From positions 62,001 through 126,000 of the forward strand of contig NIVC01001014.1 of assembly GCA_002269645.1 (NCBI GenBank): a stretch of DNA of 64,000 bases, read 5' to 3'. The stretch is from Macrostomum lignano. Its lineage: Eukaryota. The translations under genes and the position numbers were made by a program. Positions within the stretch are counted from its first letter, which is position 1, and the number at the start of each line of letters is the position of its first letter. Of this stretch, positions 1-64,000 are shown one piece after another. Below the pieces are notes generated by a model, which was not told the origin of the DNA, did no database searches, and saw only the letters and a program-made list of their open reading frames with translations.

Positions 1-1814
1 ATCATTTTATATTGTTTTCTTAATTTGTATCTAGATAATTCGTAAGCCTGAATTTGTATGCGCTGAGTATGCATGTATGTCTCAATCAATAATGGCTTAA
101 GAGTAACTGCATGCAACATTTTTATTGCAAATATACTTGATTCTTGTATTTTTACAACTTTGGGCTTATGAAATAAAAGTACATGTACTATGATAATGAA
201 ACTCTACACAGCTATATAACAGAGTAACATGCTGTGCATGCTAACTTAAAAGAATGGTAAGCTGCACTGCCCCAGTCATTGATTTTGTGATTGATGTAAA
301 ATGATTTTTCCTATCTCCGCAGTGTATTTTTCTAGGAAATCGGCCTTCAAAAAAATTACACGATCTTTGAGTGTAGCGTCGTGACATATGTGCTAGTGGT
401 CCTTGGCACGTTTTTAAGAGCAGACTGCCACTCGTATCAAATCCTGACTGTTGGCAATTCGAATTAATTAACTATTCTGCTGGTTTAACAATTTCCCATT
501 GGCGCCAGTGTATTTCAATACACCCTTGTGCGCCAATCAGCACCTTGCGTTTCAGTGCTGCCTTGTCAAGCCTCTGGACCTGGAAGCTTTTGGACCTTCA
601 ACAGGTGGCACCAGGGTGACACAAGGGGATAGAGGTCCTTCAACGGGTGACACAAGAGGCAACCAATCGAGCTTAGTGCCTAACTTACATATTATTTATG
701 AAGCATCAAATTCATATAAGAAAGTAACAAAGAAGAAATTAAAGAAGATTTGTCGTCTGTATAAAAGTTGAAATGAAATATTAATAAAATACGCGTTTGC
801 AACGACTGTGCAATTGTTGTGAGCCGGACAGAGAAAAGTAACAATTTAATTAAAATTTATTTAAGTAACACAACGAGATTTTCAGCCAGCAGTGACAGAA
901 CAAGTTTTAAATTTATTATTATGTTATTATTTAACAGTTAATTAATTTATTACTATGGCAGAATTTTGATAGAAAATTGATAGTATCGCCTTACAACATA
1001 AAGTTGTATTAATATACTATAAAATAAAGTTATAAACTTTACTTATTTGCATTTCAGTTGACATAATAATAAGAATTGACTGGCTGACTATGACACAATA
1101 TTAATCAATAGCCTGATAAATAGAGACACACAACAGCGATATTTCAAACGGATATACGTCGCTACGGTATAAAGAAAAAGCAGCGCCTAGATACTTAAGA
1201 ACTACTAATAGTAGATACACCAACTACTGAATAAAAGTAACAGTTTTTTGCAATATTTTGTCAATATTAAAAAAACACAGTCAGTTTTGATTTATTTGCA
1301 TTCGGTGCGGTTCAAATAATAAGCATTACGGCTACATTTTATTACTATTATATTTATATAAAGCAAAAAAATAAATATACAATAGTTACTGAAGTCAAAT
1401 TATTTATTTATTGCTTGGAAAAAAGGCATTGGTCTATTATTTGAGTGTGTGTGACAGGAAAGAAATGCACAATACGATTAATATGAATATGCATTAACCT
1501 TTTCGTTTTAGTTTTAACAGTACATGCAAATTCACAAACAAAGAACACAAGACAGATTACTTAGTTGTAAGTAGTACAGTTGGAATTGCTGTCAAGAATA
1601 ATTACAAGACAAAATTTAAATTATTAGCCAACGAAATGGACGAGGGAAGGAACAAAATTTTAACAAAATTACATAAAGATAATTATTCAATTAACTGCTT
1701 GAATTCCATTTGCGAAAGTAAAATGGGCTGCACATGTCGCCACACTTCTGATAATTAATTACCAACTTTATACTAAACTTGGTTTATGATTTCTATTATA
1801 ACTGGAATGTACAT

Positions 1815-2490
1815 AAACTCTACCCCCCATATCTTAGAACTGGAACCAATGTACATTGCCTCTCTATCCCCATATCTTAGAACTGGAACCAATGTACATT
1901 GCCTCTCTATCCCCATATCTTAGAACTGGAACCAATGTACATTGCCTCTCTATCCCCATATCTTAGAACTGGAACCAATGTACATTGCCTCTCTATCCCC
2001 ATATCTTAGAACTGGAACCAATGTACATTGCCTCTCTATCCCCATATCTTAGAACTGGAACCAATGTACATTGCCTCTCTATCCCCATATCTTAGAACTG
2101 GAACCAATGTACATTGCCTCTCTATCCCCATAGCTTAGAACTGGAACCAATGTACATTGCCTCTCTATCCCCATAGCTTAGAACTGGAACCAATGTACAT
2201 TGCCTCTCTATCCCCATAGCTTAGAACTGGAACCAATGTACATTGCCTCTCTATCCCCATAGCTTAGAACTGGAGCCAATGTACATTGCCTCTCTATCCC
2301 CATAGCTTAGAACTGGAACCAATGTACATTGCCTCTCTATCCCCATAGATTAGAACTGGAGCCAATGTACATTGCCTTTATCCCCATAGCTTAGAACTGG
2401 AACCAATGTACATTGCCTCTCTATCCCCATAGCTTAGAACTGGAACCAATGTACATTGCCTCTTTATCCCCATAGCTACAACTGGAACCC
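1815..2490. repeat. 43-bp minisatellite, about 15 copies
   Basis: Unit AACTGGAACCAATGTACATTGCCTCTCTATCCCCATA(T/G)CTTAG; lies in the putative last intron or 3' region of BAZ1B. Confidence 0.95.
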
Positions 2491-2658
2491 GTCATTGTTC
2501 ATTAACTCTTGATCTTCCAAATCTTCCAAAAAGTGCGGCAATGTACCTATTGCTTTGGTTTGCTCAAAATATACCACAAAAAATTAAAGTACATAAGCCC
2601 TATACCCTAGAGTGCCTAGTAATAATATTTAGAACCTATTACAAAGTAAACTTGGCAA

Positions 2659-5600
2659 TCAAATATAGAAGCTACGCCTCGGATACCGGCCAATCAAATC
2701 GTGCTGATTCAGCAATTTCGCCAGCTGCTGCTCCAGCCGGAGAGCGCAGTTCAATTCCTCGCTATTAGCCGGATTATACTCGGTAGCGTTGCCGAATAGC
2801 AGGGCAAAATCCGACATCAGCTGATCGGCATTGGCGTAGCCGCCGCGTTGCTGTCGCTTGCGCATGTCCAACAGGCACATCGGCTTAGAGACAATCTGAT
2901 AATAGTCGGGCGCATCCTTGGGATCGACAGGATCAACGAATGGCCAGGCGTCTTTGTGCCGATAGATTTTATCTAGCAGAGCTTTGCACAGCCTCTGCTG
3001 CTGCTCCTGCTGATCTGGCGCTAATCTGGCGCGCTTGCCGGGCGGCTGCTTGGCGCCGCCGCTGCTGTAGCGAACGCGCTTGCCGCGAACTTTCTCTTCT
3101 TCAGCCTCTTGTTCCAGTCGTTGGTCTTCGTCTTCACTATCTGCCGCAGTTTTCGAAGATCGTTTCGAAATTTTCTGCTTTGAAGAAGCAGCAGCAGCAG
3201 AAGTGGAAGCAAGCGAATGACGACGATTGCTGACCGCCGGCTGTTGCTTCTTCGAGCCGCGCCGATTGCTTTCGGAAGCAACAGAAGAGGCTGACTTCCT
3301 GCCGCGCTTAGCCGGCGGAGCAGCGGCTCCAGACCTTTTGCTAGCTTTCTGCGTCTTCAAACCGGAAGATGTGGAAGATCGCTGCTTTGACCGCGACTTC
3401 GCCGCGACGGCTTCTTCCTCAGCATCGTCGCTCCCAGACTCCTCTTCTTCATCTTCATCGTCTTGCTGGTCATCAACTTCCATGCCTTCATCGTCGCTGG
3501 AGTTGTCTGGCGCAGCTTCTTCTTCTTCGTCATCATCGTCTTCCTCGTCTTCGAGCTCCTCCTCCTCTTCTGTTTCTTCGTTAGCCTCGTGCTCAACCTC
3601 GTTCTCTTCATCTTCCTCATCGGCAGTCTCCGCCTCTTCTTCCTCATCGTTGTCGAATTCGTCCTCACTGACGGCAGCTTTCTTCGACTGAAACGAAGTT
3701 TAATAGTGGCGTTGATGACAGTTTTATCCGTTTCTATCGCTGCAGAAATCAATGTACTTCTCTCTACCCCCCAATGCAGGAATCAATGTACATTCTCTCC
3801 ACCCCCCAATGCAGGAAGCAATGTACATTCTCTCTACCCCCCAATGCAGGAATAAATGTACATTCTCTCTACCCCCCAATGCAGGAATAAATGTACATTC
3901 TCTCTACCCCCAATGCAGGAATCAATGTACGTTCTCTCTACCCCCCAATGCAGGAACCAATGTACATTCTCCCTATTTCCAATGCAGGAATCAATGTGCA
4001 TTCTCTCTACCCCTAATGTAGGAATAAATGTACATTCTCTCTGACTCCCCACTACAGGAATCAATCTACATTCTCTCTGACTCCCCACTACAGGAATCAA
4101 TCTACATTCTCTCTGACTCCCCACTACAGGAATCAATCTACATTCTCTCTGCCCCCACTGCAGGAACCAATGTACATTCTCTCTACCCCCACTGCAGGAA
4201 TTAATGTACATTCTCTCTACCCCCACTGCAGGAATCAATGTACATTCTCTCTACCCCCCAATGCAGGAATCAATGTACATTCTCTCTACCCCCCAATGCA
4301 AGGAATCAATGTACATTCTCTCTACCCCCACTGCAGGAATTAATGTACATTCTCTCTACCCCCACTACAGGAATCAATGTACATTCTCTCTACCCCCCAA
4401 TGCAGGAATCAATGTACATTCTCTCTACCCCCCAATGCAAGGAATCAATGTACATTCTCTCTACCCTCCAATGCAGGAATCAATGTACATTCTCTCTACC
4501 AGAAAGCAGGAATGAATGTACATTCTCTACCCCTAATGTAGGAATCAATGTACATTCTCTCTGCCTCTTCACTGGAAGCAATTATGTACTCAATCATTAT
4601 CTTGGCAGCCTTCACTTACTCTGCTCTGAGACGACCTTTTTCCATTGACCGCAGCAGATTTCTTAGCAGCTCTTCCAGCGGATCTAGGCCTGCCCCTTTT
4701 GCCGCTGCCACCGTTGCTGCCGGCAGTTTTAGAAACAGATTTACGGTCCTTTCGACAGACGGAACAACGAAATGCCGACCTAGTATTAGACCGCAGCGGC
4801 GGCTCGTGACAGCCTGCATGGTAGTTCGAGCGGCACTGCACGCACTGGATCAGCGGGGCCCCGGCGTGGGCGGAATGATCGCACACCTGACAGCAGGCCC
4901 GCTCGTCGTCGTCAGCTCCTATCCGGTCGTCGTCTTCGTCATTGTCAGCATCGTCGTCGACGTCATCTTCGTCGTAGAAGCCCCTAGATCGACGCTCTCG
5001 CCTACGAGATGTCGAGGACTTTTTGCTACCAGTGGAGCTAGCGGCGCCGGCAGGGGCGCAGGCTAGGCAGTACCAATCCCCGGTTGGCCGCTCAGTCAGG
5101 CGCGGTCGCAAACAGTCGGGATGAAATGCTCGATTACATTTTTCGCATAGCAACAAATTTGGCGGATCGCGTCTAACCCGGCAGACTTGGCATTTGGCAT
5201 TGGCGGTGCTCTTGTCCCAGTTGACGCTGCTGTCTAACACGGACAGTAGGAAGTTTAGGCGGCCCCAGGTGGTGCAAGCAGACACGCTGGCCCGCCACTG
5301 CTCACAGAATTCCGGATCTTTGAACGCGCCGTAGCGGAACCGATCGAGCACGTGTTTTTCAACCTGGAGGTAAATGCGGGTGGAGAATAGGCATCAGATT
5401 AAGTGATGGTCTACAAAAAGAAAACACAGCCAATCAGAGAAGAACAAGATAAGGCAATGGAGCTAGCAGCCAATCAGAGAAGGGCAAGATAAGGCAGTGG
5501 GGCTAGCAGCCAATCAGAGAAGGGCAAGATAAGGCAATGGGGCTAGCAGCCAATCAGAGAAGAACAAGATAAGGCAGTGGGGCTAGCAGCCAGTCAGAGA

Positions 5601-7093
5601 AGAACAAGATAAGGCAGTGGGGCTAGCAGCCAATCAGAGAAGGGCAAGATAAGGCAATGGGGCTAGCAGCCAATCAGAGAAGGGCAAGATAGGGCAGTGG
5701 AGCTAGCAGCCAATCAGAGAAGCGCGAACAGTAGCTCACCAAAAGCATGCAATTAGCCATCTGACTGATGCTAGCGGAATCGCACTGATCCAGCATTTTC
5801 TTTAGCTTAGCCGGATTTGGCACTCCGCCAAGTCCGCCCTGACTTAGTCCGGCCTCGGTTCTGGCCAACTCTTCAGCAAAGACAGAACGCAGATTAGCGA
5901 TAGCCGATAAAGAATCGCCACTAGCGGTTGCTAGGGAAGCTTCCGTGGTCACCTCCGCTGAACGATGCTTAATCTCACGGCGTAGACGAGCAGAGACGCG
6001 ATCGACCTCTCGATGGAGAGCAGATTCACGAACTCCGGTTGGCAACAGGGAGGCCAGCAGTTCGTCCAGTTCAGTCTCAGAGTTCAACTGACGCCAAACA
6101 TTCGGAGCGGAGTCGTCCTCAGTTGGCCAGGTGAGCTCTTCGCAATCGTCTTCTTGAGCACTGTCCGGCTTTGACGATGTCGATGGTTTGGCGTCGGTGT
6201 TCAATTTGGACGGCGATTGCTGTTGCTGCTTTCGCTGCTTGTCGGGCGACTTGCTGTAAAATGTTACCAGGTTAAAAAACATTGGTACTGATGGAGTACT
6301 ACTCAGGTTAATCTTCTAGGGGCGATTCTACAGGGGGTCTAGGGGCGATTCTAGAGGGGGGTCTAGGGGCGATTCTACGGGGTCTAGGGGCGATTCTACG
6401 GGGTCTAGGGGCGATTTTAGGGGGTCTAGTGGCGATTTTAGGTGTCTAGGGGCGATTCTAGGGGGCTCTAGGGGTGATTCTACAGGGGGTCTAAGGGCGA
6501 TTCTAGAGAGGGGTCTAGGGGCGATTCTAGGGGTTCTAAATGCGATTCTAGGGGGTCTAGGAATTATATTATAACTAGGATACACAAGACGGGATCTTAG
6601 CAGACCAACACTCACCCGGACGAAGCTGGGACAGCCTCATCCCCTGACGACCCGCCGGCGGCCCATCCGGTTTCAATCAGCAGCCGGCCAGGTGCGCACC
6701 GCAAATGCCAGTAGCGGGCATGGCCGCGATCTCGGCCAAGCGGCCGGACACGGGTAGCCGCCCGACTGTCCGACATGGCCCGCTCGTATTCGCGATCGGC
6801 CGCGGCGATGGCCGAATCTATGCGGGCCCATTCGGTCTCCTGGGCCCGGCGCTGCCGCTCCGCCTTCTCTCGGACTTCCCGTTCGCGAGCCTGGCGGTTG
6901 TAAGTGATGCAACAGTGCAGGGGCTGAATATTCAGGCAGAGACTGCCATACGGACGGCCAGGCATACGGGTAGATACGGGGAGAGAACAGTAATGACAGA
7001 CACAGGGACAGACAGACAGACACTAAGATAGACACTAAGATAGAAACTAAGACAGACAGACAAACAGACAGACAGACAAACAGAAAGACAGAC

Positions 7094-7162
<69 letters not shown>

Positions 7163-10100
7163 GACAGACAGACAGACAGAGACAGACAAACAGACAGGCA
7201 AACAGAAGAAGCAGTAGCGCACACCCACCTGCTCAGCCAGAGCAATCAGCCTGGAGGACATTTTAACCGACGCGGCCACGGGCGGTTTAGCGGAGTCGTC
7301 GCCGCCGCCAGCCTTCGACGTGGAGGCTCCAGTAGAATTGGAGCCGTTGGCGGCGGCAGCCTGCGCTTTTTCAGTCTTCCGTTTCGCTTTCTCGAGTTTC
7401 AGTCGATCATTCTTAGCTTTAAGAGCGGCAACGCGCTTCTTGTGCGCCGCCGTGGCCCGCTGGACGCAATCGTCGATGTAATCCGCGAGCACGTCGGATT
7501 TGAGCAGCTTCTCAGTGAGCTGCTCCAATACGGATAATTTGTCCTCGACAGATAAATCCTGCAGTTCGAAGCGTTCCATTCGTTCTAATAGGCTGGCCAG
7601 TTCCGGGGTCAGCTTATCGTCTTCGTCATCTTCTTTCTCGTCGTCGTTGTCGTCTTCGTCATCTTCGTCGCCGCCGTTGCGACGTCCGTCGTTGTCATCG
7701 TCGTTATTGTCAGCATCCGTGTTCTCAGCGTCGTCATCCTCGTCATCGCGCTTTCGCTTCTTGTCTCGACTTTTTTGCTTGCCGCTGTTGCTTGTGGAAG
7801 CGGCGCCGCCGTTAAGCGCCTTCTCGGCTGCGGCTGAAGATCGGGCAGAGGGTAGGCAGGGTAGGCAGGGTAGGGTCGGTTGCAGCGCTACTGTTAGACA
7901 GGGATGAGACTAGATATGGATTGTTAACACTTGTAAGACACGGACTGCTAACACCTGTAGGACACGGACTACTAACACCTGTTAGACACGGACTGCTAAC
8001 ACCTGTAGGACACGGACTACTAACACCTGTTAGACAAGGACTACTAACACCTGTTAGACAAGGACTACTATTAACACCTGTTAGAGACAGACTACTAACA
8101 CCTGTTAGACAAGGACTACTATTAAACACCTGTTAGAGACAGACTACTAACACCTGTTAGAGACAGACTACTAACACCTGTTAGAGACAGACTACTAACA
8201 CCTGTTAGAGACAGACTACTAACACCTGTTAGACACTGACTACTATTAACACCTGTTAGAGACAGACTACTAACACCTGTTAGACACTGACTACTATTAA
8301 CACCTGTTAGAGACAGACTACTAACACCTGTTAGACACTGACTACTATTAACACCTGTGAGAGACAGACTACTAACACCTGTTAGACACTGACTACTATT
8401 AACACCTGTTAGAGACAGACTACTAACACCTGTTAGACACTGACTACTATTAACACCTGTGAGAGACAGACTACTAACACCTGTTAGACACTGACTACTA
8501 TTAACACCTGTTAGAGACAGACTACTAACACCTGTTAGACAAGGACTACTATAAACACCTGTTAGAGACAGACTACTAACACCTGTTAGACACTGACTAC
8601 TATTAACACCTGTGAGAGACAGACTACTAACACCTGTTAGACACTGACTACTATTAACACCTGTTAGAGACAGACTACTAACACCTGTTAGACACTGACT
8701 ACTATTAACACCTGTTAGAGACAGACTACTAACACCTGTTAGACACTGACTACTATTAACACCTGTGAGAGACAGACTACTAACACCTGTTAGACACTGA
8801 CTACTATTAACACCTGTGAGAGACAGACTACTAACACCTGTTAGACACTGACTACTATTAACACCTGTTAGAGACAGACTACTAACACCTGTTAGACACT
8901 GACTACTATTAACACCTGTTAGAGACAGACTACTAACACCTGTTAGACAAGGACTACTATAAACACCTGTTAGAGACAGACTACTAACACCTGTTAGACA
9001 CTGACTACTATTAACACCTGTGAGAGACAGACTACTAACACCTGTTAGACACTGACTACTATTAACACCTGTTAGAGACAGACTACTAACACCTGTTAGA
9101 CACTGACTACTATTAACACCTGTTAGAGACAGACTACTAACACCTGTTAGACACTGACTACTATTAACACCTGTGAGAGACAGACTACTAACACCTGTTA
9201 GACACTGACTACTATTAACACCTGTGAGAGACAGACTACTAACACCTGTTAGACACTGACTACTATTAACACCTGTTAGAGACAGACTACTAACACTGGT
9301 TTAGCTACATTCACAAATCTATAATATTAGACATGAGTTTTATAGTGTACTATTAGATATAGCAATCCTACCTTCTTCGCTTCGCTTCCTCGGTGCAAGC
9401 AGCACCCTGGCCATCTCGGCGGCAGTATACTCGCTAACAGGCATATCAGTTAACAGCGTGCCAAGTTCTCTTCTACCGCCGGCAATATTTTCATCTTGTA
9501 GCAGAGCTCTTAATAGCATAGTTAACAATTTGCTTAAATAAGCGTAACCGCTAGGCTCCTTAGACACCAGGGCTGCTAGGAGATTATCAACTGACAATGG
9601 GATATTTTCATCGCCAACTGTAGCAACCACCCCAGCAACATCGTCGTTAGCAGAAGCGGCGACAGAGTTCGGGCCGCTAGCAACCGACGGAGCTAGCAGA
9701 GGCCGGTAGGCGCACATAAATTCGGCCAGCATAGCAGCTCGGCCCAGCTCGCTAGGCGGAAAATCCGGCGGTAATTCAATCGGCTTAGCCGTTGGCAGGC
9801 TTTTGGTCTCGGCTGATAGCAGCAGGCTGTCTTCGAAGCGGCGCTTCTTAGCGTCTAGCGTCATCTGCGAGCGTTTGTGCGTGGGCGGGTTGTCAATATA
9901 ACACGATATGTATTCGCTGCATATTTAACTTTGATGATAGCCGCTTTAATGTTTGTAGCTTAACTTATTATTGTATTGTCTATGGCTGTCGTCGGCACTT
10001 TGTATTTCATTACTGGCCTATGGGGTATGGGATTAAACTGGCTGTAGGATTCTGATTAGGGATAGGGATAATTTGAACTGGCTATGGCTTCTAATTAGGG

Positions 10101-13100
10101 ATGGGGATAACTAAACTGGCGATGGGATTCTAATTAGGGATGGGGATAACTAAACTGGCGATGGGATTCTGATTAGGGATGGGGATAACTAAACTGGCTA
10201 TGGGATTCTGATTAGGGATGGGGATAACTAAACTGGCTATGAGATTCTAATTAGGGATGGGAATAACTAAACTGGCTATGGGATTCTAATTAGGGGTGGG
10301 GATAACTAAACTGGCTATGGGATTCTGATTAGGGATGGTGATAACTAAACTGGCTATGAGATTCTAATTAGGGATGGGGATAACTAAACTGGCTATGGGA
10401 TTCTGATTAGGGATGGGGATAACTAAACTGGCTATGGGATTATGGTTCAGTAGGGATATCTTAACTGGCTATGGGATTCTGGTTTAGGTGGGGATATCTT
10501 AACTGGCTATGGGATTCTGGTTTAGGTGGGGATATCTTAACTGGCTATGGGATTCTGGTTTAGTGTGGATATCTTAACTGGCTATGGGATTATGGTTCAG
10601 TAGGGATATCTTAACTGGCTATGGGATTCTGGTTTAGTGGGGATATCTTAACTGGCTATGGGATTCTGGTTTAGTGGGGATATCTTAACTGGCTATGGGA
10701 TTCTGGTTTAGTGGGGATTAACTGGCTATGGGATTCTGGTTTAGTGGGGATATCTTAACTGGCTATGGGATTCTGGTTTAGTGGGGATATCTTAACTGGC
10801 TATGGGATTCTGGTTTAGTGGGGATATCTTAACTGGCTATGGGATTCTGGTTTAGTGGGGATATCTTAACTGGCTACAGGATTTTTAATCCAACAATTAG
10901 GGATAGTTAAACTAGTTATGGGACTATAAATGTACATTTTAAAAGTTACATTTCTACAGAGCAAACGAATACAAAGACTCTAACCTTAGCTTTAAGCTTG
11001 GCCTCCTCTCGTTTAGCCTTCTTATACTCCTCACGCTGCTCCGGCGTCATGGCTTCAATGCGTTTCCTCTCGTTAAGCCTGGCCTGCACAGCTCGCAGGC
11101 GTTCCCGAACAGCCATCGGCAGTGCGGTGACCTGACGCTCAGTTAACACCTGGGCGCATTTATTAAGCAGCACTTTAATCATCTGTTCTGACCGTTCCAT
11201 TTTAACTGCTCGAACTAGCTTTAATCCAATTGGTGGCAATTGTTGCAGAGCTCGACTACTTGGAGTTTTACTACCGGAAGCCGTAGCGCCGCCTGGCATC
11301 ACCTTGAACGGCGATTTGCCCTGCAAAAAGAAATTGTTTTATATTTACGTATAGGACTACTAATTTAGCTAGCTAAGTAGTCTGAGAGCATTATAAGTTA
11401 AGAAGACTTGGTTTGGGTTAGTAACTTAGTACACGCACACTTATTATATAGTCTTTTAAAATCAATTATAATTCGCAAGCCAAGTTGTCTAGTCATTCGC
11501 CGACAGTGTTATAAGTTAAGCAAAGTCGGTTTGGGTTAGTACATAGTTTAATATGCCATAAATACTTCTCAGAAAATACATGATACTACTACTTTTCAAG
11601 TCGATAAGTAGTGTAGTTTAGTTGATCTCGGTTAGATACAACTCTACGAGTTAGTGGTTCCTGACACAAATTTGTACAACATAGAGAACAAGCAAAGCGC
11701 CTATTTGAGCTGACCTTCAAGTCGAACAGCGTCATTTGCTTCATCTTCTTGCCGCCGGCGCCAGCGGCGGCTGACGATCCGGCGGCGTCTTTGCGCCGCT
11801 TCTTTGACGAACCAGCACCAGCCGTGTCGCCGTTAGCAGTGGGAGCGGCATTGGCACCGCCGGATTTTCTCGCCGCCGGCAAGCCGTCCAGTTTGCGTAA
11901 GGCGTCAATCTCAGATTCGACGCTATTTAGCATAACCTGATGCTTATCCAATACTAAATCGGCAATTTTCGGGCGCAATCGATACTTCTTAACTAGATCC
12001 TCGTCGACAATCCACGGGCCCGTGTTGTTGGAGCCGTAGCGCAGGGCGCTGGCCCGAATGAATAGGCGAATATTCTCCTTCGACGGCATGCGTGTCTCGC
12101 GGCTAAAGAATTATTAAGACAGCACAAAAAAGATGATAATATTCTTTACTTGCCTACTGTTAGTAGATAAAATCTGGAATTTAAGCGCGTCACTTACACA
12201 ATGGCTGAAGCTGGAACCCGAGAAATCACCTGGTGCTCGTCGTCGTCCAATTGAATTGCGTAGGTGAATGGCAACTAAAATAAATTAAAGCAAGGAAATC
12301 TGTGTGTTTAGACTTAGTCGCATAATAAGATAACCGATATGTATCGTAGACAACTTTTTACACTACAATTAACATGAGCGCGGATGAAAAATTCGAATTA
12401 AATAAAAAACAAAACCGGTTTTGTCTTTGTATGGAGTCAATGGGATCCCATTCAGAGGGAATCGCAATCAGTGGGAATCCAAATCAGTGGGAATCCCCTA
12501 TCAAAGGGAATCAGCAGTCAATGGGAATCCCAGTCAGTAAGGAATCCCAGTCGGTAAGGAATCCCAGTCAGTAAGAAATCCCAATTAGTGGGAATCCCCA
12601 GTAAGTGGGAATCCCGTCAGTGGGAATTCCAATCAATGGGAATCCCAGTCAGTTGGAATTCCCAGTCAGTGGGAATCCCCAGTCAGTGGGAATCCCCAGT
12701 CAGTGGGAATCCCCAGTTAGTGGAAAGCCCCAGTCAGTGGGAATCCCCAGTTAGTGGAAAGCCCCAGTCAGTGGGAATCCCCAGTCAGTGGGAATCCTCA
12801 GTCAGTGGAAATCCCCAGTCAGTGGAATCCCACTTGCACTCACCAGAGTAACCTTCTGTGGTGGACTTTTATTTTTATTCTCCTTATCTTGACCGGGCGA
12901 TTCAGATTTCTTATCGGCTGATGTAGCGCCAGCTGCAGAGGCGCCGGCTTCATCTTTAGCCGGAGAAGCAGTAGCAGAACCGCTGCAACCATTCTGGTTG
13001 CTATTAGAAGCAGTAGAAGCGTTAGCTGCCGCTGTGGCCGAAGTAGAGGCAGATTCAGCGCCAGCAGACGAAGCGGATGGTGAAGTTGCCTGCGGTACCG

Positions 13101-14477
13101 CCGGCTCATCTTTGCGATAAATTGTACCTTTGATTCTGGTAAAAACAGAGGAAAATCAAATAATAGGCGATATGTATCGAAAAAACAACTTTCCTAAGCA
13201 CGCAGCAACACACTTTATAGAGACTACAAAAAAACAAAAACTTACATTTTATCGCGAACTTTATTTTTTAGGCAAACCGGCTCGTCTAAGTAAAACTCTT
13301 GATGCAATTTGCGATAGACGCGGTTCACAGCGTTATCGATTGTGTCCGTGCCTGCCGTTTAGAGAGCGGGGTTGCTATTGAACTTAGACCGGCAACTGAG
13401 GATCTGGGAGGCTGGCCCTAGCAACTGAGGATCTGGGAGGCTGGCCCAGCAACTGACACTCTGGGAGGCTGGCCCAGCAACTGAGGATCTGGGAGGCTGG
13501 CCCAGCAACTGAGGATCTGGGAGGCTGGCCCGGCAACTGAGGATCTGGGAGGCTGGCCCAGCAACTGAGGATCTGGGAGGCTGGCCCAGCAACTGTGGAG
13601 GCTGGCTCACTGAGGATCTAGGAGGCTGGCCCTAGCAACTGAGGATCTAGGAGGCTGGCCCTAGCAACTGAGGATCTGGGAGGCTGGCCCAGCAACTGAG
13701 GATCTGGGAGGCTGGCCTAGCAACTGAGGATCTGGAGGCTGGCCCTAGCAACTGAGGATCTGGAGAGCAACTGAGGATCTGGCCAGCAACTGAGGATCTA
13801 GAGGAGGATCTGGCCCAGCAACTGAGGATCTGAGGAGCAACTGAGGATCTGGAGAGCAACTGAGGATCTGGGAGGCTGGCCCAGCAACTGAGGATCTGGA
13901 AGGCTGGCCTAGCAACTGAGGATCTGGGAGGCTGGCCCAGCAACTGAGGATCTGGAAGGCTGGCCTAGCAACTGAGGATCTGGGAGGCTGCATGGCCCTT
14001 TTGGCCCAGCAACTGAGGATCTGGGAGGCTGGCCCAGCAACTGAGGATCTGGTAGACTGGCCCAGCAACTGAGGATCTGGGAGGGCGGGTTTTCTGGCAG
14101 CCAATAAACAAGCCCAACTCACTGTGATGCACAATCTCCAAAGCAGCCTGAACATAGTACTTGGGAAACAGCTTCTTCAACAGTCTCTGGCAGGACTTCT
14201 CAGACTTGACAGCGTCCTTATAACTGAGACAGCTGCGGCCAGTGCAACGGCAAGTCCAAATTGGCTCGGCATAGATTCGATTCTTTCGTTCCAATTCGCC
14301 TGCGCTGCTGCAGATCTCCTGGGTGATGTCCGCCACGAATTCGTGCTGCCGCTGCTGGCCAGACTTAGTTGGAGAGTCCGGAGGTGGAGCAGTGCTGGTC
14401 TGGGCTGTGCTGGGCCGCTTGCGTTCCTTTTTAACCAACTGATTGAGCACGTGCGGCCGCGAACCAAGTAGCGGCAT
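2659..14477 (-). CDS. BAZ1B: BAZ1B/WSTF-like bromodomain-PHD chromatin remodelling subunit (WAC, DDT, WHIM/WSD, 2x PHD, bromodomain)
   Basis: Exons joined by GT-AG with consistent phase (minus strand): 14477-14123, 13351-13246, 13135-12853, 12274-12198, 12102-11715, 11320-10985, 9864-9372, 7833-7229, 6890-6616, 6253-5740, 5363-4620, 3687-2659. A possible extra terminal exon is 1801-1768 via a donor after 2687. WAC motif [22 protein letters not shown]; WSTF-type [35 protein letters not shown]; DDT-like [28 protein letters not shown]; [15 protein letters not shown]; two PHD fingers; bromodomain [23 protein letters not shown]. Confidence 0.9.
3745..4560. repeat. 35-bp minisatellite, BAZ1B intron 11
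   Basis: Unit AATCAATGTACATTCTCTCTACCCCCCAATGCAGG. Confidence 0.95.
5427..5720. repeat. 40-bp minisatellite, BAZ1B intron 10
   Basis: Unit GGCTAGCAGCCAATCAGAGAAGGGCAAGATAAGGCAGTGG, about 8 copies. Confidence 0.95.
6318..6560. repeat. About 19-bp minisatellite, BAZ1B intron 9
   Basis: Unit approximately GGGCGATTCTAGGGGTCTA. Confidence 0.9.
7005..7205. repeat. (GACA)n microsatellite, BAZ1B intron 8
   Basis: Imperfect GACA run. Confidence 0.95.
7925..9298. repeat. 24/27-bp minisatellite with 51-bp higher-order repeat, BAZ1B intron 7
   Basis: Alternating TAACACCTGTTAGAGACAGACTAC and TAACACCTGTTAGACACTGACTACTAT. Confidence 0.95.
10030..10878. repeat. 39-bp shifting to 37-bp minisatellite, BAZ1B intron 6
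   Basis: AACTGGCTATGGGATTCTGATTAGGGATGGGGATAACTA switches at about 10440 to AACTGGCTATGGGATTCTGGTTTAGTGGGGATATCTT. Confidence 0.95.
12440..12830. repeat. 17-18-bp minisatellite, BAZ1B intron 3
   Basis: Unit CAGTCAGTGGGAATCCC(C). Confidence 0.95.
13385..14085 (-). repeat. 28-bp minisatellite, BAZ1B intron 1 (same family as the UROS intron 1 array)
   Basis: Minus-strand unit CCTCCCAGATCCTCAGTTGCTGGGCCAG. Confidence 0.95.
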
Positions 14478-15854
14478 GGCTAAATTGATTGATCTAGATC
14501 AGCTCCAAGGCTGGCCCTTGCTCTGTCAGTTAATTTCTATTTAATTTCTCTCTGTTGCCGCCTACCTTTTGAGTCAATGTATAGTAAGTGAACCAAGCAT
14601 GAAATTATGAGTTCATTAGACCTTCACAAATTAATTGGCATTTTGATATCATTAGTAAAACAAAAATTATAAACCAGATACACTGTTTCTTAGAAATTAT
14701 TAGATTAGACCAAAATTTAGGAAACATAATTTTCTTATATTGCTACAATAGAAAGGAATATTATTAAAAGTAGAATCAAATTAATTAAAGTATGCTCACT
14801 AGACATTTCTATGAAGTATTAAAAGTTGCAAATATAAACTTTTAATGACTTCTCATAACAAAATTTTATAAGTAAAGACAGGTTGCTAGATGAGTAGTTT
14901 CACAGATAGGTTAATCATGATACCAAAAATTATAAAGTTTGTATTAGAGATGGCGACATCAATACATGTGCAACCCCCCCCCTGATTTACACTAGCTATG
15001 CAACTTACTTTTTGACCAAAAAAGTGACTTACCTATGAAAGAAACCTAACTTCTAAAAAATAATAATGCAATTTTGGGTAAATGGCAAGAGTAACTAGAG
15101 TGCATTATTAAGGCTAAATGCTTTGTCATTTAATTACTTCAGCAATACTAATATTAGTAATACTAAGTCTGGTTTTAGAGTGGGAATTTTTGTGACTTAC
15201 CTTGGCTTGGCCTCTTGCCAGTTGGCCAGCTCAGTCAGGTGTTGTGCATATATGGATGGCAAGGTAGTTCTTTTTTAACTATGTATACTTTTAGTTTTTA
15301 ATAAAGCTTTTGTAAAATTGTAAGTTTTTATAGAAATTTCATATAATAGAGCTCTAATAGTTGTTTTTGTTTATAGCTGAATAAATTTTTTAATGCCAAT
15401 TTTGAACAATATACCAGGTAGATATTGCACCACAACTTTTTCATTTTGCACTTTATTTAGGTAAAATTTGATTTTTAAAAAAATTATAAATATACAAAGG
15501 CCATTAGTAGGATTTTTAAAAGTTAAAATATTATAGTTTTTTGCATTAATAAGTATGCCACTAAGTGCAATGCCACTATCACCTTTGCCATTGCTATTAT
15601 TGCTGATTTAGCATTGTTATTATCATCAGGTGCCTATACTGCTATACAAACAAGGTAAGATTGTATATACTAAACAAGTACCTATAAGATTTATACTAAC
15701 ATAACTTATAACAATCTTGTTTCCTGATTAGGGTATATAATTTCCTTGCTAAATATACTAAAAATGGTCTTTTCCTTGCTAAAAGTATAGTACATTTTAA
15801 ATTTGGTTTTGTAACCTATACTATATTATAAGGAATGCTAGTATATCCTGCTAG

Positions 15855-16175
15855 GGGGGCTGTAGCCCAGCGGTCTAGCGCAGGCTCTGGTGTGCCAGCA
15901 ACCCAGGCTCAATTCCAAGTGTAGTCACATTAATTTGGGGCTGAATTGGAATCTCGGCTTGGCTCTGCTTGTGCAATTAATGGCCTTGAGAGCCAACCCC
16001 CCAAGACGCAGTGAAGTGTACATGCCTAACGATAAAATAAAGTTAGGGCTGCTGTACACTCCTGTGTGAGTATGTGCCTGCATACGTATCCGCATGCTTG
16101 TATGCCTGCTCAGGGGAGTTGGCAGAATGGGCAGTAATGCCTCTTGCCAGTTGTATGCCTTTGTCATTTAAAGTG
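15855..16175 (+). mobile_element. tRNA-derived SINE, family A, CpG-decayed copy
   Basis: tRNA-like head with A/B-box-like motifs; colinear with the copies at 51002-51330 and 61230-61410 (minus). Confidence 0.8.
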
Positions 16176-16470
16176 CGCCAGGGTATACACAACCCCTTGC
16201 CTCTAATAAAAAAGTATATTCTGCTTCTAAAGCTAGCTGCAGAGTAGGGATCAAAGTGTTATAAAAAACCATTTGCAAATACATTAGGAAATACTACATA
16301 CTGGATACTATAGTCCTATTTTATGACCACAAAGACATCTGCTAGAGATGTTTAGGCTATAAGGCATCAGCTTATTCTCTCCTATCATTATCTTTTTGAC
16401 CTATATATTTATTCTTGTATATTTTTGTAACAATAACTTTTGTATTTGTAGTTTACTTAATAAAAACAAG

Positions 16471-16471
<1 letters not shown>

Positions 16472-16521
<50 letters not shown>
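16472..16521. repeat. (TA)n microsatellite
   Basis: About 25 TA units. Confidence 0.95.
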
Positions 16522-16524
<3 letters not shown>

Positions 16525-17298
16525 CTTTTATATTATCTATATTCTATAATAAATACATCTTGTATCTATCTGGATGACTTAATAGGTTCATAAATTTTTA
16601 TACTTATGAATGACTAAGGCATTGCATCATACACACAAGGGTGCTAGCTATATTGGTAAAACAGACATTTTAGCAAAAGCCACCAGTGAAAAGATATTAT
16701 TTTTGGCAAAAGCCATACTGATATATTAGAATTTGAAATTGTACTTGGTTTAAACAAAAGGATTAGGTAATTAAATAGTGTATATTAGACATAGTATTTA
16801 AAAGCTATTAAAAATAAAAACTTTATATGCATACATGTGACATTGTGATTTAGAGTGCTTAATGCTTTAGAACACATAATTGGTTTTTAGTTCTAAATTT
16901 TTAGTATAGTAAATATGAAATGCTCCTAACTGCATGCTTACCATTTGTATATACCCTTTTTTCCTAAATGACTAATAATATCTAACTTTTGCTAAAATGT
17001 CCCTTGCCAAAGTGTCTTTCTACTAAAATGACTATAACCTATATATACTCGTATAACCTTATATCTAAGACCAAGCTAAAGTGCTATTTATATTGTTACT
17101 ACAATCTTAAGCTCATGTTTCTTATTTAATATTCTAGATAGCTAGATAATTATACATATACAGTTTTCACTATAGGTACAAATAATATTTATTTATCATT
17201 AGGCTTTTTAGTTTTCTAGATAATAGAAAATAGAGATACTATATAATATCTTTACTCTATAGTCTGGATCATATTGGGTGCAAGGCCAAACAAAAAAT

Positions 17299-17660
17299 TA
17301 GTGTTCCACTGTAGCCATAGCTATGGCTGCGGGATCCTAGGGCAAATATGGTAAAATAGGTGCCTACAGCAGCTACAGAAAAGCTTATAGTAGCTAGCTG
17401 CTTTTATAGTTACGACTACAGAAATATGGTAGTTGCTGTTATATTCTATAGATTCACATAGCTGTAGTTGCACCAGGTTATCTTTTTGATTTAAAATATT
17501 TTCTTTTCTAGACTTTTGTTAAAACTATGGCTATAGCTACAGGAACTATGGGAATATGGTAATATTGGGGTCCTTATGGCTATAGAATATGGAGAATTAG
17601 AATAAGCCATAGCTTTGCTTATGGCTATGGTACATGGACCCTCCTTACAGCGGAATGCTA
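17299..17660. mobile_element. Decayed MITE-like element with terminal inverted repeats
   Basis: Left end TAGTGTTCCACTGTA versus reverse complement of right end TAGCATTCCGCTGTA; both are derivable from TAGCGTTCCGCTGTA by CpG transitions. Confidence 0.5.
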
Positions 17661-18132
17661 CAAAAATTGAATAGTTTCAAATGCATGCCAAAAAATTTGG
17701 TGCATACTCACACTCAAATTTAAGAATCTAGGCTGGTGTTGCAATAATATACAACCTTTTTAGGTTGTATACAGGATCCTAAAAAGTTGTATAAAGGTTG
17801 ATAATTTGGTTGATTAATTATTTTTTCGTGCTTATACCATTTACAACAGAAAATCATTTGTTTAAATGCCTTATTGCAAGTTTTAAAACTGGAAATCTTG
17901 ACACTAGACATTAGTTTACACTAGATGTGCATGTATACTATTTTCTTAGGAGTCATACATGCCAACTATGCATATCTAAATTTTACTAGATACTATATGA
18001 TCTAGAATGTGGCCTTGACCTAATTAAATCATACTCTAAAATTGAAATTAGATGCAATTTTGTATCCTGCCACTTTGTACTAGCAAAAACAAAGGAATAA
18101 TATACAATAGTGGCCTAAGTCTAATAATATAA

Positions 18133-18760
18133 GGCTTCTAGTCAATTTGGCAACAAGATAATCTGGCAGCAACAGATAATCTAATGACCATCAAAGTGGC
18201 AACAGACAATCTGGAAAAAAATTTTTTGTAGATTTTAGGACTATATCTAATGTTTTATGCATATGTAATGCTTTTGGTCTAATCTAGAATGTGTCAATTC
18301 TAACATAAGTTACTATGATAATAAATTTTATCTTTTAAGTTAAACTTAATACTATTTATTATGGCCTATATTACAAATATTTAATATTATACATAAATGT
18401 CTTATACATAAATTTGACATAATTTATAGTCATTTATTTGTTGCTACATATAAATTATACAAATAAAAGCTTTTAGGCAATAAATCATTAAGATTATTTT
18501 TCCTTTTAACAATAGGCTTAGACCTATTTGAGAATTAAAGAAACAAAAAATTTCTGGTTGCATTGCAACTTCTATGTATGCATATAATCTGCAAAATTAG
18601 TTTTAGAAATTTTGCATAGATAAGTTTGCAAAATATAATAATAATAATGATATTAAGGCCTAGTATTAAGCCTACCTAGCTATAATAATCTCTACATTAA
18701 AGATCATTTGTCACTAAAACATCTGTCACTGGATTGTCTTGTCACCAGATTGACTAGATA
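18133..18760. mobile_element. Heavily mutated non-autonomous relative of the adjacent MULE
   Basis: GGCTTCTAGTCAATTTGGCAACAAGATAATCTGG at 18133 and ..CCAGATTGACTAGATA at about 18745-18760 are degenerate versions of the MULE TIRs. Confidence 0.6.
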
Positions 18761-18768
18761 GGCCTACT

Positions 18769-21259
18769 GGTATCCAGTCAATCCAGCGACAAGACGATCC
18801 GGCGACAGACAATCCGGCGACAGACAATCTGGCGACAGATATTAAATCAAGATATATCAGCATATAGTTAAGCTATTATTTTTAGCTCTTTATTATTACT
18901 TAGTAATACTTAAATAATTAAATAACAATTACCTGAACTATAATTTTTGCAGTTTTATTTTTACAGCTGTACATAGCTGTTGATTTTCAAAATTTTATTT
19001 TCAAATAAAGGTTGTGTTTTGCCGGCTAATATTTCTGGATCATTTTAGCTAATTTCTAGATTAATTTCTTTCTGAATACAATTTTATCAGTTAAATCTGC
19101 TTAGAAATCAAATTTGTATGACTATATTTGCATCGCAATATTAAATATTTGCTAACACATTTGCATTTTCGCATTTCTATTGTGTACATGTAAATATAAA
19201 TCCCATTTGCCAATCTGAACACAACTGAACATTGAACACATTGAACACTGAATATATTTCACATTTTAAAACATCGAGATAGATGATTAATGTTTTGTAA
19301 TCATTTTTTTTCTTTTTTTAAAATTGTCACTTTACTTTTAAGCATAAGTGATCAGTGGTTAGGCCTACATGTATGAAAAATGCTTCATTAATCTAAAATT
19401 AAAAATATATATAGGTAATAAAAGAAAAATTTGTATTAGGTGCAGAAAAGTCATGAATGATTGAATATTTTGATCTCTAATGCATGTACATGTATCTCCA
19501 ATAACATTTCAGCCTCGACAGTCTGCTAGTATCTGTCCCCATTGTGGGGCAAAGGTGACTGGGTAGCAGTTTGCCATTGAATGTGATAAGTGCTACTGCT
19601 GGTTTCACCTAAAGTGTCAGACAGGTGTGACTGGAGCAGAGTATCGCCACCTACTAAAGTCAGGAGCTGACTTTGAATGGACATGCACAGGGTGCAAGGC
19701 TGAAGCTGAGGTTGTGGCTGTGGCTGCTGAGGCTAGGGCTAAGTAAGTGCCTGTGCTGTTTGCACTGATGAGTGGTCGACAGTGCCACGACTACAGCCTC
19801 GTTTTTGCAGAAGGCAGCACTCCCACATGTGGCTCCACGGAGCATCATGCTCGACTTTGAGGCCACAGTGTGGCAGGCAGCGAGAGCAGCCTACCCTGGC
19901 GTGGCCATTCGCAGCTGCGGTTTTCACTTTTTGCAGGTTATAGTAATGGAATGGGTAGGGCGTGGGGTATCCCATATGGGATTCTATAATAGAACTTGCT
20001 CATTTTGCAGGCTGTCTGGCGGCACATCTAGGCACTTGGACTGCAGCAGCATACTGTGCAGACGAAGGCACGCAAGACATCGTTGTCTGCAGGCAGCTGA
20101 TGGCGCTGCCCTTTCTCCCAGCTGATGTCATCACCCGTACATTCTTTAGGCTGAGAGCGGACGTCCAGAGCAACGATCTGAACACTCTGTTCGATTATGT
20201 ACATGATACATGGCTGCAGAGCACTGTTTGGCAGGTGGCAGACCTCAGCGTCTACCAGCAGGCAGTACGCACGAACAATGACACCGAGGGCTGGCATCGA
20301 CGGCTTAATCGTCGTGCACAACGCGGACGCCTGCAATTTTACCTACCTGTAAAGTTGCTGCATGACAAAAGTCGTGCATGTGAAATGGAAGTGAGGCTGA
20401 TCCACCAGGGCATACAGCATTGAAGGCAGCGCGGCGCGTACCAACACGTACAGAAACTGTGCTTCTGGCTGTGGGCAGAGTACCCATGTGGTGAGCGCTC
20501 GGCGTTACAGCTGCTGCAAGAGTGCAGCAAGCTCAACGCGCCTGCAACTAGTGGTGTGAGATGACTGATTAGGCTGCTTTTATTGTTTTCACCTTTACTG
20601 GTTGTTAATTATTTTACTGCTGTTTTTTACTCCTACTTTTTTATGTTTTAAACATGTGCATTTCCTATTAAATTCTTTGTGACACTTTGTGATAAAATCC
20701 CTACTCGACAATGATTTTACATCTTAGCCACGCAGCATTTGTTACGTTAAATGGAATAGTATTTTTAGCATGGCAATTTTTTGGTTCTTTGATTCTCGAA
20801 TACTGTCGCAAATACAATATTTACAATATTAAATTATATAGTCATTACAAATTTGCTTCCCAGATTAAATTGATAAAATTGTATTTAGAAAGAGATTAAG
20901 TATATTTAGATTAATCCAAATATTAACTAAAACCATCTAGAAAAATTCGGCGATAAAAAACAAGCTAAGCCTACTTTTATAGGGGTAGCTTTCTTTGAAA
21001 ATGACATTTTGAAAATCAACAGCTATAAGTACAGCAGTAATAACTGCAACAATTGTAGTTTAAGTAATTGTTATTAAAGTATTTAAGTACAAGTACAAAA
21101 AGCTAAAAATAGGCCCTAGACTCAACTATAGCTCAACTAATCCATATATATACTAATATATATTGATTTAATATCTGTCGCCAGATCGTCTGTCGCCGGA
21201 TTGACTGTCGCCGGATTGTCTGTCGCCGGATCATCTTGTCGCTGGATTGTCTGGAAGCC
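18769..21259 (+). mobile_element. Mutator/MULE DNA transposon, defective
   Basis: About 80-bp TIRs (GGTATCCAGTCAATCCAGCGACAAGACGATCC versus reverse complement GGCTTCCAGACAATCCAGCGACAAGATGATCC) with flanks GGCCTACT / GGCCTACC. Transposase remnants SIMLDFEATVWQAARAAYPGVAIRSCGFHFLQ | intron 19937-20010 | AVWRHI*ALGL and RTNNDTEGWHRRLN. Premature TAG at 20029 plus a frameshift. PHD-like Cys remnant near 19530-19620. Confidence 0.9.
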
Positions 21260-22513
21260 GGCCTACCTAATATAGTATATACTGTATAGGGGCCTAGGCT
21301 TTATATTAATAAGATTATAATAATATAATACTTGAAGATATAATTAAATTGTAACTTAAATTGCCTTGTTATTATATTCTAATGGGGTTATACCTAGCTT
21401 AAAATTGGCTAAAAATTACCATAGATATGATTTGTTAGTCTTGACTCTCCTAGACTTATTGAATAGGCCCTTATACTTGTCTTGATAAAGCAAAGGCTTA
21501 AATCTAAAAGTTAAATTTCTACAACTAAAGGCATGCTAGATTTTAAGATAAATCAGCTGCAAATTGTGTCAATAGCCATGTAATTCTAATCGCTAAGCAA
21601 CCAGCAAGTTTCATGAAAAATGTGAAATGCTGTCAATGGATTGGAATCAAGTTATGTGCATTTACTACAAAATAAGTTCACACAATTGTATGCAGAACAT
21701 TTTGCACTACAGAACGATAAGTAATACTGAATAAAAAGTTTAAACAGCCATTTAAAGTATTCACTGTGGAAGAAAAAGTGACAAATATTAAGGAAAATTC
21801 TCAAACTAAAAGTTTCACGAAAAAAATATTTCAATGCTAGGCCTACCCAGACCATTTTTTTACATAAAGTGAGCTTACAGCAAACTGACTCATACGTCGA
21901 GAATCAAGTAAGGGAAGCAAAAAAACTAACAGAGGTTACGTTAAACTAGACTTTTCACAATTTAAAAGACTTACTAATCGAGCTTAAGAAAAATGGCGGA
22001 CGGGATACTGATTTTAAAGAGGTCCCCGTCGGCTGAAAAACAGAATGATCTGTTCAGTAGGTTTAAATTGCAAAGTTGTAAAGTATAACAAAGCTTTTAA
22101 ATCAAATTACAATTCTAGCTCTTTAAATTTCTCAGAACGCAGTTATTGGCATTGATCAATGTAGTTAACTTATTATTAATTTCTTTGCTTTTTCTATTTT
22201 CAAAAGTTTGCCTCAGTTGATTTTTAAAGTAAGCTGATTCGCGTGCTCAGAAAAAATTAAGCTTTTGAGGCTTGAGCCTTAAATTGGATGTAAAGCACTT
22301 TCAACATTTTAACTTTTTACCACTTTTTACATTGCTCAACGTGAAAGTGCGGACAGAATAGCTTAACATTTCAGGGAAAACCAAATTGGTTGCACACTAA
22401 CTCAGAATTCTAAATAAAAAAAATCATCAATAGAAACTAAAATATAGAGCGTTCAAAATAGTTCGGAACAACTAAGACTTTAATGAGGGGAGCCAGGGGT
22501 GTAGGGAGGGGGC

Positions 22514-23663
22514 CAGGGGCGTCGCTACCGGGGGACAGCGGGGACTTGTCAATCGCTTAATTTTCCCCACCCCACCTGGTGACCCGTTGTGGAAATCAAT
22601 AATTTTGCTTTTAGGGCAACAAAATCTGCGCTAAAATGAGTGTCTGCGACGCTAACATGAGTGCCTGTAGCGCCAAAATGAGCACGTGCACTAATTCTCA
22701 AAATAATGTGTAAGTCTGTTTCCGGTATATTATTTTTCCCTCCCTATAGGGGCGGCCTACGAGCGTATATCCCCCGGCCGAAGAAAACTTCTGCAGCTAC
22801 GCGCCTGAAGGGATCGAGCCCCGCGGGATCGGTGCAGGTGTACATGTATCTGCATGGTAGACCGCCAATAATGCAACTCCCACTGAGTTTGAATGTTTTT
22901 TTCCTGAGTGACGATGACCGCGCTGCTGTCTTGTCCTGCGTGATGGTCAGGATCGTGCACAATTTTAGTTTTGCGAGTCAATTCTACACTAAACATGTTT
23001 TCATGCTGATAGCTATATAGTTCTTACGCTAATTCACAAGCGTCTCATAAAGCAGCATCAAAAAAGTGATTCCTAACTTCTCGTATTTATCTAATGAAAA
23101 CACTTTAACCATTCAAAACGCATATAGTTAAACTGCGAGAGCTATCATCATTAGAACTTGTGTGTTGGACTCCAAAGCTTGCAGTAAATTTTACTACTCT
23201 TCGATGACGATATACATTTTGAGTCTCGCCTTATGGTTAGCCGCACACACCAGTTATCAAAGGCGTCGCCATGGATTTTATGGCGGGGGCGTGCAAAGCC
23301 AATAATTCTACACGTATGTACATTATTTTCAGAATCGGTGTCGTCAGCGCTCATTTTGGCGCCGCAGGTACTCATTTTGGCGCCGCAGGCACTCATTTTA
23401 GCGCCGCAGGCACACATTTTAGCGCCGCAGGCACTCGTTTTAGCGCCAAAGGCGCTCATTATATCGCCGATAAAATCATTTTGGACTCATTTTGGTGTCG
23501 CAGTTGCTATATTTTAGCGCTCTGAAACAGAATTCTTGATTTACACAACGGGTCACAAGGTGGGACGAGGAGAAAAAGCAGTGACATGTCCCCCCATAGC
23601 TGTTACTGGGGGAGGGACATGTCCCCCCTGTACCCCCCTCCCCCCCCGTTGGCGACGCCCCTG
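22514..23663. mobile_element. Inverted pair of MITE-like repeats (family with internal 21-bp tandem GGCGCCGCAGGCACTCATTTT); third copy at 25012-25310 with its end near 26036
   Basis: Ends CAGGGGCGTCGC (22514) and GGCGACGCCCCTG (23663); the body of 23263-23663 is colinear with 25012-25310 and inverted at 22514-22690. No TSD found. Confidence 0.6.
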
Positions 23664-23903
23664 CTCGGCATCATTCTCAGACTTTTGTCCATAGAAAACT
23701 TTCATGTTGGTCTGATAAAAGTTCATTAAAAGAAATGTTTTGTGAGCAGAAGTGCGTCAATCTCGATTCCATCTCAGAAAAACGTCTGTGGCAAAGCAAA
23801 AAAGCTCCGAAAGCTAAAGCTGAAACCAGTCCCAAAATTTTGGAACTCAATTCTGATAATTTCTTACTTTAATAACCTTCTTTTAGTCGGAATATATTCC
23901 AGA

Positions 23904-24285
23904 ATGCGCCTGCTAAAGTTTCCTCGCAAGCAGAGGAAGAGCATCGATCGCAGCAGCTGCAGCAGTCAAAAACGTGCCGCCGAGGCAACCACAGACGAGT
24001 CTCTGCGCTCGGCTACCAATACACCTAGCTGGCTGAATATTTTGAAGCTGCGCATGAACCACCAACCGCGCAGGGCGTCTGTTGAAACTAAAAGTCAAAT
24101 CGACAGCAAATCGAAGCCGACTTCTAAAGATCGTCGCAGTGCAAAGCATTACAGGCAAATGGCTTATGAGGAAACTTGCCGTTATCTGTCCGGCAGAGAC
24201 TACGCTGAGCACACGGACGCTCAGCTGGAAATGTTCCAAACGTTGATGAGCAACTCTGGCGCCGCGGAAGCTACAACGAAGCCTC

Positions 24286-24323
<38 letters not shown>

Positions 24324-27184
24324 ATCTACAGTGGCAACAACCGGGGCAGCGTGCAATTCTGGAGCGGCTTCGATCCGGACTTTATGCCGACTGCCTACCC
24401 GTTGATGCGGTCGAACGCGCGCAGCCAACAGCCGGCCAAGTGGGGCGTGCTCAACCTAGCGGCCTCCGCTGCTCTGCTCGAACAGCCCCTGAAAGAGTTC
24501 GACTCTGTGCGCAATAAACGACCAAGATTCCGTCTGGGGCCTCGCATTCTGGAAGAAGACCAGGACGGGTTCGGTGACAGGAACTCTGTTAGTTCGACTG
24601 CGTCAAGCCGGTCGCGCTCGGCTCTGGACACGATCGCGCCCAGGTATAGCTTCATCGCTCAGGTGAGACGGTCTTTAGTCAGTTTTAAAGTTTGTTCATT
24701 CTTCATTACACATACTATAGTGAGTGAGTGAGTCCAGTCAGTAGGTTTCTCTAACTAAAAGGCTCAATATGGAGGAGGTGAGCCAGCGAGAACTAAAGAA
24801 TCGCATGTATACATGCACTAGCAATCTTACTTCCCCATTGTGATTGCAACAAAGAAAGGAGTGTTCTTTAATAAACTCAACTCAGCCAATAAAGTAGCTC
24901 AGCCGCAGCTATTGCGCGGCGCATCTGAAGGCTGCGCACGACTGTTCAGTCCAAGAACTGGGGCCGTCGCCACACACCCTCAATTATCCCAGCTAATGCT
25001 GACACCCACGAGGCGTCGCCATGTATTTCATAGTGGGGGGACAAAGCCAAGAATTATTCATGTACACGTACACTATTTTCAGAATCAGTGCTGTCAGCGC
25101 TAATTTTGGCGCCACAGGCAACTCATTTTAGCGCCTCAGGCACTCATTTTTAGCGCCGCAGGCACTCATTTTTGCGTCACAAGCACTGATCTTGGCGCCG
25201 CAGGTACTATATACAATATTTTGTCGGCCTAAAACAAAACAAAATTATTGATTTCCAAAACGAGTCACAAGGTTTGGATGGGAAAAGGACAAAGCATTGG
25301 CATGTCCCCATTGAAGTGACACATTTTGGCTCTAGAAAGTTCCCATCCAGATTGAATGTATTTTAACCAATGAATGCGCTCCAAATAGCAAAAGCTGAGG
25401 ACACGACCCCAACCTCAACCAATGAAAAGCAGTGATGTACCATCCAATGCGATTAAGACTGAAAAGTACTATAAAAGCTCATGTTAACCAACCAAGAAGC
25501 TCGCCTTTTCTCTTCTCCGCGCCTCTTCTCACCCTCGCCTCTCTTTTGCCCTTCTCCTAGCCTACCTCCTTTGACTATTTTGATTGACACAGTTAGGGTC
25601 TCAACCCAAACGCTAAAACTGATAAATTGACTCACTAAAGCTAAACCAACACCGAATCCACGTTCTACAATAGACTGAACCTTCGGTTCACCTGAACTAT
25701 TAGAAACCCCTTGTAACTTAAGCTGAACGAGCTTCTTATTTGGAATTCCATCTTAGACACTATATTTTGTAAGATAACACCTCGAGATTGTGACCATCAA
25801 ATACAACGGTCTGTAAGTTACCATAAAGTGTTTGCATCATCAGGAAAAGTCAGTTGAATCCGCCGCCTCAGTTATTTGGCTCTCACATTGATATTTGAAG
25901 TACAATAGAACAAGAGCCATAGAAGTGAGAGACCAGAAGAAGAAAATAACCCACATATATATTTTAAAATATTTCACTATAGCTTTTACTGGGGGGGGGT
26001 ATTTATCCCCCTGTTCCCCCGGTGGCGACGCACCTGGCTGGCACCCATTTTACAGCTCGGTGAACTGAAGCAGTGCAGAGTTAAGACTCTAGCGTAAGGA
26101 CAAAAATTGTTCCAGTGGGATCAGGAATCGAACTCCAGACCTTCAAGTCGTGAGTCCGACGCTCTAACCACTGGGCTACAACCCATACTGCAACCCCTAC
26201 TTGACCTAAGAATAACTTTCAATTTGACCTTTGACATCTCAAATAATAATTAGTAAATAAATTCTCTCGCCCAGGACGGCAAGCTCGTTGAACGCGAAGT
26301 TCGTCGTTGGCCGCGTCAGAAGTTGCCAAATCTGATGGTTCGCTACAAGGTGTGCGAGCCGTACGCCAGCAACTACGGCAAGCGATCGGTTAAGCGCGCC
26401 GCCTCCCTAGCTATGCGACCAATCCTGCCGTCGACCAGGCGAATCTACGAACGCCCGATCTACATGGTGCCGCGCTCCATTGTCAACGATAATAAGCGAC
26501 GCCTGCTGGCCAGGCACGCGATGAAGGATATTCGAGAGCCTGGACCGGGCTGTGCTTACCGTTTGCCAGCTAAAGTGACTCTGCAGGAAGGAGAGCAGTG
26601 CAAGCGCTATCGAGAGCATCAGGCAGTGAGTAATTCTACTGAGTACGAGAGCGTAAATCGGGGGTCGGCGAACTTTTTTACCTGAAGAACCAGATGAAGA
26701 ACCTAGCTAATAGCCACGGGTCAGGAGAGAAGGGGAGGGAATAGAGGAGAGAAGAGGGGCGAGAGGAGAGGAGAGAAAGAGACAGGTTGCTAAGAGAGCT
26801 AAGAAGAGATGCAAACCTTGAGCGGGCCGGATTGCTATGTCCTTTATGTCTTTCTGAAATCGTTGAAATCTTTCTTCATTTCAGGCGAAGTACATTAGGG
26901 AGACCAGGTAAGTTTTACCGTTTTTCTTAATCTGTTGACGACAAAAGCCTAAAATATTTAAACGGTTCTGAGAAACATTCAGAAGGTTAGCATCAGCTCC
27001 ATTGCTATCCAACTATTCGAGTAGCTGCCAAGTAATCACGATTCCGCATCACGATCAACAAACAAACAAACAAAATTCGAAGCAAATAACAACAAAGTGC
27101 GAATGGCTTGGACCACCAAGAGCGGAATTACGATTGTACAGCTCGTCTTATTCGTCAGGTGGACGGTGGACGGTCTTGTTGTAG
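23904..27184 (+). CDS. Uncharacterised 4-exon protein, about 445 aa, no recognisable domain
   Basis: Exons 23904-24662, 26275-26625, 26885-26907 (23-nt microexon) and 26983-27184 join in frame through GT-AG junctions (donors GTGAGA, GTGAGT, GTAAGT). GC-rich codon-like composition; poly-Pro tract in exon 1. Confidence 0.7.
26036..26184 (-). mobile_element. tRNA-derived SINE, family B (CORE/V-like central domain)
   Basis: Minus strand GGGTTGTAGCCCAGTGGTTAGAGCGTCGGACTCACGACTTGAAGGTCTGGAGTTCGATTCC, followed by a CORE-like ..TTTGTCCTTACGCTAGAGTCTTAACTCTGCACTGCTTCAGTTCACCGAGCTGTAAAATGGG. Confidence 0.75.
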
Positions 27185-27227
27185 TTGATTAATGCCATAG
27201 AGAGCTCATTCACTCGTAGATGTAGTT

Positions 27228-27490
27228 CCAGGATCGACCAACTTTTTTCCCTCAAGGGCCAGATAAAATATCTAGCTCATTGCTGCAGGGGCCAGGTGTG
27301 AAAGGAAAGGAGAGGAGAGGGAAAAAGAGGAGAGAAATTCGAGCTAAAAGGAGAGAAGAGATAAGAGACGATTAGAGAAGAGAGGAGAGAGGGAGAAGAG
27401 AGAAGAGAAAATATACAAGAGAGCTGAGAAGAGACACAAAGCTTCGCTGGCAGCATGTTAGGTATCGCGGGCCAGAGTTTATATGATACA
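27228..27490. mobile_element. hAT/Charlie-like MITE with GA-rich core; related copies at about 26660-26835 and 33340-33630
   Basis: Ends of the type GGTCGGCAAACT..GGCCCG / GGGCCAGA typical of Charlie-like MITEs, flanking purine-rich simple sequence. Confidence 0.45.
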
Positions 27491-27719
27491 CAAGGCAGTC
27501 CAGATGCTGAAAACGATTTGTTTTCATGCTTTCCTCAAGATGAGCATGCTTAGAGAACAACACTGTCAAAGCGAGCTATGTCGGCTCACAAGTCTCACTC
27601 TGGAAACAACAACAGCAGCATTCCCAGTGGGATTTACTCTCAAGCTTCCTGCAGGTAACTAGCCAGCCCTATTCGGCGGCGCGTCTTTGTCGCTTAGGGG
27701 GTAGGGGGCAGCATCAAGT

Positions 27720-28140
27720 CCTGGCAGCGAAGAGCGCGGGACAACGTTGCGGCTTCTGGATCAGTGGCAGGGGGAATTTGACTCAATTTGACAGGTACAT
27801 ATCTGGCCGATGCTGGCGTCAAATAGTTCGAGACAGCGCCGCAGGGAGCAGCAGCAACAACAACAAAAACAACAACAGTAAAAAATCATCAGGAACAGAG
27901 GATGAAACAAAGAAATAGGAGAACAATGCCGTAACCTAACATGTAATAAGTAAATGAACAATACTATAGCGACCACAGCATGAGGAATACCGCAGGAGGA
28001 AAGCGTGGAACACTTGTTGGACTGCCCGGCGACCCGGTGGAAGAGAGAGGAGATGGACATCCGGGATCTCGCGGATCTTAACAACAAGGCCGAGAGGGTG
28101 CTCGACTTCTGGAGATGGATCAGGGGCAGGAAGGTCAATT
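27720..28140 (+). mobile_element. Non-LTR retrotransposon 3' relic (C-terminal zinc-knuckle-like region)
   Basis: Broken frames give LLDQWQGEFDS and EESVEHLLDCPATRWKREEM, resembling the C-terminal motif of LINE ORF2 proteins. Confidence 0.45.
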
Positions 28141-29094
28141 GCATCAACAAAACATGCTGTTACAAGAGTATCATATAGTTAATTGATTGCAATTTCAAAA
28201 GAGGCTAAACGAACAACTTAAACAAAAATGATGTGGATTCTCTAGCAGTGCGTTTATTAATAATTCATTACCACTCGCTCAACGCGTCCCTGCAGAGAAC
28301 GAATTGAATACGAGGAGCAACGGAAGGAGAAGCACAGGCAAGCGGAAGCCAGCTTCAGTAGCGGAACGATTAGCCCCAGCGCGCCTGTCAGTTGAGCAAT
28401 GCATAAATAATGCCTTGTAGGAAGGAACTGGAGGAACTGCTCAAACTCGTCACCTCTAAAGCTATTATTTTTCCTTTAATAAATAGTTACATTAATAGCT
28501 CTTTATTATAAATAGAGTTCTTTAAGTACTACACGTACAACCAAAATTAGTTATAAAGTTAGTTTTTTTGCAAAAAACGTCTACCAATATTTGCATTGTC
28601 AGTGCAGTGACTTGTCGGTTGAAAACTAACCCAAAACAGTTTATTAAGTTTTTTCTTTATTTTAATCTGTTAGTATAAACTGTGTGTGGGTGGTATTATA
28701 TTTATTTTGACTACATTGTTCTATCAACTGTCAAAACTGAATTGCTTGCTTTCTACCGTGCCCAAATACATTTCACGCGTATCTATACTTTTACTGCAAC
28801 TTTCAATAAACCACAGCATTTACAGCACTGATAATAAAATAATATTATCATTAATTATAATAATGATATTATAGTGACTAACAATCATTGGGTCCTTCAC
28901 TTTCCTATCATTTCCTATCATAAATGCTAACTTTATAAAACGCATTTTTTATCGTAAGCCTTGTTAAATACAGTAAATATGGAAAAATGTACCCTATGAA
29001 TTAATGACAAAGAATTCATAATATTCAATAATTTGCAATCAGCATACTAAGCCTTCTACGGCACTGCAATAATAGTAAATCTCTACGCGAGATC

Positions 29095-31345
29095 ATGTCC
29101 ATGAGAATTATGGACTGTGATGTTATCGGTCTCCAGGAGGTGTCTATCAAGGCTGATCCGGGGCTTCACTGCAAGGATCTGGGCGCCGGATGGATCCTTT
29201 ACTACACATCGGCGGACCAACGAGGCCGTGTAGGAGTTGGAGCGCTGGTCGGACCGAGGCTGCATCAGAGCTGTCGCTGCGTCTCTCTGTCCCCTCGGCT
29301 GCTTCGGGTGGACGTCCGGCTTCGCGGCCGGAACGTTTGCCTGTTCTGCGCGTATGTGTGCCCCTGCCACCCGTCCTTATGAGGTGCTCAAGACTTCTTC
29401 GAGCAGCTTTCGGTACAGGTAGCGCAGCGTGATACAGTGATCATCCTCGGAGACCTGTACAGGGTTTTGCGTAGGTTTGAGCGGTCTCTGTTTGTTACAC
29501 CGCGTGAGAACAGCAACACCGGAGCGCTGGAGGACTTCCTAGAGAGGCAGGACATGGTGTCGGCCAAATACTCTTTTCCGCAAGCCGCCGGGCAGGCTCG
29601 TAACGTGTTGTGGGCTGCAAGTGCAGGCGGCGAAATGCGCGTGGACGGAAGGCAACACAGGCACAGCTCGATCACGTGCTGGTGCGCTTCCGAGAGCGCC
29701 GCCGCGTCATCAATTGGGCCGCGCCATCATGTCGCTGGCTCTGCGGTCCGATTATCGGTTCCTCTTCTGCGACCTTCGTCTTCGCGATCCGCTCTACCGT
29801 CCGCTGAAGTGGCCATCGCGGCGCTACTACCATGCGCTAAGGGACTCCGACACGAACAGCCGCTTTGCCAGCGCTTTCATAACTGCGCTCGGCGGCAAGC
29901 GTGGAGGTACCGAGTACGCGGAGGTGTGTGCTACAGTTCGAGCCGCCGCGGAACAAGCAGTCCCGCTGATGCGACCGGCCCAGCGGAGGCAGTCGGTATG
30001 GCAAGACAACCCTGCGATTCGGCAAGCGAGGTAAGAGCTAGAGAGGTTTCGTTTGAGCTGGCGACCAACCCGCGGGCAGAGGAGGCCTTGGCGGCTGTCT
30101 ATCTGCAGCGCCAGCAGGCTGCTGTTGATGACGCCATTCGGGCCGTCTCCGCCACTGAGCCTGTGGCCTGGTCGGCGGCTATCAACGCTCTGACAGGGTG
30201 AAATCGGCGCATTCGTCTAAACCTGGCAGGCGACTCTGCGGACAAGCACAGGAACGAGCTGCGTGAGTTCTTCGCCGCTATTGTCAACGCGCCGCCACCC
30301 CCGCTGCCAGACATTCTGACGCTGCCGCCGGAGATACCGCTGCCGGCAGAGGTGAGTTTCAGCCTAGAACCAGTCAGCACAGCCGACGTTGTGAGGCTCG
30401 CCCAACAGTTACCGGCGGGAATGCGCTGGGTCCGGACGAGGTGCCCATCGAGGCGCTGCGCATTCACTGTGTGGCCGGTGAGGTCGCCAGAGTGATGAAT
30501 CGCGTGCTCTTCGGTGAGGAGGCACCCAACGAATGAACCACGGTGCACATCGTTGCATTTTCTAAGATGCCGGGCACCACATGGTATGAAAAGCATCGAG
30601 GTATCTGCCTTCAGACCTGCCCTGTTCAACCGGATGCTGCTATCTTGGTTTCAGCCCGTGTTGGATCCGTACCTGCGCCAGAGCAGCTGATTTCCGCCAT
30701 CATGGCGATGTACTGCGATACGAAAGCTGCTGTTTCAAAACCTGACGGCCTATCGGACTTCTTTGAGACATCCTTTGGGGTGTTTCAGGGAGATACGCTT
30801 GCGCCGTTCCTGTTCGTTTTGGTGCTTGACTGGGTGCTGCGGACCGCTCTTCCTACCAACGACGACGGCTTTCTGCTGTTGCGGCGACGCGTGGGTCGAC
30901 GTCAACCGGAGAGGCGTCTCAGCGTGCTTGGCTACGCTAACGATCTCGTTCTGCTGTCCTCAACTGTCGAGGGCGCACAGCGACAACTGGACAAGCTAGT
31001 TGCTGTTGCGGCGAGTGTCGGCCTGGTGGTCAACACGCAGAAAACCGTCGTGCTCTGCGTGCCGGACGACATTGGGGCTGCGATTTTGTGCCCAGGCGCT
31101 GACGGAGCCTCCGCGTTGTCAGCAGTTCGTCTACCTCGGCGGTCTGGTTCCCGGCGTCCGCGAGGATCTGCGGCGTCGCCGCGGGCTTGCCTGGGCTGCC
31201 TTTTGTTCTGTGAGAGCGGTCCTGCAGTACGAGGCCTTACCTGACCGCCAGAGGGCGGCGCTGTTCCAGGCGGTGATCGAGACCGTCCTGTTGTATAGTA
31301 CAACGCCGAGCCCTGGACGCTAACGGAGTCGCTCGAGCAACAAGA
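29095..31345 (+). mobile_element. Degenerate APE-type non-LTR retrotransposon (endonuclease + RT; RTE-like)
   Basis: DVIGLQEV, IILGD and AQLDHVLVR (APE); GVFQGDTLAPFLFVLVLDWVLR and LSVLGYANDLVLLS (RT); CQQFVYLGG. Multiple frameshifts and stops. Confidence 0.9.
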
Positions 31346-31541
31346 ATGAGTTAGGAATCAACTGGCAGAGCCACACCCGGGTTCAAATTAATATGTTAAA
31401 TAATCCGAATTTTCTGACAAAATGTTAATTTCGGACGTTTGAAAGTTGGCGTTTCGAAAGTCCAATGAAAGCAATCAATGCAGAGCTGATGCTTTCTGCT
31501 TTGATTGCACGATTCACATAATTTGCGAGTACATAGCGTCA

Positions 31542-33088
31542 CAGGGACAACTTAAACTACCGGGACGCGAAACAAACCAAATCATGGCGAAAAAAGTTGG
31601 GGGCTCGTTTGAGTCTATGGGCGCCCGATTTCTCATGCATCAAATGCTTAGCTTAGCTGCTGAAAAGACTAAGGCCACAGTATTATTTTTGCTTTAAAAG
31701 GTTCAGTAAGTTGTCTAAAAGGTTTTTTATTCAGTTTTAAATATGCTTTTTCAGAGCACAATGACATACAATTAGACACGCGAGATATTCACGTAGAAAA
31801 GGTTTAAACTTAGCATGGTGTATATATGGTGGAACGGAACTGAACATAACTTTTTTGAGGAGGAACTTATACGGGGACCTGTATACTGTATAGGAAAAAC
31901 TGGTGTACGAAGCGAAAATTACATATATTTAAGCATGTGAGATAAGCACGAGAAAAAAGTTTAAAAGCATGAAATGGTGAGTGTACAAAAGTACAACGCA
32001 ACTCGTACTTGTAGAATAGAACACAGAAAATAGGACTAAACAGAACGAATTTTAGGAGGAACCCAGATAAGGAGCAGCTAGATATGAAAGACTTCGGATT
32101 GGAAAATTTGAAACTCCTAAGACAGAATACTAAAAACTATTTGGCCTCCCAGTTTGCGTAGCTTTCTGTCGTGCGATGTAGTCGGCGCAGGTGCAACCTT
32201 CGATGAGCGCTTTACCAGGCCTTTAAAATAAACATTCGTAAGCCGACGACTCATTGAAGACTTGGAGAGCGAGTGTTACCTTCGTTTTTCTGTATGCTTG
32301 AACTGAAGGATAGCAAGCTTCGTGGGTTAATTCCGTTCGTTTGACGACGTGATATTCTTCTGATTTGTACAGTCGGATCACGTCCATCCATTTGGCCGAT
32401 ATAACTGTCTGCACCTGGCGGTTGAATTTAAGGTTCCATTGGATTCAGTTTGCCAATTATTGCAAGTCTCGAATCAAAACTGGCGTATGCATAATGAATG
32501 CGCGAACGGAGAAGTTTGGGGCAATAAAAACTGTCTGTCTGTCCGTCTGTATCAAGCACGAAGAGGGAAAGCCAGAGAAGACAGAAGGCGGATCTTTCGG
32601 TCTTTCATGTCGACCATTCTTTAACATCGGGTGTCACTTGGCCAGTGCTTTTGGCATATGTCCATGTGTTCAGTCACTTTCTAGAATGGTAAATTTTATC
32701 GCAGTGGTTATTTTTAACAATTAGTTTGTAAATAAATTCATCCACGCATACCAGCGTATGATCGCTTAGAATTAACATCCTCTTTACCTCAAAAATATTT
32801 GGTAGAGTTTGTCTCCAACGCTCCCGTTCTCGTGCATCTCAAGGAAGAGCAAATATCGTTGTTCGGCTTTCTTCTGAGTTATAGTTTGATCTGCAGTTAA
32901 AGACGCTGCACTTTCTCGACATTTTTTAGTCGCACAAGAGTTGAGGGCTTTTTATTTGCCCTCACACCTCTTTATAGACTGAAGAGTTGTAGTTGGAACG
33001 GCCATAGAACACTGCTTTCAAACGAGCCCCCAACTTTTTTCACCATGATTTGGCTTGTTTCGCGTCCCGGTAGTTTTAGTTGTCCCTG
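31542..33088 (-). mobile_element. P-superfamily DNA transposon, internally deleted
   Basis: About 70-bp TIRs starting CAGGGACAACT and a perfect 8-bp TSD TAGCGTCA (31534-41, 33089-96). THAP start at 32922 (MSRKCSVFNCRSNY..IFALP*DARERERW); P-transposase fragment KWMDVIRLYK..RKTKVTLALQVFNES at 32223-32414. Confidence 0.9.
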
Positions 33089-33666
33089 TAGCGTCATTAT
33101 TCTATATAATGTTCATTAATCCCCCGACAAAAGTACTAAACCTTTGAAAAGAGAATTTGACAACGTCTGGCACTACAGTGCAGATGGGATTTGATGGGTA
33201 TGCCATCAAACTGTGTCCATCGACTTATGCAGAATAGCATATTAGGTACGTATTAGACGTCAAATTTAATTTTTTTTCGGAAAAGTATAGTTAAGACAAA
33301 GCCAATGCAAGTTATCGTTCTTTCATCGTTCCTATAAGTCATAGGTCGGCAAACTCCGGCCCGTGGGCCACATGTGGCCCGCAGAGCATCTCTATCTGGC
33401 CCTCGGGTCCTTTGAAACTTCGCAATAGCCATCCGGTCCGCGATCTATGTTTATATCTCTTCTTAGCACTCTTCTCTCTAATCTCCCCGCTCCTCTCTCC
33501 TCTTCTCTCCACTCCTTTCATCTACTTTATTTACTCGCCTCTCCTTTCTCTTATCTCCCTTCTCTCTTCGCTATTCTCTCTCCTCTCTCCCCTCTTCTGG
33601 CCATTCAGCTATTCTCTAGGTTCTCTATTTGACCCTTGAAGTAAACGCCGAACCCAGCTACATGTG

Positions 33667-36600
33667 TGTAGTGCACTGCTATTGCGGGTCTCTCCTTCGC
33701 TCTCTCACTTTAGCCTTCCCCCACGTGCGTGTACGCCCTCGCACTATTACGCAACAGTGGCACGTTGTGCTCACTAGCTCGTTGTGCTCACTAGTATATA
33801 TAATGCTTAAATATACGGCCATGAGAGCCTAACTTCTGCACCTACACAAGCGCACTACAATGGCGTCGCAGCTAAACTTACCAAGCCCAGCGCGCTTGGA
33901 CCAGCGAACAGACCCTAACACGGCCCAGACTAAATGGAAAAAGTGGTACGCACAATTTGAACTTTTCGCTGTGGCTGCAAACATCGAAGACAAAAAGCGG
34001 CTTCGCCAGCTTTTGCTGTATACAGCCGGAGAGGACTTGCAGACGATTGCGGCCGGTCTCGGCGACAAAGAGGCAGCAGGCAAAGACGTTGAAACACTCG
34101 TAGCCGCGCTTAACGACCACTTCGACAGCAAGCGGAATCTCCCGTTCACCCGCTATCAGTTCAGGTTGTGCACGCAGCGGTCTGGCGAGCCCATCGACGA
34201 ATGGCTCCAGCGCCTCAAAGATGCTGCCGACTGCTGCGGCTTCGAGGGCCTCAGAGACTCCCTGATCCGTGACCAGATGATCGCCGGCTGCAGTTCAAAG
34301 CAGCTTCGCCGCAAGCTGCTAGCGATCGACAACGTCGACCTGGAGCAGGCGCTTCGGGTGGCCAGGGCCATGGAGGCAGCGGAGTCGCAGGCCAGCCTCA
34401 TGGAGACCAGCGCAGCGACCGTGCAGCGGCTGCGCAAGCGCGAGTCCAGCCCGCCAGAGCAGCCGCAGGAATCAGCCACACAGACAGCCGATCGCAAGCA
34501 GCCAAAGTGCATTTGCTGCGGCAACTTCGGCCACCGCAGCTGCAGCGCAGCGGTAGGCAAGACCTGCAACCGATGCGGCAAGCCGAATCACCTCGCCAAG
34601 GCCTGCTTGTCCAGGCCAGAGGACGTGCGAGCTCTGCGAGTCGGCAGCGACAGTTTAGGTGAAGAGGACGACGTCTTCTGCCTTACCGTGATGGCCTCTG
34701 ACACGAGCGCGGCAGCGGCTCGGGCTACCGTGCTGGTAGAAGCGACTCCAGCGCAGGTGCTGGTGGACAGCGGAGCCGACTGTAACATCCTCACCGAGGC
34801 AGCCTGGCGGAAGCTCCCGGGGCCCCCAGGCCTGCAGCCGACGACAAAGAGGATATTCCCATATCGCTCAGCAAAACCTCTGCGCACTCGGGGAGTCTGC
34901 AGCCTGCGAGTCTCAGTTGGCCCGAGGGTTCAGCGGGCCAGCTTCATCATCGTCCCCGGTAGCGGCATCAGTGTGCTCGGCTGTGCAACCTCTACATCCC
35001 TGCAGCTGCTGAGTCTGGAGACGCAGGCCCGGGCACCGGCCAGAGAGGCTACAAGTCTGACCGATGCTCTTAATGACGAGCAACCAGCCCCACGACAGAG
35101 TATCGCTGCAGCAGCTCAGCACCGGCGAGTTCGCATTGGAAGGCCCGACCAACAACAGCATCCGCGAGGCCACTGCTCGGGACCCGGCTCTGAACTTCGT
35201 CATGCAGGCGCTGGCGACTGGCAACTGGCGCTTCGGCGCTACAGCCCAGGCGAGCAGCTTCCATTCGCTCAAGCGAGAGCTTCTGGTGCGGGACGACATG
35301 CTGCTCAGGGGCGGCAGGATCGTTGTACCCGCAGCGCTTCAGCAGCAGACCATCAGTTGGGCCCACCAGGGTCAATTCGGCAGGAGAAAGGCCATCGACC
35401 GGCTGCGGAAGGAGTTCTGGTGGCCCGGCATGGTCCGGCAGGCGCAGGCGGCTCTGTCAAGGCGACGCCTGCACCAGAACATCGGAGGCGGTGACGCGCG
35501 CGAGACACTCCCAGCCGGCCAACAGCGGATGGCAGACACAGCAGGAGACGTTCAGCAGCCGTCAGAGCGCGACTGGAAGCTGGTGACCAGACGGCGCGCC
35601 GCTAATTTCAATCGGCGCTGCGCCAGCAAGTAACCGAAGCTGTGCGATTGGCTATTGGAAGTCCACCGGCTGAGCAGCAACACGTCAGCGGGACACAATG
35701 CCACAGCAGCACAGCCGGGCTCTATTAATTGAACAAATTACATATGCGCAAATTACATAAATTTACTTAAATGTATCAAATGTTTAAGTTTTTGTTATGC
35801 TTAACCTGCGAAGTTATCTAATTTCTACTTCCTAACTCTAAGGCTTTGTACTTTTTTGGTTGGGGGAGAGATGTAGTGCACTGCTATTGCGGGTCTCTCC
35901 TTCGCTCTCTCACTTTAGCCTTCCCCACGTGCGTGTACGCCCTCGCACTATTACGCAACAGTGGCACGTTGTGCTCACTAGCTCGTTGTGCTCACTAGTA
36001 TATATAATGCTTAAATATACGGCCATGAGAGCCTAACTTCTGTGGTTTTGTCTCGCATAGAGACGCCTAACCGCAGTACCCCGTGAAACTTGTCTCTGCC
36101 TGGCTGAAAGCTTGTAATGAGTGAGTAGGCTGGGTTGGAGGGTAATAGTGGATCGGGAAGGGCTGTGGGTAGCTGTATAGGAAGGCAGGCCTATACCTGT
36201 ACCAAGGTGCTCTGACGGTATCCCTCAGGCGCCCTCTGAGCGTACAGCCAGCGACCCTATTAAAGCTGGAGTGTGCCAGAACCAGGACCGAGTCTGAGCA
36301 GGACGAGACCGTTGGCACGGTCACTATAGAAATGGCGGGTTGGCGAAGCAAAGGGTGAAACAGTCCCGGCGAATAGCCCTCCTGCCGCTTCAAAGATAAG
36401 AGACTGTCTGGCAAGAGTACCCGGGGCTTAGTTGGGGGGAGGCTCCTTCGGGTTGCCACGGCCGTGGGGGCGGTCAAATGACCGGCATTCTGGCTATTCT
36501 AACCCTGGAGAAGGCACGGGCTTCCCTGATTGGTTCTCTCAACCCCCTCCGGCCTCGGGGAGGTTTATGATTTGTACCCGGGGGTGGTGGGCGGTCGGCC

Positions 36601-36933
36601 CCAGCATGGATGCCACGGCTCTAGGCCTTCGGGCCATCCCTATTAGGCAGGGGGTCTTCTAACCTGGTTTTTGGGCACGGGCTCCTGACTGGTTCGTCGA
36701 ACCGCTGTCACTGTCCCCCGAGGAGGTTTGGTTTTTGTGATACTGCCCTGTACAGTCCTCTATATTCTATCTAGGCTTTAGTGTACATTAGTGCACTCCC
36801 AATCTGGAACCTAATTTATAACTAGTGGCGTAAGAGCCTATTTACTAAGGCTGAGGCGCCGGAATTACTTATCAATAGTCAATAGTCAATAGCCATGAGA
36901 GCCTAACTTCTGCACCTACACAAGCGCACTACA
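33667..36933 (+). mobile_element. Ty3/Gypsy-type LTR retrotransposon, non-autonomous (gag-protease intact, RT/RNase H and integrase core deleted)
   Basis: 193-bp LTRs TGTAG..CTACA at 33667-33859 and 35872-36933 (interrupted) differ by a single C. 5-bp TSD ATGTG (33662-66, 36934-38); PPT GGTTGGGGGAGAGA before 35872; PBS-like TGGCG at 33861. ORF 33860-35494 has Gag CCHC (CNRCGKPNHLAKAC) and protease VDSGAD; integrase zinc-binding remnant RIVVP..WAHQGQFG..FWWPGM. Confidence 0.95.
36043..36891 (+). mobile_element. 849-bp non-coding retroposon-like insertion within the 3' LTR
   Basis: Flanked by a perfect 21-bp duplication GCCATGAGAGCCTAACTTCTG (36022-42, 36892-912); ends in (GTCAATA)n-type tandem repeats; no credible ORF. 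Confidence 0.85.
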
Positions 36934-39900
36934 ATGTGTAAGTGCTTTTTCTTAAAGGAATTTAATGAAGAGTAATTAGAATCATGCCATAAAAGTGTTA
37001 ATTTGCCATACGTCGGTTGCATGTACGTCGTTACGTTGGGGGAACTTTGAATGTTGTACAAGCCGCGATGCAGCTCTCTCAGATCGGCGGGCTTTGTCAG
37101 CGGCATGATGGCGGATGACCGTCCGTGCTTTTCAGAAAGTTTCGCTGTTTGGCCTGAGCGCTCTAACTCCTACCCGTTCCCAATAGCCTTGTGCAGCAAA
37201 ACCCTTGAAGTGGGCTGCCGATGAGGTTCGCGAAGACTCGGCAATAGTCTGCAGAGCCAGCCCGGCTTAAGAACCTCCAACTGTTTGACGAAGCTGCTGT
37301 TGCATGGTAGTGGGCTTGAAGTACGCAGCTAGAGATGAAGATCGGATGAATGTCGGCTTGCTGCTGCCTTCAGCAGTTCGCAATTTGGCGCAACAAAAGT
37401 AAAGTACATGGCGATGGAATGAAGGACTACTGCGTAACCACAAATAATTTATTTAAACTCAAGCTAATTTGAGAATGCATTTAAACATTTTAACAAAGGC
37501 ACAACAAAAGCGCCGTATCTATCTTATAATGATGAATAATGATGTGCTACTATAATTAAGTTGCACTCTTTTAAATCTTAATATTTTTGTGGCTTTATTT
37601 TCATGTTTTTCTTGACAACAACGTTGATGCTAGGGTAGGGGGTAAGGCGGCCTGTGGTATGTAGCATGTAGGCCTATGTTCATGTTGATGCATAATTTAC
37701 AATATGACCTAATAGACCCTCGTCATTTGCGCGTTATTATTATCTTATCAGTAGCACCCAACCAGAGGTTTTTAAATACCAAGTATGCCTTAGTTTTTAA
37801 CCTGTAATCTGTAGTGTAGCCGTAGGCAGCCATACCATTGGCATTTAGGCAATAGGCCTAGCCTAGGCAGGGCTGGCACCTGCCACCTGGTAGGTAGGGT
37901 TAAGCCTTAGTTAGACTAATTGTAGTTGTAGCCACTTGTAGGGTAGGCGCAGGCCTAGCTAGTTAGTCAGAAGTCAGCTAGTGCTAGGCCTACTTTAACC
38001 TTATACTATTATAGTATTACTATTACTATATAGTATTACTATAGGCTTTTAAAAGGCCACTTTTTTAATAGATGGGCCTATGGCTATGCTGTGCTGTGCC
38101 CTGTGGCCTGTGATTGCTTATTTTTATTTTATGCCCTTTAGATGCTGTCTATTATTAAAAAAGAAATAGGGTATAGGCCTAGGCCTAATATAGAAAGAAT
38201 TTAAAGAAAGATAGGCCTAATCTAGGCCCCCCTATGCCTAGGCTAAGGTAGACTACCCTATAGGCCTATAGCATAGCTACAGTATAGCCTATGACTACAT
38301 GTAGATGTGTATATATAAAATGCAATTTAAAAATAGAGTTGTTGCTACAAAAAGTGAATATATTTTTTTGGCCCCTATAAATATTTATAAAGTGAAATGT
38401 ATCTAAATTTTTAAAATATTTTTAGTTTTTAGGTCTATAGATTTGATTTATAATAATATAAGCCCTAGCCTAGCTGCCTAATGAATTTGTGACTATTAGG
38501 CCTAGATGATTTGCTTATAATAGGCCTATTTTGACCCAGTTGCCTTGGCTATATCATCTTTATTATATTATTCAAAAAGGAATTAGAAATATAAACCTAC
38601 AAGGGCTGTTTCAAAAGTAATATTAATTTTCACTGTTTCTTAGGCCTATTTTGATAATCCAATGTGACATTGCTAGTTTAAGTGGTCCCGAGAAGGGCCG
38701 TTGGACTATAGTTTCCCTTGCTATTTCTCATTTTAATTTCTCCAATAGTTTATTTTAACGTTTACTTGTAGTAGAGCCCAATGAATTTGTACTTATCGCT
38801 AACTCACTGCGCATTTTGCTATCCTTTCATGCGACCGTAGAAAACTGGCATGATCGATAATTTTAAGTTCTTTAGCCAGCCAATGAGAACCGCTCATGCT
38901 TCGTGCTACCCCCTCTCTGCGTTCCTTTTTTAACCCTCGCCTGGCGAGCTGGGGGTCTCCTTCCTCCCTTCTTTCCTGGTTTTGCTCTCTCTCTCCTTAG
39001 GCTTGTCTGCCTTGTTCTCTGTCTGGCTGCCTCGAGCCTCCTTATCTCACGCCACGGCTGACGCCAATCCTGCCTACTGTGTCTCACCGCCTTCACTATG
39101 CTCATTACCATTGCTCATTACGTTACATCGCCATTGCATCACTCGTCTGTCACTTGACTTCATCTCCAATTATATTCAAAACCATTGTTGCAGCCGCCAG
39201 TGCCCAGAAGCTATAGTTTGTGTATTGACAGTAATAACCAAGCCTAATATTGATTTTAACAATAAAACAACTACGGCAGTTTCCTGCCTTTGTTGCCAAG
39301 TGCTCCGCTACACAATCCGCTTTGCAAGAGTTGACTTCAACTTATTTTGGAACTACGACTTACTGCAACGCTTGTCAAAATGGCCCTTTTAAGGGTCCTA
39401 GCCATAGTTAGCCGCTACGCCAACATCAACATCGTGACACCAAAAATATCATTTTGTAGAATTTTATAGTGGCAACCGTTTTTTATATTAACTTAAATAT
39501 TCCTAAAATCTAACAAGGAAACTAAAGCTAACTAAGGGTAATTGGCTAGGCCTACAGTAAATGTGTAAAATGACTTTAGTAAATGACTGCATTAGACCTA
39601 TGAGTTCATGAAAGTTGCGCATGAATCTTGGTTACACTATGCTTTGTCCTTTAAAAGGTATAAATTTCACTCCCCTGAGCAACACTTGAATATACAATAT
39701 ATCCATGATTTTTGGCTTAGCAAAAAAGGGAACAAAAAGCAATGAAGCTGAAGCCCAATAGGAAATATTTTGTTGCTTTAAAAGTTTTGTTTCTCTTAAT
39801 TTTTCTATGTCACTATTTAAACAGCCTAACAAAGAAGTCTAAGTGCATTAAATCTAAAGTAATTTTGTAAATTTCCACTAGCTTATTAATTTATTGTAAG

Positions 39901-41034
39901 TTTATAGTTCAGCTTTTGTTTCCACTTTTGTTTCCATTGTTTGATTTTTGGCCTATGTTAAAATTAATATGAAGAAAATAGTTGCCACTATAAAATTGTG
40001 CAAAATAATGTTTTTAGATCATCAGAATGAGAAATATAATGAAAAGTATAGATTGTACTTTTAGAATGCAATATAAACCAGGAAGGTTTAAGACTAACTT
40101 TTGTAAATATTGTTATACTATTATCAAGATGATATAGCTTGCATTAGGAAAAATACTAGAAAAAATTAAGCTCTGCACTCTAAAACCTAGAAAGGCAATT
40201 TTTTGTTGTCTAATTTGTGCCACAAAAATAAAATTTTGCAATAAAATTTGAAATAATTAAATAAACAATTACATAAAAAATATATTGAATTTGCTATCTT
40301 CTCTAAAAAATATATATAAATCTAAAAACTAGATATTAAATTTGATAGAATCCACTATTATGGAAAGTTTCATTTAGGAGGCTTTTAGATAAAGCATGCA
40401 GATAGAGATACTTGTATGGTTATAAGAATACATAGTTTTGATGTATAGTAGTTATCTAGTAATATTTGCCACTTAATAAACTAGACTTGAAGATTTTAAA
40501 GATCTTTAGAGCTTTTGATTTAATAGATAAAAAGGGGTAGAGGAAGTAAATCAATGGATATTGATATTGCCTGTTTAAAAGCAAGACTCTTTAGTCCCTG
40601 GGGTTGGGGACTCAAGGAACAGAGATCTTGTAGGGCATGTATGGGCTAAAATTACCATAAGATAAATGAGATGCTATTAATGAGTGATAGTGTAAAATAT
40701 TGCTGTCACTTTTTATTTCAATCCAATATTATAGTGAGTGATAGCAGAACTGTTACCATTAGATTTGACATCATTAAAACTTAAAACTTAAAATAAATTT
40801 ATAAGCTATCAATGCAGATACAGATAGGCAATGGCAAAAATCAGATACATGCTTTTTCAAGCTATGGCAAAAAAATTAGGATTTTTTATCCAACCTCTAA
40901 ATGCATACTGGACTCCCAGACCAGCTGCTGATTGTGTATAAAAATGCCACTTATTCTATGTGGCTATTTTAAAATTGTTCAGATTAAATTGGTAATAATT
41001 CAATTAATATTTTCAATGAAATCCAACTGCAGCC

Positions 41035-42934
41035 ATGACCAGTTTAAACTGCCTGTTTTGGTCCAGCTGGTTCTGGCTGCCCAATAGCACTAGTTGGCAG
41101 GAATTTGCCGAATTGAAACAGCCCAGCGAGTACAAGCCGCGGCTGCAAGATCTATGGATTATGTTTCCATGCACCGTCGCTATTCATATTGTTCGCCTAG
41201 CAACCGAGCGCTTTCTGCTAAAGCCTATTGGCCGTCATTATGGTCTGCGCGAATTTGTCAGCCCGAAGTCGGCCCCGGGTCAAGCTAGCAAACTGCAGAA
41301 ATTTGCAGAGGCGTCTTGGCACGGCTGCTTCTATATAATGTCCAGTATCTATGGCGTTGCTGCGCTATGGGACAAGGCCTACCTGTGGGATACTAGACTT
41401 CTGTGGCGGGATTGGCCTCATCATGCTGTGCCCACAGAGATCTACTGGTACTACATGCTTGAGCTAGGCTATTACTGGGCCGCTCTGTTTTATATTTCGT
41501 TTGAATCAAAAAAGAAAGACTTCTTTGAAATGGTGCTGCACCATGTGGTCACAATCTGGCTGCTGGTGTTCTCTTGGTCCACTAATTTTGTACGCGTCGG
41601 CTCTCTTGTACTGCTGGTTCACGATGTGGTTGATCCGTTTCTGCAGGTGCGACTGGCTTTCTATTGATATATCTGTATTGATCAAGTGTGTTGTGTTTAT
41701 TTCACAACGAACAAGCTCATCACAATCTCTAAAATTTACAAGCTAGCTCACAAGCTCACATTTTAAAAACACTTTAAAATGTGAAGGACACTTTAAAAAT
41801 TGTGCACTTCACAGACTGTGCACCTCACAGACTGGACACTTCACAGACTGGACACTTCACAGACTGGACACTTCACAGACTGGACACTTCACAAACTGGA
41901 CTCTTCACAGACTGGACACTTCACAGACTGGACACTTCACAAACTGGACTCTTCACAGACTGGACACTTCACAAACTGGACACTTCACAGACTGGACACT
42001 TCACAGACTGGACACTTCACAAACTGGACACTTCACAGACTGGACACTTCACAGACTGGACACTTTACAGACTGGACTCTTCACAAACTGTACACTTCAC
42101 AGACTGGACACTTCACAAACTGTACACTTCACAGACTGGACACTTTACAGACTGGACTCTTCACAGACTGGACACTTCACAGACTGGACACTTCTCACAA
42201 ACTGGACACTTCACAGACTGGACACTTCACAAGCTAAACACTTCACAAACTGGACACTTCACAAACTGGACTCTTCACAGACTGGACACTTCACAAGCTA
42301 AACACTTCACAAACTGGACACTTCACAAACTGGACTCTTCACAGACTGGACACTTCACAAGCTAAACACTTCACAAACTGGACACTTCACAAACTGGACA
42401 CTTCACAAACTGGACGCTTAGTTCAAATATTATTATTGGTTGATAAGTACATCCTAAATCTGTAAAGTACTAATTAACCCACTTAATTAACTTATCAACC
42501 TGTGCTCATAGAACTTGACATCGCTAAACCCGCAGGGTGCAAAGGTGTTCAAATACCTGGGCATGCAGAGCCTGTGCAACCTGTCTTTCACCCTGTTCAC
42601 GCTCGGCTGGCTTCTCACACGGCTGTCGGCCTATCCGCTAGTCATCTTGCGCAGCAGCCTTTGGCAGAGTGTAGAAGAATTCGGCATGTTCCCAGCTCAC
42701 CTGCTATTCAATGGCGCCCTGATATTGCTGCAATGCCTGCACATTGTCTGGTTCTACTTCATTGTTAAAATTCTAATCCGCTCTCTGAGGGTCGGTAAAG
42801 TTGTGAACGATACTCGATCGGATTCTGAGCAGTCTGATTGCTCCGATGACGAGCCACATTCGCCTGCTGCTAACGGCGCTCAGGCTGTTAGGCGTCGGCA
42901 TAGAAACGGATTGGCAAAAAATTCTTCTACTTAA
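41035..42934 (+). CDS. CERS: Ceramide synthase (TLC/Lag1 domain, CerS2-6/schlank-type N-terminus)
   Basis: Exons 41035-41646 and 42536-42934 (phase 0). FWSSWFWLPNSTSW N-terminus; Lag1 motif KKDFFEMVLHHVVT..RVGSLVLLVHDVVDPFLQ|GAKVFKY; acidic C-terminal DTRSDSE. Confidence 0.95.
41815..42415. repeat. 16-bp minisatellite, CerS intron
   Basis: Unit ACTGGACACTTCACA(G/A). Confidence 0.95.
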
Positions 42935-43194
42935 CTATGCCCCTAAAAGTACTTTTGTACAAGAAAACGTACTTTTTAAGCTGAGATACTGATATCCTTT
43001 ACCTAAAAAAATTGTTGGCTAGATGGCGTATTAGCTAGATAGTTTAATCCATTTATTATTTGCTTCACTCGTAGTTTGCAGCTTAAATTTATGTATATAT
43101 TTTTGGCATATTAATAATTTCATGACAAATATGATTTTTAGTATTTTTGCGGATTGCTATATACCATTCAAGATTGGGATTTTTCTGTAGGATT

Positions 43195-43895
43195 AACTTC
43201 AGTGTGTACCCTCTCCCTGAAAATTCAGTGTGTACCCTCTCCCTGAACATTCAGTGTGTACCCTCTCCCTGAACATTCAGTGTGTACCCTCTCCCTGAAC
43301 ATTCAGTGTGCACTGTGTACCCTCTCCCTGAGACTTCAGTGTGTACCCTCTCCCTGAACATTCAGTGTGTACCCTCTCCCTGAGACTTCAGTGTGTACCC
43401 TCTCCCTGAACATTCAGCGTGTACCCTCTCCCTGAACATTCAGTGTGTACCCTCTCCCTGAGACTTCAGCGTGTATCCTCTCCCTGAACCTTCAGTGTGC
43501 ACTGTGTACCCTCTCCCTGAGACTTCAGTGTGTACCCTCTCCCTGAACATTCAGTGTGTACCCTCTCCCTGAGACTTCAGTGTGTACCCTCTCCCTGAAC
43601 ATTCAGTGTGTACCCTCTCCCTGAACATTCAGTGTGTACCCTCTCCCTGAGACTTCAGTGTGTACCCTCTCCCTGAACATTCAGTGTGTACCCTCTCCCT
43701 AAGACTTCAGTGTGTACCCTCTCCCTGAACATTCAGTGTGTACCCTCTCCCTGAACATTCAGTGTGTACCCTCTCCCTGAACATTCAGTGTGTACCCTCT
43801 CCCTAAACATTCAGTCGGTACTTTCTCCTGAACATTCAGTGTGTACCCTCTCCCTGAACCTTCAGTGTTTACTTTCTCCTGAACATTCAGTGAGA
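43195..43895. repeat. 26-bp minisatellite downstream of the CerS stop
   Basis: Unit CATTCAGTGTGTACCCTCTCCCTGAA. Confidence 0.95.
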
Positions 43896-45394
43896 CTTTA
43901 AATTAATTTTGTTTCGCAAAAAGCCACGGCAGAAACTCGGACTTAACTTTTTTGATTTGATCTGCTTTTTTTACCTATTGTTTACTATATTACAATCATG
44001 ATATGCTGTTGTAACTGTCTTGAGTACCTGTTCACTTGTCAATGCATTGGTTTGATTTGAACCTTTTTTGATTAGCCAATATTTGTTATATTATACTGTT
44101 GTAATTTATTTTAACCCGGCACAACTTTACTTATTTTCGATCAATTTATTATTTTTTAAATCTCTCTTTTCAAGGTGTCACGTCAGCTTTACTCTTGCAT
44201 GCTAGTTAATTACTGTATGCTTATATATTTGTTTTCTGTAAGTATCATCCCTGCAGTTTATTATTTTTTTATATTTCTGTGTCTACCACTTCCATTTTGT
44301 GATCCTCTCTGAGATGTAGAGGTTTGCCCTTTACTATTGACTAGAGACCAAGCGTCGTAGTTTATCAGAAGCAAAAAGTGGTTATTTATTTAGCATTTTT
44401 TGTATGCTCTACTTATACAATACGAGCGTAGTAGAAATAACTGAAAATTATGCTAATAATAATAATAATAAACTGTAACTTAGTACTCTACTTATAGTAC
44501 AAATGACAGAAAAATATGCGTATAAAATTAATAATAAACATTAACTTAGTACTCTACTTATAGTAGAAATATGAGGAAATGCGATAAAAATTTGCAATCC
44601 TAAGCTATACTAAATCGAGACGATGCCTATTAGAATAATTTCTATATGTAATGTAGGCAGATATTTCAGTGATATTAAAGGTCACGTGATCTTCAGGCCG
44701 CTGGAAAACCCCAGTTTAAGCCTAACTTTTTATCTTTCTCACATTTTCAAACAGAAGCTATAAAAAGGAAGAGAGCGGAATCAGTTCTGTTGCTTTTTTA
44801 CTTTCTCAGCTAATTTCTTGATTCTACAGTCAGTTAATGTTATTAAAATGCTGATTTTGTCTATTTTATAACCCGAAGCACCAATTTGATCAGTTGAACT
44901 TTTTAAAAGTCTACTTAACATTGCAGCTAAATAAGCGTAAAGCACTTTTTTCTATGCTTATTTATTTGCATGAATATTTATATAAATATATATTATTATA
45001 TATACCCTGCTGGATGTTTTGCTATACAATTTTGCACTTTTTGCACTTTCAGCTTCTGTTCTTTGCGCGTTCGCTATTTTTGCGATTTTCAAAAATAAAA
45101 ATTAGTACCAGTTATCGCTTTTAGTCACGCTTCTAGAGTTGCTCTTGTAACTTCTCTGTGAAATTATTTTTTACAATTAACCCAAACTTCACACTCCGGA
45201 GGCAAAATTGATATTGTGTCGGTTTTGTACCGAAAAAAATAAATTATTTATCTATTGTCCTAATTGTTTCAGTTTAAATACTAATGTTCCGAACATACCT
45301 TGACAATGGCTTTATTAGTAGTTGTTTTAGTCTGTATCTTAATCGGCTATTGTTTGCGTTCAATTATTTGGGCTGAACTTTGCAGAAGCTGGCG

Positions 45395-46145
45395 CAGGTA
45401 GGGTGATGAAGTTGGTGCAGGTAGGGTGATGAAGCTGGGTGCAGGTAGGGTGATGAAGCTGGTGCAGGTAGGGTGAAGCAGGTGCAGGTAGGGTGATGAA
45501 GCTTGTGCAGGTAGGGTGATGAAGCTGGTTCAGGTAGGGTGAAGCTGGTGCAGGTAGGGTGATGAAGCTGGTTCAGGTAGGGTGAAGCTGGTGCAGGTAG
45601 GGTGATGAAGCTAGTGCAGGTAGGGTGATGAAGCTGGTGCAGGTAGGGTGATGAAGCTAGTGCAGGTAGGGTGATGAAGCTGGTGCAGGTGTGGTGATGA
45701 GGAAGCTGGTGCATGTAGGGTGATGAAGCTGGTGCAGGTAGGGATATGAAGCTAGTGCAGGTGTGGTGATGAAGCTGGTGCATGTAGGGTGATGAAGCTG
45801 ATGCAGGTGTGGTGATGAAGCTGATGTAGGTGTGGTGATGAAGCTGGTGCATGTAGGGTGATGAAGCTGATGCAGGTGTGGTGATGAAGCTGATGTAGGT
45901 GTGGTGATGAAGCTGGTGCATGTAGTGTGATGAAGCTGATGCAGGTGTGGTGATGAAGCTGATGTAGGTGTGGTGATGAAGCTGGTGCAGGTGTGGTGAT
46001 GAAGCTGGTGCATGTAGGGTGATGAAGCTGGTGCAGGTGTGGTGATGAAGCTGGTGCAGGTAGGGTGATGAAGCTGGTGTAGCTGTGGTGATGAAGCTGG
46101 TGCAGGTAGGGTGATGAAGCTGGTGCAGCTGTGGTGATGAAGCTG
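45395..46145. repeat. 23-bp minisatellite upstream of ABHD12
   Basis: Unit GAAGCTGGTGCAGGTAGGGTGAT. Confidence 0.95.
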
Positions 46146-46278
46146 GCACAGATAGATAAAACTTAGACAATGATACAAAGATTCTTAATATTTTTGTAAA
46201 TATGTAGGCAGCAATAAAAATTAGTAAATTTAATACAGATAAGGAAGAACGTTAAATTTAACAGTAAATATTGAAATA

Positions 46279-48455
46279 ATGCAGACTCCTTTGCTTCATG
46301 CTCAAAATATGGCTTTTATTGGCCGGTGCTTCAATTTGTTGATTTGGTTTCTGGTTTCTATCTACGTAATTGTGCCTCTGATCGTCTACTTGTATCCTGG
46401 AATCCTTACGAGCGTGGTGTTCTTCAATTTGTGTAAGATTTTTGTTTGATACCACCATGAGAATCAGTTTGATCCCATCATGAGAATCAGTTTGATCCCA
46501 TCATGAGAATCAGTTTGATCCCACCATGAAAATTAGTTTGATCCCACCATGAGAATCAGTTTGATCCCATCATGAGAATCAGTTTGATCCCATCATGAGA
46601 ATCAGTTTGATCCCACTGTGAGAATCATTTGCGAATCATATTTACCTTTGACCCAAAGCCTCACTATACTCCGCTCCTCGCAGACTATTGTCCGCACTTT
46701 TCGAGAAACTTCTCAGACTTTGAGCACTACGGCCTTTCGCCAAACTCGACTCGGAATTTCTATTTGGCTAATTCTTTGGGTCACAAACTGGGCGTATGAC
46801 AGCTGGAGTCTGAGCCCTGCTCAACTCAGACCGAATTCGAAGCTAAGCTACTCGACGGCCGGCCAGTGCTGCTCTATTACCATGGCAACGCTTTGAATCG
46901 AGGCGGCCACCATATGGTTGACTTGTACAAGCGCCTGCTTAAGGAGAATGATGTGCATATTTTGGCTTTGGATTATCGAGGTGTGTAGAGCCATTCAGGA
47001 TGTGTCTGGCGCTATCTAGAATTTGTGTACCGACAAACTTAAAAACCAGACATTTAAAAAGAATTTCAAAATAACTAAAACATTTTAGCGGTTTCCCTTC
47101 TACCCAATCCAGGTTACGGTGACTCAGAAGGCCTTCTAGAAACTGAGATTGACGCAGTGGACGACGCTGAAGTGTTATTTAACTATGTCACAAAATCGGG
47201 AGTCAAGCGGCTGTACTTATGGGGCCATTCGTTAGGCACCGGGTGAGCGAGTGACGATCGATGCCCTTCATATAACACACCAATCCTTCCCCTGATAACA
47301 CGCCCACCACCTCGAAACACGCCCACCACCCCAAAACATGCCCACCACCCCAAAACACGCCCACCACCCCTCAAACACGCCCACCACCTCAAAACACGTC
47401 CACCACCCTAAACACGCCCACCACCCCTTAAACACGCTCACCACCACCAAACCTGCTCACCTCCCCAATACAAGCCCACCACCCCAAAACACGCCCACCC
47501 CTAAAACACGCCCACCCCTAAAACACCCCGACGGCCCCACCTCTAAAACACACCAATCACCCCAAAACACGCCCACCACCCCAAAACACGCCTATCACCC
47601 GAAAACACGCCAATCACCCCAAAACACGCCCACCACCCCAAAACACGCCCACCCCTAAAACACGCCGAGGGCCCCAAAACACGCCCACCACCCCAAAACA
47701 CCCCCACCCCTAAAACACGCCGACGGCCCCAAAACAAGCCTACCACCCCAAAACACCCCACCCTAAAACACGCCGACGGCCCCAAAACACGCCTACCACC
47801 CCAAAACACCCCACCCCTAAAACACGCCGACGGCCCCAAAACACGCCTACCACCCCAAAACACCCCCACCCCTAAAACACACCGACGGCCCCAAAACACG
47901 CCCACCACCCGAAAACACGTAAATTACCTCTAAACAGGCTCACCATTGCCACCACCTTAAAACAAGCTGCCCCGAAAATCCACTGCTTGTATGTACGTTC
48001 TGTACATGTTAGAAAGCGTACAATATGTATAACCTTACAACATAACAATTCTTCAGGCACAACTCTCCTTTCGTCTTCAGTGTCGTGTCCCATCTGGCCA
48101 AACGCCTGTCTGACAGTGGCCGCTTAAACCCAATAGCTGGCCTGGTACTGGAGTCGCCATTTAATAACATTCGCGACGGTGTGCGTATGCATCATTTCAG
48201 CCTAGTAAGTGCCTTTTTGTAACAAAAATTATGAACAAGAATTTCGTATGTACGACAGTACACACCCAGATGATCGAGGATAGTAGCTATCCCCAAGACG
48301 GGTCTACGAAGTTTGCTACGACGTTTGCCAGCCGACGTTTGCCAGCCGGACATTTGCAGGCGGCAATTGGTTAAAGAAGTATGCCCTCTCTAGGCTTACA
48401 TGTATTTGCATTTAAAAACTGTGGACATAGCACTAATCTAATTCCACCTCGCTCC

Positions 48456-48517
<62 letters not shown>

Positions 48518-48642
48518 GCTACTGCTGCTACTACTACTACTAATACTACTGCTACTACTACTACTAATACTGCTACTACTACTACTACTACTGCTACTAC
48601 TACTACTAATACTGCTACTACTACTACTACTACTGCTACTAC

Positions 48643-48732
<90 letters not shown>

Positions 48733-51694
48733 AGGTTATTAACAAACTACTGTTCAGGCTTATTGAAGTTATTGCTCTTGTCTGCCTAAATAGATAGGTA
48801 AAACTACAAAATAGAAGTTTCCATTGTCACAGTTGATGTCTATGAATGCCATGGAATGGCCCTTTCCATCTCAGTGGCCAAACAAGCTAAGTGTTTACAA
48901 GCTAAATGGGAAAAGACTGAGACATCCATAATGGTATTGGCTTAGTCTCGCCTATATATACTTAACTCAAAAGCCAAACTCTGCTTAACGGAGTTAAGCC
49001 ATGACAGCGTGCACTTGACAAGCTACATTGGAATTAATTCGCTTACGTTTGGATCTCCCAATGAACTGGGAAATATATAAGCCAGAATTATCGTTCAACT
49101 TTATAATATTTTCACATTCAAAGAAATTGTTGTTAAACTAATTGCTAGATTGATGAACTGCATAATTTGTGTAGCTTTTGTTTTCGAACTTTGATACATG
49201 CGAATAATCGTCAAAAAGTTGGACTAAAAAACCGCTAAACTGCGAATATTTCAGTATCAAATTTTTCACTCACTGACTTAATGTTGGCTGGCAAACGTCG
49301 GCAGGCAAACGTCGCTATCCCCCCAAGACGTCAGGATCACGAACATGTGGGCGACCTATCCTAGGCTGTCCTTCCATCTTGAAGCTAGTAGTATTCATGG
49401 ATAAATTCGCTGAGATTCAGTAGATAGATTCAGTGAGATTCAGTAGATAGATTCACTGAGATTCAGTAGACAGATTCAGTGAGATTCAGTAGATAGATTC
49501 AATGAGATTCAGTAGATAGATTCAGTGAGATTCAGTAGATAGATTCACTGAGATTCAGTAGATAGATTCACTGAGATTCAGTAGATAGATTCACTGAGAT
49601 TCAGTAGATAGATTCACTGAGATTCAGTAGATAGATTCACTGAGATTCAGTAGATAGATTCACTGAGATTCAGTAGATACGAGCGTAGATTCAGTGAGAT
49701 TCAGTAGATAGATTCACTGAGATTCAGTAGATAGATTCACTGAGATTCAGTAGATAGATTCACTGAGATTCAGTAGATAGATTCAGTGAGATTCAGTAGA
49801 TAGATTCACTGAGATTCAGTAGATAAATTCAGTGAGATTCAGATAGATAGATTCTCTGAGATTCAGATAGATAGATCCAGTGAGATTCAGATAGATAGAT
49901 TCACTGAGATTCAGTAGATAGATTCAGGGAGGTTCAGTGAGATCCTTGAGATTTACTGACGTTCAGTGAGATTCAATGAGAGTTAGTGAGATTCTGTGGG
50001 GCTCAGTGAGATTCAGTGGGGCTGAGTGAGATTCAGTGGGGCTGAGTGAGATTCAGTGAGATTCTGTGGGGCTCAGTGAGATTCAGTGGGGCTGAGTGAG
50101 ATTCAGTGAAATTCTGTGGGGCTCAGTGAGATTCAGTGGGGCTGAGTGAGATTCAGTGAGATTCAGTGGGGCTGAGTGAGATTCAGTGAGATTCAGTGGG
50201 GCTGAGTGAGATTCAGTGGGGCTGAGTGAGATTCTGTGGGGCTGAGTGAGATTCAGTGAAATTCTGTGGGGCTCAGTGAGATTCAGTGGGGCTGAGTGAG
50301 ATTCAGTGAGATTCAGTGGGGCTGAGTGAGATTCAGTGAGATTCAGTGGGGCTGAGTGAGATTCAGTGAGATTCAGTGGGGCTGAGTGAGATTCAGTGGG
50401 GCTGAGTGAGATTCAGTGGGGCTGAGTGAGATTCTGTGGGGCTGAGTGAGATTCTGTGGGGCTCAGTGAGATTCTGTGGGGCTGAGTGAGATTCAGTGGG
50501 GCTCAGTGAGATTCAGTGGGGCTGAGTGAGATTCAGTGAGGCTCAGTGAGATTCAGTGGGGCTGAGTGAGATTCAGTGAGATTCAGTAGAATCTGTCATA
50601 CGGCCAATTGCTAGGCTGTCCTTCCGTGCGGCTTCAATTTAGTCGCACGCAGAAGTGATATTAATTAAGCTAATTAGTCAAATTCCCTCACCTCCTTGCT
50701 AAAGACTGAGAGACAGAGCGAGTATACAGGGGCAACGAAACCTTCGCGATTTAATATAAAAGAAAAAACGAAGCTACGGTTGTCTAATTGCATGTAGGTC
50801 TGTTAATTAAAGCCTCTAAAACTGACTGACTGACTTCTTTTACTTTGCTAATTGTAACGAGCATTGCTTTCGAGTTGCATAACGGATTTAAAAAATTAAA
50901 GAGGAGAAAAAAAGAGAGTAGACATCTAAGAGCATCATTTTTATTTAGTATATAAGACTGCAGGTCTGAGTCATAAGTTTTCGATCTTATAATGCTGTCT
51001 AGGGCCGTAGCTCAGCGGTCTAGCGTAGCGCTCTGATGTGCCAGCGGCCCAGGCTCGATTCCTAATTCTGCAGTCAAATTCATTTGGGGCTAAATTGGAA
51101 TCTCGGCTTGGCTCTGCTCGTGCAATTAACGCCCTTGAGGCCCAACCATTAAGGCACAGTGAAGTGTACATGCCTAACGATAATATAAAGTTAGGGCCGC
51201 TGTACACTCCTGTGCGAGTGTGTGCCTGTGCGTATGACTGCGTACGTATCCGCGTGCTTGTATGCCTGCTCAGGAGAGTCGGCGTTTGTGTGACAAGATT
51301 GCACAGGATGCTCATAGCCTCTTGCTTCGAATTAAATAAAGGCCTTCCTACCTCTCCTTGGCAGCCCTACCGTCTGCTGCCCTACTTCGAGCCCGTATTT
51401 GTAGACGGAGTCGGCAAATGCGGCATCCGATTCGATTCGGATCGGAATCTGGCCAGGTTGAGCAGCCCGGTGCCCGTGCTGATCATTCACGCCCAGGACG
51501 ATCGGGTGGTGCCCATAGAGCTGGGCAGACAGCTCAGAGACTATCTGAACACGGCACGGGGTGGCGCCGATATTAGCGCCGTTCGTTTCTTAGAATTGCC
51601 GGCCAACAAAGGCTACAAGCACACCAGGGCGGTGGATGCGCCAGAGGTTTACGTTGAATTTCAGCGTCTAATTGAAACCACTCGAGGTTTATAG
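46279..51694 (+). CDS. ABHD12: ABHD12-like alpha/beta hydrolase; contains an in-frame TGA (possible null allele or pseudogene)
   Basis: Exons 46279-46432, 46684-46980, 47113-47242, 48081-48204, 51365-51694. TM segment IYVIVPLIVYLYPGILTSVVFFN; LLYYHGNALNRGG; DYRGYGDS; nucleophile WGHSLGTG; LVLESPFNNI; LIIHAQDDRVVP; GYKH. TGA at 46797-46799. Confidence 0.9.
46455..46620. repeat. 23-bp minisatellite, ABHD12 intron 1
   Basis: Unit CATGAGAATCAGTTTGATCCCA(T/C). Confidence 0.9.
47300..47915. repeat. About 19-bp imperfect minisatellite, ABHD12 intron 3
   Basis: Unit approximately AAAACACGCCCACCACCCC. Confidence 0.9.
48301..49314. mobile_element. TIR element carrying a (CTA)n microsatellite (48455-48732), ABHD12 intron 4
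   Basis: CGACGTTTGCCAGCCGACGTTTGCCAGCC at 48319 and its inverted copy ending at 49314; flanked by GCTAT(C4/C6)AAGACG direct repeats at 48286-48300 and 49314-49330. Confidence 0.6.
49415..50590. repeat. Compound 23-bp and 10/20-bp minisatellite, ABHD12 intron 4
   Basis: TGAGATTCAGTAGATAGATTCAC followed by TGAGATTCAGTGGGGCTGAG variants; flanked by the 15-bp direct repeat CTAGGCTGTCCTTCC. Confidence 0.95.
51002..51330 (+). mobile_element. tRNA-derived SINE, family A (best preserved copy)
   Basis: GGGCCGTAGCTCAGCGGTCTAGCG..GGCTCGATTCC head; colinear with 15855-16175. Confidence 0.8.
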
Positions 51695-52349
51695 ATTATT
51701 TATTAGTGCAAGTCGTTACTAATAGTAGTTTTATGAGATTGAAAATTTCTATTTTTATACGGCTCAAAAATAGGATGGATTATTAATTACTGGTTTTGAA
51801 ATTTATTGTTTTTACGATTTATAAGAAAGATTTGTAAGTTCCTATAATGCTGTCTAGGGCCGTAGCTCAGCGGTACATAGCTACCGATATGTAGTGTAAA
51901 TCTCTTTATTAAATAGCGATTTTTAATAGTATGCTGTTATAAAAATTTTAGAACAAACGGAGAATAAAGAGAATTTTCAGTGATAGTGGAATTGTAATTC
52001 ACTCAGAATAGATTGGTGCTATCTGCCGATATGTATCGTAGGACACTTTGTTCGGGCGTATACGGATTTTTTTTCAAATTTCGTTTCTCAGAAATTTTCG
52101 AGCTAAATAATTAATTTTCTCGCGTGAAAATGTTTTTTATTTGCAAATAGGTATTCCGTTTCTATGCTTTGTGCTTAATTTCTCAAAACTAGTGATATGT
52201 CAAGCAGTGCATAACTATTAGTTATTAATTAATCTAATTTCTTCTTTCACGATTTTTTAAGGATTTTACGTTTTGTCAACTCAATGTTTAATTCCTAATT
52301 TATGGTTAAAAGCTAAAAAGTAGTAAGCTTAAGCGTTGAAGTTAAAGCG

Positions 52350-52595
52350 GATATAACCAGAAGGATCTAGAATACAACACGGATGTAACCCGAAAGATCT
52401 AGAATACAACACGGATATAACCCGAAAGATCTAGAATATAACACAGATATAACCCAAAGGGTCTAGAATATAACACGGATATAACCCAAAGGGTCTAGAA
52501 TATAACACGGATATAACCCAAAGGGTCTAGAATATAACACGGATATAACCCATAGATCTAGAATATAACATGGATATAACCCAAAGATCTAGAAT
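52350..52595. repeat. 32-bp minisatellite between ABHD12 and FUCA
   Basis: Unit GGATATAACCCAAAGGGTCTAGAATATAACAC. Confidence 0.9.
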
Positions 52596-53002
52596 AGGTT
52601 TTAATCTCCTTACTTTAGCTTGCCTTGCAAAAGTTCTATAATAGTAGTCATCTATATAACGGTATAGTAGTCATATAATTGTTTACATTCGATGTTACAC
52701 CCGTTATATAAGCTATACTGTAGTTGATTTTTGTCACAAAATGCATTGCGCTGTTACATGTACTATGATTTCCTATTTACTAGATTTTTATATTGCTACA
52801 AATACTTTAATTGTTAGCGTTTTATTATCTAATTAGCAAATAAACTTCTAGCAGATTCAATATACTTTAAGCCATAATAGTTTAAATTTAATTTCGTCAA
52901 TTTTTCGTGAAATCAATAAAGTCAAAAATTATAGATCGTGCATAATATTATGCCTACTATACTTATGATAATATTTCAGCTTCTCTCGTAAAAAATCCTG
53001 AA

Positions 53003-56000
53003 ATGCGCTTAACAAAGCTACTAACAGTAGCATCATTTGCATTCTGTCTGGCCTCGCTCTGCCAGTGCCGCTACACGCCCGATTGGGCCTCGTTGGATTC
53101 GCGCCCTCTGCCCGCCTGGTACGACCAGAGTAAAATTGGCATCTTTATCCACTGGGGCGTGTTCTCGGTGCCCTCCTACCACAGCGAGTGGTTCTGGTGG
53201 TACTGGCAGGGCACGGACAAACAGAAGGACGTGGTGAACTTTATGAAACAGAATTATCCTCCCGGTTTCACCTACGCCGATTTTGCGCCAAAGTTTAAGG
53301 CGACATTTTTTAATCCGGACCAATGGGCGGAGCTTTTCGACTCGGCTGGTGCAAAGTACGTCGTGTTCACTAGCAAGCATCACGAGGGCTATTGCAACTG
53401 GGATACTGCTTATAGTTTCAATTGGAACTCGGTACGTTTCAAGGTCGATTTTGTTGTATTTTAAAAAGGCCTAATTTTTCTGTCTTTTAAAGACCGAATT
53501 TCGTATCTTTAATGCGATTTTGCAGCGTTTTGAAGGCCGATATTCTCGGGGTTTTGAAGGCCGATGTTTTCAGGGTTTTGAAGGCCGATATTTTCAGGGT
53601 TTTGAAGGCCGATATTTTCAGGGTTTTGAAGGCCGATATTTTCAGGGTTTTGAAGGCCGATTGTTGCAGGGTTTTGAAGGCCGATATTCGCAGGGTTTTG
53701 AAGGCCGATTGTTGCAGGATTTTGAAGACCGATTGTTGCAGGGTTTTGAAGACCGATTGTTGCAGGGTTTTGAAGACCGATTGTTGCAGGGTTTTGAAGA
53801 CCGATTGTTGCAGGGTTTTGAAGACCGATTGTTGCAGGGTTTTCAAGGCCGATATTCGCAGGGTTTTGAAGGCTGATATTCGCAGGGTTTTGAAGGCCGA
53901 TTGTTGCAGGGTTTTCAAGGCCGATATTCGCAGGGTTTTGAAGGCTGATATTCGCAGGGTTTTGAAGGCCGATTGTTGCAGGGTTTTCAAGGCCGATATT
54001 CGCAGGGTTTTGAAGGCTGATATTCGCAGGGTTTTGAATGCCGATTATTGCAGGGTTTTGAAGACCGATTGTTGCAGGGTTTTCAAGGCCGATATTCGCA
54101 GGGTTTTGAAGGCTGATATTCGCAGGGTTTTGAAGGCCGATTGTTGCAGGGTTTTCAAGGCCGATATTCGCAGGGTTTTGAAGGCTGATATTCGCAGGGT
54201 TTTGAATGCCGATTGTTGCAGGGTTTTCAAGGCCGATTGTTACAGGGTTTTGAAAGCCGATTGTTGCAGGGTTTTGAAGACCGATTTTTGCGACCTTTTC
54301 AAAGCCAATTCTCGCTGCATTTTAAACATTGTTTTTTGTTTTACTCAAAGGGACAACTATTGAGCTATTGACCTCCTAGAAACAATTTTAAATTCTTTGG
54401 AAGAGAAATTCTTTTAGTTAGAAGAATGTGTTTGTTACATTTTTAACAAGTTGTTTATAGTTAATCGACCCCTGGTCCGATTCCGTGCGTTACAAAATTG
54501 TCAAACCTATTTTATTGTCAAAATTATCAAATTGGCGCGCTTGTACATGCTCAGTCAGCGGAATGGGCATATCAAAATCAGGCTCCGATGTGAACTCATA
54601 TTTTCAATGCTTAAAACCTGGATTCGCAGAAGCAAGTCGGCCCCAACCGCGACCTCGTTGCTGATTTGGCGGCCGCGATCCGGAAGCGTCCCGGCCTTCG
54701 GTTCGGCCTCTACCATTCCCTGTACGAATGGTTCAACCCGCTGTACCAGAATGACCAGCGCTCCCAGTTCAAGACCAGAGATTTTGTCCTGTCTAAAACC
54801 ATGCCGGAGCTGTACGAGTTGGTTAATCGCTTCAAACCTGATGTCGTATGGAGCGATGGAGACTGGGACGCCCCGGCGGAGTATTGGAATTCCACCGGGT
54901 TCTTAGCCTGGCTTTATAACGACAGTCCAGTCAATGATAGCGTAGTTACTAACGATCGTTGGGGCAAAGGTGTCATGTGCAATCACGGCGGTTATTACAC
55001 CTGTCAGGACCGGTACAATCCGGGCATTTTGCAGCCTCATAAATGGGAGAATTGCATGACTCTGGATAAGCAGAGCTGGGGCTATCGGCGGGATGCCCGG
55101 CTGGCCGACTATCTGACGCCTCAGGAGCTGCTGAGTGAGTAGGCCTGATTGTAATTGATCATTTTAGTGCCCTGATTTGACCTCGGTATATTGACTCTTG
55201 ATTTCTTGCTCTTTGAAGTCACGTGACTTAGTTTACTTTAGTTGGGTCTAACGTAACCTGCTCCGTTGACTTTGGTGTCACGTGACTGCATTCTCCATAG
55301 TTTTTTATAGTTGTTTGTCACGTGACCTCATAGATTGCTGTAGTTGTGTGTGGCACGTGACCTCATAGATTGCTGTAGTTGTGTGTGGCACGTGACCTCA
55401 TAAATTGCTGTAGTTGTGTGTGTCACGTGACCTCATAGATTGCTGTAGTTGTGTGTGTCACGTGACCTCATAGATTGCTGTAGTTGTGTGTGTCACGTGA
55501 CCTCATGGATTGCTGTAGTTGTGTGTGTCACGTGACCTCATAGATTGCTGTAGTTGTGTGTGTCACGTGACCTCATGGATTGCTGTAGTTGTGTGTGTCA
55601 CGTGACCTCATAGATTGCTGTAGTTGTGTGTGTCACGTGACCTCATGGATTGCTGTAGTTGTGTGCGTCACGTGACCTCATAGATTGCTGTAGTTGTGTG
55701 TGTCACGTGACCTCATGGATTTCTGTAGTTGTGTGTGTCACGTGACTTCATAGATTGCTGTAGTTGTGTGTGTCACGTGACCTCATGGATTGCTGTAGTT
55801 GTGTGTGTCACGTGACCTCATGGATTGCTGTAGTTGTATGCGTCACGTGACCTCATAGATTGCTGTAGTTGTGTGTGTCACGTGACCTCATGGATTGCTG
55901 TAGTTGTGTGTGTCACGTGACCTCATAGATTGCTGTAGTTGTGTGTGTCACGTGACCTCATGGATTGCTGTAGTTGTGTGTGTCACGTGACCTCATGGAT

Positions 56001-57019
56001 TGCTGTAGTTGTGTGTGTCACGTGACCTCATAGATTGCTGTAGTTGTGTGTGTCACGTGACCTCATGGATTGCTGTAGTTGTGTGCGTCACGTGACCTCA
56101 TAGATTGCTGTAGTTGTGTGTGTCACGTGACCTCATGGATTTCTGTAGTTGTGTGTCACGTGACTTCATAGATTGCTGTAGTTGTGTGTGTCACGTGACC
56201 TCATGGATTGCTGTAGTTGTGTGTGTTACGTGACCTCATGGATTGCTGTAGTTGTATGCGTCACGTGACCTCATAGATTGCTGTAGTTGTGTGTGTCACG
56301 TGACCTCATGGATTGCTGTAGTTGTGTGTGTCACGTGACCTCATAGATTGCTGTAGTTGTGTGTGTCACGTGACCTCATGGATTGCTGTAGTTGTGTGTG
56401 TCACGTGACCTCATGGATTGCTGTAGTTGTGTGTGTCACTTGACCTCATGGATTGCTGTAGTTGTGTGTGTCACGTGACCTCATGGATTGCTGTAGTTGT
56501 GTGTGTCACTACTAGATGTTCTCTCCCCCCACAGGCACCCTAGCAACCACAATCAGCTGCGGCGGCAACCTGCTAGTTAACGTCGGTCCAACAGCCGACG
56601 GCACAATCGACCCGGTGATGGAGGAGCGGCTCAGGCAACTGGGCAGCTGGCTCAGAACCAACGGCGAAGCGGTGTACAACTCGACACCCTGGAGTAGGCA
56701 GAATGACACCGCCACCAGCGGAGTGTGGTACACACAGCGGGCCGGCTCTGTGTACGCCTTCTTGCTGACCTGGCCGGCTAACGATCGGCTGTTGCTAGGC
56801 TCCGTTGCCATGGCAACCAATGTCACCCTTTTGGGTCATCCGAAGCGACCGGCATTTTCAGCTACGCCGAAGGGTTTGTCGGTGGCTCTGCCAAGTCTGG
56901 ATGGCACAGGGCTGCGCTGGGCTTGGGTGCTGCGGCTCGACGGAGTGAAGCCTCCAAAGTCAGCGGAGCGGCCGCGCATCTTCGAGCCGATGCCGAATAG
57001 AGAGTTCGATCGGCTGTAG
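53003..57019 (+). CDS. FUCA: Alpha-L-fucosidase (GH29), secreted/lysosomal
   Basis: Exons 53003-53431, 54630-55134, 56535-57019. Signal peptide, then [33 protein letters not shown]; TSKHHEG; YHSLYEW; nucleophile WSDGDW; NDRWG; KWENCMT; [13 protein letters not shown]. Confidence 0.97.
53520..54295. repeat. 24-bp minisatellite, FUCA intron 1
   Basis: Unit CAGGGTTTTGAAGGCCGAT(ATTCG/TGTTG). Confidence 0.95.
55308..56510. repeat. 35-bp minisatellite containing the GTCACGTGAC palindrome, FUCA intron 2
   Basis: Unit GTCACGTGACCTCAT(G/A)GATTGCTGTAGTTGTGTGT, about 34 copies. Confidence 0.97.
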
Positions 57020-57109
57020 ATTGGGAAGCAGAGTTGGGGACTGTTGGTGACTCTTTTTATATACTGTGCGATTGCCATTGTCACTCTTGCAATACGGTTT
57101 TCACTCCAG

Positions 57110-57755
57110 GTCTGTCACTCTGATATTGTCACTGCGATTGTCACTCTAAGATTGTCACTCTGAGATTTTCACTCTGAAATTGTCACTCTGAGATTGTCAC
57201 GCTAAGTTTGTCACTCTGAGATTGTCACTCTGAGATTGTCACTCTAAGCTTGTCACTCTAAGCTTGTCACTCTGAGATTGTCACGCTAAGTTTGTCACTA
57301 TGAGATTGTCACTCTAAGATTGTCACTCTAAGCTTGTCACTCTGAGATTGTCACTAAGATTTTCACTCTAAGATTGTCACTCTAAGCTTGTCACTCTGAG
57401 ATTGTCACTAAGATTTTCACTCTAAGATTGTCACTCTAAAATTATCACTCTGAGATTGTCACTCTAAGCTTGTCACTCTGAGATTGTCACGCTAAGTTTG
57501 TCACTCTGATATTGTCACTAATTTTGTCACTCTGAGATTGTCAGTAAGATTGTCACTCTGAGATTGTCACTCTGGGATTTTCACTGAAGTTTTTTATTAC
57601 GAGTATCCCTTCTTGATTCTCATTTATTATTGTCACCCTCTGCAATCTGTCAGTTTCTCCCTCTGTCACCCTCTGCAATCTGTCAGTTTCTCCCTCTGTC
57701 ACCCTCTGCAATCTGTCAGTTTCTCCCTCTGTTACCCTCTGCAATCTGTCAGTTT
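57110..57755. repeat. 14-bp (ATTGTCACTCTGAG, 57110-57565) and 33-bp (57630-57755) arrays between FUCA and UROS
   Basis: Direct inspection. Confidence 0.9.
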
Positions 57756-57796
57756 CCGTTATTGCAATTTTACAAACAATTTGCTCTACCCATCAG

Positions 57797-60127
57797 GCTG
57801 TGCAGTCGAACTTCTCAACCTCCGAGTTCGAACCCGCCGTCCTCAGTCCGCACGAGTTCCTACCGTGCAAACGCAACGACAGCGACGAAACTTCCCGTGA
57901 TGTCGTTGGCGACTCCTCAGAGGAGGATTCAAATCTAGCAGTCATTTTCACCAGCAAACGGGCCGTGCAGTTCTTTTCCGCTGTCTGCCGCAGCCCACGC
58001 CGCCTCTGCTACGCTGTGGGCCCTGCCACCGCCCAGGCTGCCGCCAGCGTTGCCGGCTTCGTAGAAGTTCGCGGCGGAGCCGCCTGCGGCAATGCTGACG
58101 CTCTGTGCGACTTGGTTGAGGCTGGTTGGTGCTGGACCTCAGTTGCTGGGCCAGCCTCCCAGATCCTCAGTTGCTGTGCCAGCCTCCCATATCCTCAGTT
58201 GCTGGGCCAGCCTCCCAGATCCTCAGTTGATGGGCCAGCCTCCCAGATCCTCAGTTGCTGGGCCAGCCTCCCATATCCTCAGTTGCTGGGCCAGCCTCCC
58301 AGATCCTCAGTTGATGGGCCAGCCTCCCAGATCCTCAGTTGCTGGGCCAGCCTCCCAAATCCTCAGTTGCTGGGCCAGCCTCCCAGATCCTCAGTTGCTG
58401 GGCCAGCCTCCCAGATCCTCAGTTGCTGGGCCAGCCTCCCAGATCCTCAGTCGCTGGGCCAGCCTCCCAGATCCTCAGTTGCTGGGCCAGCCTCCCAGAG
58501 TGTCAGTTGCTGGGCCAGCCTCCCAGAGTGTCAGTTGCTGGGCCAGCCTCCCAGATCCTCAGTTGCTGGGCCAGCCTCCCAGATCCTCAGTTGCTGGGCC
58601 AGCCTCCCAGATCCTCAGTCGCTGGGCCAGCCTCCCAGATCCTCAGTTGCTGGGCCAGCCTCCCAGAGTGTCAGTTGCTGGGCCAGCCTCCCAAATCCTC
58701 AGTTGCTGGGCCAGCCTCCCAGAGTGTCAGTTGCTGGGCCAGCCTCCCAGATCCTCAGTTGCTGGGCCAGCCTCCCAGATCCTCAGTTGCTGGGCCAGCC
58801 TCCCAGATCCCCAGTTGCTGGGCCAGCCTCCCAGAGTGTCAGTTGCTGGGCCAGCCTCCCAGAGTGTCAGTTGCTGGGCCAGCCTCCCAGATCCTCAGTT
58901 GCTGGGCCAGCCTCCCAGATCCTCAGTTGCTGGGCCAGCCTCCCAGATCCTCAGTTGCTGGGCCAGCCTCCCAGATCCCCAGTTGCTGGGCCAGCCTCCC
59001 AGAGTGTCAGTTGCTGGGCCAGCCTCCCAGAGTGTCAGTTGCTGGGCCAGCCTCCCAGATCCTCAGTTGCTGGGCCAGCCTCCCAGATCCTCAGTCGCTG
59101 GGCCAGCCTCCCAGAGTGTCAGTTGCTGGGCCAGCCTCCCAGAGTGTCAGTTGCTGGGCCAGCCTCCCAGAGTGTCAGTTGCTGGGCCAGCCTCCCAGAT
59201 CCTCAGTTGCTGGGCCAGCCTCCCAGATCCTCAGTCGCTGGGCCAGCCTCCCAGAGTGTCAGTTGCTGGGCCAGCCTCCCAGAGTGTCAGTTGCTGGGCC
59301 AGCCTCCCAGAGTGTCAGTTGCTGGGCCAGCCTCCCAGAGTGTCAGTTGCTGGGCCAGCCTCCCAGAGTGTCAGTTGCTGGGCCAGCCTCCCAGATCCTC
59401 AGTCGCTGGCCCAGCCTCCCAGAGTGTCAGTTGCTGGGCCAGCCTCCCAGAGTGTCAGTTGCTGGGCCAGCCTCCCAAATCCTCAGTTGCTGGGCCAGCC
59501 TCCCAGAACTAAATCGTGGGTAATTTTGTGCCCATAAACCCAATCAAAGCAGTATGAATAAAGTGCAATCTTTGCAGAGCTGCAACCTGAGGTTCACAAG
59601 CTGCTGTTTCCATGCGGCAGGGTGCGCAAGAGCACGGTGGAGACCCGTCTGGCCAGCTTCCGCCTCACAGTGATGGAGCTTTACGATGCTGTGGAGAAGA
59701 AAGATTTGGGCCGAGAAATCCAGCAAATTGTAAGTGCATTGAAACGCTTGACACTTGTTTTATAATTTGTCGGGGTTATTTTTACAAATGGGGTTTTGCT
59801 ACACCTGTTGAATTGATTCAGGAGCCGCAGCACAAGCAGCTTGTCTTGGCCTTCTTCAGCCCTAGTTCGGTTTCCATGGTGATGAAGCACCTGTACACGA
59901 GCTGTTACGATGATGTAAAGGTAACGAGTAACAATAATGAATATCCGTTTTCAAGCTGTAAAATTCTTAGAAACTATCAGCTCAAATTTCGATCGTTTTA
60001 GCTAATCTCGATTGGTCCGTCAACCAGTCACCGACTCAAGGAGTTGCTGCCGCACAATCAGTGTTTCGAATGTCGAACACCTTCTGTTGATGCATTTTTA
60101 CATGCTCTGCGTCTTTGTCGTCAGTAG
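57797..60127 (+). CDS. UROS: Uroporphyrinogen-III synthase (HemD-like); no genomic start codon found
   Basis: Exons 57797-58124, 59578-59729, 59822-59920, 60002-60127 in consistent phase. VIFTSKRAV, YAVGPAT, CGNADAL, LLFPCG, FFSPS and ISIGPST match UROS motifs. Confidence 0.9.
58135..59508 (+). repeat. 28-bp minisatellite, UROS intron 1, about 49 copies
   Basis: Unit CCTCCCAG(ATCC/AGTG)TCAGTTGCTGGGCCAG. Confidence 0.97.
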
Positions 60128-60250
60128 TATATTGGTAACTTGTAATCGAATTAATTCGTCTAAAATATAAGATTGCGATTTTTCTAACTGCTCTGCTGTT
60201 AGTGCAAATACGACTAAACATACTATAAAATATTATAATATCGTTTTTTA

Positions 60251-60615
60251 GGGGCTGTAGCCTAGTGGTCAGAGCGTCGGAATCACGACTGAAAGGTCAC
60301 GGGTTCGATTCTCGACACACTTGAAGCTATTTGTGTCCTTGAGCAAGACTATGGACTTCTGCGGTATAAATTTAACATCGAACTGGTGCTGGCGCCCCTG
60401 GTTCTGGCACCCCTGGTGCTAAATCCCCTGGTGCTAAAGCCCCTGGTGCTAAAGCCCCTGGTGCTAAAGCCCCTGGTGCTAAAGCCCCTGGTGCTAAAGC
60501 CCCAGTACCACCAAAATAGTTTGAATGGTTCTATTATTTGGTAAATTTATATTTTAGAAGTCCCTGGTAAGAAAGACACCCCAACTCTGCATTGCTTCAG
60601 TTCACCCAGCTGGGG
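60251..60615 (+). mobile_element. SINE family B copy interrupted by a small TIR element (about 60354-60561) that carries a 15-bp tandem array
   Basis: Head GGGGCTGTAGCCTAGTGGTCAGAGCGTCGG..GGTTCGATTC; CORE-like TGTGTCCTTGAGCAAGAC resumes near 60573. Insert ends GGACTTCT..TATAAATTTA / TAAATTTATA..AGAAGTCC. Confidence 0.65.
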
Positions 60616-60912
60616 TAATTGATTGAGGGTTCAGATGCTGTTAAAATTACTAAATATTAATATTGTTTGTAAACATTATCCACGCCACTGAAAATACTGC
60701 ATACGAGAAAAACGTCTTGAACATTTAGGATGGTAAATAAATCCTCTCTTACAAATGACCGTCAGTAATATAATTATGTTTTTATTTGATGCTTTTCAAG
60801 CATTGCAATTGGCAATATAGAAAGTTAAGCCATTGTTTCTGTTGCAATAACTATAGGTAACTAAGGTCACGTTAGCTGCGTAGAACATGCATCAGCCGCT
60901 AGGACGTCATCT

Positions 60913-61589
60913 TCAACCCCGCCAGGCATTCTCAGCCGGGGTCCCATAACAGGACGCCGGATGCATGAAGAAGTTCCGGCAGAGTTTCGAGCGTTTCATT
61001 GCCTGTCGAAGCTCCTGACTCTTCCAGTTGGCGCTGATGCCGGCAGGAATAGGTGGCGAATTTCTCCGATACTTCGCATAGGCCCGAGCAGGAGCCGGTA
61101 TGAACTGGAACTCGATGAAATTTGAAGTAGCAAACATTGAAGTCACTACTGATTAAACTATAATAAGAGCGACAAACGTGGAAAACTAAAGTAGAAGGAC
61201 GCACTTTTAGCGACATTGTCACACAACCAGCGAGAGGCATTGCTGCCCATTCCGCCGACTCCCCCTGAGCAGGCACACAAGCGCGCGGATGCGTACGCAG
61301 TCATACGCACAGGCATATGGCGTCAGGCATGTACCTATGTTGTCTTGGGGGTTGGCCCTCGAGGACGTTAATTGCACGAGCCGAGCCAAGCTTCTACCGA
61401 TCTTTCTATCTTCCCATTGTCGCTGTTGTGCCTCATACTTATTTGGCAGTGCTATAAAGGGTTGTTGTACGAGTAATACGGACTTACGATGCCGAACTTG
61501 CGATCTTCGGGCAGCGCCAGAGCTTCTTGGGCAGCCACCGCCAAGAGTCCAAGAGCAACCAGCACAAGTAGAGCAAATCTGCAACTCAT
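60913..61589 (-). CDS. Putative neuropeptide precursor, 97 aa (somatostatin/allatostatin-C-like Cys loop)
   Basis: Exons 61589-61488 (donor GTAAGT) and 61104-60913 (acceptor TTCCAG), phase 0: MSCRFALLVLVALGLLAVAAQEALALPEDRKFGI|FIPAPARAYAKYRRNSPPIPAGISANWKSQELRQAMKRSKLCRNFFMHPASCYGTPAENAWRG*. Hydrophobic signal peptide, RK/RR/KR sites, terminal Gly. Confidence 0.8.
61230..61410 (-). mobile_element. SINE family A, partial copy in the intron of the prepropeptide gene
   Basis: Reverse complement matches 51100-51290 and 15950-16150. Confidence 0.75.
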
Positions 61590-62904
61590 AATTCCTTTGA
61601 GAGTCTGGTTGCGCCGGAGAATGAGTCGCTGTGAACAAGTCATTTTTAGGGCAGAAGATTTGCCAATTTTTATAGATTTGAAAGATCAAAGGCGTCGGAC
61701 CGCCCACGGAACTGCTGGGCCTCTGCTGTTTGCGGATTCCGATAAACTGGATTATTTTTCAGTTTTTTTGGAAACCTTCAAAAAATTCCTGACAATTCGT
61801 AACACAATGCTTTTGCGCAAATATGGAAGCAAAATTTCGGATCGGATGAAGATGAAATGCCCGTTTTGTTACATTGCATGCAGGATCTTTTGCTACAATA
61901 TCGATTTTTTTATTCTGAGAGATTTGTCCAGGCTCAATTGATGATGGATTGGGTTGCTTGCGCAGAACCGTCTTTTGCGGGCTTGTAGCTAAGGTTAAGC
62001 AAGGGTTCTGGGCGCTGTCCCAACCAGCTAGGAGGCAAAGAAGTCATGTCCTGTCGCTTATCCATATGCCTCTTGAGCAGGCACTCGCTCACACAGGGTT
62101 TACAGCGGCTCTGCCTTTCTAATCGTCAGGGCATGTACACTGTCGTGGCCCTCGTGAGCGAGAATCACATTTAAATACGAGCTCCATGGGTAGGCCAATA
62201 TTCTTGTACTCAAAATGGCTTGTTTCTTCACTTTATCTCTCGAGAAACTTCTGCAATCAGAGTTTGTAATGTATACCTACCGTCCTAATTAGTCACTGAT
62301 CTCATAATCTCGGATCGCAGGTTAAACACAGAAGCTGTTCACCAACACTTCCTACTAATAGTAGCATTTAATGTCCTTATGTACGATAGCGATCCTCGTG
62401 TAGCGATAAGAGTGGAGAGACAGACCCAAGAGCTGAGTAAAGAGTGGAGAGGCTGATTCAAGAGCTGAGTAAGGAGCGGAGAGTCATCCGAGAGCTGAGC
62501 AGGATTCAAATTTTGGTAGAAAAATTAGAACCATAAAGGGCATATTGCAAATTCGCAGTCAGACAGAATGCTCAGACTTCACACACTAAGCCTAAGGCTA
62601 TAGACGTTCTCAGACTCTTGAATAGAATTGCTTGTCAGATTCGCCAACCTAAACTGTCCTGGGAAACAAAAACAATGAGGATGGCAAGACCATAAAGATA
62701 TTCCTTAGGAGATGGAGACCCGCCGCTCCCCGTGAAATTCATTGAATTTTTTTAAGTTTCGAGTTTTAAATTAAAAACCTCACTGCAGACGGTAGTGTTT
62801 TACCCAATTACTCAAGAAGACAGACTGCCAAGGTTTACTGAGGGAAATGCTGTGTCTCATGAGGGAATTTTTGAGATTAATGTGCAGGGGAATCGATTAG
62901 ATAT

Positions 62905-64000
62905 AACAACAAAGCCCGTCCCGTTGGCAGTGTCGGGCGCCCCAGCGTCGCGTAGCAGGCAGTCCACGTATCGACGGGTTTGAGCCTGACCCCGCCTGAA
63001 CGGGCCCTGCAAGGTGAGCAGCAAAAGTCCTGAGCAGGTTGGGGGTAGGAGTTCTCGGCCCGGATTATGTGGCCCGCCAGTTGAAGACGCCGCCGGCGCA
63101 GGATGGTGGACGGGCGCTGTTGGCCCGATCGTACAGGGCCTCGGTCCCGACGCTCTCGTCAGCTCGAAAGGCCGCACGGAGCAGCCCTGAGTGCGCCGAG
63201 TGCAGCTGCCGCTCTAGCCTAGCCGTCAGCGTCCACTCTCAGCGTTGTAGAGCAGGACGGATCTACCACCGCCTGCAACAGCCGAGCCCTCTGGCGGTCG
63301 GGCAGCGCTTCGGACTGGAGGACGGCTCGGATCGAACGGAAGGCCGCCCAGGCAAGTCCTCTGCGCCGCCGGAGGTCTTCCTCCACGTGAGACACCAGAC
63401 CGCCGAGGTAGGTGAACCGCTGGCAGCGTGCGAGCCTGGTCGTCTGCCCGTCTGCGCCGCGGCACGTCAGGTCCGTTGGGATGTCGGCCGGCACAGTCAG
63501 CACCTCGGTCTTCAGCGTGTTGACAACCAGACCGACGCTCGATGCCACCTCGACGGGCCTGTCGATCTGGCGCTTGGCGCCTTCAACGGACGAGGAGAGG
63601 AGGGCGAGGTCGTCGGCGTAGCCAAGCACACTCAGGCGCTCAGATGCGTCTGCGCAGCAGGAAGCCGTCGTCAGAGGAGGGGAGTGCGGTCCGAAGCACC
63701 CAGTCCAGCAGCAGCACGAAGAGGAACGGCGCCAGCGTGTTGCCCTGCAGAACTCTTGATGAAGTGTCGAACAGACCACACAAACCGTTCGCCGTCACCA
63801 CAGCAGCTTGAGTATCGCAAGTCTCAGAGCAGGAGTTGGTGGTCTGACCGGAGAGTCAGCGGAGCCATGGTGTCGCAGTTGGTGACGCGGCGGCGCTCGC
63901 GAGCGCGAATCAGCGCATGATCGAGTTGCGCCAGTCTCCTAGTGGCGTTCCGCCCGCGTGCGTTCCGTCAGCTTCTCTTGCAGCCCGAAAAGGTAGCCAG
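62905..64000 (-). mobile_element. Degenerate non-LTR retrotransposon (RT and 3' end), related to the 29095-31345 element; continues beyond the window
   Basis: RLSVLGYADDLALLSSSVEGAKRQ..VGLVVNTLKT..CQRFTYLGG..DLRRRRGLAWAAF. Confidence 0.9.

What the first reader, a model, noticed from the sequence alone, without database searches (positions are those of the whole stretch)
60913..61589. Candidate neuropeptide precursor bridging somatostatin and allatostatin-C motifs
Splicing two short exons that are not joined in the ORF track gives a 97-aa protein with a signal peptide and dibasic sites (RK, RR, KR). The C-terminal peptide is SKLCRNFFMHPASCYGTPAENAWR-G, with an amidation Gly. The loop C-RNFFMHPAS-C begins like somatostatin (CKNFFWKTFTSC) and ends like allatostatin C (C..NPISCF), families regarded as orthologous. 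It lacks the FWKT pharmacophore, has a 9-residue loop and carries an unusual amidated tail. A second peptide FGIFIPAPARAYAKY is predicted. This could be an undescribed flatworm SST/AstC-type signalling system; family assignment is inference from motif similarity.
Basis: partly seen in the sequence, partly recalled or inferred. Interest (0 to 1): 0.8.

Follow-up and report, generated by a model that had tools for sequence, protein, structure and literature searches.

The report
Orphan cysteine-loop prohormone gene, Macrostomum
This is a real-looking two-exon gene of the flatworm Macrostomum lignano that encodes a small secreted, hormone-precursor-like protein ending in a disulphide-loop peptide, but the proposed kinship with somatostatin or allatostatin-C rests on a short motif resemblance that fails those families' defining features.

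Summary
On the minus strand, exon 1 (61589..61488) joins exon 2 (61104..60913) through a canonical GTAAGT...TTCCAG phase-0 intron. The product is the stated 97-aa protein, with a hydrophobic signal peptide, RK/RR/KR sites and a C-terminal CRNFFMHPASC loop peptide ending in Gly. The organism is Macrostomum lignano. UniProt already holds this spliced model (A0A1I8IT71, with an 18-aa N-terminal extension) and a 97%-identical paralogue (A0A1I8H222), both named "Uncharacterized protein".

[quoted passage not shown] The defining peptide features fail:
- There is no WK motif.
- The loop has 9 residues, against 6 in every protostome AstC.
- There is no FxP motif.
- A 10-residue tail follows the second Cys.

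The loop matches annelid elevenin (L11) better than somatostatin in pairwise tests. It still fails the elevenin profile, loop length, Arg and position in the precursor. The dibasic count is no higher than composition predicts.

No homologue outside M. lignano was detectable, but a control showed the search cannot see neuropeptides across phyla.

Best reading: an orphan, possibly lineage-specific, amidated disulphide-loop neuropeptide precursor. Expression, processing and receptor are all untested.

The parts
61669..61674 (-). TATAAA box
   Evidence: Pattern position. It lies 31 nt upstream of the ATG at 61643 and 85 nt upstream of the ATG at 61589. A promoter role is inferred only.
61590..61643 (-). 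In-frame upstream extension (MTCSQRLILRRNQTLKGI), used as the start in UniProt A0A1I8IT71
   Evidence: The ATG at 61643 sits about where a TATA-directed transcription start would fall, so it is probably not used (inference).
61515..61589 (-). Start codon and predicted signal peptide MSCRFALLVLVALGLLAVAAQEALA (residues 1-25)
   Evidence: Kyte-Doolittle mean of about 3.0 over residues 5-19, and an A-x-A motif before Leu26. AF2 models a helix at residues 3-25. No SignalP was available, so this is heuristic.
61488..61589 (-). Coding exon 1 (34 codons)
61105..61487 (-). Intron: 383 nt, phase 0, GTAAGT...TTCCAG
   Evidence: The same junction is used in both UniProt models.
61200..61391 (.). Dispersed-repeat fragment inside the intron
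   Evidence: blastn matches at 51106-51284 and 16065-16177, 80-92% identity
60913..61104 (-). Coding exon 2 (63 codons plus TGA)
61069..61496 (-). Predicted fragment FGIFIPAPARAYAKY, between RK (61497-61502) and RR (61063-61068); split by the intron
   Evidence: This is the only proregion segment that differs in the paralogue (FGIFIHPAPAWAYAKY), so it may be a spacer.
60997..61062 (-). Predicted fragment NSPPIPAGISANWKSQELRQAM, between RR and KR
60991..60996 (-). KR dibasic site in front of the loop peptide
60916..60990 (-). C-terminal peptide SKLCRNFFMHPASCYGTPAENAWR plus Gly (amidation donor)
   Evidence: Identical in the paralogue.
60949..60981 (-). Cys76...Cys86 loop CRNFFMHPASC (9 residues between the cysteines)
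   Evidence: The disulphide is inferred.
60781..60786 (-). AATAAA polyadenylation signal, about 130 nt after the stop codon
   Evidence: Function inferred.

Best explanation
This is a small, stand-alone, two-exon gene of Macrostomum lignano that encodes a preproprotein of 97 aa (115 aa if the upstream ATG is used). The protein most likely enters the secretory pathway and is processed like a neuropeptide or peptide-hormone precursor.

Proposed steps, all inferred:
1. The signal peptide is removed after Ala25.
2. Prohormone convertases cut at RK30-31, RR47-48 and KR71-72.
3. Carboxypeptidase trims the basic residues.
4. The C-terminal Gly97 is converted to an amide.
5. Cys76 and Cys86 form a disulphide.

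The product would be a 24-residue cyclic peptide, SKLC(RNFFMHPAS)CYGTPAENAWR-NH2, which presumably acts on a G-protein-coupled receptor.

In layout the gene works like an SST/AstC-type precursor. By sequence it cannot be placed in the SST, AstC or elevenin families. It is best treated as an orphan, possibly Macrostomum- or flatworm-specific, disulphide-loop neuropeptide candidate.

What the sequence shows directly: the open reading frame, the splice signals, the hydrophobic N-terminus, the basic pairs, the two cysteines and the terminal glycine. Transcription, secretion, cleavage, amidation, the disulphide, neuronal expression and the receptor are all inferred.
For: - Gene structure and canonical splice sites. 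The identical junction appears in two UniProt models from two loci of M. lignano.
- The only indel between the paralogues is in frame, and the C-terminal peptide, both Cys, all basic pairs and the terminal Gly are identical.
- The N-terminus is strongly hydrophobic with an AxA cleavage motif, and AF2 models it as a helix at residues 3-25.
- The rest of the protein has no confident fold (mean pLDDT 62, pTM 0.38) and no Pfam domain. This fits a processed precursor rather than a folded domain.
- TATAAA and AATAAA bracket the unit.
- SST/AstC-like orphan GPCRs are annotated at BLAST level in planarians and schistosomes (PMC3022928). No SST/AstC or elevenin ligand is reported for flatworms in the papers I could read.
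Against: - There is no direct transcript or peptide evidence. Exact-protein look-ups found no assembled contig.
- The dibasic count is what composition predicts (3 observed, 2.2 expected, P = 0.37).
- The only relatives found are same-species copies, so conservation of the loop is untested. The 97% identity of the paralogues may only reflect a recent duplication.
- The signal peptide call is heuristic.
- AF2 used a 3-sequence alignment, so low confidence says little.
- The window is very repeat-rich. That raises the prior for spurious small gene models, although the two exons themselves are unique in the window.
Confidence: 0.55

Rival explanations
1. It is the flatworm orthologue of the somatostatin/allatostatin-C superfamily. 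On this view it is a divergent SS- or ASTC-type peptide that acts on the SST/AstC-like GPCRs of flatworms.
For: [quoted passage not shown]
- CRNFF matches CKNFF of SST-14/cortistatin, and HPASCY resembles arthropod NPISCF. Pairwise scores are 29-31, with uncorrected permutation p = 0.007-0.013.
- Asn is present in the loop, which is common in ASTC.
- Echinoderm ASTC-type (SS1) peptides show that long loops of 10 residues can occur in this family.
- Flatworms have BLAST-annotated somatostatin/allatostatin-like receptors without a known ligand.
Against: - There is no WK motif, which is shared by all SSRP and SSRP-like peptides.
- The loop is 9 residues, whereas protostome ASTC always has 6 and protostome SSRP-like peptides have 4.
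- The motif is FxxP, not FxP.
- Lophotrochozoan ASTC has V/L/I, not P, at that position (Platynereis CLVNIVSCW), and the candidate does not resemble it (score 16, p = 0.2).
- In the Manduca AstC alignment only the second Cys aligns.
- A 10-residue amidated tail follows the loop, which is unlike either family.
- Pfam gives no match and BLASTP finds none against the Platynereis AstC precursor.
- The p-values do not survive correction for 13 comparisons.
Confidence: 0.13
2. It is a divergent elevenin (L11)-type neuropeptide that has moved to the C-terminus of its precursor.
For: - The best pairwise match of all peptides tested is to Platynereis elevenin: CRNFFMHPASCYGTPA against CTRFVFHP-SCRGVAA. 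That is 8 identities in 16 positions, score 39, z = 5.3, p about 6e-4, or about 0.008 after correction.
- F at +3, H at +6 and P at +7 from the first Cys are in register.
- The Gly two residues after the second Cys, invariant in elevenins and the most important residue in the Aplysia alanine scan, is present.
Against: - All 31 elevenins collected have an 8-residue loop and C[RL]G. The candidate has 9 residues and CYG.
- The conserved Asp before the first Cys is absent (Leu in the candidate).
- A profile HMM of the family gives 0.4 bits, and 637 of 3000 Cys-fixed shuffles score as well.
- Elevenin lies directly after the signal peptide and is not amidated. Here the peptide is C-terminal and ends in Gly.
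- The Conus elevenin gene has two phase-2 introns. This gene has one phase-0 intron.
- BLASTP of the precursors shows no match in the peptide region.
Confidence: 0.1
3. It is a lineage-specific small secreted protein that is not a neuropeptide. Examples would be a gland, seminal-fluid or antimicrobial product. On this view the basic pairs and the terminal Gly are incidental.
For: - The dibasic count is at the chance level.
- No homologue was found outside the species.
- From general knowledge, M. lignano is reported to express many orphan, small, signal-peptide-bearing tissue-specific transcripts.
- There are no expression data.
Against: - The KR sits just three residues in front of the first cysteine of the only Cys pair.
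- The C-terminal Gly directly precedes the stop codon.
- No fold is predicted.
- The C-terminal peptide is perfectly conserved between the paralogues, while the two proregion changes fall in the first predicted fragment, FGIFIPAPARAYAKY. With only three differences in total, this is weak evidence.
Confidence: 0.17
4. It is not a functional gene. On this view it is a chance ORF pair, or a decaying gene model, in repeat-rich DNA.
For: - The window is dominated by minisatellites and retroelement fragments.
- The exons are short.
- No transcript evidence could be retrieved.
Against: - Start codon, signal peptide, canonical donor and acceptor in the matching phase, stop codon, TATA and poly(A) signals are all in the right order within 900 bp.
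- A second locus keeps the whole frame, with an in-frame indel.
- Both exons are unique in the window.
Confidence: 0.05

Closest known systems
Somatostatin / cortistatin (chordate SS-type; SSRP family)
   Same: The disulphide-loop peptide lies at the extreme C-terminus of a precursor of about 100 aa, behind a dibasic site. [quoted passage not shown] The loop starts C-[KR]-N-F-F and ends S-C.
   Different: There is no (F/I)WK pharmacophore. The loop is 9 residues, not 10-15 (or 4 in UII and protostome SSRP-like peptides). A 10-residue amidated tail follows the second Cys. Pfam finds no match, including to its somatostatin family.
Allatostatin-C (protostome ASTC-type)
   Same: The position in the precursor is C-terminal. 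The intron is phase 0. Asn occurs in the loop. The ending P-x-S-C-aromatic resembles arthropod NPISCF.
   Different: The loop is 9 residues, against an invariant 6 in protostomes. The motif is FxxP instead of FxP. Lophotrochozoan ASTC (for example Platynereis QPVQCLVNIVSCW) lacks the Pro and does not resemble the candidate. The candidate has a long amidated tail. There is no precursor-level similarity.
Elevenin (L11), e.g. Platynereis PDCTRFVFHPSCRGVAA and Aplysia RPRIDCTRFVFAPACRGVSA
   Same: This gives the highest pairwise similarity. The shared pattern is C-x2-F-x2-H-P-(x)-S-C-x-G-x2-A, with the invariant Gly two residues after the second Cys. It is a single disulphide loop of similar size.
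   Different: The loop is 9 residues, not the invariant 8. Tyr replaces the 93%-conserved Arg. There is no Asp before the first Cys. The peptide is at the C-terminus rather than directly after the signal peptide. It carries an amidation signal. The intron pattern is different. The family HMM does not recognise it.
UniProt A0A1I8IT71 and A0A1I8H222 (Macrostomum lignano, 'Uncharacterized protein')
   Same: A0A1I8IT71 is this gene, with identical sequence and splice junction. A0A1I8H222 is a 97%-identical copy at another locus.
   Different: A0A1I8IT71 starts 18 codons further upstream. Neither entry carries any functional annotation, and neither accession nor the peptide strings occur in the main text of any paper in the searched library; supplementary files were not covered.

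Membership tests
Somatostatin-type / SSRP-like | WK motif (FWK, IWK, VWK or LWK) inside the cysteine loop | tested here: not met
   The loop is RNFFMHPAS, with no Trp and no Lys. The criterion comes from PMC9048919 and PMC8851493.
Somatostatin-type / SSRP-like | Loop size of 10-15 residues (SS/CST, echinoderm SS2) or 4 residues (UII/URP, protostome SSRP-like) | tested here: not met
   There are 9 residues between the cysteines. Criterion.
Somatostatin-type / SSRP-like | [quoted passage not shown] | tested here: met
   KR71-72 precedes the peptide and the stop codon follows Gly97. The intron lies between codons 34 and 35, phase 0. Criterion. These features are shared by several families and are not discriminating.
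Somatostatin-type / SSRP-like | Recognised by Pfam's somatostatin profile | tested here: not met
   hmmscan against Pfam-A at E <= 10 returned 0 families.
Somatostatin-type / SSRP-like | Activates an SSTR-clade GPCR | not testable with these tools
   This needs receptor cloning and a pharmacological assay. Flatworm SST/AstC-like receptors are annotated only at BLAST level.
Allatostatin-C type | Six-residue cysteine loop in protostomes | tested here: not met
   The loop has 9 residues. [quoted passage not shown] The Platynereis loop is CLVNIVSC.
Allatostatin-C type | FxP motif (arthropods, nematodes, echinoderm SS1) or Fx[A/V/L/I] (ASTCC, lophotrochozoans), with Asn in the loop | tested here: inconclusive
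   Asn78 is present. However, the spacing is F80-M-H-P83 (FxxP), and Asn precedes the Phe residues instead of lying between Phe and Pro.
Allatostatin-C type | Peptide ends one residue after the second Cys | tested here: not met
   Ten residues (YGTPAENAWR) plus Gly follow Cys86, with no basic pair between them. The criterion is my reading of the examples in hand, not a stated rule. It rests on Platynereis ...SCW-KRK and, from memory, Manduca/Drosophila ...SCF.
Allatostatin-C type | Precursor-level similarity to a lophotrochozoan ASTC precursor | tested here: not met
   BLASTP against the Platynereis allatostatin-C precursor gave no alignment at E <= 100.
Elevenin (L11) | Eight-residue loop followed by [R/L]-G | tested here: not met
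   All 31 collected elevenins have an 8-residue loop followed by RG or LG. The candidate has a 9-residue loop followed by YG. Only the Gly is kept.
Elevenin (L11) | Recognised by a profile of the family | tested here: not met
   An HMM built from 31 elevenins scores the candidate at 0.4 bits, and 21% of Cys-fixed shuffles score at least as well. The good pairwise score is specific to Platynereis L11.
Elevenin (L11) | Peptide placed directly after the signal peptide, not amidated | tested here: not met
   The candidate peptide occupies residues 73-96 of 97 and ends in Gly followed by the stop codon. Elevenin layout.
Neuropeptide / peptide-hormone precursor (generic) | N-terminal signal peptide | tested here: met
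   Hydrophobic core at residues 5-20, an AxA motif, and a basic n-region. This is heuristic because no SignalP was available.
Neuropeptide / peptide-hormone precursor (generic) | Basic cleavage sites flanking the peptides, more often than chance | tested here: inconclusive
   RK, RR and KR are present and sensibly placed. Three sites is no more than composition predicts (P = 0.37).
Neuropeptide / peptide-hormone precursor (generic) | Conservation of the mature peptide in other species | not testable with these tools
   Only same-species copies were found. The control with the Platynereis L11 precursor retrieved only itself and one close relative, so a negative result carries no information.
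Neuropeptide / peptide-hormone precursor (generic) | Expression in peptidergic neurons or endocrine cells, and detection of the processed peptide | not testable with these tools
   No expression or peptidomic resource for M. lignano was reachable.

The most novel reading that the evidence does not exclude
The peptide is the long-missing ligand of the flatworm SST/AstC-like GPCRs. On this reading it is a divergent, long-loop, C-terminally extended and amidated member of the SS/ASTC superfamily. It would retain the N-terminal half of the somatostatin loop (C-K/R-N-F-F) and the C-terminal half of the arthropod AstC loop (P-x-S-C-aromatic). That would bear on the current dispute over whether SS and ASTC are orthologues or ancient paralogues.
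Probability: 0.12. Interest if true: 0.7.

Novelty: new member of a known kind. Interest (0 to 1): 0.38.

Why it matters
Flatworm neuropeptide repertoires are incompletely catalogued (review PMC13551398). No somatostatin-, allatostatin-C- or elevenin-type ligand is reported for the phylum in the literature I could reach. Somatostatin/allatostatin-like receptors are nevertheless annotated in planarians and schistosomes.

A confirmed cyclic amidated peptide from Macrostomum, a transgenic and RNAi-tractable flatworm, would give a testable ligand for deorphanising those receptors. If it activated an SST/AstC-clade receptor, it would add a spiralian data point to the unresolved SS-versus-ASTC history (PMC8851493, PMC9048919).

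If it is instead a lineage-specific orphan, it is one more entry in a flatworm neuropeptide catalogue. That would be useful but ordinary.

Tried and rejected
- **Exact-protein look-up of contigs or transcripts.** I tried both UniProt models and nothing was on record.
- **Homology searches.** A word-indexed search of 5.8 billion proteins and full phmmer of the exon-2 product against 1.84 billion representatives found only the same-species paralogue. One search also returned a spurious repetitive protein, P0003.
- **Control for search sensitivity.** The genuine Platynereis L11 precursor finds only itself and one close relative. These searches therefore cannot test cross-phylum neuropeptide homology, and I left the third search unused.
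- **PDB sequence search.** It gave only chance hits at E of about 1 to the yeast RAP1 Myb domain, which happens to share R.FF.H.A...ENAWR. This shows how cheaply such short matches arise.
- **Other Cys-loop families.** I compared the peptide with urotensin II, MCH, CCAP, CCHamide, excitatory peptide/GGNG, vasopressin and AstCC. None scored above the shuffles.
- **Literature.** No paper's main text contains the peptide strings or the accessions. McVeigh 2009 and Koziol 2016, the two flatworm neuropeptide catalogues, are not held, so I cannot exclude that the gene is listed there under an npp number.
- **Supplements.** Those of PMC6425005, PMC8851493 and PMC10396302 gave no flatworm AstC or L11 sequences.
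- **Structure and RNA scans.** AF2 gave no confident fold, so I did no fold search. Rfam and tRNA scans of the window were empty.

Full report
**1. What is there**

The reverse strand of 60,900-61,700 reads as a compact eukaryotic gene.
- A TATAAA box lies at 61674-61669.
- There are two in-frame ATGs, at 61643 and 61589.
- Exon 1 ends at 61488 and is followed by GTAAGT.
- The intron is 383 nt and ends in TTCCAG at 61105.
- Exon 2 runs from 61104 to the TGA at 60915-60913.
- An AATAAA lies at 60786-60781.
- Exon 1 counted from 61589 is exactly 34 codons, so the intron is phase 0.

If the intron is retained, the frame closes after 45 residues.

**2. Whose gene it is**

A search of 5.8 billion proteins returned one cluster, from Macrostomum lignano. 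It has two members.
- A0A1I8IT71 (115 aa) is identical to the window's gene, with the same splice junction, but starts at the upstream ATG.
- A0A1I8H222 (98 aa) is 97% identical. It differs by L8V, an inserted His after FGIFI, and R41W.

Both are named "Uncharacterized protein". The gene model is therefore already public. What is new is only the functional reading.

The upstream ATG lies 31 nt after the first T of the TATA box. That is about where transcription should begin, so I consider the 97-aa form more likely (inference). Either way the hydrophobic core is the same.

**3. Is it a prohormone?**

Points in favour:
- The N-terminus is a textbook signal sequence. It has a basic n-region, a 16-residue hydrophobic core with a Kyte-Doolittle mean of about 3, and A-L-A before Leu26.
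- The remainder has no Pfam domain and no confidently predicted fold (mean pLDDT 62, pTM 0.38).
- A KR pair sits three residues in front of the first of only two mature-region cysteines.
- The protein ends in Arg-Gly-stop, the classical amidation signal.
- In the paralogue, all three differences fall outside the C-terminal peptide.

Cautions:
- The proregion is 18% Lys+Arg, so three dibasic pairs is what shuffling gives (mean 2.2, P = 0.37).
- The paralogues are too similar for their identity to prove constraint.
- I could retrieve no transcript, expression or peptidomic evidence.

I put the chance that this is a neuropeptide or peptide-hormone precursor of some family at about three in four. 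About 0.55 of that is an orphan outside the named families, and the rest is split between SS/ASTC-type and elevenin-type. All processing steps are inferred.

**4. Which family?**

Koch et al. 2022 (PMC9048919) state:
- All SSRP and SSRP-like peptides share a WK motif and a loop of 4 residues (UII, protostomes) or 10-15 residues (SS/CST, echinoderm SS2).
- Protostome ASTC loops "always" have six residues, usually with an Asn and often an FxP motif.

Zhang et al. 2022 (PMC8851493) add that lophotrochozoan ASTCs carry V/L/I in place of the Pro. Both papers treat SS and ASTC as distinct or paralogous families, so the "regarded as orthologous" premise is dated.

The candidate meets the layout criteria: a C-terminal peptide behind KR and a phase-0 proregion intron. 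It fails the peptide criteria:
- There is no Trp-Lys.
- The loop has nine residues.
- The motif is FxxP.
- A ten-residue tail follows the second Cys.

It does not resemble the Platynereis ASTC peptide QPVQCLVNIVSCW, which is the phylogenetically relevant comparison. There the score is 16, p = 0.2, and BLASTP finds nothing between the precursors.

**5.

The loop aligns better with elevenin (L11). The alignment is candidate CRNFFMHPASCYGTPA against Platynereis CTRFVFHP-SCRGVAA (sequence from the supplement of PMC3890597).

I ran a permutation test that keeps the cysteines fixed. The results were:

| Reference peptide | Score | z | p |
|---|---|---|---|
| Platynereis L11 | 39 | 5.3 | about 6e-4 |
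| SST-14 / cortistatin | 30-31 | 3.1 | about 0.012 |
| Manduca AstC | 29 | 3.4 | about 0.007 |

In the Manduca AstC alignment only the second Cys aligns. After correction for 13 reference peptides, only the L11 match survives.

The match does not generalise to the family.
- All 31 elevenins listed in the supplement of PMC10175484 have an 8-residue loop followed by RG or LG.
- A profile built from them scores the candidate at 0.4 bits, which 21% of shuffles equal or beat.
- Elevenin lies directly behind the signal peptide, is not amidated, and in Conus its gene has two phase-2 introns.

Membership in the elevenin family therefore fails as well.

The lesson is that a 9-residue loop rich in F, H and P can be made to resemble several cysteine-loop families. 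The PDB search even found R.FF.H.A...ENAWR in yeast RAP1.

**6. Limits of the homology evidence**

Full phmmer against 1.84 billion representative proteins found nothing outside M. lignano except a repetitive false positive. As a control, the genuine Platynereis L11 precursor retrieved only itself and one close relative. These searches cannot see neuropeptide families across phyla. "No homologue" must not be read as "lineage-specific".

The two dedicated flatworm neuropeptide catalogues (McVeigh 2009, Koziol 2016) were not available to me.

**7. Surroundings**

The window is typical repeat-rich M. lignano DNA, with about 50 minisatellite rows.
- Downstream of the gene lie a 15-bp array (60383-60503) and a 49-copy 28-bp array (58137-59507). 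The 28-bp array interrupts what looks like a uroporphyrinogen-III synthase gene on the plus strand: a HEM4 exon at about 57930-58120 scores 31.3 bits, above the Pfam cut-off.
- Upstream lies a reverse-transcriptase fragment with a YADD motif (63219-63779, minus strand).
- The intron of the candidate carries a fragment of a dispersed repeat.
- Both coding exons are unique in the window.
- No RNA genes were found.

Nothing suggests that the two exons belong to a larger gene.

**8. Verdict**

- The prohormone reading is plausible.
- Assignment to SST/AstC is not supported by the families' own criteria, and the motif resemblance is not specific to them.

The most defensible description is an orphan, amidated, disulphide-loop neuropeptide candidate of Macrostomum lignano whose precursor is built like SS/ASTC-type precursors.

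The more exciting reading is that it is the ligand of the flatworm SST/AstC-like receptors. My evidence does not exclude that reading, and I give it roughly one chance in eight.

Noticed in passing
window 57930-58120 (+), continuing into 58137-59507: An exon-like ORF segment matches Pfam HEM4 (uroporphyrinogen-III synthase) at 31.3 bits, above the gathering cut-off. It runs straight into a 49-copy 28-bp minisatellite that stays open in all three plus-strand frames. The array is presumably intronic.
   Followed up: partly
window 58137-59507 and 13392-14084: The same 28-bp minisatellite unit (CCTCAGTTGCTGGGCCAGCCTCCCAGAT) occurs as two arrays in opposite orientation, 44 kb apart.
   Followed up: no
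window 63219-63779 (-) and 30543-31244 (+): Two GC-rich reverse-transcriptase (RVT_1) fragments, presumably from a retrotransposon. One carries a YADD motif and lies about 1.6 kb upstream of the candidate gene, on the same strand.
   Followed up: partly
window 2659-3483 (-) and 4590-5351 (-): Exon-sized ORFs with strong Bromodomain (2.9e-21) and PHD-finger (2.6e-19) matches. They probably belong to one chromatin-reader gene on the minus strand, separated by 35-bp and 43-bp minisatellites.
   Followed up: no
window 61200-61391, 51106-51284, 16065-16177: A short dispersed repeat (80-92% identity) has one copy inside the intron of the candidate gene.
   Followed up: no
window 60383-60503: A 15-bp tandem array (CCCCTGGTGCTAAAG, about 6-7 copies) lies about 280 bp beyond the candidate gene's poly(A) signal. 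It produces the PLVLK-repeat ORF seen in the ORF list.
   Followed up: no
whole window: About 50 tandem-repeat rows with periods of 12-153 bp cover a large share of the 64 kb. No tRNA or Rfam family was detected.
   Followed up: partly
PDB chains 4gfb_A, 3ukg_A (yeast RAP1) versus candidate residues 59-96: This is a chance alignment, R.FF.H.A......ENAWR, at E of about 1. It is a useful reminder that the C-terminal tail motif has no demonstrated meaning.
   Followed up: yes
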